Shown here piece after piece: positions 1-64,000 of a stretch of DNA of 64,000 nucleotides. The stretch lies in NCBI GenBank assembly GCA_029953675.1, contig JAMWBK010000002.1, positions 2,480,001 through 2,544,000 on the forward strand, given 5' to 3'. Numbering within the stretch: the stretch's first letter is position 1; the number at the start of each line of letters is the position of its first letter. The position numbers and the translations under genes are program-made. Source of the DNA: Rhodosorus marinus CCMP1338 (lineage: Eukaryota > Plantae > Rhodophyta). The notes beneath the pieces were generated by a model that ran no database searches, was not told the origin of the DNA, and was given only the letters and a program-made list of their open reading frames with translations.

Positions 1-120
1 ACTTGGTGTAGTAGGAGCATTCAACCTCCGTGTTCTTTAATATCTGCATGTATAACACCGGCAGTTAACGTCCCTGTGACACAATGGGTCACCATCGCAT
101 CACTGCAGTATGACTTTCAT

Positions 121-2604
121 TCAATTTGTGTCCTGCTCGCCCACGCCGACACCCGCAGGCTCAGGCTTAACGCAGTCCCATAGTTTCTGATATGCTTCGC
201 TTTTATCTGAGTCCAGTCCAAGCTCGTTGATGTCCGAACCAAACTTTCGTACGTCCAAGTAAAGCTGCATGCTGATTTTGTCCATCTCTGCATTGTTGCC
301 TGCTGCACCTATGTTCAGTCTTCGCAGTGTATCTGCAGTCTGTCTCACGTTGAGAAGCAAATCTTTCGCCAGTTCGTAGTATCCAGTTACAGTTAATTCG
401 ACAACCTCCTTCAGAATTTTGTTCTTCTCACTTTCGGTTAATGTAACTTCGGGATCCGTCAAGAACTGTCTCAGCGGCTTCAAAACATTGGGGACAAAGC
501 GACTATACTGTGTTGGCGCTGGTCTGTTGGTCATTCTGTACGTTGCAAGAATTCCTCGCATTGTCTGCAAAGTCTCTATGCAACCCTTTGATATGACGGA
601 CGAAATTCTCTCTCCCAGGTCTGGCTTAAGCGAAGCCAGGTTTTCTATCGCGTCGGAGAACGCGTTGTCGATGGCAGTTGTAGCTTCGCTCGGGAGCTTT
701 CCGTTAGACCCCATCCGCACGACTGATGCCAACTCAGCCTGCAATCTCTCGGTTAATGTCTCCACATCAGAAAATACGACAGAAACATCCTTCGCGAGCA
801 TGTCGGTCCCCCAAGATTCTTCTAAACCCTTTTTGGTCCATGTCGTGTACCTGAACCGTACCGAGTCGCTACAATGAGAAAAACAACAGACTCCCCTTCT
901 TTCCCCTTCTTCACTCAAGCGCATCGACTTCACTTACCTCGCTAGGAGCTGAAGCGACAGTTTCAAAAATTTGTGAGTTAGCGGCCGCAAAAAGACGTCA
1001 TCATCCCAGCACTTTCGAAGCGCGGACACCAGCGCCTTCGTCGCTTGAAGACGGTAGAGATCAGGAGAGAGAATTCGAACGGCTGTTGTTTCCAGTGTGT
1101 CAGCTCCTTTTACGCCAGTAGAAGAGGTCGAGAGTGAGGGAGTGCTTTTTAGAGCATCCTCAAAAGTATTTGTGACCTGAGCGAAAAAAAACATTGCGTG
1201 AGACGCGAGAAGCGATAGCAAAAAATGCATGTCCGCAGTTTTTGTAACTCACCTCCTGAAAACGAAGCTGAAAATACACAGGCAGGCTCCATCTTCGCCA
1301 AAATTTAACGGTCTGCTTATGCCTCTGGAGGGTTTCAAGCTTCTCCGCAGTAGAACAAAGTTTTTCCAGGAGGGAGAATATCCTGGTTGCTCCCATGAAA
1401 GACTTGTGAAAGACGTCGGCTATCCCAGGAGAGAACACATTAAGATTGGATTCGATCCCGCTCTCGACTATAAGCACATAGAAGACGGCACGCCTTCTGT
1501 TTAGCCACTGCGTCATCGTCTCCTGTTAGGTAGCATGTTTGTTAGAAGAGCCACTTACTCTCTGGCCAAATGGCGTTGTTCACAAAGTCGAAAGATCGAA
1601 GTCGTTCCTCTGAGTCGCAAAGGGACGTCACGGGATTGCACTTCTCCCTTACAAAGTCACCGATTAGTATCTCAGCGGACTCTAGAATGTCTGCCGTGGT
1701 CACGCTTTCAGCGTTGTTTCCCATCCTTTCTTCTGCCAAAGTTGAGCAAACTGACATCTTGAGCTTTGTGCTGACGAAGGGTTTCACAACTTCGGATTGA
1801 AAGAGATCCTCCGCTGCGCTGATTATTCCAGCAATGGCTATTGCTGAAAGTGCTCGCAAGAGCAAGTCCTGTCCAGTGCCGGGAAGTGAATAGTTAAAAG
1901 CGCTTAGGCTTTCTTCTAGTACCAGCTGAGGGGCTAAAGTTTCAGACTGGTGGATAAGAGTTTACCTTGTCAGCTGTGAGGGCTTCCTTTAACCATTGTT
2001 CCAGCTGCTCCCGCACATGCGTCTTCAACTTTCCCAAGCGGGGTGTCAAGGCGACAACGTACTTCGAGTTTTTGTCCACCTTGGCCAAGCAAAAGTCCAG
2101 CTGAGAGCTCACCGCGGCAGTACGTTCCAAAATTCGATAACGTTCATCGGATTGGCCATCGCAAGCTTCTACTTCTTTCAACAGTCGCTCACATTTGTAG
2201 ACGAGTTCGGAAATTCGGAGACATAACTCAAGTAGGTTCCTTTTGCTCGCATGCTGACTCCGCTTATCCAAGATTTTCAGGAGCTGTTCGATGTCCGATT
2301 CGAAAGAAGCTAAGATCACTTCGACTTCCTCGCGAAGCTTTTCGAGAGGCTCCAGCACCTCGTCGGTGAGTTGGTCAACATCGGAGACCGCCTCCCCTAG
2401 CGACATGAACGAGGAAAAATTTCCTTGGATCTGGCCAACGATCTCATCTGAGATCTCATCTAAGTGTACCTGTAGATCGTCGCGCAAAGTAGACAGCGGA
2501 GCCTTCACCCGAACAACCGAAACGAACTCCGACATCGACTGCTCCCTGTTTTGCAACGCCTCCCGTTCGAAGCACAGCTTTCGAGGGCCTTTGGCTTCCA
2601 TCAT
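121..2604 (-). CDS. COG2: Conserved oligomeric Golgi complex subunit 2 (about 5 exons)
   Basis: ORFs 1942-2604, 1542-1865, 1160-1516, 934-1230 and 121-933 join through GT-AG introns (e.g. 1869-1965, 1468-1558, 851-938). N-terminal 'LCFERE..L..LRDDL..L....NFSSFMSLG' coiled coil, internal 'NVFSPGIADVFH' and C-terminal 'YRMTNRPAPTQYSRFVPNVLKPL' match the COG2 family as I recall it. Confidence 0.78.
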
Positions 2605-3006
2605 AGGTTACACTCTTATCACAGTTGCTCAACCACATATGTCAAAAAGCGTTATCTACTATTCTAAAACCCTGCTTCCTCCCACGCATACCCCAGCTCC
2701 TTTTCTCCAATGACCCCAATCGATCCTTATGCTAGCAAACGAGCAATTTATTTCTAAAGTAAGCTGCATATCTTAAATTAAGATTCATAGATTCAATAAA
2801 TAAAGACATAAAGAAATAAAAGAGAAATGTTTTTCTATATTTAGATCATTGTGTTCTATTCTGAAAAGCAAGTGCAATGAGTTGCATTAAACTCGGCTGT
2901 GCGTGTTTGCGTCTTTGGCGAAGGGGACCACCAGCATGTGAGAAGGTCTGGAAGGTTTTAGTTCATAGGAGGCATCAATAGATCATCCTGGCTATTACAT
3001 ACAAGC

Positions 3007-3913
3007 ATGGAAGGGTTTAAGCTAATTCTGGGGTCTGGATCTGCCAGTCGGAAGGAGATCTTAGGTGAAATGGGACTGGAGTTTGAGGTGCTCAAGGCTG
3101 ACATCGATGAGAGGGCGATTCGGCACGAGGATCCAGCTACGTTGGTGAGCATCCTTGGGAATAAGAAGGCCGATGCAATACTGGAGAGGATAAATTCTAA
3201 GGGTGTTCCCAAGTACGAAGGGGAGGTGTTCCTGCTGACCGGAGATCAAGTTGTTGAGCACAACGGTGGGTGGAAGAAGTGCGAGGGGACGCACTCCACT
3301 CACTCGACTGAGAATTCGATCTGACAGAACCTCTTTTGGCTCCCGTATGCTTTCCTCGCACTCCGCGCAGGCAAGATTCTTGAGAAACCTTTGGATGAAA
3401 AAGAGGCCAGAACGTTTATTGAAGGGTACAACAGAGCTCCAGCTAGAACCGTGGGGAGCATAATCATTACGAATGTGAAAACTGGTGAGCGATTTGAGTC
3501 AGTCGACACAGCAGAAATTTACTTCCACGAAATCCCAGGCGAGGTACAGTTTGAAAATTGGGAGGAATCTGCGACCGCGATTCAGAGTCATCGCTGTTCA
3601 TAAATCAACAATGCGGATGAATTCCTTCGTGCTCATAGGTAATTGATAAGCTGATTGAAGAAGGAGAAGTTTTCTACTGCGCTGGTGGTCTCAAAGTTGA
3701 AGATCCCCTGGTTTCTAGGTGAGTCCTAGCAATTTGAACAGATCAGCTTCCATATACTTATTCGCAATTGCGCCCCGACATCAATCCAAAAATTTCAGAT
3801 ATGTTGACCACATCGCAGGCGGCATGGACTCCGTTATGGGACTATCCAAGGCCACGGTCGAGCGATTGTTGAAAAATGCGATGGAGAGCGCCTCAGGCGC
3901 GAAGGCAGTTTAG
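3007..3913 (+). CDS. Maf-like nucleoside triphosphate pyrophosphatase (4 exons)
   Basis: 'LILGSGSASRKEIL', 'KADIDERAIR', 'LLTGDQVV..NG/KILEKP', 'YCAGGLKVE' and 'DSVMGLSK' are Maf/YhdE motifs. Canonical introns restore the frame. Confidence 0.9.
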
Positions 3914-4008
3914 TCGTTTGGCAGGTGTTCCGCGTTCTTGTCGATGATTTTCATATTCGCTTCAATTGATCTCACAGCATTCAGCCGCCGATCGCGTGAT
4001 CAACTATA

Positions 4009-5255
4009 TTAATGTCTATACCTCTTTCTGCCTCCACCATCCCTTTCCCCATAGCCTCTGTCTCTGTCCCTATCCCGATAATCCCGGTCGTTGGTTCTAT
4101 CACGCCCACTATTCCTGTCCCTGTAGTCTCGCCCTCCATCCCTGGGACCTCTATCTCTGCCTCCCCCTGGTCTGTCACGGCTATCTCGGTGATTGAAGTC
4201 CCTTCCTCGCCTCTCACGGAAATTGGATTCACGGTCTCTATCGTCCTTGGATTCGGCAGGCTCGATCTTCTTTGGAGGTTCCTTCTTCTCTGGCTTTTTA
4301 GGCTCTCGCAACCTGTGGGAGATTAAGCGAACCCTTCCAAGTTAGAACTGATCCAAGGAATCTGAAGGCAGTCTGGGTTGTTTCACCTTTTGGGTAACCA
4401 ACTGGGTACGGTCCGTCCACGCTCAATGTCCACAGATATTCTCTTGCCATCGATTCTCCTTCCGTCGCCGGCTTTGTATGCCTCCTTCATGTCCTTTTCC
4501 TTCTCGAACTCTATAAAGGCATAACCACAGGGCAGTTTCGTGTCACTTCGGATCGGCATCCGTACGCTTTTTATTCGCCCGAAAGTCTCAAACTCTCTCA
4601 TCAGCTTCGCCTCCGTTGTCTCAAGAGCCTTGATCAAGAAAGCAGTAGTCAGAAAATGCACGTCGGAATCCGTCTACAAACTACGTATGGCCGTAGTAGG
4701 TGCGTCGACCGGAAACATGAGCCGTATTCGTGCAGGCGTACCAATCTTGACACAAACAGGGTCTTGAAGGGGTCCTCAGTCACGTTGTCTTTCGCCGCTT
4801 TAGGATCATATAGTTTCTTCTCCTTTTCAACTAATTTACGCATTCGCTCACGACGTTCTCGCGTTTGACGAAGCCGAGCTCTCGACGGGGTTTCGTACCA
4901 AGGGATCTTTAAAAACTCCTCCTGAGCCTTCTCCTGACTCTCCTTCGACTCGAAAGAATCGATGAACTTGGCCAATCCTTGGATTTTTCAATTTGAAAAA
5001 GAGCAAAAATTGCGTAAGATAGTCAAATACATCAAACCCTGACAACCATCGAAAAGAAGAAGCAAGAAACAGGCGAATCACGCGTCATCAAGGATAGCAC
5101 TCACCATCCAGCGGCCGCAACTTCTTAGCTCTCGGCGGCGCAACATGCGGCGGTGCTTTCCTGGCCTTAAAAAGCTCAATAATATTCGGCGGAAAGATAA
5201 ACTTCTGCTGCCCGGAGTACGCAGGACGGAACCGATTGCCGGAATGAGGTCCCAT
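4009..5255 (-). CDS. SNRNP70: U1 snRNP 70 kDa protein (4 exons)
   Basis: N-terminal 'FPPNIIELFKAR'; 'DPFKTLFVSRL/ALETTEAKLMREFETFG...GYAFIEFE...DGRRIDGKRISVDIERGRTVPSWLPKR' RRM; C-terminal RD/RE-rich tail. Confidence 0.93.
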
Positions 5256-5954
5256 TCTCTAAAGAAGAAACCCTAGATCAAAAACAAAAACAAAAGCGCG
5301 AGACACAGGTATTAAAGCATTTGAATACCTCTAAGATCTACTCCGAAAGAAAAAAGAAGAAGAAATCGAACCGATCCCAAGCGCCCCATCGTCTCCATAC
5401 CACCATCCTCGCGCTCTCCGCACATGATATTCACCCTCCCAAAAGGCAACCATCGCCACAGCCACCCTGAAGTGCCTCAAATATAAAAAACACTTGTCAG
5501 TCATTATATTATAGTATCCTCTTTTCATTGGATATAAATAAGATCAATCATTAATATAAGCGAATAATAAATCTTTAACATGAAGTATGAGCTCATAAGA
5601 TTTTTAATTGGATATGTTTTAGAACTAAAGCTTATTATTGGTTGTTAGACGGTTTATTCTTGCTGGATGATTTAACGGAGGACCTTTGCGATTGTCTTAG
5701 AGGGCGGGTTGGGGATGGTGGGGGTTGTCCGGAGTACCGGCAGAGCAAGTCGGAGGTCGATATAGTATCTTGGAAGGGAGCGCTTGACCCTCGAAGAGTT
5801 TCTTCTTCAATCGATAGGGCTCTACGAAGTTTTGTAGTTGTGTTCCCCCTCTTCTTTTTTGGTTTGTTTCGTTCGTTTGGGGAGTTTAGGATTGGCCGTT
5901 GGTTTTCGGTGGGAACGGCTGTGCTTGGTTTTTCCTCTTAGCAAACAGGATGAT

Positions 5955-6877
5955 ATGGGATTTTTTGTGGTAAAATTGGTGAAGGACTTGCAAGTTCATC
6001 CGCGATTCTTCAACGCGTCCCTGTCAGACACTTTGAAACAGAGATTAATATCTGAGGTACGTGTGCGATCTAAGAAAAGTGTGTGTACTTTTAAGGTTCG
6101 GAAGGGTTTGGCGTTTCTAAGGACCATTGGAGCGCAGGGGAGATTCGTTGCGTTCAATACGCTAGAAGCGAGGATTGTTTCTCGAGCAGCGTTGTTCGCT
6201 TCTCCTCTAATGACAACCATATGCTCCCATGTTCGCCGATCGCTTTGGAGCGAGTTGCCAACGGAAATCTCATTTTTCCAACGCCCCGCTTTTTCAGGTG
6301 GAAGGGCAATTTGCTGGTCGTCATGGATTTATCGTGATTGTGCAGAAGATAGAGGAGCCGATTCCTGTAGGTGAGATAGACAGCAGCACTGGTTTCGCTG
6401 TGTTTCCGATCAAATATCACGCGCTGGTTTTTCGACCTTTCCGCGGTGAAGTTTTGGACAGCATTGTAACGAGGGTAAGCAATCATTTTGTGGAGGCTGA
6501 TTCGTTTCAGAACGCCATATTGATTTCATGAGCTAGAGCCGGTTGATGCGTGGTAGCGGTGATGACTGGCGCAACGCGTGTACTTGAGGTCCTTATTGAC
6601 GGTGACATTCTTTTTGTAGGTTCTGCCTCATGGATTTTTGGCCTCTGCCGGGCCGTTGGACATTTTTGTTTCACACCACTGCCTGCCTTCGGATATGAAA
6701 TACGATCAGCAAGGGGAATGCTGGGTATCGATCAATCAAGCTGATAAAATTGAGACCAAAACTGCTGTCCGGCTGAAACTGATCGGGTTGAAGGTCGAAG
6801 CAACGAAGATGCACGCTACCGGATCTATGAAGGAAGATTTCTTGGGCCCGATTGCGTCTTCGGCAGACTATATTTGA
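5955..6877 (+). CDS. RPB7: RNA polymerase II subunit RPB7 (3 exons)
   Basis: 'MGFFVVKLVKDLQVHPRFF...VEGQFAGRHGFIV...FPIKYHALVFRPFRGEVLD...AGPLDIFVSHH...VRLKLIG...GSMKEDFLGPI' aligns with eukaryotic RPB7. Confidence 0.93.
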
Positions 6878-7242
6878 GAGATACGGAACGGTGCATATTT
6901 GTCGTGGAGTTCGCTTGTAATTATTAGGTTCCCCGAGTGCATACAATGAAAACGCAGTACTGAAGTGCTTGCCGTGTAGTGCCTTGAACTCGCATTGAGC
7001 CCTACCTGCGCGAAGGCTCAAACGTAAATGCGCATGATATCTCTACGCCAGTATTCAGGTGCTCGATTTCTTCAATCTGGGATCCGCGGAAAACTGAACA
7101 CTTGAGCATCTCGATCCCTAGCTCAAAAAATCAAGACACTTGTAACCCTTGAGGGTGAATATCAGCGCGAAATTTGCTCATATGCGATTCACGTCCACCA
7201 CAAGAGAGGACTGACTCAGCCTGCAAGACTCGGAAAAGGCTT

Positions 7243-7290
7243 AGTTTGATCTTCTCTCCTATGTAGTACTCCGTACGAGAAGATCAAACT
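7243..7290. repeat. Perfect 14-bp inverted repeat (hairpin) with 20-nt loop
   Basis: AGTTTGATCTTCTC (7243-7256) and GAGAAGATCAAACT (7277-7290) are exact reverse complements. Confidence 0.9.
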
Positions 7291-8228
7291 CCTTACTAAT
7301 TAAAGCTTGTACTAATGCAAACTATTAGATAGTAACGTCGTTTATATGAATATAGTGTCACTTCTTGCATGTCGCCAAATATCTAAAACCAAAAGGACTT
7401 CACTTTTGTGACCATCTGCAAACCCCGCCGAGTTGAGTCCATTTTCAATTCCCGATGCAATGAACTGAGGGGGTAACCTTTTCTATACGCTGATATTTAT
7501 TCTACAATACACTAATTAAACCAACTGAAGTTTAATACAGCCCCTGGCCGATAGAGCCCCTAAGCGAAAACAGTCCCAACCAGCAAAGGGTGACCGACCC
7601 ATCACAAAAACCAACCACGGCCGGGGATGAATAGAAGCAATAAATCTCTACACCGGGGAGATTGTAAATGCGATAGGCCTAATAACAATTAATTTACTAC
7701 ATTTCCAATTCCTAAAACCGTATCTAAGGGGTGGGGGGGAGAGGAAAGTGAAATCAGCTCACGAGCTAGCCAGGAACATTCGCCAGAGTTTTTCCCTCTG
7801 ATTGCCCGATGGATTTTTACACAAAAAAAAGAAATTCCCGAGAATCCCTGTTTTCTTCAGAAAACAATTATTTTCGTGGTCGTCGGCATTGAGGGTTTGG
7901 TGGAGATTGAGGTGAAAACGGTCAATATTAAAAAATCAGATGTTTTATCGCGGATTATGACATTCCTGTGTTTGTTGGGCCGTTTTTTTTGCAAATGTTT
8001 TGGTAGGCCGCGAAACACGGTGAGGAGGAAGGGTTTTCGAAGGGTTTGAGAGGGGTTTGGAGGGGGTTTGGGGCCGGTGCGGGATGGGGGAGCAAGTGAT
8101 TTGTGGGGAATTTTTGTTGATGGCGTAGGGCGTGGGAGAGAGGGGTGGGGATGCTGAGGAGTTTGTGAGAAGGGAAAACTTCTTGTTGTTTTTTTGGGGG
8201 GGGTGGGAGGGAGTTTCGGAGGGAGAGG

Positions 8229-9216
8229 ATGGAGGGATTTGTTGGTAACGCGAGCGTGAAGCTCGGTGGCCGGGCTGCGGGTGGTTACTGCGGGTTGAGG
8301 AGGAATGCCGATGGACTTTCGGTTGCTCCGAGACCGATTGGTGCGAGCACGGGGGCTGCCACCATAGAGATGAAGATCTTTGACTGGAAGAAGCGTGGAG
8401 AGACTGGTGAAAGTGGGTTGTTCACGATGCTTTTCTGCTTGGGATGAGGTGTTCGGTTTCCCGTTCTTAATCGTCTATTGCTGCTTGAACTGCTTTTTTG
8501 CGTATAGTGGAAATCGGTGAGATGAGTTTCACGACTCTCAAGCCGGCACCTGGTTCAAACCAGAGGAAGAAGAGAAAGGGCCGTGGCCACTCCGCTGGAC
8601 AAGGAGGCTCGTGCGGATTCGGAATGAGGGGACAAAAATCCAGAAGTGGACGTCCGTCTAGACCAGGTTTTGAAGGAGGTCAGAATCCCCTCTACCGTAG
8701 AGTTCCGAAGTAAGTACAATGTTCCAGGGCACGTTACTTCCCGTCAAGGATTGGAAATTATGCTGACGAGCCCATTCTGGATGCACTTAGGTATGTCGGT
8801 CGTCCAATGGGACCAGGACACTCATACACCAAGTACGGACTTGTTAAAATTGAAGATTTGAACAAGGCTGAGGAGGGAACCGTCGTCACTCAAGAGTCAC
8901 TGCAGGCTGCGGGGATTGTCACAAAGAACAAGTTGAAGTTGACGAAGGTTCGTTTTGAAAGTTCTGGGCAGGAAATGAGTAGGATCTTCAGCAGAAAACT
9001 AACGATCCATCTCGAATAATACAGATCGTAGGAGGCAACGTGGAGTTGACAGTGAAAAACCTTACCGTTAAGGCCCACGCATTCACAAGCTCGGCAGTCG
9101 CCGCCATTGAAGCTGCCGGAGGAACATGCCAGCTCCTGAACCCAACCACGAATGAGGATCTCGAAATGGATGACGATGAGGAGGTCGAGGAAGTGGCCCA
9201 GTCCTCAGAGGAGTAA
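8229..9216 (+). CDS. RPL15: Plastid 50S ribosomal protein L15, nucleus-encoded with transit peptide (4 exons)
   Basis: '[53 protein letters not shown]' and '[21 protein letters not shown]' are uL15 signatures. N-terminal extension 'MEGFVG...' resembles a transit peptide. Confidence 0.93.
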
Positions 9217-9428
9217 ACAGGATACACCTTTCCCCTAAACTAAAATTTGTATGATGCTGAACGAGTGGAATCACGTCGATGTGCCATTGCGTTTGATCTC
9301 CCGAATTAGAAGAGCTAGGATGTGAATCTAGTAAACGCTTTGTGTGTTCTTTACAAAAAGGAACGTTCTCACATATATTGTTGTGTATCCTAGTCAAGCA
9401 TGAACAATGCTCGAACGCATGCTCGAGT

Positions 9429-11030
9429 TTAACTACCCTCCAGGTTTGATGTCCAGCCAATGAGTTCTCCCTCACGATCCACGGAGTATAATTCCTCTGT
9501 AATGGGGCTCGACTCAAGCAAAGCTATGGACGCAAAGTGTTGCCTCTCGAAATATCTTGTGGGTAAGCTTTCAAACAGCTCAAATATCCCCACGTCCATC
9601 CCTCCCTGTTGAAGCCGAGACAGAAGTAGTGGCTTAGTTTTCCGCGATTGAAACTCGTGTCGCACTTTACTGGACTCCACGATCGGTTCCCCACACAGGC
9701 CAAACAACACCATGATTCCATCTACTTCTCGATGAAATATCGTGCGTTTGCAATAGTGCTCAGGTACCGAACGCGGACCCAGGCGGTGTTTGCTTTGCAT
9801 CTCGCAGATATTGGTGCATTTAGTTCGTACTGATACATAAATTAGATCCTGATCCATGGAAACTGCAGCGTTGAGTGCAAAATGACGGTTTCTCACAGGA
9901 AACGTTGAGTGCGAGACGCAGAGCCCTGACAGGATATCCCATGTATACATTGCATGGACACCAACTGAGAGCAAATATCTTCCACCTGGTGCGAAAAGGA
10001 GCTTTGAAACCGCTCCATCTGCGTGTGCACTTGGCTGTCTGCTTTGCGTAATGGACAGAATGTGCTTAAGAACAACATCAGCATTGTAACAATTCATCAA
10101 ATTTTCGACGCTACGGGAGTCCCCCACACCTGTACGGTTTTCGTTTTCTCTTCCAAGACCGTCTCTTTGAACCATACCCAGTGACGACGTCACCAATAAC
10201 AGCTGTATCTTCGCAAGGAACACTCACGGATTAGTTGTCCAGCCCCAATCGACCAAGACATTAGTACTGGACTTCAGGGCTAGCCAGTGGCTCACTACCT
10301 TCTCTTTTCGAGCTATCGAAAGTCTGTACACAAGCAGCTCTGCCAGCTTTGCGAACATCCCAGAGTTGAACAGATCCGTCGGCTCCACCAGCTGCCAAGA
10401 GGTGCTCGTCTTCTGGGGAGAAGGCAAGAGACTTAACTGGTCCATTTTGTCCATCCAGTTTTTGCGCAACTGCTCCAGCGTTCAGGTCCAGTAAGCCGAT
10501 GGAGTTTCCAAAGCCAGCTGAACCTATCGCAACCTGATCCGATTAAGGTAGGCATGAATGGTCTGATAAAGGGAAAATGCGGCTACAACAGCGGGGAAGA
10601 TGCTTCCAGAGGATGATGACAGGCCCCCATGCCATAATCCACATGCGATGCATACTTACAAGTTCATGACTACTGCTACACATGGACATCGACATCGCGG
10701 AAACTTCACCCGTGGCAATACGTGATTCGCACTGTAAGCGATCAGTATCCCATATTTGTACATCGCCCTCACCAGGCTGTCTTGATACTCCCAATAGGAA
10801 GAGCGCGAAGTCTCCCGGATACCATAGCGCGTCTAGAACAATGCATGTTCTGGGGCTGAGATGCTGTTGGCAGATTTGACTCATACTTACATCCCTTGGG
10901 TTCGAGGTTGCATCGATGATGCTAAATTCCTGCCTGAACCCTAGGAGCAAAAACCTACCGCATAACTGTGGTTAGTTTGCTGACCAGTGATTTGACAGGA
11001 TTCCTCCGTGTGGACTTCGGACCTTCCATC
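9429..11030 (-). CDS. WD40 protein, ERCC8/CSA (Cockayne syndrome A, RAD28)-like; start approximate
   Basis: Spliced reading gives 'LWYPGDFALF..VQIWDTDRLQ', 'VAIGS...LLDLNAGAVAQKLDGQNGPVKSLAFSPEDEHLLAAGGADGSVQLWDVRKAG', 'AHADGAVSKLLFAPGGRYLLSVG' and 'ELYSVDREGELIGW'. These are collinear with human CSA motifs as I recall them. The 5' exon is unresolved. Confidence 0.7.
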
Positions 11031-11599
11031 TGAGCTGTCTACCGCCAGACACTGAGGCTCTTTAACTGTATTGTACCGTTTTCTCGCTCTCCATCCGTTT
11101 ACACGCTTCAAGCGAACCTGACAAAGCGCATATTATGAAAAGATGAAATATACATAAGGAGATTGTTCATCCCGTCTCGCCTACCCAATTTTCCAGCTCG
11201 TACGAATCGAGAGCGCCGGCCTCTCTTGCCAGAATCGACGAAAACATATTGCATGACTTCTATCCGAACAAAAACCTCTCTTGCTCAGAGCACTAATGCT
11301 TCAAGTCAGTTCCGTAAGTGCTCGCCCGTTGCTTTTCAGAGCACCCTTGCCCCTCCTCTCGTTTAGACCCTTGACTCGAGCTTTGTAAGCCACCGAAAGA
11401 GAAGTAAGCTGATCTTTCTCCCTTTCAACGTGCAAAGCTGGTCTGGTTTAATACGAATTGGGCCTAGTATCCCGTATGTGGGCAAGTCTTGTGTTGGCAT
11501 AATGACCTCTCGCACACAGAAGCGGATTTCACAGAGCAAATGGTTCATGTTCTGACGCCGTTTATTTCATGAACCGTTCATGGCTGTATCAGGGGAAAC

Positions 11600-12262
11600 T
11601 TGACTCTCAGCTCCTTGCATGCTGCTAATAGCGTCAAAGACAGTATCAAAGTGCCTTGACGTATAACCAGCTGGGTGCAGATCTGAACATGGGCGTAGTT
11701 TCTCAGGTGCTCAGCCAAAAGGGAGACTGCGCGGGTAATAAGAACCTACGAATGGTCGAAGAATTGCTTGGACTGCCTCTCAACTGCGGCTGTGGAGTAC
11801 TACCGACCGAAAGCATTTGCCTTAATCTTTCTGTAATCTCGTGCTCGGACGTACACCCTAGCTTTTGCATACAAAGACGCCCTCCGGATGTTCACAGCAG
11901 AGCATTCTCGTCAACAAAAGCAGATCAAAGAGCAAAATATGTCCGGCTCCGCCTACTGAACTCCTGTCTCGGTGAACCCATGATTATTTTAACCAGCGAG
12001 CGCGCTGTTTCCGCTGCCAGCTCCTGATCGCTTAAACAGACTTCCTCCCCCTGCTTGAATGGCGCATATTCAGGGCACGTCCAGAATCGGCATCTCTTAA
12101 AAATTTTGGGTTGAAAGAATTAACGAGAACCTCGGGAGCGGACTTTCAAACCTTTTGGGTACTGCTTGCATCCACATCAGAAGATACTTGCTCGGTCAAA
12201 CATCCCAATTCAAGTTCGCAATCCTCTGAACATTGAGAAGGCGTGGATATTCTATCGCTCAT
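11600..12262 (-). CDS. Possible spliced hypothetical protein
   Basis: ATG at 12262 opens a short exon ending at a GTTTGA donor, with further open stretches flanked by GT/AG. No recognisable homology; boundaries uncertain. Confidence 0.22.
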
Positions 12263-12775
12263 ACTTTCAATTCAGAGTCTAGTACTCAGTTTGGTTGAAA
12301 AAGGCTCTATCTGAAGCTTAAAGTCAATCCCCAAAGGCCGCAACCATCCTCAACTCTGCTCATCGAAAGCCAAATCTCCATTTTCCTTCGAAATAGTCCC
12401 AACTCCATTGTGTACCATTCGCCAACTCGGACGCAGAGATTTGGGCCGGGAAAATTTATCGGCTAATTGATTAAGTGAAAAGGGAGCGTTGGCATTGAAT
12501 TTTGTTGTATGAAACGAAGTTTCTAGTAGGAACGAGTTTCCTGTCAATTGACTTTGACGGTATAAAAACGGATGTGAGAGAATACTTTCGAGGCTGGGTT
12601 TGGGTGGAAGGGTTGAAGGGCTGCTGAAGGAGCTTCGGTAGGGTCCAGGTGCTTGCGTTGAGTGTATAGGCTGGCTAACCCTACTGGTTCTTTCATGAAT
12701 CCGATTTCCATGGTCGACTGAAGGTTGCTCTTGGGTTTCGTGGAGTTCGTGACGCGTCTAGAGTGTTTTTCAAGT

Positions 12776-14438
12776 ATGGGGAAGGATGGGTTCTTAACCC
12801 CCAAGGCCATCGCCAATCGGATAAAGGCGAAGGGCTTGCAGAAGCTCAAGTTTTATTGTCAGATGTGTGACAAGCAGTGCCGTGACGCGAATGGGTTCAA
12901 ATGTCATAAAGAGTCGGAAGGGCATCAGAGAATGATGCTCTTGTTTGCAGAGAGTTCTGACAAGTATATAAAAGACTTCTCGGATCAGGTGAGGGATCTC
13001 ACATGCTAGCACTTTACTTGTTGCTCTTTGTGTTCGCATACTCACAGTTTGTTTCTACCCACAGTTCCTTGAGGGATACCTGGATATCCTCCGACACAGG
13101 TTTGGCACTAAGCAAGTGAAGGCTAACGCCGTCTATCAGGAGTATATTAAGGATCGTCATCATGTACATATGAATTCAACGAAATGGGCAACATTGTCAG
13201 AATTTGTCGCGTGGTTGGGACGCGAAGGACTTTGTGCAGTAGAAGAGAAGGAAGAGGGATGGTACATTGCCTACATAGACCGAAAGGTTACGGAGAGATC
13301 CCGAAAAGTGAGGAGAACTTAATCCCATTCGCGAAGGTTTGTAGATGCTAATAAACTCTCCTCAATTTTTCCCTTACGTCAGGCTGCAGAGATGGAGGAG
13401 AAGAGACTGAGGGAGGCCGAATTGGCTGACAGAAAAATTGAAAGAAAAATGAAGAAAGCGCGTCTCGAAACGCCCGCGGAAGAAGAAAGGAACACTGAAC
13501 TCGTACGGGACAAAAACCTTACAGTAGGTTGGAGAACGATCATCGCTCATTACTCTGTCGATCATATCTAAAACCCGCGGCTACTCGTCTCTCGGATAGG
13601 TCGGTTTGGAAATCAAGAGCAAGAGGTTCCAGCCGGCAGTACCCTCAGGCGGGTCCAAGAAGGGCGATGTGTTTCGAAACGGACTGCTGAGCGGGGAAGA
13701 AATCGAAGAGCCAAGGAAAAAGAACGATTCAAGCAGGGAGAAGACCTCAGCCTTAGATGAAATCCGACAGGAGCAGGAGAAGCAACAGAGAGCAAAACAA
13801 AGCAAACGGTTTGATAACTGGCTCTTTGAGGGGATTTCAGTGAAGGTACGGCAGGAAAATGCGAAGCCCACAGCCCCGTCGGAGGCTTGGGTGAAGAAGT
13901 TAATGTTCATCGGTCCGGAATGGAGTGTACGATCGTGTCGAGTTAACCAGCTAGTCCAGTTGCTAAACAGAGAGTCTTAAACTTTGCAGATTGTCGACAA
14001 GCATTTAGCCGATGGAAAGTACTACAAGAAGAAAGGAGAGGTCGTAGAAGTTATGGACGAGTTTGTTGCTATTGTCAGGCCATTTGACCACGAAAAAGTG
14101 AAGCTCCAAATTGATCAAGAAGGACTGGAAACAGTGATCCCGAAACCTGGAGGTATCTCTCAAGCATGTTCACCACCTAGCATGTTCACCACCTTGCAAG
14201 CCCCTTCTTGAAGTTCGAGCAGAGTATTTTATTCCTGGTCTGATTCTCGTATATTAAAACTGTTTCGTGCCCAGGTGAGGTCCTCGTTCTGAACGGCTAT
14301 CAACGTGGAAACCGGGGTACTCTGGATGAGATCGACGAAAGGAACTTTTGCGTATCTATCAGAATGCAAGAAGGTCCGATTAAAGGGCGAGTTGTCGAAA
14401 AGGTTTCATACGAAGATGTCTCCCGGTGGTTGGGGTAA
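12776..14438 (+). CDS. KIN17: DNA/RNA-binding protein KIN17 (6 exons)
   Basis: 'MGKDGFLTPKAIANRIKAKGLQKLKFYCQMCDKQCRDANGFKCH', 'HHVHMNSTKWATLSEF' and C-terminal KOW 'IDQEGLETVIPKPG/GEVLVLNG'. Confidence 0.96.
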
Positions 14439-14728
14439 AACAGAGGGGCTCCGGTTAACCTTGGAGCAAAAACATAGATTTCCTACGAGCCTGTTTGATT
14501 TTCGTTTGCGGTTTCTGCAACCCTATTTATTTTCTTTGATTTGCCCACAATATTTCGCTGCCAGTGGGATCTTGGTGCAATCTACTTCATGAAGCCAATC
14601 ATCTTGGGCGGAAAAGAAAGATTGCAATTTGATGTACATAAAGTGAATGAAGAATGACCAGACTCGTAGACTTCAACTCACATACAGTTTGCAAAAAAAA
14701 CAAGAACAGTTTGCAGACGAGTCCAAGT

Positions 14729-16378
14729 TTACTTTCCTCCACCCCCTCTCCTCCTCTTCTTCGAATTGGGCTCGTTGCTGCTTCCTGGAGTGGCCGGGCC
14801 TCCCTTTCGTTGTGAGTTGGGCGTCGATCGTCCGGCGTTGTTCCTGTTATTCGGAGTTTGGTTGCCTCGCTTGCCTGGAGTCTGTCCTGGTTTTCCCGGT
14901 GTACCACCACCACGTGGGGTCTGTTGCTGCTTTCCTGGAGTTCCCTTCTGCTGACCCTTTCCTTGCGCTGATGGCGTTCCCGGTTTACCCCCTTTGGGAG
15001 TAGAGAACTGCTTCCCCTGTGTACCCCCCTTAACTGGAGTTCTGTCCTTAGGCTGAGGAGCTTTTGCAGGTGTACCCTTCCGCTGCTGAATCTGTGTAGC
15101 AAGGCCCAGAAGTGAGATAGATAAGAACCAAGGACGTGGAAACGGACGGTCCGGGAGGTAGAAGACAAATGTTTTCCCAATACCTTTGACTTTGGCTTCA
15201 AGTCTACTTCTTCTTCTTCGTCATCATCATCCTCGTCATCATCATCATCGTCATCCTCGTCATCATCGTCATCATCGTCATCATCGTCATCATCGTCATC
15301 ATCGTCATCATCGTCATCATCGTCATCATCGTCATCATCCTCGTCGTCCTCGTCATCGTCATCGCCGTCCTCCTCCGCAATTGCATCGAGAAGCGATTTT
15401 CCGCTCTTTCCCTTCTTCGCAACTACAGCGGCTTTGGTTTTCTTCAATGCCACCTCCTCTTCATCGTCGTCGTCGTCATCATCATCATCGTCGTCATCAT
15501 CATCATCATCATCGTCGTCATCGTCATCATCATCGTCGTCGTCGTCATCGTCATCGTCATCATCATCTTCATCATCATCGAGGTCAGCGCGACCAAGCTC
15601 CTCAATGGTAACACCTCCCTAAATCCAGAAACGAACTAATCAGCACTTGGACGACCAAATGGTACAAATCCAAGGGAGGCGACCAGCGCAGGAGAAAAGC
15701 GGCATCAATCCGTTTTCGTACCTTTTTAGGAGGAGCTTCAAGAAGTGGCACTTCCTCTTCCTGGTCGTCGTCATCCATATCCATGAACGAGTCTTCGTAA
15801 TCGTCAATTAGATCACTGTCGTCGTCATCATCGTCAGCGTCCTCGTCGTCGCTCATGAGGAAGCCAATATTTCCTGTGAGATGAACCTATTAGATAAGAT
15901 ATCAGTGAAAGACAATAGAGTCAGTCGCGATACCGCAGCAGGTAGGCAAACAGTTTTGTAGAAACGATAGATCTTACAGGATTCGGTCCAAGAACGGAGA
16001 AGCTGCACTCCACCTCTCCAGCAAAATTAATATCAAGCGAGAAGCAGTCCACCTTTCCAGCCGTAAGGACGCACAATGCATAAGTCTTTTCATCGACCGT
16101 AACCTGAACCACTGATCTCGCCCCCTCCTTCCAATCCTTGGAGTAGATCTCAGCTCCGAGCGAAACCATGCTCAGATGCAAGTTCTCGCCCTCCTCCAGC
16201 TGTACAGCCTCGGGCTTGTCAGGCTTAACCTGCAAACCTATCCCAAGTGAAAAGAAGAAACGCGGTTGTCAGCACCATGCCCTCAATGAAGCGGGCCAAA
16301 AGCAGACCATCAAAAAGCGATAAGATCTCAAAAACCCCAAATTGGGAGCACCCACTCACCCCAAAACAACGTCTCCAT
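14729..16378 (-). CDS. Nucleoplasmin-like (HD2/FKBP-NPL type) acidic histone chaperone (5 exons)
   Basis: Spliced N-terminus 'METLFWGLQVKPDKP...LHLSMVSLG..RSVVQVTV..YALCVL...SLDINF..EVECSFSVLGPNP/VHLTG' is an NPL fold signature. It is followed by poly-Asp tracts and a basic TP-rich tail ending KKRRRGGGGK. Confidence 0.82.
15208..15376. repeat. (TCA/TCG)n trinucleotide tract encoding poly-Asp on the minus strand
   Basis: Directly visible imperfect triplet run; lies in the coding frame of the NPL gene. Confidence 0.95.
15454..15580. repeat. Second (TCA/TCG)n poly-Asp tract
   Basis: Directly visible triplet run in the same exon. Confidence 0.95.
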
Positions 16379-18343
16379 CGTCTGCTACGATCCGAAAGAC
16401 ACCACCAATCCAACCACACGTGATACCCGATCAAAGGATCTGCACTCCCTCGTGTTTAAAAAGAAAAACCCTGGAAACCCAGAAGAAAACCGGATTCCAA
16501 CCAACAAATACGGGCTACAGTTTTTGCAATACAAACATATCCAAAACTTTTCATCAGGCTGACCACCCCCTTCCCCATCCCAATAGCCGGCGCCCAGCAC
16601 TCTATCTAACGATGAACATCCCCCTCACCATCCGCGTGACCCGAAACCCTCCCAAAAGGAGCAACCGGTAAAAGCAATGACTTCCAATATTTTTAGAGGC
16701 CTCTCCTTCCAAAGTCCAACTTCCATTGCCAATGAAACAAATGAAACCAAAATCCACCACCCCTCAATACTATTTACAATCTGCTTGGTCAGGTCGGTTT
16801 ACAAAACAAAAACCCTTTAATTATTTCTTCAATATCCTTATTCTTATTTTCAGCATATTTTCTGGGAGGGTTACTCGTTTGGAATGGAACCCCCCAGGGT
16901 AGAACGACCAAGCTTGCCATTTCGATTTTATTTTTTTTGCTCTCGATTCCGGCGGTGACGGATATTTTTCTTGTCCGTGAATCTGTGTAATTTCTTCTAA
17001 GCAACGTAAAGTTGCTTTTTAAAATATGTTTTGTGACTCAAGTCTTCTTTTAGAATGTGTTTGGAACAAAAACTTCACATTCACGCGAAATTGTCATGAA
17101 TAAGGGTAAGTGAGGTCCTGAAATAGATCTTAAAACGTTTTATGAAATGTGTAGTTTTTGTATTTATATACCGAGTGTTATAAAACTAATTTGCTATTTT
17201 AATCATTTTATTGATAGTTGCGATTATGTTGTGATAATATTGTAAAACTCTGTGAGTTTTACCCTCACCAAATATTTCGAGATGACGAGGCTGTCGCTCT
17301 TACGAGTGGCGAGGCAACTCACGGTTTGAAACAGGTCGACTTAAAGTTTCCTTGGTGCGCAATCCTGACGCATATAACATGACGTGCTTCCTGTTGGACT
17401 GCCCCAGCAAACCCGGACGTGGACTTGTCAATGAGACATGAGAACAGGCTTCCTAGTGTTTCCGGCTGAATACGATCACCCTTCAATGAGTTGGCTTCTT
17501 CAGTTCGACTTGTGCTAACAAATCATCGGCTCGAGAGACTGAGCGTCACTGAGAGTGGAGCAACTCTTGAGACCTATGAAACCCAAAGTTGTTCAGTCAA
17601 CTGAGGAGATGATCGATAATGGACTATGGGTGAATGTTCTCATCGCTCTCCAACCCATCACTGGTCGAGATTGAATCCTGCTGGTTCACCTCAACTTGGG
17701 AAGGTTTCAGTCATGTGGATTGACATTGTCCTACACTGGCGTACATGTGAAGGGAGTCTTCTGGCGAAGCCAAGCAGTAGTTAAAAGCAATTTTCCAGGC
17801 CTTGGTGCCCACCTTTACCGGGAGCGATCCTTCTCAAAGGACGAGCCAACTTTAAAGTCGCAAATCAGGGTATTTCAAAAACTGCTTTTCGAGTTTTATA
17901 GTAAGTATTTCTAGCATTTAAATTCAAACTAGATTTATTGGTGGAAAAATTATCGCCCATAATTTCAATATATTATGACAGTATTCATTTCTTCCTTCCG
18001 TTCTATAACGGCGAGGAAGGATGCATTTAGTAAGAATCTCGCTCGGCGCTCTAGGGTTTGGCTCCGAGACTGGGACGACATAGCAATTGCTCTGGGCTTT
18101 TGGGCGAGATTTTCTCATCATTAATTTAGCTCGGCGCTGTAATACCATATATGGTCTGCATCGAGAGGCTTTTTGGGGATCAACGACTGAAGCGACTGGT
18201 GTTAGAGTCCTGTGGGGTTCGGGTCTGGTTCGTAGGGTTTCATGAGGATCGTATTGGAGAGCCGTTTTCTGGATGGAGTGAAAATCTGCAGCTAACGGAA
18301 AATCAGAGGGATCTGGCAGATTGAGTTTCAGCACTTGCCGAGG

Positions 18344-19636
18344 ATGGCGGACTTTGAGAGCTTCTTTGGCACTGCTGGCCCCTTGGAGGTGACTGTTCAT
18401 GGATCGAACACAAGTCTGGACTGGAAGAGCATTGCTAGGGCGAAGCAGTTTAAGACTGGGAGCTTTGGATGGTATGGGAGCGGCAGGACAAGTTGCAGTT
18501 GGGATGGGGTTGAATCGGATGTGGTTCTGAGTCTAAGCGTGACCGTCCTCGGAAGCAAGAAGAACACCGACGAGCTTGAGAGCAAAGAAGCCTCGTCTAA
18601 GGCTAGGACTCAAACGCTAGACCTTGAGCTCTTTCAGGGACTTTCGAGCGCTGATAGCACAGACTTCGATTTGTCGACAAAGACACCGGCTTACAGGGAA
18701 CAAAATTGTGGGCCAGACCATACTCAAGCGCAGAGCCAGGAGCTGAAAGTACGACCGCACGCAGAAAATCCTCAGCCACAGGGTAACGATGGAAATTCAA
18801 GGCCTGCGCCGGGAGTACCTATCGGTCACGGGACTAAACCAGCTCCTGGTGCGAAGAAGAACCAGACACAGTCGGAACAAGTAAATCGCAACCCCCCCGA
18901 TGCGTGGGGTAATACTGGGTTCAGCACCAGCCATGCCCAAATTCAGAGCTTCCAAGCTGGTCGAACGATAAAGAAACAGGGACCCAGCCCGGGGAGCTCT
19001 GCCGAGAGTAAACCTGTCGGTCGAGGGATTGTGCCGAACGGAGTCTGGGACGATAGGGGGGTGAGCGACAATTTCGCACATGTGGATAGCTACTTTAAGA
19101 GCAAACTTGTCATCACCGAGCCCTATGTGAAGCAGCACTTCAACGAAGTTTTGTTCTTTCCGGACAAATCTGGTAACAACGTGAAGAAAGTTCTCTACTA
19201 CATAAGCTCCTCAAAGAACACTTTAGACGTGTGCGTCTACGCCTTCACAGACGACCGATTCAAAGACGCGCTGCTAGATCTTCACAAACGCGGAGTTCGA
19301 ATAAGAGTGCTATCCGATGAGACGATGTCCAAGGTTAAAGGCGCAGATGCACATGAACTCTTCGTCAACGGCATTCAGGTTCGCCTCGGCGGTGCGAGCT
19401 CGTACACAAGCATGCATCACAAGTTTGCGGTTGTGGATGACACGATCCTCTTGTCAGGCAGCTTCAATTGGACAGTGCAAGGAAGCAAGAAAAATTATGA
19501 GAACGTGATTATCACCTCAGATCCGAGGCTTATCAAAACCTTCTCCTGCGAATTTGGAAGACTCTGGGGTTCAATTGACAAGATTCCGTCCGCGACGGAT
19601 AAGCAACCACCGGAGAAACCAGACGGGAAACCGTGA
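18344..19636 (+). CDS. PLD6/Zucchini/Nuc-like single-HKD protein with extra N-terminal domain; intronless
   Basis: C-terminal 'VLFFPD...LDVCVYAFTD...RGVRIRVLSD...MHHKFAVVD...LSGSFNWT....NYENVII' is the MitoPLD/Nuc fold (HKD at 19415-19438). First in-frame ATG at 18344. Confidence 0.88.
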   Translation: MADFESFFGTAGPLEVTVHGSNTSLDWKSIARAKQFKTGSFGWYGSGRTSCSWDGVESDVVLSLSVTVLGSKKNTDELESKEASSKARTQTLDLELFQGLSSADSTDFDLSTKTPAYREQNCGPDHTQAQSQELKVRPHAENPQPQGNDGNSRPAPGVPIGHGTKPAPGAKKNQTQSEQVNRNPPDAWGNTGFSTSHAQIQSFQAGRTIKKQGPSPGSSAESKPVGRGIVPNGVWDDRGVSDNFAHVDSYFKSKLVITEPYVKQHFNEVLFFPDKSGNNVKKVLYYISSSKNTLDVCVYAFTDDRFKDALLDLHKRGVRIRVLSDETMSKVKGADAHELFVNGIQVRLGGASSYTSMHHKFAVVDDTILLSGSFNWTVQGSKKNYENVIITSDPRLIKTFSCEFGRLWGSIDKIPSATDKQPPEKPDGKP

Positions 19637-19950
19637 GTGCGGCCTCATTCAAAAGCCAGCAGACCAGCGCGTTTGAGCTTTCCGAAGCCGCTCTCCAGGT
19701 TGCCATACCGTGCCGAGAGTCGGCTTCTACCGCTCTGCACAAGATGAGGCAATCGCTTGCGGATTAACGTAAACCCTAGTCGTTCCAGTTGTAGTCGGCT
19801 GCACGTGCGACACAGGAGAGTACCATGGACTCGCAGAAGAGATAATACAGACCGCATATTTATAGAATTAATGAACGCTTTTATTCATTGAACAAAATTT
19901 CTTTACCACAATATAATGGATTGCTGTTTCCGGCTGTACCTGAGAACTTT

Positions 19951-22812
19951 TCACTTTCCATAATCGAATCCTGGGTACCTGTCTACGCACTTGGGCAGCT
20001 CTAGTCCCATTGAGGATGCTCTTGCCAAGTACGCCTTCCAGCTCTTCTCGCAGTCAGCGAGGGAAATCTCCTTCAATCGTAGTTTGTGGGTTCCGGCATT
20101 TTCGTCGGAGCGAAGGCGGTGGTTCTCGTCTCGATATTTGTCACGAACTACGCCCAGAATCTCAAATGTTCGGTTGCTCGGCTTCAGCCCTAGCGTACGA
20201 ACGAGCTCCAAAGACGCAGACTTGGAGAAGACCTCCTCCGATCTAAGATTGAGGAACGTCACCGATTCCGCCTCGCGAAACTTTGAAATCTCCTGAGCAA
20301 CCGCTTCAGTGTTCAGGATATAAGAGTTTATTAGCTGCAGAGGAGTAAGCTCGTAATCCGGAGCGATAGCTGGTGTTTTCGAGTTCACCGAGTTCGCAGT
20401 CTCCATCCACTGATAGCCATCACGATCCGAGAAGAAGCCGGTTTCGTAAATCGATCTCAAAAGAGCCGGAGGCCACTTCCGCAGGTTGATTATCGTTAGC
20501 TGAAAATTTCTTCCAAATTCCCGCAGGACGATGTCATAGTACCACGACTTAAAGTTAGGATTAGTTTCAATATACACAATTGGTCCGCCAGTATTAACAA
20601 GTCGTACGTGTCCACGAAGCCAATGAACAACCTGCAGAGGTACCCCGTTTTGCTTTTCGATAGTTCCGCCCCAGCCTCGACTTGCGGAAACGGGCGTTCT
20701 CTGTGATCGCATCAATGTCTCCAGTTCCTTAAGAATCATCGTATACTTCACATCCTTCCTGTTTCTGTAGCTGTGCGGCAACGAAGTGTTTTGCATCCTC
20801 ATCGCACCACCTGAAGAGCACTTCTTCTCTGGGCAGGCAGGTTCGTGCAAGGATACTACGTTTCCCTCTACTGTTCCTAGCAGATCTGCGAGGTAACGAG
20901 ACCCGCTCCGGCCAGCGTTCACAGAAAATACCATATCTGCGAGCTTGGGAAGGTTGGACTCTGGGATCCATTTCGAATTCAGCAGCGATGCCCTGGTCCT
21001 CATTGCGGACTCTATGACTTCCGAAAGGACTACCAGCCTTCTCGTCTGCAATGCCTCCAGAGCTGCGGATGCGTAGGACAAGGATAACGTCGCAGTTGAG
21101 TCGATGCCAACGACCGAAAGGTGATGGAATACGTTAGCTTTCTCTACCAGTTCCTTCAAAAGTTGTCTTACGTGCGAAGTTGGACGAGATTCATCTTCTG
21201 GGCCGACAAGTAGGACAAACTCAACGTTCACATCCTGCAAAAGATTCACGCCGACCTCAAAACTTTGCCCCTGTCCTTCTTTCACACTTTGAGCGATGAC
21301 GAGCCGTTCTCGAGGATTGGATCCATGAAGCGAGGAAATCAACGTGTTCCGGATATGACGTTCTTCATCCAGCCGATCCGGAAACGTGTTCGTTTGAGCC
21401 AAGCGTGCTGAAGAATCAAGAAAGTCCTGATCAACGGGGCCAAGGAGGACCAAGATGTGCTCAAGCAGCTCCTTTGGCAAAGCATCGTGCAAAACGTACG
21501 TAACACGCCCATGCCGGGCTCGCGGCAACGCAGGTAGGGTTAGCGAGCTGCTATCTTCCTCATCAATAAGTTCCTCCAGAGCATCCCAATCAATGGAAGC
21601 GGATGCGGGTAGTCCCTCCAGAAGCGTCCTAAGGCCACCAGGTGTTTCTCGTCCCCATTTCAGCACCTCTCTTGCTCGCCACGACTCTACTAGAGAGAAC
21701 ATATCGTTTTTCCACATGGAATTAATAACAAGGTCTCTGGGGATTGGGAAGATGTGCTCTTTGGGGAGTAGATTTCCGCTAGGATGGAAGAGGGCGTCGA
21801 AGATCTTCCCTCGAACGGTCGCGTCTGGGACGTTCGCTCTCCTCCCTAGCGCTTCATACCATGCGCTTTTGAGAATGGCGTTTTCTATGCTTGCAAATTT
21901 CATCTCTATGATCTTGCACCTCTCAGTGCCTTGTTTTCCGCGCCCTTTGTTCTTGGGGGGAGTTCCGCACAAGTTTCGGGGGCATTTCAAAGTATGGATT
22001 GATGCATTCTGCTCACCGAGATCGCGAGAAAGCGAGGTTTCCGTGTTGTACATGACCTTCCCGTCGTCAGCGAAAATCACAGTCTGACGTCGCTCCAGGA
22101 AGTTCGTCGAGAAATCCTCCTCCAGAACTCTATGCCAAAAGGGTGACTTCCAAGCCTCCAGCCAGGGAAGGTTTAGGCTTTCACCTGGTTTGAGCTGCAA
22201 GATTCTTTCGCGAAGTGAGCCGTCCCGCACGCAGTTCGCGGAGAAGAACTCATCGTAGTCAAGTAGAACAAAATGGGTACCCCCTGCTTTCCGTCCATAC
22301 TCCAGAAGAATGTTCCGATCCCTCATCTCCTCTCGTCTCTTCCACGGCCCAGTTTTCTTGAGCAGAACCTCCACTTTGTGCTCATGATGGTCCTCAATTA
22401 ACCCAACAGTGTTGTCCTCGGAGTGGTCGTCAAGGACAACCACTGAGTCCACAACCCGACTTATCGCTGTCAGAAAGAACGGAACGGCATTTCTTACGTT
22501 CCGGACCTCGACAAGGGCGACGATCTTGCTTCTAGGAAGATTTCGATTTCCTTTGTACCCATCAGAATACCACGTCACGCTCAAATCAGCTTCGACGGCC
22601 GTCCTTGTGCCTTGAGATCGGAAACGAAACCCTACGGCAACCGCTGCCACGACCGCACCAACGATCGCCAAAAGCGCCAGGAGAGTCTTAGCATTCAAAA
22701 ATCTCTTCAGAGAGGACCGCCGCCTTTTGCTCTTCGAGTTTGGATCCTCAAATAAAGGAATTTCGGGGCGGTTCTCCTTCCGGTTCCCCTTCCTCTTCTG
22801 CATGCGGATCAT
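19951..22812 (-). CDS. Type II membrane protein: GT2-like glycosyltransferase fused to a PAPS-dependent sulfotransferase; intronless, 953 aa
   Basis: Basic cytosolic tail, then TM 'LLALLAIVGAVVAAVAVGF'. GT-A motifs 'VRN....FL......DSVVVLDDHSEDNT', 'RNILLE' and 'FVLLDYDE'. C-terminal P-loop-like 'FSVNAGRSGSRYLADLL', 'SLHEP', 'YIETN' and 'IINLRK' are typical of Sulfotransfer_3-like enzymes. Confidence 0.85.
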   Translation of the reverse strand: MIRMQKRKGNRKENRPEIPLFEDPNSKSKRRRSSLKRFLNAKTLLALLAIVGAVVAAVAVGFRFRSQGTRTAVEADLSVTWYSDGYKGNRNLPRSKIVALVEVRNVRNAVPFFLTAISRVVDSVVVLDDHSEDNTVGLIEDHHEHKVEVLLKKTGPWKRREEMRDRNILLEYGRKAGGTHFVLLDYDEFFSANCVRDGSLRERILQLKPGESLNLPWLEAWKSPFWHRVLEEDFSTNFLERRQTVIFADDGKVMYNTETSLSRDLGEQNASIHTLKCPRNLCGTPPKNKGRGKQGTERCKIIEMKFASIENAILKSAWYEALGRRANVPDATVRGKIFDALFHPSGNLLPKEHIFPIPRDLVINSMWKNDMFSLVESWRAREVLKWGRETPGGLRTLLEGLPASASIDWDALEELIDEEDSSSLTLPALPRARHGRVTYVLHDALPKELLEHILVLLGPVDQDFLDSSARLAQTNTFPDRLDEERHIRNTLISSLHGSNPRERLVIAQSVKEGQGQSFEVGVNLLQDVNVEFVLLVGPEDESRPTSHVRQLLKELVEKANVFHHLSVVGIDSTATLSLSYASAALEALQTRRLVVLSEVIESAMRTRASLLNSKWIPESNLPKLADMVFSVNAGRSGSRYLADLLGTVEGNVVSLHEPACPEKKCSSGGAMRMQNTSLPHSYRNRKDVKYTMILKELETLMRSQRTPVSASRGWGGTIEKQNGVPLQVVHWLRGHVRLVNTGGPIVYIETNPNFKSWYYDIVLREFGRNFQLTIINLRKWPPALLRSIYETGFFSDRDGYQWMETANSVNSKTPAIAPDYELTPLQLINSYILNTEAVAQEISKFREAESVTFLNLRSEEVFSKSASLELVRTLGLKPSNRTFEILGVVRDKYRDENHRLRSDENAGTHKLRLKEISLADCEKSWKAYLARASSMGLELPKCVDRYPGFDYGK

Positions 22813-23306
22813 TCTTGATCATACTTGTTTCCCCCCAAACCCCGTCGTGATTCGCTTCTCAGCTCTCATGCTCGTGTTCCTAACAGGAAAGACAACATCA
22901 GCCTTACCTCCAACAAGCCTTTAGTAGTGTTACGGAGTTATCTCCAAAAGACTTTCATAAATGCAGCATACCCTCACTCCAACCTCCTCAATACGGAAAG
23001 CCTCTTGCGCATGGAAACCCCAACACTTTCCTGACAGACTGAGAAATTCCAAATTCCAAACTCGGAACAGCACTGAGGGTGAAGAAAAGACTTTCCAGTT
23101 AATGAGGAGGGTTAATTGAGTCCTTAGGACCCGGAAGCTTCATCCATCGGACTATCGTGCCATAGTTTGAGCCTCGACGAAACCCAACGTTGTTGTTGTT
23201 ATTTTTCTACCAGATGCATCGCATTAGTTTCAAGTTGGACAGGTCAAACTTTACGAAAGAAGGTGCCTCCGACTTTCAATCGTCGGCAAAACAAATATCT
23301 GATCTC

Positions 23307-24352
23307 TCATTCCACGCAGCTGGAAGCCTTCTCGCGCTTCTCGATGAGGAACCTTTTTGACTGTATACATAGCCGAAAAGCTGTCCGGTTGATGAGGAGC
23401 CGGCCCCTTGGGCATGGAAGAAGCTCTGTGGAGCAGACTGTCGTGGCGTAGGTAGAGCCTCGAGAAGGAAGTAATGGACAGGCAATCTCTGAAGGAGTGA
23501 ATCTGTTGACTCTGCTGGTTCCGTGGCTCACTAGCGTTTTGACAGAGAGAACTTCTTTAAAAGCCAGCCTATGTACGCTCAAAAAGCTAATGCTCATACT
23601 TTTTTTTCTTGGGTGATCACGTTGTATAGCATTGAGTGTTGTAAGAGAGATCCTTCAGCGAGGGTGGCGTACTTTTGCACGCTTTTGGTTGGACTGGGCT
23701 GACATCGACCATCCTGTCCCGAAGCAAACGATCCATTCCACATTTCAGATAGCGCAAGCTCAGTTGAGTGGAACTGCTCTCATCGCCACAAAGCTTTGGG
23801 TGTTCACCAATTGAGACTCCCGGAGGGCTATGAAAAAGCACCCTAGAGGGCTATACCCACAATTGCGAGGCAAAGCTGCGCTCGTGAAACCCAGAAAACT
23901 GGCCATGTGGATGATCAAGAGGTTTCATTCTTACGAGGTTTCATTCTTACATTTACCGATGATGACGTTCAGTGATATTGAGAGACACAAGAGAGATACT
24001 TGAGCAATACAGCTAGCGCGCCTCATGCCTGCAAAGAGATTCTTGGGATTAGACTATTCCGACCTCAAACAGCCTCAAGCGAATGATGACCGGTGCTTGG
24101 TGCCAAGACGACGAATATGCTCCTACAGATGATGGAGCCTGAGGCGTCTTTGCGCTTGCAAAAATACATGCTTTCACCAAAAGAACAGGCAATCATCTTT
24201 GCGCTCCTCGGATCCGCAGCGAAGCGTCGAATAGTGACATCCGGAGCGAATTGAATTCCTCTTGCAATTATTTCACCCGCTTCAGGAAGCCGCTGTTCAA
24301 AAGCAAATTGTAGACAAGCTAGGAAGTTACTTAAATACTTAATTTTTTGCAC
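23307..24352 (-). CDS. Possible multi-exon hypothetical protein
   Basis: Several minus-strand open frames (24065-24352, 23617-23841, 23307-23597) are separated by plausible GT/AG sites. No homology recognised. Confidence 0.2.
23919..23950. repeat. Exact 16-bp tandem duplication (GAGGTTTCATTCTTAC x2)
   Basis: Directly visible; reads GTAAGAATGAAACCTC x2 on the minus strand. Confidence 0.9.
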
Positions 24353-24435
24353 TTAAGAATTTCGAGGGGTTGATAACGAGCTGACGCGCGTAACGTCTAA
24401 GCTTTGAGCCCGCTCTCCCCACCCCTCATTCCCAG

Positions 24436-25205
24436 TCAGAGAAGTCTCCCACCATCTTCGAGGTTGGCAATTCTTTGGGGCGGCTCGGTGAAATTTCATT
24501 CACTTCCGAATCCGACAAGAAAGGAAAATATCTGGAAATACGTAGTCAGCAGCCGGGTAGGCCAATTGATAAAGAAGAAAGGGAGTGTCTTACTGTTCAC
24601 TTGTGGCAGGGCTCCTCCTTGTTTGACGAGCCCGGTCCTCCCTGTCAGACCATCCCTTCTCCACCACTTCGCGAACATAATCGCCGAGTGTGGATTCCGA
24701 ATTCGAAACACGAATCGCTTTGTTGACGATGGGGAGCTTGCCAACGGACATACTTCGAGAAACCCAAAATGCTCCAAGACCACTAACAGAGCTGAGCGTG
24801 ACTGATGAGAACAGCAGCTGAAACCGAGTGGAACAGGGAGGGAAAAGTGAGCAAGAAAAGCCAGGAAAACAGATATTTGAATACATCAAGTCGTACCTTT
24901 TTGGCTATTGCCGGGCCCAAGCCAGCACATGTCACAGCAAACCCGGACGCGACAAGGATGAGAAAATTGAACATCCCAGCACCGTCCTGAATGCCGGCAA
25001 GTCCCGCATCGAATTGCTGATCCGGTTCCTTCCTCTCCAAATCGTTCACTTCATTCCTCACAGGCATACCTAGCTTCCAGTTCCTCGACTCCTCGCTCGA
25101 TCCATTCTGCTCCGCCTCCATCCACTTTCGTCGGTCAGAACATACCACAGCACGTCGAGCCCCTACTCGTCGCCGTACATGTACACTCGATACTAAAAAT
25201 GCCAT
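24436..25205 (-). CDS. Hypothetical protein with plastid-transit-like N-terminus
   Basis: ATG 25205 'MAFLVSSVHVRRRVGARRAVVCS'. Donors GTACGA and GTAAGA, with a CTGAC branch-like site before the acceptor. Exon phase uncertain. Confidence 0.4.
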
Positions 25206-26139
25206 AGTTTTATAATTCACATAGACAATAATAACCAAAACAAAAACAAAAAAAAGTCTTCCAAACCAGCAAACATTACTATCTCACGAAAACCCTGCAA
25301 ACTCTCAACAACATTATCACCCATTACATCTTTTCAACAGCCCGACGACTAGCAAATCATATAAATGTCATCCCAGCCACTTGCGTTTTAGGCCCTCAGC
25401 TCAGGAAAGGAGCGTTCTAATCGGATTTTCCGCTGTCATTTATAACGTGGGACAGGTGTCCTTTGCAAATTTTTTTCCATCTTTTTATAAATGTCATGTT
25501 TTTGAAGCGCAGATCATCGTTTTTTGGATGTTCAAGAGATATATGTCAGTTTTGGGATTGACATTTATTGGAAACGGTTTGGGCTTCTTTCGAAGCGTTT
25601 CTTCTTCACATTAGGAGTATGTGGTCACGTGCGTTTCTAGATCTGTTAGGCTGTGCTCATCTTGTGTGTCGTGACCCAACCTCATGATTCTATATATTTC
25701 GCTTTTCTGTGGGAATTGGGCTGGCCTGCTCTCCCGTTAATCGACTCCAAGCGCTTTCTGGTGGTCGAGCCCGTTGTCGTTCTAAAGTTCTCTGCTGAGT
25801 CCTCTTGTGAATTGACGCGACCTGTGCTCCAAAGCGTTGGTAATGTTCTGAATAAACCGCAAGAAAAGACAGGATGGGCTTGGTCAGTTACGTCCAGTCT
25901 CCGTAACGCAAGTGCTTTCTAACTCCATATATGAGTTATCTTCGCCATGGTCAGAATATAGAAATAATGCTTTGCGTTCCTCCACATATCGCTCAGGAAG
26001 CGGTTCCGGAGCAAGGATGACGTGTGCGAAAGTTTTCTTCATCCCAAAGTGGTGCCGGAGGTCACAGGACACAATCCGAGTTCGGTTGTTGTTTTTTCTC
26101 CTACCTGTGGTGTTACAAAGAAGGATACTTGGAGTACCA

Positions 26140-26677
26140 TCAATGGAACGCTGAGTAGAACAACGTCCACATTAGCACGAAGAGTCCAATAGAAGGAGCT
26201 AGCCCCTCGGATTGACCGCCGAAGTCCTCGATATCGATACCTAAGACACTCCGGAAATACCTGAGGGAAGACTGGGGTTAGCCAAATTCACGCTTTCTAG
26301 TTGCAACGTGCTCAAGGTCGCAACTTACATTAGCGAAAGGAGGAAATTAAGAGTAATGAAGGTTGTAATAACTGCGAAACCTGTGAACCCCGCCAAGCCA
26401 ACCCCTATGCCAGCAACTAGTGAGCAGCCTTGTCGCATCCAATAGAGGCCATCAAGAAACTCATCCTACGATTGTTAAGGATCGTGAAGGCCACAAGGGA
26501 AACCAGACCCCACGCTGAGTTAAAAATTATGCTCATGTATACATGAATCCCCACTCCTCGCTTATTGAGGACGCAGATCCTCACCTTTGACCACGTTTCA
26601 CCGGGTGAGAAGCACTTCCGGAAGAGCGGCTTGGTCTCGGTATTCTCAGCCGCCTTCACAGTAGTTTTCGAAGACAT
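26140..26677 (-). CDS. RAB5IF: RAB5-interacting factor / GEL complex subunit OPTI (EMC6-like family) (3 exons)
   Basis: Spliced protein 'TWSK/DEFLDGLYWMRQGCSLVAGIGVGLAGFTGF.../YFRSVLGIDIEDFGG..EGLAPSIGLFVLMWTLFYSAFH' matches human C20orf24 'DEFLDVIYWFRQ...IDEEEYGG...EGF....LF...W...Y'. Confidence 0.82.
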
Positions 26678-26795
26678 CGTCACTCGTAATCACCCTTAAC
26701 CCTCCGAGGCCGCTAACGCGCTTAATTGGATACTAAGACTCCACCCCCTGGTCATCCGTCGGCGTGGATTGTGGAAGAAGCACGAGTACTGCTTA

Positions 26796-27900
26796 CTACA
26801 CGGCATCAGCGGCATCAAGGCACCCGTCTTCAACCGGGTTGCACACTTGAAAATGGCATGGTCTTCGTGTCATCATTTGAAGGCAGCTTCTAATCGTGAA
26901 TGAACTGGAGCAGCTGTTGTCGAAAACGGAACTACGAACATCAAATCCGTACCTATTCTGTACGGCTACGCTTTTAAGCAGTCGATAATTGTATGCCAAG
27001 AATTCTGTAGGATCGTGATGGTTCCGTTCGTCCTGGAGGCTACTGGGAGGCTTCTACAACCCGCACGGATTTTAGAAGCCTCTGGTCTCATCGCCAGATT
27101 AAGTAGCCCGTTGTATTTGGACATCATATTGAACAATTTGAACTCTGCGTATATGTGACCTTCCGATGTTCTAAGGGTTCCATGGTGCGGAGTCTACTGC
27201 GTGACAGGTCCACGTCGGAATATCCATCGTGCGACAGGCCTGAGAGTTGTATTTGTATATCATATGAACTTGTTTAAACTTTTCGTAGGAGACCTTTGGA
27301 TGTGCTCGGTTTAGCCTAGCCCTCTCCCTCTCAGGGTTATTTGTCTCTGAATAAACGATGATGATGGGATGTACAAAAAAAGGTTCCAATGGTGCGTGTA
27401 CACTCTGGAGTGACATGTCCGAGTCGGAATATCCATCGTAAGACAGCGGCTAAGAGTCGAAGCGCCAGCGGGATATTGATGGAGATTAAGGACTCCTCCG
27501 TGGAGGGGAAGACAGACGATTTCGAGACCGACCAGTCAGAAGGATATGCCTTCTTCATAATTTTCTTCGGATCTGGGATGGCGTGGAGCCTACTGATCTG
27601 TGGCTTTCCAATAGGTATCTCGGGCTTCTTCTGATCGTTGTTCAATTTGGCTTCGACTACACGAACTAGCTACATTCATAAACGTTCAGTAGGAGCAAAG
27701 TAGACACGCAAAACGTTCTCTCGAAGCGACCTGCTAGGGGTTCCAATCGCTTGCTGCTGATTCACTGAACAGATCAAATCGGGTCTTATCGTCTCCTGCA
27801 CAGGCTGCATTGCTCTGCACCAGCCACCCACATTTTACTGCCTCAGCCTCTAGTCCGTTACCGTTCCAGTACATTTCCACTTCGATCTGCCAATATTGGT
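26796..27900 (-). CDS. Possible multi-exon hypothetical protein
   Basis: Successive minus-strand open frames (27337-27645, 27171-27416, 26796-26999) with splice-like signals; no recognisable family. Confidence 0.25.
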
Positions 27901-27956
27901 TACCCTCCAGATACACGAACTAGCTACATTCATAAACGTTCAGTACGAGCAAAGTA
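27658..27956. repeat. 45-bp direct repeat, two copies (27658-27702, 27912-27956), 1 mismatch
   Basis: TACACGAACTAGCTACATTCATAAACGTTCAGTA(G/C)GAGCAAAGTA occurs twice, 209 bp apart. Confidence 0.92.
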
Positions 27957-28146
27957 AGTATCAAATTTCCAACAAATATTCAGGTGGCCTATTTTCTATA
28001 TGATTTCTCGAGTCCAACCTGGACTTAAATATTATAATAATTTCGCCAGTGCGAGGAACTTGAACAGTATTTTCTTCCAAAACTCCTTGCGAATAGATGA
28101 AAATATTTTAATATTTTCAATATCATGCCGATAAATGATTGGTTTA

Positions 28147-28223
28147 TTTTCGCGGGAAACTTTGTAGAATTAAAATTTCCCAAAAAAGGTTTTTTGGTCT
28201 ATTCTTTCATTTTCCTTCCCGCC
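28147..28223. promoter_or_regulatory. Candidate E2F sites upstream of SMC3
   Basis: TTTTCGCGGGAAA (28147-28159; TTTCCCGC on the minus strand) and TTCCCGCC (28216-28223) match the E2F consensus. They lie in an AT-rich promoter region about 750 bp before the SMC3 ATG. Confidence 0.45.
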
Positions 28224-28800
28224 AGAAATATTTTAATTGTGCAAATAAAAATCTGGATTCTAAGCACATGCTGAACGATGCCGATAGGCATCTGGAATAA
28301 CTTTTTGAAATACGAGAAAATGGAATATCCACCGTGGGGTGTTATGCGTCGGGATTGGGAACTCCAATTGAGGGATTTGGGGGGGGCGGGTGTCCACGGG
28401 GGATGGGACTCCAATTTAGTGTGGTGCCCTCTTGAGGATGTTACAATTTTAATCACTGCATCTAAGGTCGACTGACCCCACAATCATCCATTTATGTATA
28501 GACGTTGTCCAAAAACACTCCAAAAGCCTTTTCAGAATAGGTAAGACATATCACATCCGGGACTGATGGTGAACGTGATGGAAAGGATTCTCTTTCTTGT
28601 TTTGTTGTAATAATTCGGACTGGTGAAGCGTGTTCCCCTGTCTGACGTTTGACGGATGTGTTGTTGGCTCATATGATCGGGCGTCTTGGAAGGGAACGTT
28701 TGAGGAGAGAGGTGGGGGACGTTGGGAATGGCCGTGAAGAAGCCCTCTTTTTCTTTGCTTGTTGATAACTAGGACTTCCTCCCGAACTGAAACGTTATGA

Positions 28801-32802
<4,002 letters not shown>

Positions 32803-32954
32803 ACTGTGCTTTCAAGCTGAGCCGATCGTCAGCATTTCGGCAAAAGAGGCAGACAAGGGTATCTGTGTTTGTACAGTGATTAGCGGGGCAGATTCGTTTC
32901 TGCCTTTGGGGACGTTTTTTAACAAAGATTATATTTACATCAAGACGCAAACAG

Positions 32955-34228
32955 TTACGATTGGGCCTGCTGAGCTGCAAGGGGAGGATTCAAAGTTTCG
33001 ATGTCGATCCCTTCAAAGTACTGATGCTGTAGCGCGGCGTGGGCGGTGATTCTTTGATCCGGATTATAGGTCAGCATTTGGGAGAGGAGATCAAGACCCA
33101 CATCGTCCAAGTTCGCAACCACCTCACCAATATGTCTTCGAGGCCTGTGATGCATGGAAGTGCAAGCTCAGCAATCTTAGCCCCTGGGCAATAGAGGTAC
33201 ATGCGGTAGATGAGCTGAAAAACATTACCAGTTGGGGAAGGAGCTCTTGTAATCGGGTAATTCGCTGACTCCAGGCCAGGTCTCCTCAGTTGGCGTTCCA
33301 AGCGTTCTGAAAATCTTGTAGAGTTCATCAATTTCCGAATCACCAGGGAAAAGAGGCTGTCTTGTCACCATTTCAGCGAAAATACAGCCAATTGACCAAA
33401 TATCCACAGCCTTGCCGTATCTCTTTGCCCCAAGAAGAATTTCCGGTGCGCGATACCTACGCCCATTGAGTAGTGAGTTAGCCCCTACTGAAGACGGACG
33501 ATTCCCAAAAGTTCGCATCCGGTGCTCACCAGAGTGTGACTACTTCGTGAGTATAGTGCCGAACGGGGATTCCGAACGCCCTAGCGAGACCAAAGTCTGC
33601 TAGTTTCAGTCCCCCCTTACGATCGATGAGCAAATTCTGAGGCTTTAGATCTCTATGTAGAACCCTCCTCTCATGACAGTAGTATATCCCGCTGATAAGT
33701 TGGTACAGATAGGATTTGATCTTCGGCGTTTCAATCGCCTGTGACGACGGGATGGAGTCCATAAAGCGCTTCAAATCCTCGTCCAAGAACTCAAAGACGA
33801 GGTACAGCTTCTTGTCACCATAGACCACTTCGTTGAACCTGAAGCAGAGCGTTGTAACTAGTGAGGTTTACGAACATGGATCCGAAGTAGGCCGGGTAGA
33901 TCTTGCTCACTGGACGATGTTTGCGTGCTGTAGTTCTCGCAGAATCGATATTTCCCGAATCGCAGTTGACGGAACGCCTGCAACAAAAACAAAACCACCA
34001 AACTGAACAACAAACTCAACAAAAAAAAGAAAATTCCCAGATTCTTCCAACACGAAAACAAATCTCTCAGAGATGAGAAAACTCTCGAGTAATTCGCATA
34101 CCCTCATCCTCCTGCTCGAGCCGAATCTTCTTCAGGGCAATGGTCTGGCTCGTCTGCTTATCACGCGCCTTGTACACTACCCCATATGTTCCCTCGCCTA
34201 TCTTTTGCAGCTTCTCATACCTGTCCAT
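32955..34228 (-). CDS. CDK1: Cyclin-dependent kinase CDK1/CDKA (PSTAIRE) (5 exons)
   Basis: '[21 protein letters not shown]', '[11 protein letters not shown]', '[10 protein letters not shown]', '[28 protein letters not shown]', 'GDSEIDEL'. Confidence 0.98.
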
Positions 34229-35982
34229 CTCGACTTTCCTATTGAAAACCAAAAACCCGAATAGAACGAAAGCGAAAACAACAAGGCCCCACTCGCTATT
34301 CTCCAACCAGCCCAATCGAAAAACAAAATTTCCTTTCTTTCAGCAACTCCGGCATGAAAAACAAAAAACGAGAGACATATAAAACACAAACAGAGAACTA
34401 CTGCAAAGTAAAAAGATTATGTTCTCGCAAAAGCACTAAAGAGTCTACTTCTGTCCAGCCCCAACTCTTTCAATCTGAAACACCCCGCAACGACCCCGAC
34501 TACTAGCTCCTCATAACCCAATCTGTCCACATCAAGACAACTGACAAAAGCTGCCCCACGGGGTTGGAAAATCGGGCTGCTGGAAGAGATGGGCTTTTTC
34601 ACGAAGCCTTTCACAGAGATGGCTTTTTTGAGATTCTTGTGATGATGTTTAAGAGCTTCACCCAACTATTTCCGCACTTGACATAGCTGAACTAGCTCTC
34701 AGCTGTCAGTGAATGTGAAAGACAAGTGTATTGAACGTATCCGAAAGCGAACTGGGATCTGCTGGGTCCGCTTGGGTCCTCGCCCAACGATTCCAGCATG
34801 GTCACGGAGAAGATACGTTTATGGGTTTGATTTAGGACTGGGCCTTTGGGATCTTTCCAGCTTGCGCTTGTGGGCTTTTGGTGGTTGCGTGATTGAAGCG
34901 GTAAGGCTTTCTAGGTGTTATGTTTATGGTCAAAGTTCAAGTTTCGTCGCACCTCGTGGGGCAAGGCCGATCAAGGTCTTGACTTCAGCCGCTCCCGGGA
35001 ATGCCGTGGTGACCCCTCGTTTCGATCAGACTTCTCCGGACGCTCGGCTGTTTTCAACCTGTGCATTATGTTTGGTGAGCTCGCCCGCCTACGTACGAAC
35101 AGCAAGGTTCCAATTTCACACGGGATGGAAATTTTTCTTGGGGACAAACGTGGTGGGACACAAAATTGCGCCGACATCTCTGTTCCGCCGAGAATCAACG
35201 GATACTGCTGTTCTCAGGTTGACTTGCGCTGACCCCTGTGATCTAGCAAGCACATTGTGCGGGCTCTCTACTCTCTTTGGTACGATTTGTTCCTCCCGTG
35301 GATCCGTGAGTGGGTGCTCTGCTGGTAGCTCACCTTCATAATTTAGAAATATCTTCCTACAAATACGCGATCAGCCTAGAAACTCCTCAAACGAACTTCT
35401 TGATTAAGCAACTATTCACCCAACACAATGTATGTTTTTAGAATAGATAATTCCGGTTCGAAATATTCTCACATATTAATTGGTTAAGAAGGATTCCACG
35501 AAGGATATAATTGGACTAAAACAATCGAGCTAAACATTATTCGTCTAAATATTCAAAACGATGGAAAAAGTTCACTATCAGTTAGGACAGGCTGGCCGCG
35601 GGGTCCGAAGTGTACAGTAGATGTCCAGGTTAGGCTCTTGACGCTGATCAAGTCAGCAATGAGGCGTTGGCCCTTACCCACGGACTTCAAAGATATTTTC
35701 GTTTCCGTTACTTCAAGATGTGTTCCGTATTTTCTTGACGGACCCTGCTGGCTAGTCCCCAGATATCCAGGATCCACACCATGATTTTGACAGCGCGATG
35801 CGATGGACGTGTAGCAAAACGATGAGGATGTCTCTTTCACCCCAGGGCAGATCCTGCGCTGCTTCCGTTTAGTTTTCTAGACCGCTGCTGGAACGAGGCA
35901 CTGCTCTTCAGCCCACGGGAGCCAGTCAACTTTTGATTGTCTCAGACAACCTCAGGCCCCCCCGCCCGAAAAACAAGCCTCA

Positions 35983-36060
35983 GAAAATTTCCGGGAAGTT
36001 CTTCCGCACGAGGCTCACAGCGGAAATTTCAGGGAAGCTCTTCTGCACGAGGCTCACGGC
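35983..36060. repeat. 39-bp tandem repeat, two imperfect copies
   Basis: GAAAATTTCCGGGAAGTTCTTCCGCACGAGGCTCACAGC (35983-36021) followed by GGAAATTTCAGGGAAGCTCTTCTGCACGAGGCTCACGGC (36022-36060). Confidence 0.88.
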
Positions 36061-36627
36061 GGAAAGTCAGATGATACCTCCCTAACCCTGTCCAACCTGT
36101 GTGTTTCATCAACAACAAGAGCTTGCACCTTCAAACTCCTTTTTACCCCCCACACCGCAACGAGACTTGGCTTCCACTGCAAAAAAAAGGACTGCTCCTA
36201 CCGAGATTGGGGTTGTATTAGTCCATTTTTCCAATTTTCAAATATTTTGCTTTAATTATTGATTGCTCACGTCCCTAATCAAGCTCCTGCTCTATTCCCA
36301 GATTTTCGACTGATCCTTTTATTGGACTCCACATTTAAATGTATTTTGGTAATTTCTTAATGGATGACATATGTCCATGCTTCGATTGCTTTTGGAGATT
36401 TTCTTCTACCACTGACTCTCCGAAGAGATGCTTTAGGGGACAGGTTTTAGGGTGGATGGAGCTTTCGGGAGGGGAAGTGTATAGGAGCGTAGATTGGGGT
36501 TGGGAGAAGGACGACAGGGTGGAAGAGCTTGGTTTTCTTATTGATTACTAGAACGTCCCTCTTCTTTTGCTCTTATTCTTCTGTTAATTTGTCCTTGTTT
36601 TGATTTTGGTCCTACTACGTTTTCACG

Positions 36628-37838
36628 ATGTCTGCGTTTGTGAATTCGACGAGTTTTTTTGGTCGCAGGGCTTGCACTTCTCGGCGAGCGACGAGATCTC
36701 AGCGTCGTCCGGGAGGCTCTGTGGTTTGCTCTGTAGAGTGGGCTGGGAAGAATCGTACAATAGAAATTGATGGCATACCACTGAGTTTTGACTACGTACC
36801 TGGACAGTATCCCGTGGTTATGTACTTGCCACCGTTCTTCTATGCAAAGGATCCGCTGGCAAAGGCCAACTCTTTGAAGGCATTCTGCGAGCGTCGAGGG
36901 CAAGGTTTTATCTCCCAGGACTACTACGGAACTGGGAGATCTGGTGGCGATTTTGAGGATGGGTGAGATATCCGAAACGGCCTCTTTGTGAGTTTCGCTT
37001 CGGTGATCAGTCCTGTCTTAACCCGTTTGTCTCTTGCACTACAAATCCAGCACGATATCGTTGTGGACGGATCACGCCATCGAAATCCTGGAACGAGTAT
37101 TGAGGAACCAAAAGGTCGTCCTGGTAACTTCAGGTGTAGGGCTATGGATTGGTGTCCAAGTCGCTCTTCGAAGGAAGACGCAGGTACTACATTTTCATGC
37201 ACTTCTACGCAATCATCATGGTAGCGAATTATCAAAGATCGCTCATGTAAGAGTGACTTGTCTCGTCTCGTCGCTATCTTGAAAAAGGTCGTGGGAATAG
37301 TTGGCATGTCCGTCGATCCGGACTTCACAGAAGAGCTCATTGTGCCAAGTTTTTCAGATGAACAGAAATCGGCTCTAGAGAAGGATGGAGTGGTGGAAAT
37401 AGTGTGGGGATACAAGTGCGTCTTTTGTGCATCAGTGGTGTTGGAACAAAACCTTGCCTCGTGGTCTTCTAATATTCGCTGTTCTTTTTTGTGCAGGACG
37501 TATCCTATTTCAAAGAAATTCATCGAGAATGCTAAAACCCAGCTGATATTGCAAGGTGGCCCAGACAGCATAGGGGTTGAATGCCCTGTTCGCCTTCTCC
37601 AAGGAATGGCGGTAAGAAAGAATCCAAGGCTTTGTCAGAGCTAGCATGTGACTAAGCAAATGCAAAACAAACGTTTTAGGATGAGGAAATTCCTGACGAG
37701 CTGGCCCTCAGACTCGCATCATCTCTCCAGAGCAAGGATGTTCGACTAACCTATATAAAGGGCAGCAACCACAACATGGAGACTGAGTCCGACTTCAAAC
37801 TTATGTGTGACAACACAGAGCAAATTCTTGATCAGTAA
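36628..37838 (+). CDS. ABHD10-like alpha/beta-hydrolase fold protein with plastid-transit-like N-terminus (5 exons)
   Basis: 'KANSLKAFCERRGQGFISQDYYGTGRSGGDFEDG/TISLW', 'VGIVG...DPDFTEEL', 'CPVRLLQGMA/DEEIP' and 'IKGSNH'. The nucleophile elbow reads LVTSGVGLW. Confidence 0.85.
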
Positions 37839-39406
37839 GTGCCAGCGTTTCATAGCAATGTTGCACAACCTTGGAACTCATGAGCGGCCCCTTTGATGTT
37901 TTTCGTTGGATGGAAAACAACAGATTCTTTGAGTTCGATCTTCGAACGCCTGGAAGCGGATAAAGTGTTTTTGTTTTCAAACAGGATCGAATTAGAAGAA
38001 TAAAAACCCAACAGTTGCATATGAGGGTACAGCTCCATCCTGGCAAAACACCAAATCATTTCCCTCTCTCAGCTGATCGAGAACGGTCATATCCAATAAG
38101 ACAGATTTAAAAAACAAGGGTATACTAATAAGAACAACAACATGAGCTATGCCAATCCCATTGCTTCCGCAGTAGGCCATCCCTTCGGATCACTCTTCAC
38201 GCTCATCTTCCCCCCATTCTCCCTCGTTGCTGTCATCAAACCCTCCCCGCCAACCCCTAAAACCTATATCAGAGATGTACTACCGCCATAATCAAATACG
38301 GCGAGCCAAAAAGAAAACTTTTTCAGAAATATTTCAACTATATACCCCAGATTAAGATACTTGTGTGTTTTTGATTTAGAGGATTTGACCGATACCGGAG
38401 CTTAGAGATTGAAAGATTTAGAAGCATGTAGAAATTTCGAAATAAAACAAGCATGGCTTTTCTGAACCCCCCGTTGAACTTACCCTTCTCGGTCGCTGAT
38501 GTCGCCAAAAACGGACAATTTCTGTTTAAAAATTGTATCTCAAGCATATGCTGGATTCACTTTACCTCCTGGTAAACTATGGGACGACTTTAGAGTGCTT
38601 GGCTAGCGGTGTCAACTGTCAAGGCTTGAAAAGTGATATGACAGAGAACTCGTTTAGAGTTAGTATATCAACAGCGGCATTGGAAAGCTTCATGGGGAGG
38701 GGGGCTGGGGAAGATGTTAGGGAACGCCTTGAGAGTCCTTGGAGGATCTGGAGAGGGTTGATTGGGCGGGGGAGGAAGCTGTAGTTTTTCGTGTTTTGTG
38801 GGTTGTAGAGGGTTGGAGTTGCACTTTGGGGTGTGCGGTTGTTTTTTTTTGTCGCGGGAGACCCGCAGAGGAGGGAGCGTGCGTTTTATTTTGGGGACTG
38901 GGTATGTGAAAACTTTTTTTTGTGATCTTCAGTTTATGTTTGTTCTCCTTCTTTAGTTTTGCTTTGGATAGTAGGCTTGCTTGGCCCGTGAGATCGATTA
39001 TTGGCTTTCTACTCACCCTTATTCGTTGTGGCGATGGGTGCACAAACCGTTTTTTCGAGGCGCTTCCGGGGCAAAATGCTCTATCCGCGTTGCACGGGAT
39101 ATTGGCTTTTGTATCCCAATATGCTCAACAAATGATGGTGAAGCGAAACGACAATTAGGACATCCTCAGAGCCCGCTGAGCCTCGTTTGATTTTTTTTTT
39201 CTTCTGCCAAGATGGAGCTTTCTGTCATCTCAAGTTTGCTTTATGTCATTCGTTTCGTTGTTTAATAGTTCTTGCCTTTAGGAAACTTAGGAAGCGCCGA
39301 AAAAGAACCTGTAAACCTCAACGTACAGTTGAGCTGCTAAATCAAGGGAGAAGGCCTAAGAGGTCTTGTATTTATTAGTACATAGTTTAGAATTTCGGCA
39401 CTAGCC

Positions 39407-40234
39407 ATGAACCAGAACGCATTCGGAGGTGGGTTTGGGGCCACCAATAACAACAATGGAAATGGAGGAGTTTTCTCGAGACTTGGAGACAACAACAACA
39501 ACCAGATGGAAGGCGGAAATAGATCTAGTGGTGGAGCAGGATTTCAAGGGGACAGGTCGGGCCCTAGAAACAGTCAAAACTCGAGGGTTTGCAAGTTTTG
39601 GCTTAAGGGTACTTGCAACTACGGGGCAAACTGCAAGTTTGAACATCCGACGGGTGCGAATCCTGGTGGTCAAAGCATGTCAAATCCTCAGAACAACACT
39701 ATGCGCGACGGAGGGCACAATGCGTTTGGGAACAATAATAATAACAACGCCTTCGGCGCCGGAAGAGGCAATAGCAATAATACGTTTGGTGCTGGTGGAG
39801 GAGCAGGGTTTGGAAACGACAATAATAGGAATGGTTTTGGATTCGGAAGTACTAGTGTAGGAAACAATAGCGGTGGCAAACAGAAGAGCGTATGCAGGCA
39901 TTGGTTGAAAGGACAGTGCAAGTTCGGACCAGAAAACTGCAAATATGAGCATCCCGCAGCACAGGAGGAATTGATCCTTGAGGACCTAATGAATGGAATA
40001 CCCCAGTGGCCATTATCTGGGTACGGAAGGAAGAACCAAGCATCTGTTGTTGTTGGGGACGTCTCCCCGGAGGAGTTACGTGTCTCCGGATACGCCGCCG
40101 CGTTCAGCGGAGCTACCAAGGATGCAATTGTTGAGTCAGAGGCTCAGGCCGTTCAAGCGCAAAAACAAAAATTCATTACCGTTGTAGATGAGAACAAAGC
40201 AAAGATTGAGAGCATCAAACGGAGCTATACCTGA
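39407..40234 (+). CDS. CCCH zinc-finger FG nucleoporin, NUP42/NUPL2/Amo1-like; intronless
   Basis: Two C-x7/8-C-x5/6-C-x3-H fingers ('CKFWLKGTCNYGANCKFEH', 'CRHWLKGQCKFGPENCKYEH'), about 9 FG motifs in a G/N-rich background, and 'QWPLSGYG...DVSPEELR' as in NUPL2. Confidence 0.75.
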   Translation: MNQNAFGGGFGATNNNNGNGGVFSRLGDNNNNQMEGGNRSSGGAGFQGDRSGPRNSQNSRVCKFWLKGTCNYGANCKFEHPTGANPGGQSMSNPQNNTMRDGGHNAFGNNNNNNAFGAGRGNSNNTFGAGGGAGFGNDNNRNGFGFGSTSVGNNSGGKQKSVCRHWLKGQCKFGPENCKYEHPAAQEELILEDLMNGIPQWPLSGYGRKNQASVVVGDVSPEELRVSGYAAAFSGATKDAIVESEAQAVQAQKQKFITVVDENKAKIESIKRSYT

Positions 40235-40412
40235 AAAGGAAAAACAGAACGTATTTCGAAATAGGAAACTGAAGTCAAGAAAATCACCGAAATAAAAATT
40301 CTTGTAATTATTTCTAGAAATGGAATTGGTAATTGTGCCCGCTCAAACACTCCCTGATCGACTATGTAGATGTAGCTGCTAGGCTCTTTCGCACGAAGCC
40401 GGTTGCTTTCCA

Positions 40413-41342
40413 ATGGTGCGGGGAGCCATTCCCGATGGCGAAGTCGGCGCTGGAGGAGCTGCGGTTAATGAGGAGGAAACATCCGAACATGTAAGAAGGC
40501 AGCTCAAGCAAGACTTGCACATGCGTTTCACGAGTTTCACCAGTTCTAAAGGCCTACTCCGTGTCGTGTCTTATGCTCTTACGCAGCGATGAGGTTGGAC
40601 TAGTTCATTTGCCTGGCGAACAATACTTTCTGCTGGAGGACGAAAAGCTTGGAATAGGCGTGCACATAGTCAAGACTATTTTTCTCGAGGCGAGAGCTCT
40701 ACTGAAGAAATCGACGAATGAGGATGAGGCTGAGAACGCATCGTTCGCGGCTGTCCTTCTCAACCCGGATTACTCGCCAGCCTGGACGATAAGGTTAGTT
40801 TGACTTTGGCTGCTCTAGGCCGCGACGGACAGCATCAATAGCTAATCAGGTTTGACGTCGATGAACCGAACAGGAAAGATCTGGTCCGAAATGGATTCAT
40901 CTCCGAGTCGAGGGAACTTTTTGTTAACGCTGTAGTCCTCTGTAGGTCCTCGAAGGAATTCGAACCTTGGGCTCATCGCCGTTTTCTGCTGAACAGGATA
41001 GAATGGACCACAAAAACGAGGGAAGTTGAGGTAGGACTGTGCTCGAAAGCAGCGGCAGCAAAAGGTTGCAACTACTATGCTTGGACGCATCGAATCATAG
41101 TAGCCAACTCGATGAGCACGGATGAGCTTCTCTCAGAGAACGAGACAGTGCTGCAGTTCCTGACACTCCACGTGAAGGACTGCTCAGCGTGGCATTACCG
41201 GCGATACCTGCTACAGCGGTTAGGACGTCTCAACGAGGACAGATTCGCGGAGGATGTTGCCAAGCGCTATGGGGAGAGCCAGTCAACGAAGGCGCACCTC
41301 AAAGCAATTGCTCAGTATCAAGCGCTCATGAGGACGGACTAA
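40413..41342 (+). CDS. Protein prenyltransferase alpha-subunit repeat protein (PTAR1-like) (3 exons)
   Basis: 'DEVGLV', 'AVLLNPDYSPAWTIR', 'EPWAHRRFLL', 'NYYAWTHR' and 'DCSAWHYRRYLL' are PPTA repeats. Confidence 0.82.
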
Positions 41343-41605
41343 ACTCTAACCGACTGTTGTCGATCAACTGGACTACTACTGCTAAGAGGAATAGGCTAAG
41401 AATGAAAACAGACCGCAAGCGGCTTTGGGACTAAAAGTAGTAGACGTCTTCACCATCCACCGCCACTGGTTATGCAAGGCGTCATCCCCACTGAGAAAGC
41501 CAAGCAGAGACGAACAAATATACCACCACAGCGCTTGTGACGCACGTTCCTCTCTCTGACTTGGTTTCGGTTCAGTTGGCAGACTGCTCCAAGAACCAAA
41601 AAGGA

Positions 41606-41685
41606 TGACGAGAGTGGGATTCGAACCCACGCCCTTTCGGACTGGTGCCTTAAACCAGCGCCTTAGACCGCTCGGCCATCTCGCC
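41606..41685 (-). tRNA. tRNA-Leu (anticodon AAG), intronless
   Basis: GGCGAGATGGCCGAGCGGTCTAAGGCGCTGGTTTAAGGCACCAGTCCGAAAGGGCGTGGGTTCGAATCCCACTCTCGTCA folds as a cloverleaf with a long variable arm and A/B boxes. A T5 Pol III terminator follows. Confidence 0.97.
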
Positions 41686-42835
41686 TTATGCGAAGGGATG
41701 GTTTCTTTCTATTAATATACTAAATTTGGATTGAACCCCATGGAGAGCGGGACTGGTCTTGGACTTTTCATGACCGCATGTTCGTTTAATATGTCTCCAC
41801 ATCTACTTGAACGTTGAGACATACGAGTATCTTAACTGTGAAGGCCATATAGCCGCATTGGAGAGAACGTCTTACTTATAGGTCATCGGTACACGGTTGT
41901 TCAGATTCTTCCAAACCGAGGGAAGTACCTGTGCCAGACGCTTGTCTTCCTGGAGACTGAAGTATCTAAAACGCGGATAGTTTAACTGACCGGCATATCC
42001 CTCTCGGTGGCGCCGTGGCGGGCGCGCAGCTTTACCTCAATGGATTCGGATTCACCAAACTAGATCAATACGTACAAGGAAAAGCGGGCATGAGAACCCA
42101 AACAGAATGTTATTAAGCACCTCCATATGTGCCACAATGCCAATACCAAACCTCATTGCTACTTCCGCAGCGCACCTGATCGAGTAGAAGCAAAAATCCC
42201 TCGAAATCAAGTGCATTAGTGTACTTTTGCGCAGTATGAGCGAAGAACTTGTTCCTGTCCTTCCCAGATTTGTTCCAGGTCAAATCTAACGTCTAACACC
42301 AAATATCCGTTTGCGTCCCAAAATATAACCCAACCTAAAAAAAGTTATTAATATCCGTATTTTAGAATTCCGCCTTTCCATCTTACCCCCTAGCATATTC
42401 ACAAGAGGCAATTCGAATCCGAGTGATGGACTTGACATCTAGATTTAAGATAAATATATCTTTAGACCAATCTATTGTCTAAATATTGACCTGGCTGAGA
42501 AACGGAGGTGGGATTGCGCAGATCAGCATCGAGCTATTATCGCGTTGGGGATGATGTACTTGGGAGCGTTGGTATGCGTACGTTTCTTACCCTTGACGGA
42601 TATCCGTTCTCGTTGTTGGGTTTTCGGATTGTCTTGAGCATTTGTTTTTGCTATCCTGAAGTCCAACTTAGAGGACGGATTAGTTAGCGGTACGAGCTTT
42701 TTTTGTGGGTTTCTTTTGCGATTTCTTTTGGTGTTGGTGGTTCCGCCTGGTTGATTGTGGGGTTGGAGGGGAAAGGGGGGGTGGGGGGTGGTGGTGAGAT
42801 TTATATCTTTTTATCCTGGTGGAAGGTGATTGCGG

Positions 42836-43549
42836 ATGGGAGTCTCAGAGGGCAGCAGAACATGCGCTGGTTTTATACCCGCTGGGAGCGTGGTTGGTGA
42901 AGGTAGGAGGAGAAATGGGTTTGTGTGTAGCAGGAGACCGAGCTATCAACGGACGCTGCCGGTGAGGCAAGCGGAAATCGTGGAAAGTTCGGACGCTGTT
43001 CTGGACCAGCAGGTTTCTAGCTCTGTGAGATCTGCCCAATGGGTTTATGGTTGATGCTACTAGTAGGATAGAGATATGCTGACCTTCAATGCTGGTTGCT
43101 TGCTTGCTGCCTCAGGACACGCCTGTGCTGGTTGACTTTTACGCTCAATGGTGTGGGCCATGCAAGCTCCTGAACCCCATGTAATGCTCAAACCCAGTAT
43201 AGGTAATATGGTTGTTTGTAGTTTCTCCTAAACTCACGCTGGTTTTCTCTTGCACGTTTTCCGGTGAAGATTGGATTGGGCTTCAGAGGAGTATGGGAGT
43301 GGGCTCAAAATATTGAAGATTGACGCGGATACGAACAACAAATCAGGTACGATCCGACGCCTATTATGAAATGACTATGGATAGTGACTGAAGTCGGGCT
43401 CGTTCCTATCTGTCACTGACACAGTGGCGAAGTACAACATCAGCGCGCTTCCAACGTTGATACTTTTCAAAAATGGAGAAATGAAATCGCAAATCGTCGG
43501 GGCTGTTGCCAAGTCGAGAGTATCCGAGTTCTTGAAGGAAAATATTTGA
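42836..43549 (+). CDS. Plastid thioredoxin, probably x-type (4 exons)
   Basis: Transit-like exon 1, then '[40 protein letters not shown]...[12 protein letters not shown]'. Confidence 0.9.
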
Positions 43550-43712
43550 CCCCCAATGTAGCAATAAAAGCTTGGGACTTCGCTGCAGTCCAACGTAGAG
43601 GCGCCTTCAGTTGCAACTTTGTGACTACAATAAACAGCTATTACACAGTTTTAATGAGTAGTGAGTAATATACTGGAATCTTCACAAGTTTTTGATATCA
43701 AACTGGACAAGG

Positions 43713-44983
43713 CTAGAAATACATATCCGGAGGTGGGCGGTCGTGGTCAGGATCAGGTCCAAATCGCGATGGATCGAAAGAACCGCCAGGAGCACCGGGT
43801 GGTCCGAATGGATCAAACCTAGCCCCTGGTGGTACGGCACCCCTGCAGTGAGTCACGGAAGCAAGACTTTTGAGACTCTTCTCTCTTTACACCAACTGAT
43901 AGCACACGAACTTACCTCGGGAGTCGGGGACCACCGAGCCCAGGATCAGGATCACGCCGCGGCGCGAACATTGGATGATCAGGGCCAACCAAGGAGCCTC
44001 CGCCTGGGCCTCGCGTACCAGGAACCGCGGGGTACATTCCGGGTCTGCCATGGCGACAATAGAAATCAAGAACGTCTGTTAGTTAAATGTGAGGAGGGCA
44101 AACGACTCTTCAGAATCAATCCTACTCATACAGTCCAGAGGGAATAAGGTCGTCACCCCCAACCGGATTAAACCGGGAGTCAATTCCCGCGTAACCGGGT
44201 ACTCTGGGCGGTCCTATCCGAAGCGGGTCGTCCTCGATAACTCCAAGCGGGCGTGAAGGTTGCGGTTCTGGCATCTGGCTGGCAGATGAAGCTTGAGCCG
44301 TCTGTGCTCCTGACTCTCGTGAGCCCTTTGAGCTCTCCGGTACCAGTTTGTACGCAATCTCCAGCTACCAGGTAGAAGAGGATGTTAGCGAACCAAAGCT
44401 GTAATTGCATTGAACTCTCCCGTGATGATTACCTGTACTACAGAGGCCAGGTCCTGAACATTCTTGAACGAACTGTCCCAATTCATCTCTTCAGCATCAA
44501 ACTTTGCATCATCTCGAACGTAGGAATCAAGCCTCAAATCAGCCGTGTAGGTTTCTTTATCCTGTTCCACAATGGTCGCAGTAGCCAACAATCGACCCCC
44601 CAGGGGTACCATCCGCAGTTCAAAGTTGAGCCCGCTCTGGTAGTGCTTGTACAACCCTCCATATCCGGCCGAATTCCAATTCTCAGGTACTTTCTTCTCG
44701 GGTACTTTTCAGATAAAGCAGAACATTCACCGAACGAGATATGGTCGGGTCAGTCCAGCATCCCATGACTACTGCAGACTTTGGCGAAGCTCAGAGAGCC
44801 GCGGCACTTACCATTCTCAGCACCTGGCTCAGGAGCTGGGCATGAGGCAGGCCTAAAACCATGCTGTAAAAGGACAGCGTGCACGAAGAAAGCAGCGGCC
44901 TCGTGCCTATCCTTCGGAGGACTCTTAACTGTACCGCTCAACCACTGCAGCGCCCCAGCGGCAGCTACTCCAGCGCTAACCAT
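43713..44983 (-). CDS. PSMF1: Proteasome inhibitor PI31 (about 5 exons)
   Basis: N-terminal FP domain 'AAAFFVHAVLLQHGFR'; Pro-rich C-terminus 'DPLRIG..VGGDDLIP', 'GGSLVGPDHPMF', 'GAVPPGARFDPFGP' and 'PDPDHDRPPPPDMYF'. Confidence 0.87.
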
Positions 44984-46466
44984 GGTCGTTCTACAAAACG
45001 AAAAATCTGTCTCGCAACCACGTACAAACCTCCTTGCACATAGGAGAAGCAAACAAAAAAGAAAAAAAACCAGCCACCCACACACACACACAAACTCGCA
45101 ACTTAATCCCGGTGGTTTGTTCACCCACCAAAACAAAAACAAAACCAAACAGATCCAACAAACTTCACTCCACTTCAGCGATCCTCAAGTTCCTAGTCCC
45201 CAGAAACCTTCCCAAACCATTTCCTTCCTCTCCTCAGCCCCAAACCTTTCCCAACAGCTCCTTCCTCCTCTCCCCATCCCCTCTCCCGAAGAGCTCTCCT
45301 CAAAAACCCTTCTCAATTCTCAACCTCCTTCCCCTTCCTTCCCCCCCGCGGGAAAAAAATCACATTTCGGAAGTCACCAAAAAGAAAAATTACTACCCAT
45401 AAACCAAAATCACCCAAATTTTCAACAGTAAAATAATTTAAATAAATATCAATTATTTTGATTACTATTTACATGTCATATACCCCCTCTCCCCCACGTT
45501 TCCTTTAACCCGTTGTTTAGTAGCAGCTAAACAAAAAAATTGTGAACCCGTTGTGTTCTTTTTTTGGGGGTATTGTCTGGCACTTGGTATTTTTGAGAAG
45601 ATACACTCACAAAAATCCATGGGGCGTTTCTAGTCAGTGCTTGACATTTGGCACCGTAGCATTGGCCATCTCTTCAATGTCTCGGAAATAATTTGTGCAA
45701 AATTGGAAATCAGTGGATCCGGGTTCGTGGTGCTGTTAAGGTGGGGAATGATAATCCAGTGAGTTTTCGACACGTGTTGTTTGTTTTATCTGGTAATGTG
45801 TGAGAGGGGGAGAGGTGTGGGGGGGATTGGGGGTTAAGGATTGACATTGACGGGGTGTCTCATCGGTTTGGTACCGCTGATCATGGAATGCTTTGGTCTT
45901 CTTACACTGTGTTGCTTTCTAGCTGGCTTCCTCTCGTTTTTCACAATGCGCACGGCCGTCTGGACAGCCAGCCTCCTCACGAAACTGTCTGTGACTCTCT
46001 GGGGTTGTTGAACGCTGCTTTGTTTTTTTGGGAGGGCGGTCTATCAAGCGTCCGGGATGGGGAAAGTGGAGAGTGAGAGGCCGATGGAAAGAGTCAGGTT
46101 TTTTGTACCATGACGTTAGAAGGAGGCTTTTTGTGAACCTCTTAATGACTGTGGTTAGAGCTCCTGTACTTCTTCGATGTACAGCTTTTTATTGGGACTG
46201 TTGGTTAGAATTTGGATTAGGGTTGTGTGTGGCTTGGTGGAGTGAATGGGAGGAGACGTATCTGTCCGCATGTTCAAGAAAATGTCTGTCTGGCAGTTTT
46301 ATGCCTTCGATGGTTGAACGTTAGAGTTGTCAGGCAACCGTGACGTCGATTGGAGGCTGCCTCCATTGAGAGCTTTTTCGTGTTTTCCGTGAGTCCAGTA
46401 TGCGAATTTGTGAAAGGCATGCTTGATTTCGCTTTGTTGCATGGTGTCGAAAGTGGAAAATCCTAG

Positions 46467-47649
46467 TTACAAGTGGGGATTTTGGAAGAACTGCTCAGGA
46501 TCTTCTTGCCAGACTTCGTCCTTCAGGTTTTTGGCGAGTCTTTCCGACACCAGGTTAAAGTTGACCCCAAACTTGCCGAGTTCACCGGTGTACATGCGCT
46601 CGTACTTGTAGACGCGCACCAGCATCAAGGATAATATGTTAAGATAATACCACTCGAAGGTCTCCTCATCAGAGATGCCCACGCTTGTAATCAGATGTGC
46701 GTTGGTTTTCATGCAAAAGGAAACGACCCCTTGCTGCCAGTCCGGAAGAACTACGATATTGGCTTGCGAAAGCTCCTCACATAGTGACACATCGTTTGGA
46801 CCATTATACACTTTGAAATTAGCTTTTTCTGAGCGGAATCACATGCAAAAAAAATTCAGACTTGGTAGGAACGCGGGTCGCGGTCGAATGCCTTTTGTAC
46901 TGTCGTTTACCTTCTTCAGCTGTTTTCCTTAGCTTGGACAAAAGTTCGGTGTCCTTGTACAGGAAAGAGGTTGGCACGTAAAGGACGGTTCTGACGCTCG
47001 TGTTCACTTTCTCATCCACGGTATAACCCATTACTGCCTCCTTCATGAATGCAACGGTGGCTGCATTTGCCTCCCGCGGAAGGCGAAGTGGAACGCTTCT
47101 GTCAACGAAATAGTCTATTTTCGCGTCTATCATCCCTGAACTCGCTCCTCGAATACCTCTCGACGTTGAGAATTTCCATACAACGGGGGCTTGAAGAAAT
47201 CCTCCGACACGAAATTTGGCTTCGAAGCAATAGATTTGTGACTCATTTCCGTTCATAAACGCCACCATCCTATTCAGCAATTCCTTCGTCGACTGTGGAA
47301 TGTAATATATCTGTCTTATCACCGCTCGGACCTTCTTTTCCCCTCCCACGGCACATGTCGTATATACCTGCGCCACTTGAAACAGACAGTTTTTGATACC
47401 GTCGAAAGGAGTAGCAACTCCACCCTCAACCGCAATCTCGATCGCATTTTCCGTACACGCCAAGTTCTGGTCAACCCGGAAGACTCTATTCCGGAGACGA
47501 TCGGAACCATAACAAAAACCAGGAATCACCCACGTCGGAATGTCCGCGTTTTTTCTCCAATCTCGCCATGCAACAGCAGCCCCGAAGTCAGTGAAAACCA
47601 ACAACACAGCCGCCAGCAACAGCGCCGTATTGGTCAGTATCAATTTCAT
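46467..47649 (-). CDS. Secreted/ER-targeted protein of unknown function, about 375 aa (2 exons)
   Basis: Signal peptide 'MKLILTNTALLLAAVLLVFTDFGAA'. One GT-AG intron near 46827-46859 joins ORF 46819-47649 in frame with ORF 46467-46811. Confidence 0.7.
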
Positions 47650-48343
47650 GACCTAAACACAACGGGAGACCAACACCGAAGTTCGACGAGCCTCACTACA
47701 GCTCCAAACTTGTTACATGGAGCCGGCTAACCTACATTAGAACATAGCCTCATTCGGTTTTTTTTGCGAGTAAAATAAAAATAGTTTCAGAAATCGAGCC
47801 GCAAGATGTACTTGCAAGCGACTCTCAGACCAGAAGAGCAGCACAGATAGAGACCTCAACAACTAGCTGATCAAGGCTGCACTATCCAACAGCACCCTCA
47901 ACGTCCATTCCCGTCGCAAGAAGATCCGACCCCAAAATGCATCGATCAAGAAGCCCTCAATCGGTTTGTGCCGCAGATCTCTAACCTGCGGTTGAGTCGG
48001 GAATCCAAAGTTTTCCAGCTTCAGGCTTATGGATGTTTACAGGCGACTGGCATTAACCCATCCAGCTGGTTGAAGGACACAGCTGCAAGGGTCAGTCGCT
48101 CGTCAACGTTCCCGGCTGCTGAAGCAGTGGTCATCGGATGACTCCGATTTTGGCTCCGACAGTTATGTTTCAACCAGCTGGATGGTGGTAAACGACGGCG
48201 ACCAGTTCTGAGACAAGTTTCTACGACTGTTCTACAATGCTTGGCATTGGGTGTTTCAAACCCAGGCAGCGATCTCGTCGTGTGGTGAACGAGTTCGGCG
48301 GTAGGATTGCTCAACACCCCGCCATTCAGCAAGGGGCGTCTTA

Positions 48344-48466
48344 ACGTCGGACGTTTTGACTGTTTTTTCTTTTTACATACTTCCAGTGGAGTCCTCTGTC
48401 TTGACGTATGACATCGATTTCTTTCTGAGTTCCACGTCGTGACGTCTGACGCCAGAGTTTTGACGT
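48344..48466. promoter_or_regulatory. Cluster of ACGT-core (bZIP-type C/G-box-like) elements upstream of NudC
   Basis: ACGT at 48344, 48351, 48404, 48434, 48442 and 48463, plus TGACG at 48447; three are in TGACGT context. Confidence 0.4.
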
Positions 48467-48718
48467 AGGGCGCACCAAAGAAAGACTATAAAGACGAAAG
48501 CCTGGAAGCCAGGGTGTGTGGCTTTCATCGAAGAGCTGGAGCTGGTGAGTGAGCCGCCGAGTAGATTTTGAAGCAGGTCGAGTTGATTTGAGTCTGCAAA
48601 GATTTAGGAAATTTTCCCGCAGGAGTGAGCTCCACTTTGGCGGCGGGTGAAGCTAGGCGGGAGGGCGAGAGCGAAGATCAAGCGGCTGCAGTAGCTGGCC
48701 AAAGAGGGATTTGATAAT

Positions 48719-49905
48719 ATGATGGCGTTCGTCAATGAGCTCGGAGTCGCACGTTCGAGGAGGCTCGTGAAAGCGGCTTGTAGTGCTCAGCGAGTATTCT
48801 TCTCTGTGCCAGAGATGGATCGGAGCTTCGACGGAAACAGCCCCGCGGAGGGGAAGGAAGTTTATGTCCCTGTCGTTGACGGAAACCTCAATCTGATCAA
48901 GACTGGAGCAGGGGCTACTCAGAGGAGGATGCCCGTGATGTTAGATCGGGGTCAGGTAGAGCGCTTCAATGGAATCAGCAAATTGGAAATTGCCAAATTG
49001 GGCGATCTGGACGGCACAAGGTACTGCTCTTCAACAGCAGGGTAGTGGTAATGAACTGCAGCTGAAACCTCTGCGTTTTTTGAAAGATATTTCGCAGTGG
49101 ATCTCCCAGACCGAGAACTCTTTGGCAGCGTCCTAGACGGGGCGGAAGCTGTGAGCAGGATTCCTCTGATTGTGCAAGACATGGACGAGAAACAAGTCGC
49201 AGTTCTTTCTTACGCAAGAGGCCTGATGTGGTTTCACCGAAACACCAGGTACATTGCGTTCCATGAGTTCCATGTTTTTTTTGGATCGAATCAACAGTCC
49301 TGAATCCGGTCATCTTTCTAGATTTTGCACCGCGTGCGGGTCGACGATGAATAGTGTCAACGAGGGTAGGAGCCGAGCTTGCGAAGGTTGTGAAAAAACT
49401 GTTTACCCGAGAATCGATCCGGCCGTGATCACACTAGTTGCAAACGGCAACGAGTGTCTTCTTGGTAGAAAGGCGTCTTGGCCTAGGGGAAGGTAAATTC
49501 AGCGCAATTCTCGCCGTTCGAAACTGGTTTGATGTTTCAGTGTGCTCACACCCGTTCACACGGTTTAGGTACAGCTTGCTTGCCGGTTTCACGGAGGTTG
49601 GCGAGACCCTTGAGGACACGGTATATAGGGAGGTAAAGGAAGAGAGCGGGGTGGATATTGATCGGAACAGCGTCAAATACCACAGCAGTCAACCGTGGCC
49701 GTTTCCTCGGTCCCTGATGATTGGGTTCTCAGTGAACGCGCTTTCGACAAAGATCAAGCGAGACGAAAACGAGCTGGAGGACGTAAGATGGTTTGACAAG
49801 GAGTTTATTCGTGCCAGGTTAAGAACGGGGGGCAATGAAGAGTTCAATATTCCACCGAAGTACGCTCTCGCGAACAGAATGATCAGTGAGTGGATCGCGG
49901 AGTAG
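48719..49905 (+). CDS. NADH pyrophosphatase NudC/NUDT12-13 family, organelle-targeted (4 exons)
   Basis: Zn-ribbon 'FCTACG...CEGCEKTVYPRIDPAVI', Nudix box 'GFTEVGETLEDTVYREVKEESG' and NudC signature 'SQPWPFPRSLMIG'. Confidence 0.93.
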
Positions 49906-50120
49906 TTGTGGGAAAGAGCAATATCGAAACGAGGTCCCGCTGTGAAAGACGTCGCGAAAATGCGGAAAAGATGGATCTCACTAGTTCATAAGTTATCAGA
50001 ATACCATACTTTAAATAGACAGATTCCCAGCAGCGACGTCGTGCTGACTAGAGTTCTTCCTCTGCTTGAACTTCCGGCACTTTTTTCACCAGAACCTCTC
50101 GCAGATGCCGTAGATCAGAT

Positions 50121-51350
50121 TCAATTTGGTTCCCCATATGAGCTCTCACCAGACCATATGGGTCGTCGACAATCTCCAGCTATTGTACGAAACATGAAGA
50201 TGGGCTAGTTCGGTCAGGAAACTGCTATGAAAGCAAAATCGCATTGCAAAGCAGCAGGGGAATGGCACCGATACCTCCTGTAGATGCTGGTCCTTCCCAC
50301 TTCCCTTCTTGATATCCTCAAAACTCCATATATTCTCTCCGCCTTCAAGCCCTTTCGTTTTTACATCCACAGCCAGGATACCAGCATCCTTTCCAGAAAC
50401 GCTCTTGCTGACCTAGCAGGCACAGAAAAAGTGCATCATGGCAGGTCAATGAGTCCAGAACCTTCAAAGAACCTCGATTGCGGACGGAGTTCACTCAAAA
50501 GTCCATCGGGTCAGTGCCTAATCGTTCTTCTTACGGTGCTGATCAGGGGGAACTTTCGAATCACTCTTCTTACGGCGCTTTGATCTAAACCCCTCTCTCG
50601 CTCATCATCCCACAGGTGCCAATCGATCTCTTCTAGAACCTGACTTGAGTAAGCTCTGCCGAGGCCAACACTCGCGGATACTTCCAAGTAAGCTGTGTGG
50701 TACCTGTGAAGATTCCAGTGCGAAAAATTGTCCTGGACTTGGTTCAGCATATGTTGTGTGTGTGACACGCTGTGAGCGAATCATTGTAGAGCTTCTCGCT
50801 TGCTGCTCACCCAGCGGTATATACAAGAGTCTCGGAACCAAGATCGAAGAAGTATACGTCCTTTAGACCCCACACGTGAATTCTGTCCTCGACGAAAGCT
50901 TTCTTCAACGAGATGAAGTATTGCGCGTTCACGAGATCATCTGAACCGATCTGAAAGGAGCAGAAGGACATAGCTTTGATGCGGTGAGACTCTGTAAAAG
51001 ATCATGTGCTTTTGCTTCAAGGACGCGCTTACAACAGAGACAGCATCGGGAGATATTTCTCGTATTTTACGAAGCCCTGCGTTGTGTTTTTTGCCGAGGG
51101 GGCTGTTCTCTTCCTCCAGGTACATCATCCCGTATCTACGGGCGAGTTTCTCGGAAGCTTCCCCCTCGGAACCGACAACCAAAGTTGATATGTGCATTCC
51201 TCCCACGTTCAAGCTCGCCAGCTGCTTCAGGACCAAGCTCGCCAGCTCATGGCGTCGCCAGACCAGAACCAGAACCGCCAAGCGAAAATCGGCGATCGCG
51301 ATGCAGTTCGTCAACAGACAAGCCACAACCAGCACCCAGACAGGAGCCAT
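50121..51350 (-). CDS. GT-A fold (GT2-like) glycosyltransferase with N-terminal signal/anchor (5 exons; 3' end approximate)
   Basis: Spliced reading 'VLVWRRHEL...VVGSEGEAS..LA..YG..Y.E..NSPLGKKHNAG..../IGSDDL..VYFFDL../GLGRAYS..LEEIDWHLWDD....GLDQS../AVDVK....NIWSF'. GSDD is the DxD-type motif. Confidence 0.7.
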
Positions 51351-52393
51351 GGCCTTGAGAATGAGCCCTCCTTCCCCCCCAGGCTATAGGCACATCTTTC
51401 TGAAAAGCCCTCGCGGAGCCAAAACACGGATCAACAAAGACTAGACAAACAGATCACGAGTCCACGAGAACAGTGACAACCACACAAATGCCCCTGACGA
51501 GGAGCTGATGAGGAAATGATCCTCCTTAGTACTCCTCGCACGTTGTGGACCTGACATAGCCTAACTGTTGGGCCATAGAAGATGAACAAGTTTCTGGTCA
51601 GGCTACTAGCACCAGAAGAGCTCTAGAATAGCTCTAAGGAACGGAGAACCCAAAGACACCAACTATAGTATGAGGTCTACTTGGTGAGCGATGCCTACTG
51701 AGCGGATCGAATGCCGGAGAGATAAACTTGGCAACCGGTGATCTTAGATCTGCTCTGGTTTACTTCGATCTTGGATTTTGAAAACCACTCTCCAACTCTT
51801 CGCCGTTGTCATTTCAGAAAAATGTATCCTCTTTCAGACTTTCTGTCCCCGATTTGGGTAGTATGTCTGGCATTTTGGAGACTGTTCTGTTCGAAACCCG
51901 GAAGGTAGGCTAGGCTACTATGGCCTATGAGCAAAGTTGAGTGCGGGTAAATGAGTAGATCCACTTGTGCGCTGAACAATCCTCGTAATCGGGCAGATTA
52001 AGACATAAGAGATGCTCTCATTCCTAGGTATCGAACGAGGAGGCCGTGGAAGCGATGTTGTTCGTTCCCTTGACCAAAAAGGCTGCGAACTTCCAATGAG
52101 TTCCTGGTCATCTGCGATGCTCAGGAGTCTATAACGCTGAGAGTCTCCTTAGACGACATTGCTTAAAGCAGATCCTCTCTCTCAATCGGCTTGAATCGAT
52201 CTGCCTCTAACTGTGAGCAACACGGTAGTGAGCGTGCACTACTGGAAGCAAACCAAAGAGTCAGGAAAAAATGAAAGTCATTATGCTTGCGTAGGCATAC
52301 AAGTAGTCAAACAATACAGTATTTGCTTGTCCACAAACAAAATTTCATTGGGGTGAGGCCATTGACTCAACCGAGCGGGAAGATTGCTCGCAG

Positions 52394-54186
52394 TTAGTCG
52401 CTATCTTCGAACTCCTCAATCGATTCAACTTCCGCTGTGTCCTTGTAAGCCTGCTGATCAATTTCATTGAGAACCTCCAAACTGGTAAATCTGTCCAGCA
52501 CCCTAGGTCTCCGTCGCAGTTCTTCAGGATGGTGTGATTGCAGCTGTCCGTACCCTCGGCCGTGGACATCCTCCCTAGACCTGTAGACGTTACGCTTCCC
52601 AGGTTATTTCACGAACTTTGGATATAAAGCAAAGCCAGCGACCGCACCAGTGAAATGCCGACAGGACATACCTTCCAGAGGAGAGTGCTAGGAACGAGCT
52701 CTTCGCTCGATGTTCGTTGTGAACGATGATGCTCCCCGCGGAAACACAGAATGCCAACTCGGACATCTCTGATAGCACTAATCTATCCGAGAACCACCTG
52801 TTGTCATGAAGTAGCCGAGGGCGAAAAGTTCAAGTCAGCGCTCTGGCTATGACATCTCCAGTTGAACTCCTTTTTTACAACCTTGAGAGGAGGTCCGCGT
52901 AGCTTAGTCCCTCTAGCGCCCGAGCGACGTCATTTGTGTCCCTGAAAAAGCTGTGCAGATTCTCGAAGAGGTAGGGCTGTATAAGCCTGCACTCGGATCC
53001 AAGTCGTTCGCTGATGCTTTCTGGTGGATCTTTTAGTATTCCTACAGTGTGAAATAAACGCGCAATACCACAACCAGGAGTGAACCTCGGGAAGGTATAT
53101 AAAACAACAGAGTCCTGGCAAAACGTTTGACTCACCATTCTCGAGTCGCTTCGCATGAAAGACCTTTCCCGCTGCGTGAGAGAAGGCTAGGTGTGAATCT
53201 CGACAAGGAAGAATTCGATCCGAAGACACAGAAACCGCTTGAAGAGCGTTGAGAGCGGCGCGCATATCTCCGGAAGCCTCTGCGACAAACTCTTCGAGCC
53301 TCTCCTTGGATAGATCCAGGTTTATTCTCGATGCAGCCAGTTTCAATGCGTTCTTCATCTTCTTGGTGGCAACTTCTCGCAAGGAAATGATAACTGCGTA
53401 CGGAGCTAGCTCTGCATCCACTTTTCGATCCTCGCCAGAAAACACAGCCTATGCAGGTACCACGGATTGAGATATCGTGCTTAAGGCAACTGTTGCTACA
53501 AATTTCTCTTATGCTGGCTCTGATACCCGACTCACAATCAGCGGCAAGTCAAAACTGGTTGCGATTCGGATCACTTCACGGATCATATCCTCCGCGAACG
53601 GCGATGGCAGATCGTCGAGGACAATGAAGCGTTTTCTTTTGGGCTCGAAAACACTAGGGTAGGATGCCTCGGATGCGAAATCTCTCAAGTCAGAAGCCGC
53701 GCTTCGAAGTACAGCTGGATATGTCCATTCCACCAGTTCAATTTTCAGTTCATTGGCTAAGCTGTGAAGAAGCGAGCTCTTTCCGCTTCCTTTGTTCCAT
53801 TGAAAATAGCATCGGGACATATTCGGATAAGTAGCGCGGACGCATCAGTGAAGGAGAACGAGACAAGGCAGCGGCAGGAGGTTTGGAAAGCTCATACCCG
53901 GAGGACCATGAAGAACAAGAACGTTCTTTTCCAAGGTTGCAGTGGTTCGACTTGACGATTTTTTCTTATCAAGCAACCACGCTTTCACCTCTTTGGCTTT
54001 GGCAGGACTTACAGCAAAGTCTGGTGAGCTCCGACCGAGCTTTAGTTTCACATGGATGGGTAAGGTCTCCAACCTAGACTCGTCCTGGTCTCCATCGTTC
54101 GAGCCGTTCGAGCCATGTTCACCATCAATTTCATCCTCTGCATGATTCGAAGCCCTTGTTCTCGCTCGTTTCCTAACTGGTCCATC
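52394..54186 (-). CDS. RAD17: Checkpoint clamp loader RAD17/Rad24 (multi-exon; first exon unresolved)
   Basis: 'AVSPAKAKEVKAWL', Walker A 'LHGPPG/SGKSS', 'IVLDDLP', 'GDMRAALNALQ', 'RDSHLAFSHAAGKVFHAKR' and acidic C-terminal tail 'IEEFEDSD*'. Confidence 0.85.
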
Positions 54187-55966
54187 CTGCGCTCAAGAGT
54201 GTACTGATCTTCGATGAATACGAACTCCTCTCAAAGCGTTTTTCTTGCGAGAGTCACCTAAAACCAAACTAAAAATTCCTGGATGGTTTCCGCCAACGAA
54301 CCTCAAAGTCAGAACCCGAACTTGCAAGTCCCTTCTTGATCATACCGTCTTCAACCGACCAAACTTCCGCGGCCAGGAGAACACAGTAAAGCTTGGCGCG
54401 TGACGCTCATCGCTACTCTTCGTTCGCCAAGTCTCCGCTCCTTTCGAGGCACGAAGTCTACAAAATTCATCTTGATCTCTCACCAGTCAAGATAATGAGA
54501 CTGTAGTCGATGCTCCAAGCATCAAGCTAGGCTCTCTAAGCACTAGTACAAGTTCTACAGTTTCATACAAAGCGCAAGAGCGTTGAAGAACGCTATATGA
54601 TCACCGCAGAAGTTGAATACAGATAGCTTGATGGAGGAGATGTTCTCGCCACTGCTGAAACCACGATTTGCGAAGATGACTCACTATGCGTCACAGATGT
54701 TGGGAGGCAATCATGTAAACCAAACAAGAGCGTGGTCATCATTGAAGCTTCGAACATGTTTGCCGGAGAACAAGGAGTGTCTCTGCAGAATTCAGAGAGA
54801 TTGCGCACCCAATCCCCTGCTAAAGACGGGGAGTCAAGTGCTGTTGGGTTTGTCTAGAGGAGGATGTCGACCTCCTCTCGGCTTAGGGACCAACACGGAG
54901 AATTCCGTGGTCAGGAGATATCAGCTCTGCGAAAATCTGGTGTGAACAAGAGCGAGGTTCCGGCAGAGTACAGATCCGTTGCCTTATGACCAAATCCTAT
55001 CAAGCTATCCACTTGGCAAGAGTCGGAATGGAGCGCTGATATCCTTTTTTAGAGAAATGAGCTCGACGCTGCAAGCGCACCGATGCAACTAGCTATGAAT
55101 ATGATTGCACCCAAACCAGTGGAAAGCTTGTTGCAAAGTAGCTAGTATGCCGGAGGTCAGTCGTCCTCCTGGTGCCGTTAGTTCATTCTCAAAACTCCCC
55201 ATTTGCGCATCTTCAGCAAGTGGCCTTCCAAGTATAGGAGGAGAGTCGATCAAGAGCTTCCAAGCTAGAGTTCAGAAGTCAGAAAAGTTTTTCGGACTTC
55301 GTGTTCAGGATCAGGCTGGAATGACTCCTCTGATGTACATGAGGACAACTCGGGGTTGATTGCTGACAGCCGAGCGTCGATCAACCACATTGGGTCGCTC
55401 GCATTCGTGTATGCCCACCTCATAGATCCTCTCGCTGCTGAAAGTGGCAATACTATAAACACCACTTATTTTACGTTCACTCCTCAAGTTAGCTGGAGAT
55501 GTGAATTTCGAAGTACTTGTCCGTGAACTATTATGTTTTGCAGGTTGTGAACTGCATCGATCCCGAGCTCGAGCTCGCATCATTTCCTTCGTGCTCAATC
55601 CCTACGCGGTTTTCTTGCGCCCAGGAAAAGATCGGGAAAAGGGCTTATTTCGATGCTACCTGATATGTGTTAGCTTGATTGTCGTGGGCTCGTTGCGTCA
55701 AGGTATTTGCAGGTGAACGTCCGTGAGCATGCTTCCGCGCATTCTTCATGCGAGGCTGTCCTGATCCCGTCCCGTCGTGATCTTCTTGCTTACGAGCTGC
55801 TGAAGAAACTATTAAGACAAACTATTCCAAGCGAGATATCGCTTCTCATATGAAAGCGTTCGCAGTCGAGAAAGCCAAGCTATGAGTTCTCCTGTGTACA
55901 CGTTTCCGGTGGAGAAGCATCTTTTAGGAGCTTGGTTTCGTGCCTCTCTTGTGGATGAGTTTGTTA

Positions 55967-56858
55967 TCAGTACCGTGACTGGGACGGGCACAGAGCAATA
56001 CTTTGACTGTTTCTCGACCTTTCAGTCCTCCTCGACAAGGATACGGCCTTCATCGCTTCGTACATTGACAACGCGACAAAATTTGAACATAGACACTTCG
56101 CGACTGCCCACGGAAGTCCCGTACTAAACTTGCTCATCTGAGTAGCTGCTGCGACTGTCTGCCCTGCCTGCACTCTGGTTTTAAATGTGTCGACAGGGTA
56201 GGTCGCAAGCATTGCTGAAAGGGCCGCAGCAGACCTACGCAAAGGTGATTCGCTGGTTAAATTCCGCATTGACAACGAATCGCTAGCTCACAGGATGCCT
56301 TACCCAGCAATGCCCGGGTGCGCGAAGCACTTCACAAACTCATAGACTCCGAAGAATATCATGCCTGAAACAGATTCTTTCAGAGTGACCCAGGGGAGCC
56401 CACGAAACGAATTCACAGCTTTCGGAACTTTGTTCAGTTGAAGCTGCAGACGAAGGTAGTCCATAGGGGTCGTAAGTACCGCCTGAGGAAATCCAGCGAC
56501 AAACCCAACCAGGAAGGGATTCGCAGCAGCAGCAACAAAGCCCAGGGAGCCCATTACAGACTCAGTGACAGATCGCAGGAAAAAATGCAGAGAATGCTCA
56601 AAACCGTTCCTCGCTAGTGGGACACCAATCCCACGGTACAGGCCAGGCAACGACCCGGGCGGTTTGAGGTTGTTCTGAACATGGACCTATACAGAAAATA
56701 ACGCAGGGCATCAGAATGAAAGGACACAGACTGAGAGCACCTATCAAACTCCCCCTCTCACTCACCTTCACGGTGTCCAGTGGGTGCGAAACGAACGTCT
56801 TCGCAAACCCAGCCATCGCTCCCGAAGTAGCGATAGCCGCCAGATCCTCCAAATTCAT
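55967..56858 (-). CDS. Mitochondrial carrier (SLC25) family protein (3 exons)
   Basis: Three PX[DE]XX[KR] signatures (PLDTVK, PMDYLR, PVDTFK) and 'GLYRG' / 'FRGL' motifs. Confidence 0.87.
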
Positions 56859-57731
56859 TTTATTTTTGACTCCGAGGACAGCTTTCCCAGAAACAAAACA
56901 ACACCACCGGAAACCAAAAGAGGTTTCAATCCTCAAAGACCCACAGATATCTGCTAAAAGATCCTAATACACAAACTTAAAGTCTTAAACCCTCCCACGT
57001 CGACCTCACTCCCCTGACTAGCTCCAGACCTTCTCCCCTCTCCCGCTCTTCCAACAACTCAATACTAGGAAGTGATCAAAAACTCCTCCCAAGAAAAAAA
57101 AGAAGGATTGATCTCGAATATCAATAAAACTTTGCCGTACCGATGCTGATCACCAGATACTGTCCTGCCATCCAATAAAATATTAAAAAGATTCCTTTAT
57201 AATATATAATATTTCAACAGTATCTAAAAATAAATTTCAAATAATCAAGTCATATATTCATGGATCAGACACACGTTAAAACTAGATTGGTTAAATGTGT
57301 GATTCTACTTACTGATGATTGGATAGTTTCTTAAAAATATCTGCTTTTTTACCGTAGCTTTTTCGCTGTTCCTTTCTGTTGTGCGTTCTTGGCCGTTGTT
57401 TCGGGAAAAGCTTTATATTTGTTCGTTTTTATTGGATTTGTTGTCCCGTCTTGGAGGGTCGGGAGCGTCGCTGTCCCAATTTATTTTGTTGGTCTTTTGT
57501 CCCATCGGTTTTGGATATCTGCGATTAGCGGACGTTGAGAGGAACACTTGGAAGGAGAGCGAGGGGGCTTCTTCAAACACATTTGAGGAGCGAGGGGGGG
57601 GTTGGTAAGGAAATTCGAGCTACGCGTCTTGTGTTTTTGGATACTCGTGAAGGTGAGCGAATGGGATTACTGCTCTCTGTATTTTTGTCCAGTTGTTGTT
57701 TCGCATTTGTGGCAAGCTGTTGGAGAAACTG

Positions 57732-58481
57732 TTAGTTAACAAGATTCATGATCGACTCTAGGCATAAATCCATTGGGGATCTGGGCCCAAGCTTATGGTC
57801 CTGTTACTACCGAGAGACAATCATAAACCTTGTCCATCTCGGTGAATATTTCTCCGACACCTTGCCCTTTGACCCGCACCATCCGTAGACCGTACAATAG
57901 TCTAAGCCATGTTGTCTTGTATACAAGCGTTTTCGAGACCCGTCCATATCACGGATGGGACTCCTTAGATCCAAGAGAGCACACTGACGACTATAGTATC
58001 AATCACTATCGTCTTTAGCGTGTTCTCTTGGATCGTCACAGTCATCTCCTGCAATCCTCCTGGCGTCTTAACCCCAAAGTAAGCGTCGACGGTAGGCAGC
58101 CGTCCCCCAATGTAAAGCCACAGGGCGGTTGTTGGCAAGAGCGCCGAGCGTCAATAAGACGGTGTCATCATTGAAGGCAAGTGAATGTGTGAAGTTTTGC
58201 ACCGCCGATCACCAAAGAAACCATGATCGGCTCTATATTCACGCTACGGGGCACAGATGCTGCACTTTCGCTTTCCACATCATACCACACCAGCAGACAC
58301 AGCTACAATCATCGTCCTGCTTCGCCAGGATTTTGCCCACCGTGGATTTGAACGCAAAACATTTCTATCTTCAATTCGATAACCTCATCACCACAATATC
58401 CTTAAACGCAAAACATACCGGCGACCTCATCTTCGGTAAAAAGGAATGCACGTGTCTTCGATTCAAAGCAATAAAAGCCAT
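57732..58481 (-). CDS. Possible plastid-targeted hypothetical protein
   Basis: ATG 58481 'MAFIALNRRHVHSFLPKMRSP' ending at a GTATGT donor; downstream open stretches bounded by splice-like sites. No homology recognised. Confidence 0.3.
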
Positions 58482-58933
58482 GGATGCATAGTATCAACGC
58501 TGGATTCCCACCGCTGAGAAAAAATGCCTTCATTCTGCTATGCTGCTGGAATTTAGGCCACCCCACACCCGCCCCCTGAATCCAAGATAAGACAAGTGAA
58601 TTTATCAGAGACTAACTACCCTGAGAGCACCACGCCATCCAAGACGCCGCGGTGTAGTGCACTCTGGGTAGTGAGCCTCTGATAAGCCCACTTGCCTTGT
58701 CCCTTCTTGTTACCGGTACCTTCATCGTCCTGTTTTCGCAGGAATGTGGCGCACATCACCATCCGATCTGAGGACAAAGTCCCTACTCATCAATCCGACG
58801 TCCTTGCCGCCGCGTATGTACAATTACCTTCAAATTCCCGTTTTCACAGGAATTTAGGACACCAGTGGATCTAAACACAAAACTCCCAAACCACCCGCCC
58901 GACGTCTTCACACAAAGATACAGGTGACCAAAA

Positions 58934-59194
58934 AACACGAACCCCCTATCATCAAGTCCGAACCGTCCCTATCACCACGCAGGTACATGCTACCTTCACC
59001 TTCCTGATTCAAAGGAAAACTCAGTAAAAGCCCTCTCCATCGATCAAAACCTATACTGCAAAAAAGCCCGAACACGAACCCCCTATCATCCAGTCCGAAC
59101 CGTCCCTATCACCACGCAGGTACATGCTACCTTCATCTTCCTGATTCAAAGGAAAACTCAGTATCCACCCTCTCCATCGATCTAAACCTATACT
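58934..59194. repeat. 124-bp direct repeat, two copies (58934-59057, 59071-59194), about 7 mismatches
   Basis: AACACGAACCCCCTATCATC...CTATACT is duplicated with a 137-bp period. Confidence 0.93.
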
Positions 59195-59493
59195 CCTAAA
59201 GGATCTCATCAATCTCCATCAACGCCCTTATCAACCACGAATTCCATCGTTTGCCAAATCAATCTTTTACCTCCACATCGGGGAGATATTATTATGTATT
59301 TATGAAATATTTAAACCGATTTTGATCGGTGCCGGAGGATATTGGATTTGCTGGCAATAGGAAATCAATGGATGATTGGGGAGGATGGTGCATTTGACAT
59401 CAGATACCTCATTGATAAGGTTTTGGGTGATATAGGCGATTGATAAGAAAAGGGGGGATGTTTTTGCTTTCATAAGGAGGGTAGGTTGAGTGA

Positions 59494-59514
59494 ATATATA
59501 TATATATATATATA
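59494..59514. repeat. (AT)n microsatellite upstream of LAP
   Basis: Directly visible AT dinucleotide run. Confidence 0.9.
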
Positions 59515-59700
59515 GGTGTTTCGAGGTGTTGGATGATTAAGCTGACTGATCCTATACTTTGAATTAAGGAGGAGGAGGGATTTGGTTTTGTGTTTGTCAG
59601 GGCCGGGGGGGTGCCGCGGGGGGAGTATTTGCAGTGCTGTTTTTAGAACATTATTGGAAAGGGGCTGAGGGGTTTGGGGGAGGAGGAGACGAAATTAACC

Positions 59701-62260
<2,560 letters not shown>

Positions 62261-62615
62261 ACACTAGTTAGATAGGTATCCATGAGGACTCTTCTGGTTG
62301 CATGTTCTTAAGGTGTTCGTGGAAGGGCCATCACAACCGAGCGAATCTCTCGTACATATGCCGCCTGACCTTTACGAGCAGTTGGTGGCTTCTATAGCTG
62401 TTGCATCGAGAGCAATGGGAGGTCTTTGCTTAGCCGCAAATTTTAGTTCTACGAAGGCAATCTAATCCTCTCATATCACGACCTAATCCGAAATAGTTAA
62501 GCTGCCTACTTCGCGGCAGAATTAGTATAGAACCTAGAAAAAGAAATGATCTTGAGCCTAAATCTTTGTCGGGAAGGACAAACAATATTATACAAGTTTG
62601 CAGCCAAGCTTTGAA

Positions 62616-64000
62616 CTAGCAAAACGTCCAGTCTAGTTCCACATTATCGCCGCCACCACCTAGCTCGAACAGAGTTCGATCGTACGGTTCAATAGAATGG
62701 AAATACTTCATCTGGTCTCGCAGAGTTGTTGGCAACTCCGGAAGAAACCTCTTGGGGAGAAGCAGAGTTGACATGTTCGAGATATCGCTAAATATTCTGT
62801 GGCGATCAACGGTTTCTTTCAAGTAACGATGTCCCAACGAGCCACCCGTGCCGATCTTTTGACCAATCATGCGATGTACCATCTGCGTGTGCCTGTGCCT
62901 CCACTGGTTTAGGCAGTCATCAACGTCAACCAGGACCTGGAAGAGCCGCGCAGGGAGTTGCAACCTATACATGGCCGTGGGTGAAACATCGTTCAGCAAC
63001 GGGTTCCCACGTAAACCTCAATAGCATTTCAAAAAAGACAAATGAGCATGTCAGGAAGTACGTACATTGGTTGATCTTCATAAAGCATGATCATCAAGCA
63101 CGCATTGGTTGCCCGGAACCCAAGACGCCTGGCGCCAAGCTCCTTTTGTTTCTTATGTACGTCCTTGTCCCATACGCTCTCGTAGATTTCCATCGTAGAG
63201 GCAAGATCCTTCATAGCTGCTTCTCTTTCCTCCCCTTCCAACATTCGATTGAGAGCACAGCTATCAAGATTATGCATCTTCTCAACGGCTTCCTTGTAGT
63301 GAGAAGCAAACCGGTAGCCCCGGAACTCAATGAAAGGCATATTTCGCAACCACCTCTCCACGTAGTCAAACAAAGATGGTTCAGATAGTGCCTGATCATA
63401 AGCAATGAACAAAGACAAAACGTTAGCCTAAAATATGGACAGCGTTGGTGGATCGTTGAGCATATTACCTTCTCGACCTTCTTCTTATCCTCCTCCTTCA
63501 GCTTGTTCATGAAATCCTGGTTCACCCGTTTTTCAAGCTTGAGCCCCAACTTGGTTTCCAAGAGCCGAAATTGCACGCTTTGGAATCCACTCGCAGGGAA
63601 AAGGTAGTCTCTAAAATTCAAAAACTCTTGTGCTGTCATTGTCTCTAGCACACGGATTTGCTCGACGAGGATTTTCTGAATTTCCTTCACTCTGTTCAGT
63701 CGGTGCAGGGCAGTGCTGATTTGCTTCTCCCCTAAATACAACCACATGAACATCAAATGAGATTTCAGACACCAAGGCTAACGATACAAACATGACCTCC
63801 TCAATCGGGCGGCCCTACCTAGACGAAGACATTCGAAGATGTCTCTGACTGAGTCGATCTCGAATATGAGCTGCTTAAACCATAGCTCATACGTCTGATG
63901 TATAGTAATAAACAACAACTCGTCATGGCACAAATCCTTTGCTTTCCACGAGAGGGGCTCCTGCGCGTTCAAGATCTACGTTTCAAACACGCGAGAAAAA
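62616..64000 (-). CDS. TDO2: Tryptophan 2,3-dioxygenase, animal-type long form; 5' end outside the window
   Basis: 'HDELLFITIHQTYELWFKQ', 'LETMTAQEFLNFRDYLFPASGFQSVQFR', 'SLFDYVERWL', 'QWRHRHTQMVHRMIGQKIGTGGSLGHRYLK'. The window ends inside an intron (last exon start about 63975). Confidence 0.94.

Follow-up and report, generated by a model that had tools for sequence, protein, structure and literature searches.

A PLD6/Zucchini-like HKD protein of the red alga Rhodosorus marinus carries a member of a widespread small-domain family in place of a membrane anchor

Almost all work on Zucchini/PLD6 concerns the animal enzyme, which an N-terminal TM helix anchors to the outer mitochondrial membrane, and whether its substrate in animals is RNA or cardiolipin has long been disputed. 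A gene in the stretch of 64,000 nucleotides that was analyzed here (hereafter the window) raises the question of what an enzyme of this type might do when a separate N-terminal module stands where the membrane anchor would be expected. The window belongs to assembly GCA_029953675.1, which according to the depositing paper (PMC10250338) represents the red alga Rhodosorus marinus, a member of the Rhodophyta, class Stylonematophyceae.

The gene is a complete, intronless coding sequence at 18344..19636 on the + strand, for which the ORF listing, the gene call on the contig and the transcript-derived ORF P0002 agree. In the ORF listing, 430 codons run uninterrupted from the ATG at 18344 to the TGA at 19634-19636 and encode, in this order, the module, a linker and the HKD domain. 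Only nine ORFs of at least 250 aa are present in the 64 kb, this one among them, and since in-frame stops are located 5' of 18344, this position represents the first ATG. The gene call on contig JAMWBK010000002.1 (GCA_029953675.1) yields an identical, intronless 430-aa product. Furthermore, the MMETSP transcriptome contains an ORF of 430 aa (P0002), flagged as 'complete', that is 85% identical to the window protein and has the same MADFE start. The corresponding contig (4,968 nt) is colinear with window positions 18156-22949 at 87-90% nucleotide identity; it starts 188 nt 5' of the ATG, and no intron is visible in it. It thus spans the ATG, and the initial annotation's reservation that the real transcript might start downstream of the module was not borne out. 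It should be noted that the P0002 contig continues into the convergent neighbor gene and is therefore considered to be a merge of two overlapping transcripts.

A comparison of the window gene with P0002 by segment (Nei-Gojobori) resulted in dN/dS values of 0.10 for the HKD core, about 0.15 (0.145) for the segment preceding it (aa 236-272), 0.36 for the N-terminal module and 0.38 for the linker. Every segment behaves as coding DNA under purifying selection. Within this close pair, the constraint on the module is no greater than that on the linker, and both evolve much faster than the HKD core. The window gene is an expressed, intronless nuclear gene of Rhodosorus marinus.

The enzymatic part is a single-HKD catalytic domain of the PLD6/Zucchini/Nuc type, encoded at 19166..19579 (+; aa 275-412) and delimited by its Pfam match, its matches to PLD6 chains in the PDB and its dN/dS of 0.10. 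The match to PLDc_2 (PF13091) reaches 104.4 bits against a cut-off of 27 (5.5e-30) and extends over aa 286-408, corresponding to profile positions 4-132 of 132. A regular expression and inspection of the sequence place the catalytic motif H358-x-K360-x4-D365-x6-G372-S373-x-N375 (HHKFAVVDDTILLSGSFN) at 19415..19468 (+). This HxKx4Dx6GSxN motif occurs in one intact copy per chain (H358 to N375) and is invariant in P0001, P0002 and P0003. The best solved relatives are mammalian PLD6/MitoPLD chains (9lkx with 2.8e-25 and 92.2 bits; 4ggj with 1.2e-24 and 90.2 bits), with matches to PLD6 extending over aa 277-428 of the window protein, followed in the PDB ranking by Drosophila Zucchini-type chains and then by bacterial Nuc (9.3e-12, 47.7 bits) and NucT (38.9 bits). 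By bit score, no other HKD protein of solved structure comes as close to the window enzyme as PLD6. Both the PLDc_2 score and the rank of the PLD6 chains in the PDB support the assignment of a single HKD domain of the PLD6/Zucchini/Nuc type that had been made in the initial annotation.

That annotation had also described the protein as lacking an N-terminal mitochondrial TM anchor, and this description stands. No TM segment was found in the window protein, in which the highest Kyte-Doolittle value over 19 residues is 1.01, and the first 15 residues, with three acidic and zero basic ones, are unlike a mitochondrial presequence. No feature of the protein points to anchoring in a mitochondrial membrane, and in this respect it does not conform to the plain mitochondrial phospholipase that had been considered at the outset. 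Structures of Zucchini/MitoPLD show, moreover, that a Cys/His zinc finger is inserted after the FFP motif and before the first core helix. In the window protein, FFPD corresponds to aa 271-274 and the PLD6-aligned first helix begins at approximately aa 279-280; since only five residues lie between FFPD and this helix, and aa 236-296 are free of Cys, the zinc finger is absent. With both the anchor and the zinc finger of animal PLD6 missing, we file the protein as PLD6-like and not as a PLD6 orthologue. What the sequence predicts is a soluble phosphodiesterase from the PLD6/Zucchini-Nuc clade that has one HKD domain and retains its catalytic motif intact.

Accordingly, the enzyme can be compared with three sets of known proteins. 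With animal PLD6/MitoPLD/Zucchini (4GGJ, 9LKX, 4GEL), it shares the single-HKD PLDc_2 domain, the motif MHHKFA(V/I)VD...GS(F/L)NWT and the FFP before the first helix. In contrast to these, however, it lacks the TM anchor and the zinc-finger insert, adds the module, an extended linker and a soluble, conserved segment ahead of the catalytic domain, and has a red alga and not an animal germ line as its host. With Nuc (1BYR) and NucT (6EHI), which are homodimeric nucleases, it has in common that it is predicted to be soluble, carries a single HKD motif and is devoid of a zinc finger, and a functional analogy to these enzymes is favored. Yet the similarity to Nuc and NucT is weaker than that to PLD6 (47.7 and 38.9 bits), the NCBIfam NucT models are missed by far (61 bits versus a cut-off of 297 bits), and at the N-terminus, where the window enzyme has the module, Nuc and NucT have either a signal peptide or no addition at all. 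The nearest non-fused relatives that were recovered, the TM-anchored PLD6-like protist proteins P0004 and P0005, share approximately 40% identity in the HKD part as well as the FFPDK(S/T)G motif, but exhibit the MitoPLD layout, in which a TM helix and a basic stretch immediately precede FFPD, and are devoid of the module. A literature search revealed no paper on Zucchini/PLD6 in algae.

Upstream of the catalytic domain, a conserved pre-catalytic segment that ends in FFPD is encoded at 19049..19165 (+; aa 236-274). It is conserved in P0002 and P0003, both of which retain R238, G239, N243, F244, H246, V247, Q264, H265, F266 and FFPD, and this soluble segment occupies the place of the TM helix and basic stretch found in PLD6-type relatives. 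It is preceded by a low-complexity, probably disordered linker at 18572..19048 (+; aa 77-235), which is rich in S, G, P and Q, has a GRAVY of -1.10 and lacks any Pfam match. The initial annotation had rightly recognized a low-complexity linker, but its length of ~190 aa was an overestimate, as the linker comprises about 160 aa (residues 77-235).

The N-terminal module is encoded at 18344..18571 (+; aa 1-76) and displays the signature KQFKTGSFGWYGSGR ... VTVLGSKK together with a predicted helix (residues 4-10) and four predicted strands; the N-terminal peptide as originally quoted was correct. When only the N-terminal 79 aa were used as query, a word-indexed search returned zero matches. The family was found by an exhaustive HMMER profile search, in which a three-sequence profile was compared with 1.84 billion cluster representatives and 348 of these matched at E<=1e-3. 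Its clusters, which number in the hundreds, are defined at 50% identity, and the term 'orphan domain', under which the module had initially been described, does not apply to a family of this size. Among 150 proteins with a domain match in a local re-scan, the median length is ~110 aa, and 36 of the 150 harbor two copies. In an alignment of 38 sequences, the window segment can be aligned over its full length to the family consensus (xCPxxxxxFxxxAxPLxVxxxGxxxxAxxKxFSTGSxGWYxxGKxxVxVDGxxVxVQxxxNxTVxGSK), and the signature residues F7, A11, F36, G39, S40, G42, W43, S71 and K72 are all retained. When the three red-algal-type sequences were left out of its construction, the family HMM still matched window aa 1-80 with 69.4 bits (HMM positions 7-71 of 73, query aa 5-75).

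Within the window, six-frame translation and comparison with the family HMM revealed one module copy only. A candidate second copy inside the HKD motif (SGSFNWTVQGSKK) reached 5.9 bits, which is not significant. Compared to the small proteins with the 'FSTGSxGW...GSK' pattern, window aa 1-76 constitute a full-length member with the same predicted helix and four strands, and differ in lacking the N-terminal Cys-Pro that is present in most members, in a 6-residue insertion before strand 2 and in being fused to an enzyme. The charge of the module is mildly basic, with a median pI of 8.07 and a net charge of +1. No model covering the module was found in Pfam, NCBIfam, PHROGs or PADLOC, and a module profile search of PDB sequences gave no match. 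A kinship with the C-terminus of the RNA polymerase III subunit RPC4, suggested by one member (E = 0.0022), was rejected as a chance match, since only 2 of 100 members match RPC4. By the profile matches and alignments, the module represents a real and sizeable domain family that lacks a database model. We know of no member with a known function or structure, and a literature search revealed no paper on the module.

AlphaFold2, provided with the 38-sequence alignment, predicted the module with a mean pLDDT of 90.9 as a helix (residues 4-10) followed by strands at 14-19, 26-35, 41-53 and 56-67, which form a four-stranded antiparallel sheet. With 348 homologues and this pLDDT, the N-terminal segment has both relatives and a predicted fold, either of which the initial annotation had allowed might be missing. 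Foldseek comparisons of the single module retrieved no PDB neighbor at E<=0.001 (best E 0.55, TM 0.29) and nothing significant among the viral models of BFVD. A natural tandem, P0021, was modeled as one compact unit (pLDDT 93, pTM 0.86), and no significant PDB neighbor was retrieved by Foldseek for this tandem either. The PC4- or Whirly-like fold that had been suggested for the module thus found no support, as neither the module nor the tandem has a Foldseek match at E<=0.001 and the profile search of the PDB gave none. Coat proteins of ssRNA phages, which ranked at the top in Foldseek whether the module or the tandem was the query, had TM values below 0.3 and were not counted. Based on the structure predictions and the Foldseek comparisons, the fold of the module may be new.

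The fusion of module and HKD domain was found in three further sequences (P0002, P0003 and P0119), and the linker is shortened in two of them. P0003 shares 48% identity in the HKD part as well as the N-terminal motif, its linker being reduced to ~50 aa, while P0119, in which PLDc_2 was likewise identified as the partner domain, is a protein of 285 aa with a canonical CPISK module, a linker of ~35 aa and 41% HKD identity to the window protein. All four fused proteins are devoid of a TM helix and have a spacing of 86-87 aa between FFP and the catalytic His. The C-terminal tails of P0003 and P0119 are strongly basic and can be read as NLS-like. In a scan of metagenomes with the red-algal motif for additional taxa that carry the fusion, one partial bacterial locus was found, and it is without an HKD domain.

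Other members of the family are joined to different partners. DEK_C was detected above the Pfam cut-off in P0113 (Euglena gracilis) and P0123 (Yihiella yeosuensis), HTH_8 in P0076 and AHSA1 in P0067; sigma-70 region 2 together with repeats occurs in P0037, in which the module match itself is weak, and this protein was not relied on. Further members possess basic NLS-like heads and acidic tails, which are typical of nuclear proteins. The fusions to DEK_C, HTH and HKD domains are, as far as domain assignments go, the first functional hints for the module family. However, these partners and a median pI of 8.07 are insufficient to establish the module as 'possibly nucleic-acid-binding', as it had been described in the initial annotation, and we can still only infer such a role.

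With respect to what the module does for the enzyme, we lean towards the view that it is a targeting or regulatory handle that would bring a soluble, dimeric Zucchini-type nuclease to a nucleic-acid or chromatin substrate. Nuc and Zucchini are homodimers in which one active site is built from two HKD motifs, and by analogy the window enzyme would form a homodimer with one active site composed of two HKD motifs. Dimerization would bring the two tethered modules next to each other, mimicking the paired unit that is predicted for the tandem proteins. According to the strand order, two conserved loops rich in Gly, Ser and Lys, namely FSTGSxGW behind strand 2 and GSK behind strand 4, would come to lie at the same end of the antiparallel meander; they resemble a binding site for an anion or phosphate and may bind a phosphate-bearing partner, most likely a nucleic acid or a chromatin component. 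The module could, in this manner, act as a handle that directs the nuclease to a substrate that is soluble and probably resides in the nucleus or cytosol, and not to the mitochondrial surface. This targeting or regulatory role is favored because the partners of the module are DNA-binding or DNA/RNA-cleaving domains, because P0003 and P0119 have basic NLS-like tails, and because the loops resemble a phosphate site. As counterpoints to nucleic-acid binding, the modules are only mildly basic, the dN/dS of the module (0.36) is close to that of the linker, and the red-algal copies are without Cys-Pro. Moreover, DEK_C and HTH_8 can themselves account for DNA binding in the fusions that contain them, so that a role of the module in sensing or in binding proteins is just as conceivable.

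A farther-reaching and more doubtful proposal combines several of these elements: the module would represent either a ligand sensor of a new kind or a new fold that binds phosphate or nucleic acids; it would have come to be present in both Myxococcota and scattered protists, probably by horizontal transfer, and its fusion to the HKD domain would have created a Piwi-independent, soluble Zucchini-type RNA/DNA-processing nuclease that is guided by the module. If this were true, nucleic-acid metabolism would have acquired Zucchini-like nucleases repeatedly, and also outside the animals.

It appears unlikely that the enzyme is instead the alga's equivalent of MitoPLD, a cardiolipin or phospholipid hydrolase in which the module, as a peripheral membrane or head-group binder, replaces the TM anchor. 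The best solved relatives are indeed annotated as 'mitochondrial cardiolipin hydrolase', the closest non-fused relatives are TM-anchored like MitoPLD, and the Gly/Ser/Lys loops together with exposed Trp and Phe residues could equally bind an anionic lipid head-group. However, the N-terminus does not resemble a presequence and a hydrophobic segment is absent; furthermore, the remaining associations of the module (DEK_C, HTH_8, NLS-like and acidic tails) are nuclear or DNA-linked and not membrane-linked, and P0003 and P0119 end in basic tails of nuclear appearance.

To a similarly small degree, the module may be a ligand sensor or a protein-protein/oligomerization domain that switches the nuclease without binding its substrate, comparable to the sensor domains of effector nucleases in bacterial immunity. 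This would agree with partners that already provide DNA contact (HTH_8, DEK_C) or catalysis (HKD), as in one-component regulators, with a tandem predicted as one compact unit, and with a near-neutral module charge. The HKD part, moreover, shares the PLDc_2 fold class with DrmC of DISARM and DpdK of the Dpd system and resembles them in weak, sub-threshold profile matches. Yet these scores are far below the NCBIfam equivalog cut-offs (31.2 bits versus 100 for DpdK and 27.2 bits versus 133 for DrmC), and in contrast to drmC and dpdK, the window gene is eukaryotic, stands alone and has no defense-operon context. Moreover, the module is missing from PADLOC and PHROGs, the bacterial genes encoding it are stand-alone and without conserved defense neighbors, and no match points to a ligand.

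That the module is a separate small gene or 5'-leader ORF which lies in frame with the HKD gene by accident is highly improbable, even though the low-complexity linker is long and quickly evolving and the supporting MMETSP contig includes the convergent neighbor gene and is not a clean single transcript, as there is no stop between the module and the HKD domain, the single unbroken ORF of 430 aa is retained in P0002 at a dS of ~0.27, and the same domain order recurs with short linkers in the much more distant P0003 and P0119, each on its own contig.

The architecture of the protein is therefore solid, and its biology is what we infer from it. In this respect, the initial annotation was accurate about the HKD type, the missing anchor, the disordered linker and a real module that has relatives in bacteria and protists. 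It went astray with the orphan status, and the PC4/Whirly fold and the nucleic-acid binding of the module did not gain support. What is new is a PLD6-like enzyme with a module in place of a membrane anchor, which provides a first foothold on an undescribed domain family that is widespread, has a confidently predicted fold, and lacks both a detectable solved neighbor and a database model. A naturally soluble relative of Zucchini that combines the absence of anchor and zinc finger with a separate module would offer a simple system for studying a role of this HKD clade beyond the piRNA pathway.

Regarding the distribution of the module, a profile search of annotated proteins yielded 91 proteins, nearly all of them Pfam-free 'hypothetical proteins' of 75-95 aa, and the few named ones belong to Polyangia or Deltaproteobacteria. 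Across GTDB species, each represented by one genome, a motif and tblastn scan confirmed 474 module loci. The best 80 of these 474 originate almost exclusively from Kofleriaceae, Haliangiales or other Myxococcota, a ranking that is biased by the Kofleriaceae sequence standing first in the query. Members named through EukProt come from Euglena gracilis (P0113), the dinoflagellate Yihiella yeosuensis (P0123) and the foraminiferan Bolivina argentea (P0108, a tandem). Altogether, the module is present in bacteria and in at least four eukaryotic lineages at the supergroup level, and is found stand-alone, as a tandem or in fusions with DEK_C, a Fis-type HTH or HKD. The small stand-alone homologues that had been proposed initially do exist as bacterial proteins of 75-95 aa, and the family has protist members as well; the bacteria that can be named are Myxococcota (Kofleriaceae/Haliangiales), where the initial annotation had mentioned Planctomycetes.

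The called-gene contexts on three unrelated bacterial contigs have nothing in common, and a naive ORF clustering of 44 high-GC loci was swamped by spurious ORFs; since the bacterial neighbors are not conserved, operon context is uninformative with regard to function. A phage or defense origin of the module was considered and set aside, as it has no match in PHROGs or PADLOC and the neighbors that were checked are without phage hallmarks. Furthermore, it should be noted that nine IMG/VR contigs carry the module.

The HKD gene (18344-19636, + strand) is followed by a convergent ORF on the opposite strand (19951-22812), with 315 bp between the two stop codons. This neighbor is intronless and encodes 953 aa with a hydrophobic segment at the N-terminus. 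Its match to a glycosyltransferase-2 family is borderline only (Glyco_tranf_2_4, score of 27.1 bits, cut-off 27.5). It is retained with approximately 90 % nucleotide identity in the MMETSP/JGI transcript contig Ga0186320_100351 (1-4968; L002), which encodes a 949-aa version with no Pfam match on record. As this contig covers both the HKD gene (+) and the 949-aa gene (-) in convergent orientation, either the 3' ends of the two genes overlap or they were merged by the assembler. The 5' leader of the HKD gene in the window additionally contains an upstream ORF of 17 codons (MRIVLESRFLDGVKICS*, 18242-18295, +) in the frame of the main ORF; the ATG of this upstream ORF is not kept in L002, the sister sequence.

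The HKD motif region SMHHKFAVVDDTILLSGSFNWTVQGSKKN (19409-19498, aa 356-385) matched the last two strands of the profile of the N-terminal module (...vnlTVvGSK) with 5.9 bits. Since this is not significant, a second module copy at this position was rejected, and the faint match probably represents convergent strand-turn-GSK chemistry.

Among bacterial proteins of the module family, P0076 (353 aa) and P0042 (275 aa) share an unannotated N-terminal domain of approximately 110 aa (…GPxYTxPFxLExGxATFH…), which precedes two modules. Because its C-terminal end is a Fis-type HTH, P0076 appears to be a one-component regulator with the module at its core. Within one bacterial lineage (contigs L083-L085, 5001-5231 and neighbors), an MshEN-domain gene and recO follow just downstream of the module gene in the same orientation, a gene order that was absent from the other two bacterial contexts examined. 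Furthermore, a stand-alone module gene was found at about 4001-4216 in each of nine IMG/VR contigs classed as viral (L092-L100). It is doubtful that these high-GC contigs are truly viral, because PHROG matches around the module gene were limited to 1 of 10 adjacent ORFs (two of the nine contigs), with unknown function.

Elsewhere in the window, an SMC hinge domain (PF06470, 1.3e-31) is encoded by an ORF at 30422-32167 (+), which lies just downstream of another long ORF (29549-30391, +), and both are probably exons of an SMC-family gene. Tandem CCCH zinc fingers (zf-CCCH_4, 1.3e-16) are present in a 275-aa ORF (39407-40234, +) that likely encodes an RNA-binding protein, and an ORF on the reverse strand (121-933) matches the C-terminal region of subunit 2 of the COG complex (COG2_C, 6.7e-40).

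Follow-up and report, generated by a model that had tools for sequence, protein, structure and literature searches.

A conserved red-algal membrane protein predicted to combine a GT2-type glycosyltransferase with a divergent sulfotransferase

INTRODUCTION

Several glycan-synthesizing enzymes unite two catalytic domains on one chain. NDST is a type II Golgi protein in which an N-terminal deacetylase and a C-terminal, PAPS-using sulfotransferase act successively on one glycan; this sulfotransferase is of the Sulfotransfer_1 type, with a PKxGTT loop. EXT1/EXT2, K4CP, and PmHS2 likewise carry two catalytic modules for consecutive glycan steps on one polypeptide, in their case two glycosyltransferases that together form a polymerase. 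Sulfotransferases of another kind, represented by the CurM and OLS sulfotransferase domains and TPST1/2 (PF13469), act on a polyketide β-hydroxyl or on tyrosine and share a G/P-R-S-G-[ST] loop, a glutamate after strand β2, and an R...S motif, in that order.

Red algae produce agars, carrageenans, porphyrans, and sulfated exopolysaccharides. Red-algal sulfation is located in the Golgi and proceeds from PAPS, and the glycosyltransferases and carbohydrate sulfotransferases for red-algal sulfated polysaccharides are still hypothetical, with recombinant work proving hard (PMC10311240). Here, we describe a gene in a 64-kb stretch of Rhodosorus marinus DNA (hereafter, the window) whose product, judged by sequence and structural models, is probably a type II membrane protein with two active enzymes on one chain, a GT2-type GT-A glycosyltransferase and a PAPS-dependent sulfotransferase.

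RESULTS

One gene with a conserved architecture

The preliminary description had reported a single 953-aa open reading frame, and direct translation bore this out, placing each of the claimed motifs where it had been located (Table 1). The reading frame, by far the longest in the window, runs from an ATG to a TGA without interruption, and an in-frame stop lies three codons 5' of the ATG. A R. marinus MMETSP protein (P0002, 952 aa) is colinear with the fusion protein at 92% identity and 100% coverage; since this is a full-length match from a transcriptome, the fusion appears as one gene rather than two separate ones. The whole architecture is common to 32 relatives of about 900-1100 aa, in which the motif residues vary little or not at all, and thus it is not a product of chance; overall identity among the roughly 33 aligned red-algal sequences is only 32-38%. 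The ~1000-aa fusions constitute one clade (support, 0.997) spanning at least three red-algal classes, with members in Rhodosorus, Porphyridium (P. purpureum), Gracilaria, and Agarophyton, and every named member of the family is called "hypothetical protein". The eukaryotic neighbors of the gene were uninformative on function.

Table 1. Features of the fusion gene and its product, with window coordinates
Feature	Residues (aa)	Position	Strand	Basis
Complete intronless CDS, GT-sulfotransferase fusion protein	1-953	19951..22812	-	ORF list; start and stop checked
Basic N-terminal tail, putatively cytosolic	1-40	22693..22812	-	Charge, predicted disorder
Single transmembrane signal-anchor helix	41-65	22618..22692	-	Hydropathy, AlphaFold2 helix
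Stem region	66-95	22528..22617	-	Poorly conserved, low to moderate pLDDT
GT-A fold glycosyltransferase domain (GT2-like)	96-345	21778..22527	-	Pfam, PDB profile, AlphaFold2, Foldseek
DDHSED, GT2 nucleotide-binding "DDxSxD" motif	128-133	22414..22431	-	Conservation, GmaR alignment
DYDE, DXD metal/diphosphate-binding motif	185-188	22249..22260	-	Four residues invariant, 33/33
H273-x3-C277-P-R-x2-C282 (with C194, C299)	273-282	21967..21996	-	Invariant columns
Helical linker, partly conserved	346-432	21517..21777	-	AlphaFold2 helices at 370-422, conservation
Middle α/β module	433-615	20968..21516	-	AlphaFold2, conservation, hhalign
Putative divergent sulfotransferase-fold domain, C-terminal	623-940	19993..20946	-	AlphaFold2, Foldseek, hhalign profile chain
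NAGRSGSRY, putative 5'-phosphosulfate-binding (PSB) loop	632-640	20893..20919	-	Conservation, alignment
H656-E657-P658, candidate catalytic base region after strand β2	656-658	20839..20847	-	Conservation, alignment
ETNPNFK, "NPNFK" subclade signature	749-755	20548..20568	-	Conservation, subtype distribution, tree
R778-K779...S787, putative 3'-phosphate-binding strand-helix motif	778-787	20452..20481	-	Conservation, alignment

Topology

The sequence signals of the type II topology proposed beforehand were also present. Residues 1-41 contain 14 K/R against 4 D/E, the tail is predicted to be disordered in the AlphaFold2 model (pLDDT < 50), and the only strongly hydrophobic stretch of the protein (aa 42-64; Kyte-Doolittle mean, 2.8, with the hydropathy maximum at aa 44-62) coincides with the single modeled anchor helix. 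Homologues possess an equivalent hydrophobic segment, likewise placed after a basic stretch. The fusion protein is thus most likely a type II secretory-pathway membrane protein, N-in with the catalytic part luminal, presumably resident in the Golgi. The cysteines that are invariant in both catalytic domains (C194, C277, C282, and C299 in the glycosyltransferase; C660 and C665 in the sulfotransferase) were counted as support for a luminal setting.

The glycosyltransferase domain

Pfam, a sequence match to GmaR, and Foldseek all supported the GT2-like GT-A assignment of the N-terminal catalytic domain made in the preliminary description. The fusion protein matched PF13704 (Glyco_tranf_2_4 / GT2_4) over aa 104-202, corresponding to profile positions 1-96 of 98, with 27.1 bits (E = 6e-6) against a gathering cutoff of 27.5; this profile was matched by 21 of 24 relatives (best E, 4.3e-7) and PF00535 by 9 of 24. 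A PDB profile search aligned the domain with the GmaR N terminus, the "DTGSTD" of which faces DDHSED. In the AlphaFold2 model (pLDDT 85-94 over aa 100-340) the GT-A fold was recovered, and the top 12 Foldseek matches were all GT-A enzymes, each with a probability of 1.0 apart from K4CP at 0.93; SunS/ThuS scored best (E = 1.5e-6), alongside TarS, COLGALT1, K4CP, SpsA, and heparosan synthase, at identities of only 11-19%. Within DDHSED, D129 is invariant (33/33), and D128, S131, and D133 are each conserved in 32 of 33 sequences.

The domain has its fold, DDxSxD, and DXD motifs in common with non-processive GT2 enzymes (SunS/ThuS, TarS, SpsA, and GmaR; PF13704), from which it differs by the invariant H-x3-CPR-x2-C element and a conserved helical extension (KSAWYEALGR, E-x-WRA), neither of which matched a known family. 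The former, with C194 and C299, is a candidate for luminal disulfides or for part of the acceptor site. Nothing in the evidence shows a polymerase role; the multi-TM architecture seen in processive GT2 synthases is missing, and the enzymes structurally closest to the domain each transfer a single sugar. Because the best of these act on peptide, protein, or teichoic acid, a polysaccharide acceptor is not implied by the fold.

A sulfotransferase-like C-terminal domain

The C-terminal domain was modeled with a pLDDT of 78 and a pTM of 0.78. Its best Foldseek match was the CurM sulfotransferase (E = 1e-4; TMt, 0.48), and TPST1/2, the OLS sulfotransferase, SULTs, and dCK/dGK followed, all with weak scores (TM 0.3-0.48). 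As the deoxynucleoside kinase chains scored much like the sulfotransferases (E = 2.6e-4 to 7e-3), the fold search alone would not separate the two assignments. Direct sequence comparison added little, with no Pfam, NCBIfam, or PDB sequence match for aa 600-953 or for the consensus of the red-algal domain, and hhalign alignments to canonical sulfotransferases that covered the P-loop alone (E = 0.0018-0.013).

The assignment was reached through a family of bacterial proteins (A3), which connects to either side. The red-algal domain profile aligned with A3 at 100% probability (E = 7e-51), and A3 with a profile of canonical Sulfotransfer_3 enzymes at 97.8% (E = 1e-12), the GRSGS loop, the HEP glutamate, and the K/R...S pair lining up in the latter alignment. 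The A3 consensus exceeded the PF13469 (Sulfotransfer_3) cutoff of 27 with 27.6 bits over profile positions 2-213 of 216, 23 of 50 A3 members matched this family, and two (P0087 and P0063) also passed the Sulfotransfer_1 (PF00685) cutoff. This two-step link, drawn from sequence profiles, supports the C-terminal domain as a predicted member of the sulfotransferase superfamily with intact PAPS-type motifs, consistent with the PAPS loop and HEP motif first proposed for it.

The same data bear on the alternative of a P-loop kinase or NTPase, which might, for instance, phosphorylate a sugar or glycan. Although the structural matches to deoxycytidine/deoxyguanosine kinases and the lack of a direct Pfam sulfotransferase match for the fusion protein would suit it, none of the 50 A3 members matched a kinase family in Pfam, and not one of the 33 red-algal and 50 bacterial sequences had a Walker A motif (GxxxxGK[ST]) at the loop, the three regex matches found being incidental and more than 250 residues away. 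The loop instead reads G-R-S-G-S, as in Sulfotransfer_3, and the R/K...S motif is conserved at a spacing of 8. The profile evidence favors a sulfotransferase where the fold search was ambiguous, and a kinase here is very improbable.

The motifs of the predicted sulfotransferase are strongly conserved. N632, G634, R635, G637, S638, and Y640 of the PSB loop are invariant (33/33), with S636 in 30 of 33, and the loop, which the preliminary description had put at about 20895-20915, aligns with the "PRSGST" of canonical Sulfotransfer_3 proteins. H and E of HEP are likewise invariant (33/33) and align with the "AEP" of a canonical Sulfotransfer_3 protein; by analogy with known Glu-base sulfotransferases, this glutamate may be the base. 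Position 779 is K in 31 sequences and R in 2, so that lysine replaces the usual arginine at the putative 3'-phosphate position in most red-algal members, whereas S787 is invariant (33/33); the pair aligns with the invariant R113...S121 of A3 and the "R....v.S" of canonical sulfotransferases. ETNPNFK is invariant or nearly so and is replaced by ETNHMFI in the bacterial relatives.

Set against CurM, OLS, and TPST1/2, its best structural matches with the same motif order, the red-algal domain escapes Pfam detection, bears K for R as noted, has a 40-residue low-confidence insert (aa ~704-745) and a Cys-containing loop after HEP, and carries its own ETNPNFK and WMET signatures. The acceptors of those enzymes are unlikely to apply to it.

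The linker and the middle module

In the linker, E376, W378, R379, and W386 are invariant. A possible third domain at aa 400-620 had been suggested, and AlphaFold2 indeed predicts a folded module, with alternating β/α elements at 436-613 (pLDDT 60-86); it is poorly conserved (mean column identity, 0.3-0.5) and yielded no Pfam match. In hhalign the module was collinear with the bacterial A3 family (score, 39.2; E = 4.8e-5; probability, 68%), against scores of at most 20.6 for 31 shuffled or reversed controls and at most 20.8 for other segments of the fusion protein, and comparison with the red-algal sulfotransferase domain itself was not significant. The module, which is without catalytic sulfotransferase motifs, is perhaps a degenerate sulfotransferase-like duplicate.

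Such decay within the lineage could extend to the scenario in which only one of the two domains is catalytic and the other is a pseudoenzyme for binding or scaffolding, for instance a sulfotransferase fold that binds sulfated glycan or PAP, the more so as both activities are predicted from sequence and model. In contrast to the middle module, which has lost the catalytic residues, both domains retain their expected catalytic and cofactor residues without variation in about 33 sequences at 32-38% identity, leaving this scenario very improbable.

Bacterial relatives and the nature of the acceptor

A3 comprises bacterial sulfotransferase-like proteins of ~270 aa from cyanobacteria, Nitrospira, Brocadia, Bacteroidota, Deltaproteobacteria, and others. 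Their homology to the C-terminal domain is clear, they carry an identical set of motifs, and they are associated with or fused to GT2; they differ in being standalone and cytoplasmic-type, without the insert, the cysteines, or the membrane anchor, and in residing in ABC-transporter-dependent glycan clusters. Of 33 loci, 9 contained Wzm/Wzt, about 14 GT2, and about 10 canonical sulfotransferases; the gene order in Nitrospira japonica is Wzm-Wzt(Wzt_C)-ST-like-orf-ST-ST-GT2-ST-GT2. Independent fusions of GT2 with the sulfotransferase-like domain were found in P0058, P0089, P0091, and P0128, and the domain is also part of giant GT2 + methyltransferase + ST-like and coiled-coil proteins (P0128, P0105, and P0091). 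DDxSxD was the only motif that the adjoining bacterial GT2 genes had in common with the red-algal glycosyltransferase domain.

These neighborhoods speak to the question of whether the enzyme modifies proteins, with the glycosyltransferase glycosylating a secreted or wall protein or peptide and the sulfotransferase acting on that glycan or on a nearby residue, such as tyrosine in a TPST-like manner. Its top glycosyltransferase matches, SunS/ThuS (glycocin S-glycosylation), COLGALT1 (collagen hydroxylysine), and GmaR (flagellin), point that way, as do TPST2 and TPST1 among the best structural matches of the sulfotransferase domain, with the RSG[ST] loop in common. However, acceptors cannot be read from structural matches at TM 0.3-0.5, the glycosyltransferase domain also matched the glycan-acting TarS, K4CP, SpsA, and heparosan synthase, and the bacterial relatives of the sulfotransferase-like domain are found within polysaccharide clusters containing Wzm/Wzt, GT2, and sulfotransferases rather than beside peptide substrates. 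A protein-modifying enzyme is accordingly credible but unlikely.

A further reading has the protein act at the chain end instead of building the backbone, adding and sulfating one terminal sugar to mark or terminate the chain, with the middle module a dead sulfotransferase duplicate re-used as a spacer or acceptor-binding site. It arises because the bacterial relatives adjoin Wzm/Wzt with the glycan-end-binding Wzt_C domain, because the sulfotransferase-like domain occurs in the giant multi-domain and coiled-coil proteins, and because the middle module is collinear with the sulfotransferase-like family yet motif-less. On this reading, the fusion would be a eukaryotic counterpart of bacterial multi-domain terminal modifiers in ABC-transporter-dependent glycan pathways. 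We regard this chain-end role as speculative and rather improbable.

DISCUSSION

The reading that we favor, two active enzymes on one type II chain, has computational support from one gene and transcript, topology signals, the modeled folds of both domains, the motifs, the profile link, conservation, and the bacterial clusters. In such an enzyme, the glycosyltransferase domain would be inverting and metal-dependent, binding a nucleotide sugar via DDHSED and DYDE and transferring one sugar onto a glycan acceptor in the lumen. The sulfotransferase domain would hold the 5'-phosphosulfate of PAPS by its GRSGS loop (R635, S636, and S638) and the 3'-phosphate by K779/S787, with E657, assisted by H656, as the probable base activating the acceptor hydroxyl. 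The helical linker and the non-catalytic α/β module might tether the two domains, such that the added or a neighboring sugar could be sulfated without release. We infer the Golgi location, the donor sugars, the use of PAPS, and the order of the reactions; the acceptor would be a sulfated cell-wall or mucilage glycan, with a possible link to sulfated galactan or exopolysaccharide.

The parallel with EXT/NDST drawn in the preliminary description stands conceptually, in that the fusion protein shares the type II organization, the two domains on one chain, and the C-terminal position of the sulfotransferase with NDST, but not in its domain set. The N-terminal domain is a GT-A glycosyltransferase rather than a deacetylase, and Pfam and PDB profile searches detected no deacetylase or Sulfotransfer_1 match and no sequence relationship to NDST; the resemblance is one of logic, not ancestry, and a functional analogy only. 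The fold matches did include the GT-A domains of K4CP and PmHS2, whereas the second activity of the fusion protein is a predicted sulfation, with no sign of polymerization.

As its sulfotransferase domain is unmatched and its members are named hypothetical proteins, the family is invisible to Pfam-based surveys of algal sulfotransferases. Even so, it is conserved in lineages ranging from the unicellular Rhodosorus and Porphyridium to the Gracilariales, offers an unannotated and testable candidate for the synthesis of sulfated glycans in red algae, and provides a practical entry point, the transformable model Porphyridium having an orthologue. With the domains covalently joined, the acceptor of one activity constrains that of the other. 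The analysis also defines a broad, uncharacterized bacterial family of sulfotransferase-like proteins from polysaccharide clusters, which bears on the sulfated exopolymers of bacteria and cyanobacteria and whose named members are all called "hypothetical protein".

Gene structure, topology and genomic neighborhood

The GT-ST protein (glycosyltransferase-sulfotransferase; 953 aa) is encoded, as the preliminary description had proposed, by a single ATG-to-TGA open reading frame (ORF), by far the longest within the 64-kb window, with an in-frame stop three codons 5' of the ATG. The coding sequence lacks introns and runs uninterrupted over 2.86 kb. Its closest database match, a 952-aa protein from a Rhodosorus marinus MMETSP transcriptome (UniRef A0A7S2Z8L6), shares 92% identity at 100% query coverage, pointing to a Rhodosorus-like red alga as the source of the window; because this close relative has a full-length single transcript, the alternative reading of two separate genes was answered in favor of one. 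The first 41 residues hold 14 Lys/Arg against 4 Asp/Glu and are directly followed by the sole strongly hydrophobic stretch of the protein (aa 42-64), which is covered by a helix at aa 41-65 in the AlphaFold2 model, in agreement with the basic tail and single transmembrane (TM) segment suggested earlier. All motifs originally read in this ORF were present at, or a few bases from, their first assignments.

The neighbors of the gene are ordinary eukaryotic genes (PLD-like, SMC, COG2 and CCCH zinc finger) and are uninformative on its function. The PLD-like ORF, which has a C-terminal HKD domain (Pfam PLDc_2, E 5.5e-30), is convergent with the GT-ST gene, tail-to-tail, with ~315 bp separating their stop codons. 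The genes for SMC and the Golgi-complex subunit COG2 are each broken into several ORFs, indicating that introns do occur near the GT-ST gene. CCCH zinc fingers occur in tandem in a further ORF (zf-CCCH_4, E 1.3e-16).

Positions of the GT-ST gene, its motifs and neighboring genes in the window
Feature	Position (nt)	Strand	Basis
GT-ST ORF	19951-22812	-	ATG-to-TGA translation
DDHSED	22414-22431	-	translation of GT-ST ORF
DYDE	22249-22260	-	translation of GT-ST ORF
NAGRSGSRY	20893-20919	-	translation of GT-ST ORF
HEP	20839-20847	-	translation of GT-ST ORF
Insert aa 704-745	~20578-20703		
PLD-like ORF	18335-19636	+	PLDc_2
COG2 gene	121-2604	-	COG2_N 1942-2604; COG2_C 121-933
SMC gene	28843-32167	+	SMC_N 28843-29493; hinge 30422-32167
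CCCH zinc finger ORF	39407-40234	+	zf-CCCH_4

A red-algal family with the same architecture

Word-indexed and exhaustive searches extended the fusion beyond the window to ~40 proteins of 880-1340 aa sharing the end-to-end architecture at 32-38% identity, of which the named ones are from Agarophyton chilense, Gracilaria domingensis and Porphyridium purpureum (FVE85_3619 / KAA8492181.1). All are annotated as 'hypothetical', 'unnamed' or 'uncharacterized', and precomputed Pfam domains are absent from all of their records. Conservation falls in two blocks (aa ~96-390 and ~623-900), and aa ~400-620 are poorly conserved.

In a maximum-likelihood tree of 136 sulfotransferase-like (ST-like) domains, the long GT-ST proteins formed one clade (support 0.997), in which one basal branch joins Rhodosorus with the homolog P0003, and its sister branch has the Porphyridium protein P0041 at its base. 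The sister group of the long proteins comprised short ST-only proteins of 320-470 aa with N-terminal signal sequences (clade support 0.966; sister relationship 0.81), and GT2+ST fusions of ~600 aa branched next. The string ETNPNFK was common to nearly all of these groups, and a bacterial ETNHMFI radiation stood apart. Judged from these sequences, the pattern for the GT-ST proteins is consistent with vertical descent from an early mesophilic red alga.

The short ST-only set consists of P0044, P0045, P0046, P0049 and P0050, all with N-terminal signal peptides or anchors, four of the five carrying the ETNPNFK signature. In P0023 (Gracilaria domingensis FGB62_48g122), the last ~130 aa, beginning after 'KLIS' of the ST domain, are Gly/Ala/Arg-rich; this looks like a frameshift or gene-model error, and the protein was excluded from later alignments.

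The N-terminal GT-A domain

Pfam Glyco_tranf_2_4 matched the GT-ST protein at aa 104-202 (E 6e-6, 0.4 bits under the gathering score) and was found in 21 of 24 family members, with Glycos_transf_2 in 9 of 24. In the PDB, the family profile matched GmaR, a GT2 enzyme, at its N-terminus, placing 'DDHStD' opposite 'DTGSTD'. The full-length protein, modeled with AlphaFold2 from a 33-sequence alignment, had a mean pLDDT of 76.3; the model was most confident over aa 97-345 (pLDDT 85-94), and the best Foldseek matches of the domain in the PDB were GT-A enzymes, led by the S-glycosyltransferases SunS and ThuS (E 1.5e-6) and including TarS, COLGALT1, K4CP, SpsA and WrtF. D129 and all DYDE residues were unchanged in 33/33 sequences. 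From the profile matches and the predicted fold, we conclude that aa 96-345 constitute a GT2-like GT-A domain, as initially assigned, which is predicted to be active. The polymerizing role also alluded to was unsupported, because the multi-TM channel typical of processive GT2 synthases is absent from the protein and the nearest matches to the domain are single-sugar transferases.

Invariant, family-specific features of the domain include an H273-x3-CPR-x2-C282 element, C194 and C299, and a family-specific helical extension (KSAWYEALGR; E376-x-W-R) follows it.

The C-terminal domain as a predicted divergent sulfotransferase

Direct sequence searches of Pfam, NCBIfam and PDB gave no sulfotransferase match, whether with the whole protein, with its C-terminal and middle pieces, or with profiles A1, A2 (red-algal ST domains) and A3 (a bacterial ST-like family); weak matches of the protein or profiles to BrxL, GFP and Cfr were judged to be chance. 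The AlphaFold2 model of aa 612-953 (pLDDT 78, pTM 0.78) found the CurM sulfotransferase domain as its best Foldseek match (E 1e-4), followed by TPST2, OLS sulfotransferase and cytosolic SULTs. Human deoxycytidine kinase chains scored almost equally, all TM-scores lying at 0.3-0.48, so that the fold search cannot by itself separate a sulfotransferase from a dNK kinase here.

Profile links and motifs carried the assignment past this ambiguity. Among the 312 relatives collected by an exhaustive profile search is a large family of ~270-aa proteins that stand alone. Alignment A3 consists of 50 of these, and the red-algal domain (ST domain, aa 623-940) aligned with it at an hhalign probability of 100% (E 7e-51). 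Among the A3 members, Pfam recognized Sulfotransfer_3 in 23/50, Sulfotransfer_4 in 4/50 and Sulfotransfer_1 in 3/50, and a kinase family in 0/50. The A3 consensus scored above the gathering threshold of Sulfotransfer_3 along the whole profile (positions 2-213 of 216), two A3 members passed the Sulfotransfer_1 cutoff, and A3 aligned with a profile of nine canonical sulfotransferases from the bacterial ST-like loci over 187 columns (probability 97.8%, E 1e-12), against which the GT and middle segments, as negative controls, scored nothing. The profile alignments placed in register GRSGS with PRSGST of the 5'-phosphosulfate loop, HEP with AEP, and LR[RK]...S with the R...S 3'-phosphate motif. G634, R635, G637, S638, H656, E657 and S787 were unchanged in 33 red-algal sequences, K779 was K or R, and Walker A was absent at this loop in every member checked. 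We conclude from sequence comparison that the ST domain belongs to a divergent, uncharacterized branch of the PAPS-sulfotransferase superfamily, which supports the sulfotransferase proposed at first. TPST and heparan sulfate sulfotransferases are Glu-base sulfotransferases; by analogy, we infer E657 as the putative catalytic base and PAPS as the donor.

Two family-specific inserts, aa 704-745 and aa 895-909, have no counterpart in the bacterial relatives and are of low pLDDT and variable sequence; many Florideophyceae-type members have conserved cysteines in them.

The middle module

A third domain had been suspected between the two conserved blocks. In the AlphaFold2 model, aa 436-613 form a regular β/α module (pLDDT 60-86), and a folded third module is on balance the favored prediction; the region has no Pfam match and low conservation. 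The module aligned with A3 (score 39.2, E 4.8e-5, probability 68%) collinearly, with both halves in order, and the controls stayed at or below 20.6 (31 shuffled or reversed sequences) and 20.8 (other GT-ST segments). The order of secondary-structure elements in the model is compatible with an ST-like fold. The A3 alignment has 7% identity and is devoid of any catalytic motif, and matches to the red-algal ST domain and to canonical sulfotransferases were not significant. A degenerate ST-like duplicate is a tentative reading, somewhat less probable than its converse. Duplication of the GT domain was rejected (probability 2%).

Proposed role

The GT-ST protein would be a signal-anchored luminal enzyme, probably of the Golgi, the site of PAPS-based sulfation in red algae (PMC10311240); its six invariant cysteines are in keeping with a luminal location. 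A nucleotide sugar would donate a single sugar, transferred with inversion by the GT-A domain, and the tethered sulfotransferase would then sulfate the added sugar or its neighbor. The backbone of agar or carrageenan specifically is the less likely target, given that unicellular lineages which make neither polysaccharide also have the family. A more likely one is a glycan shared among red algae: mucilage or exopolysaccharide, a side branch, or the glycan of a glycoprotein. The likeness to NDST is one of logic only (two consecutive glycan-modifying activities, a C-terminal sulfotransferase and one Golgi anchor), and the two proteins are unrelated.

Subject to the caveats above, the protein belongs to the GT-A/GT2-like and the sulfotransferase superfamilies. 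Known kinds of enzyme are combined here in a new domain architecture, which includes a sulfotransferase branch that escapes standard annotation; the searchable literature held no description of an algal GT-sulfotransferase fusion or of its accessions. This putative enzyme, one candidate among the many GTs and sulfotransferases in red-algal genomes, is a solid and testable one for a long-open pathway.

Bacterial relatives and independent fusions

The standalone ST-like family is bacterial and widespread, occurring in cyanobacteria (such as Okeania, Trichodesmium, Crocosphaera and Chroococcus), Nitrospira, Brocadia, Bacteroidota, Deltaproteobacteria and others. In Nitrospira japonica, the ST-like gene lies directly 3' of a Wzm/Wzt ABC exporter, whose Wzt has a Wzt_C glycan-binding domain; after the ST-like gene come three canonical sulfotransferases and two GT2 genes. 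Among 33 bacterial ST-like loci, many on short contigs, Wzm/Wzt neighbors were found in 9, canonical sulfotransferases in about 10, GT2 genes within the flank in about 14, and a GT2 gene immediately upstream in at least 8. Such directly 5' GT2s were rejected as orthologs of the red-algal GT domain, as just a 24-column DDxSxD motif aligned. The Chroococcus locus (PTS genes, O-methyltransferase and CHAT protein) was uninformative.

Fusions of ST-like and GT2 domains with unrelated architecture were also found (P0058 and P0089, ~600 aa, as well as P0091 and P0128, described below). The GT2 domains of P0058 and other such fusions have no specific relationship to the red-algal GT domain, and the A4 profile does not detect that of P0058; the GT/ST-like pairing thus arose repeatedly, and this recurrence is good evidence that both activities act on the same glycan.

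The ST-like domain is terminal in P0091 (921 aa; GT2 + methyltransferase), P0128 (1597 aa; GT2 + FkbM methyltransferase) and P0105 (1298 aa; MptE-like + coiled-coil-type matches), a layout that recalls the terminal-modifying enzymes of ABC-transporter-dependent glycan pathways.

At locus L012, the ST-like gene adjoins a partner ORF (8850-9686, +; 278 aa) that has no Pfam match and in which homology was detected neither to the ST-like family nor to the red-algal protein; it was rejected both as ancestor of the red-algal GT domain and as ST-like paralog (hhalign probability 0.2% each). It contains the GT-A-like strings TNVD and GYDCFVF. The ORF is conserved beside the ST-like gene in ~9/33 loci, with homologs in L004, L010, L014, L024, L026, L030 and L031, and in P0071 a partner of this type is fused N-terminally to the ST-like domain (38% identity, E 2e-34).
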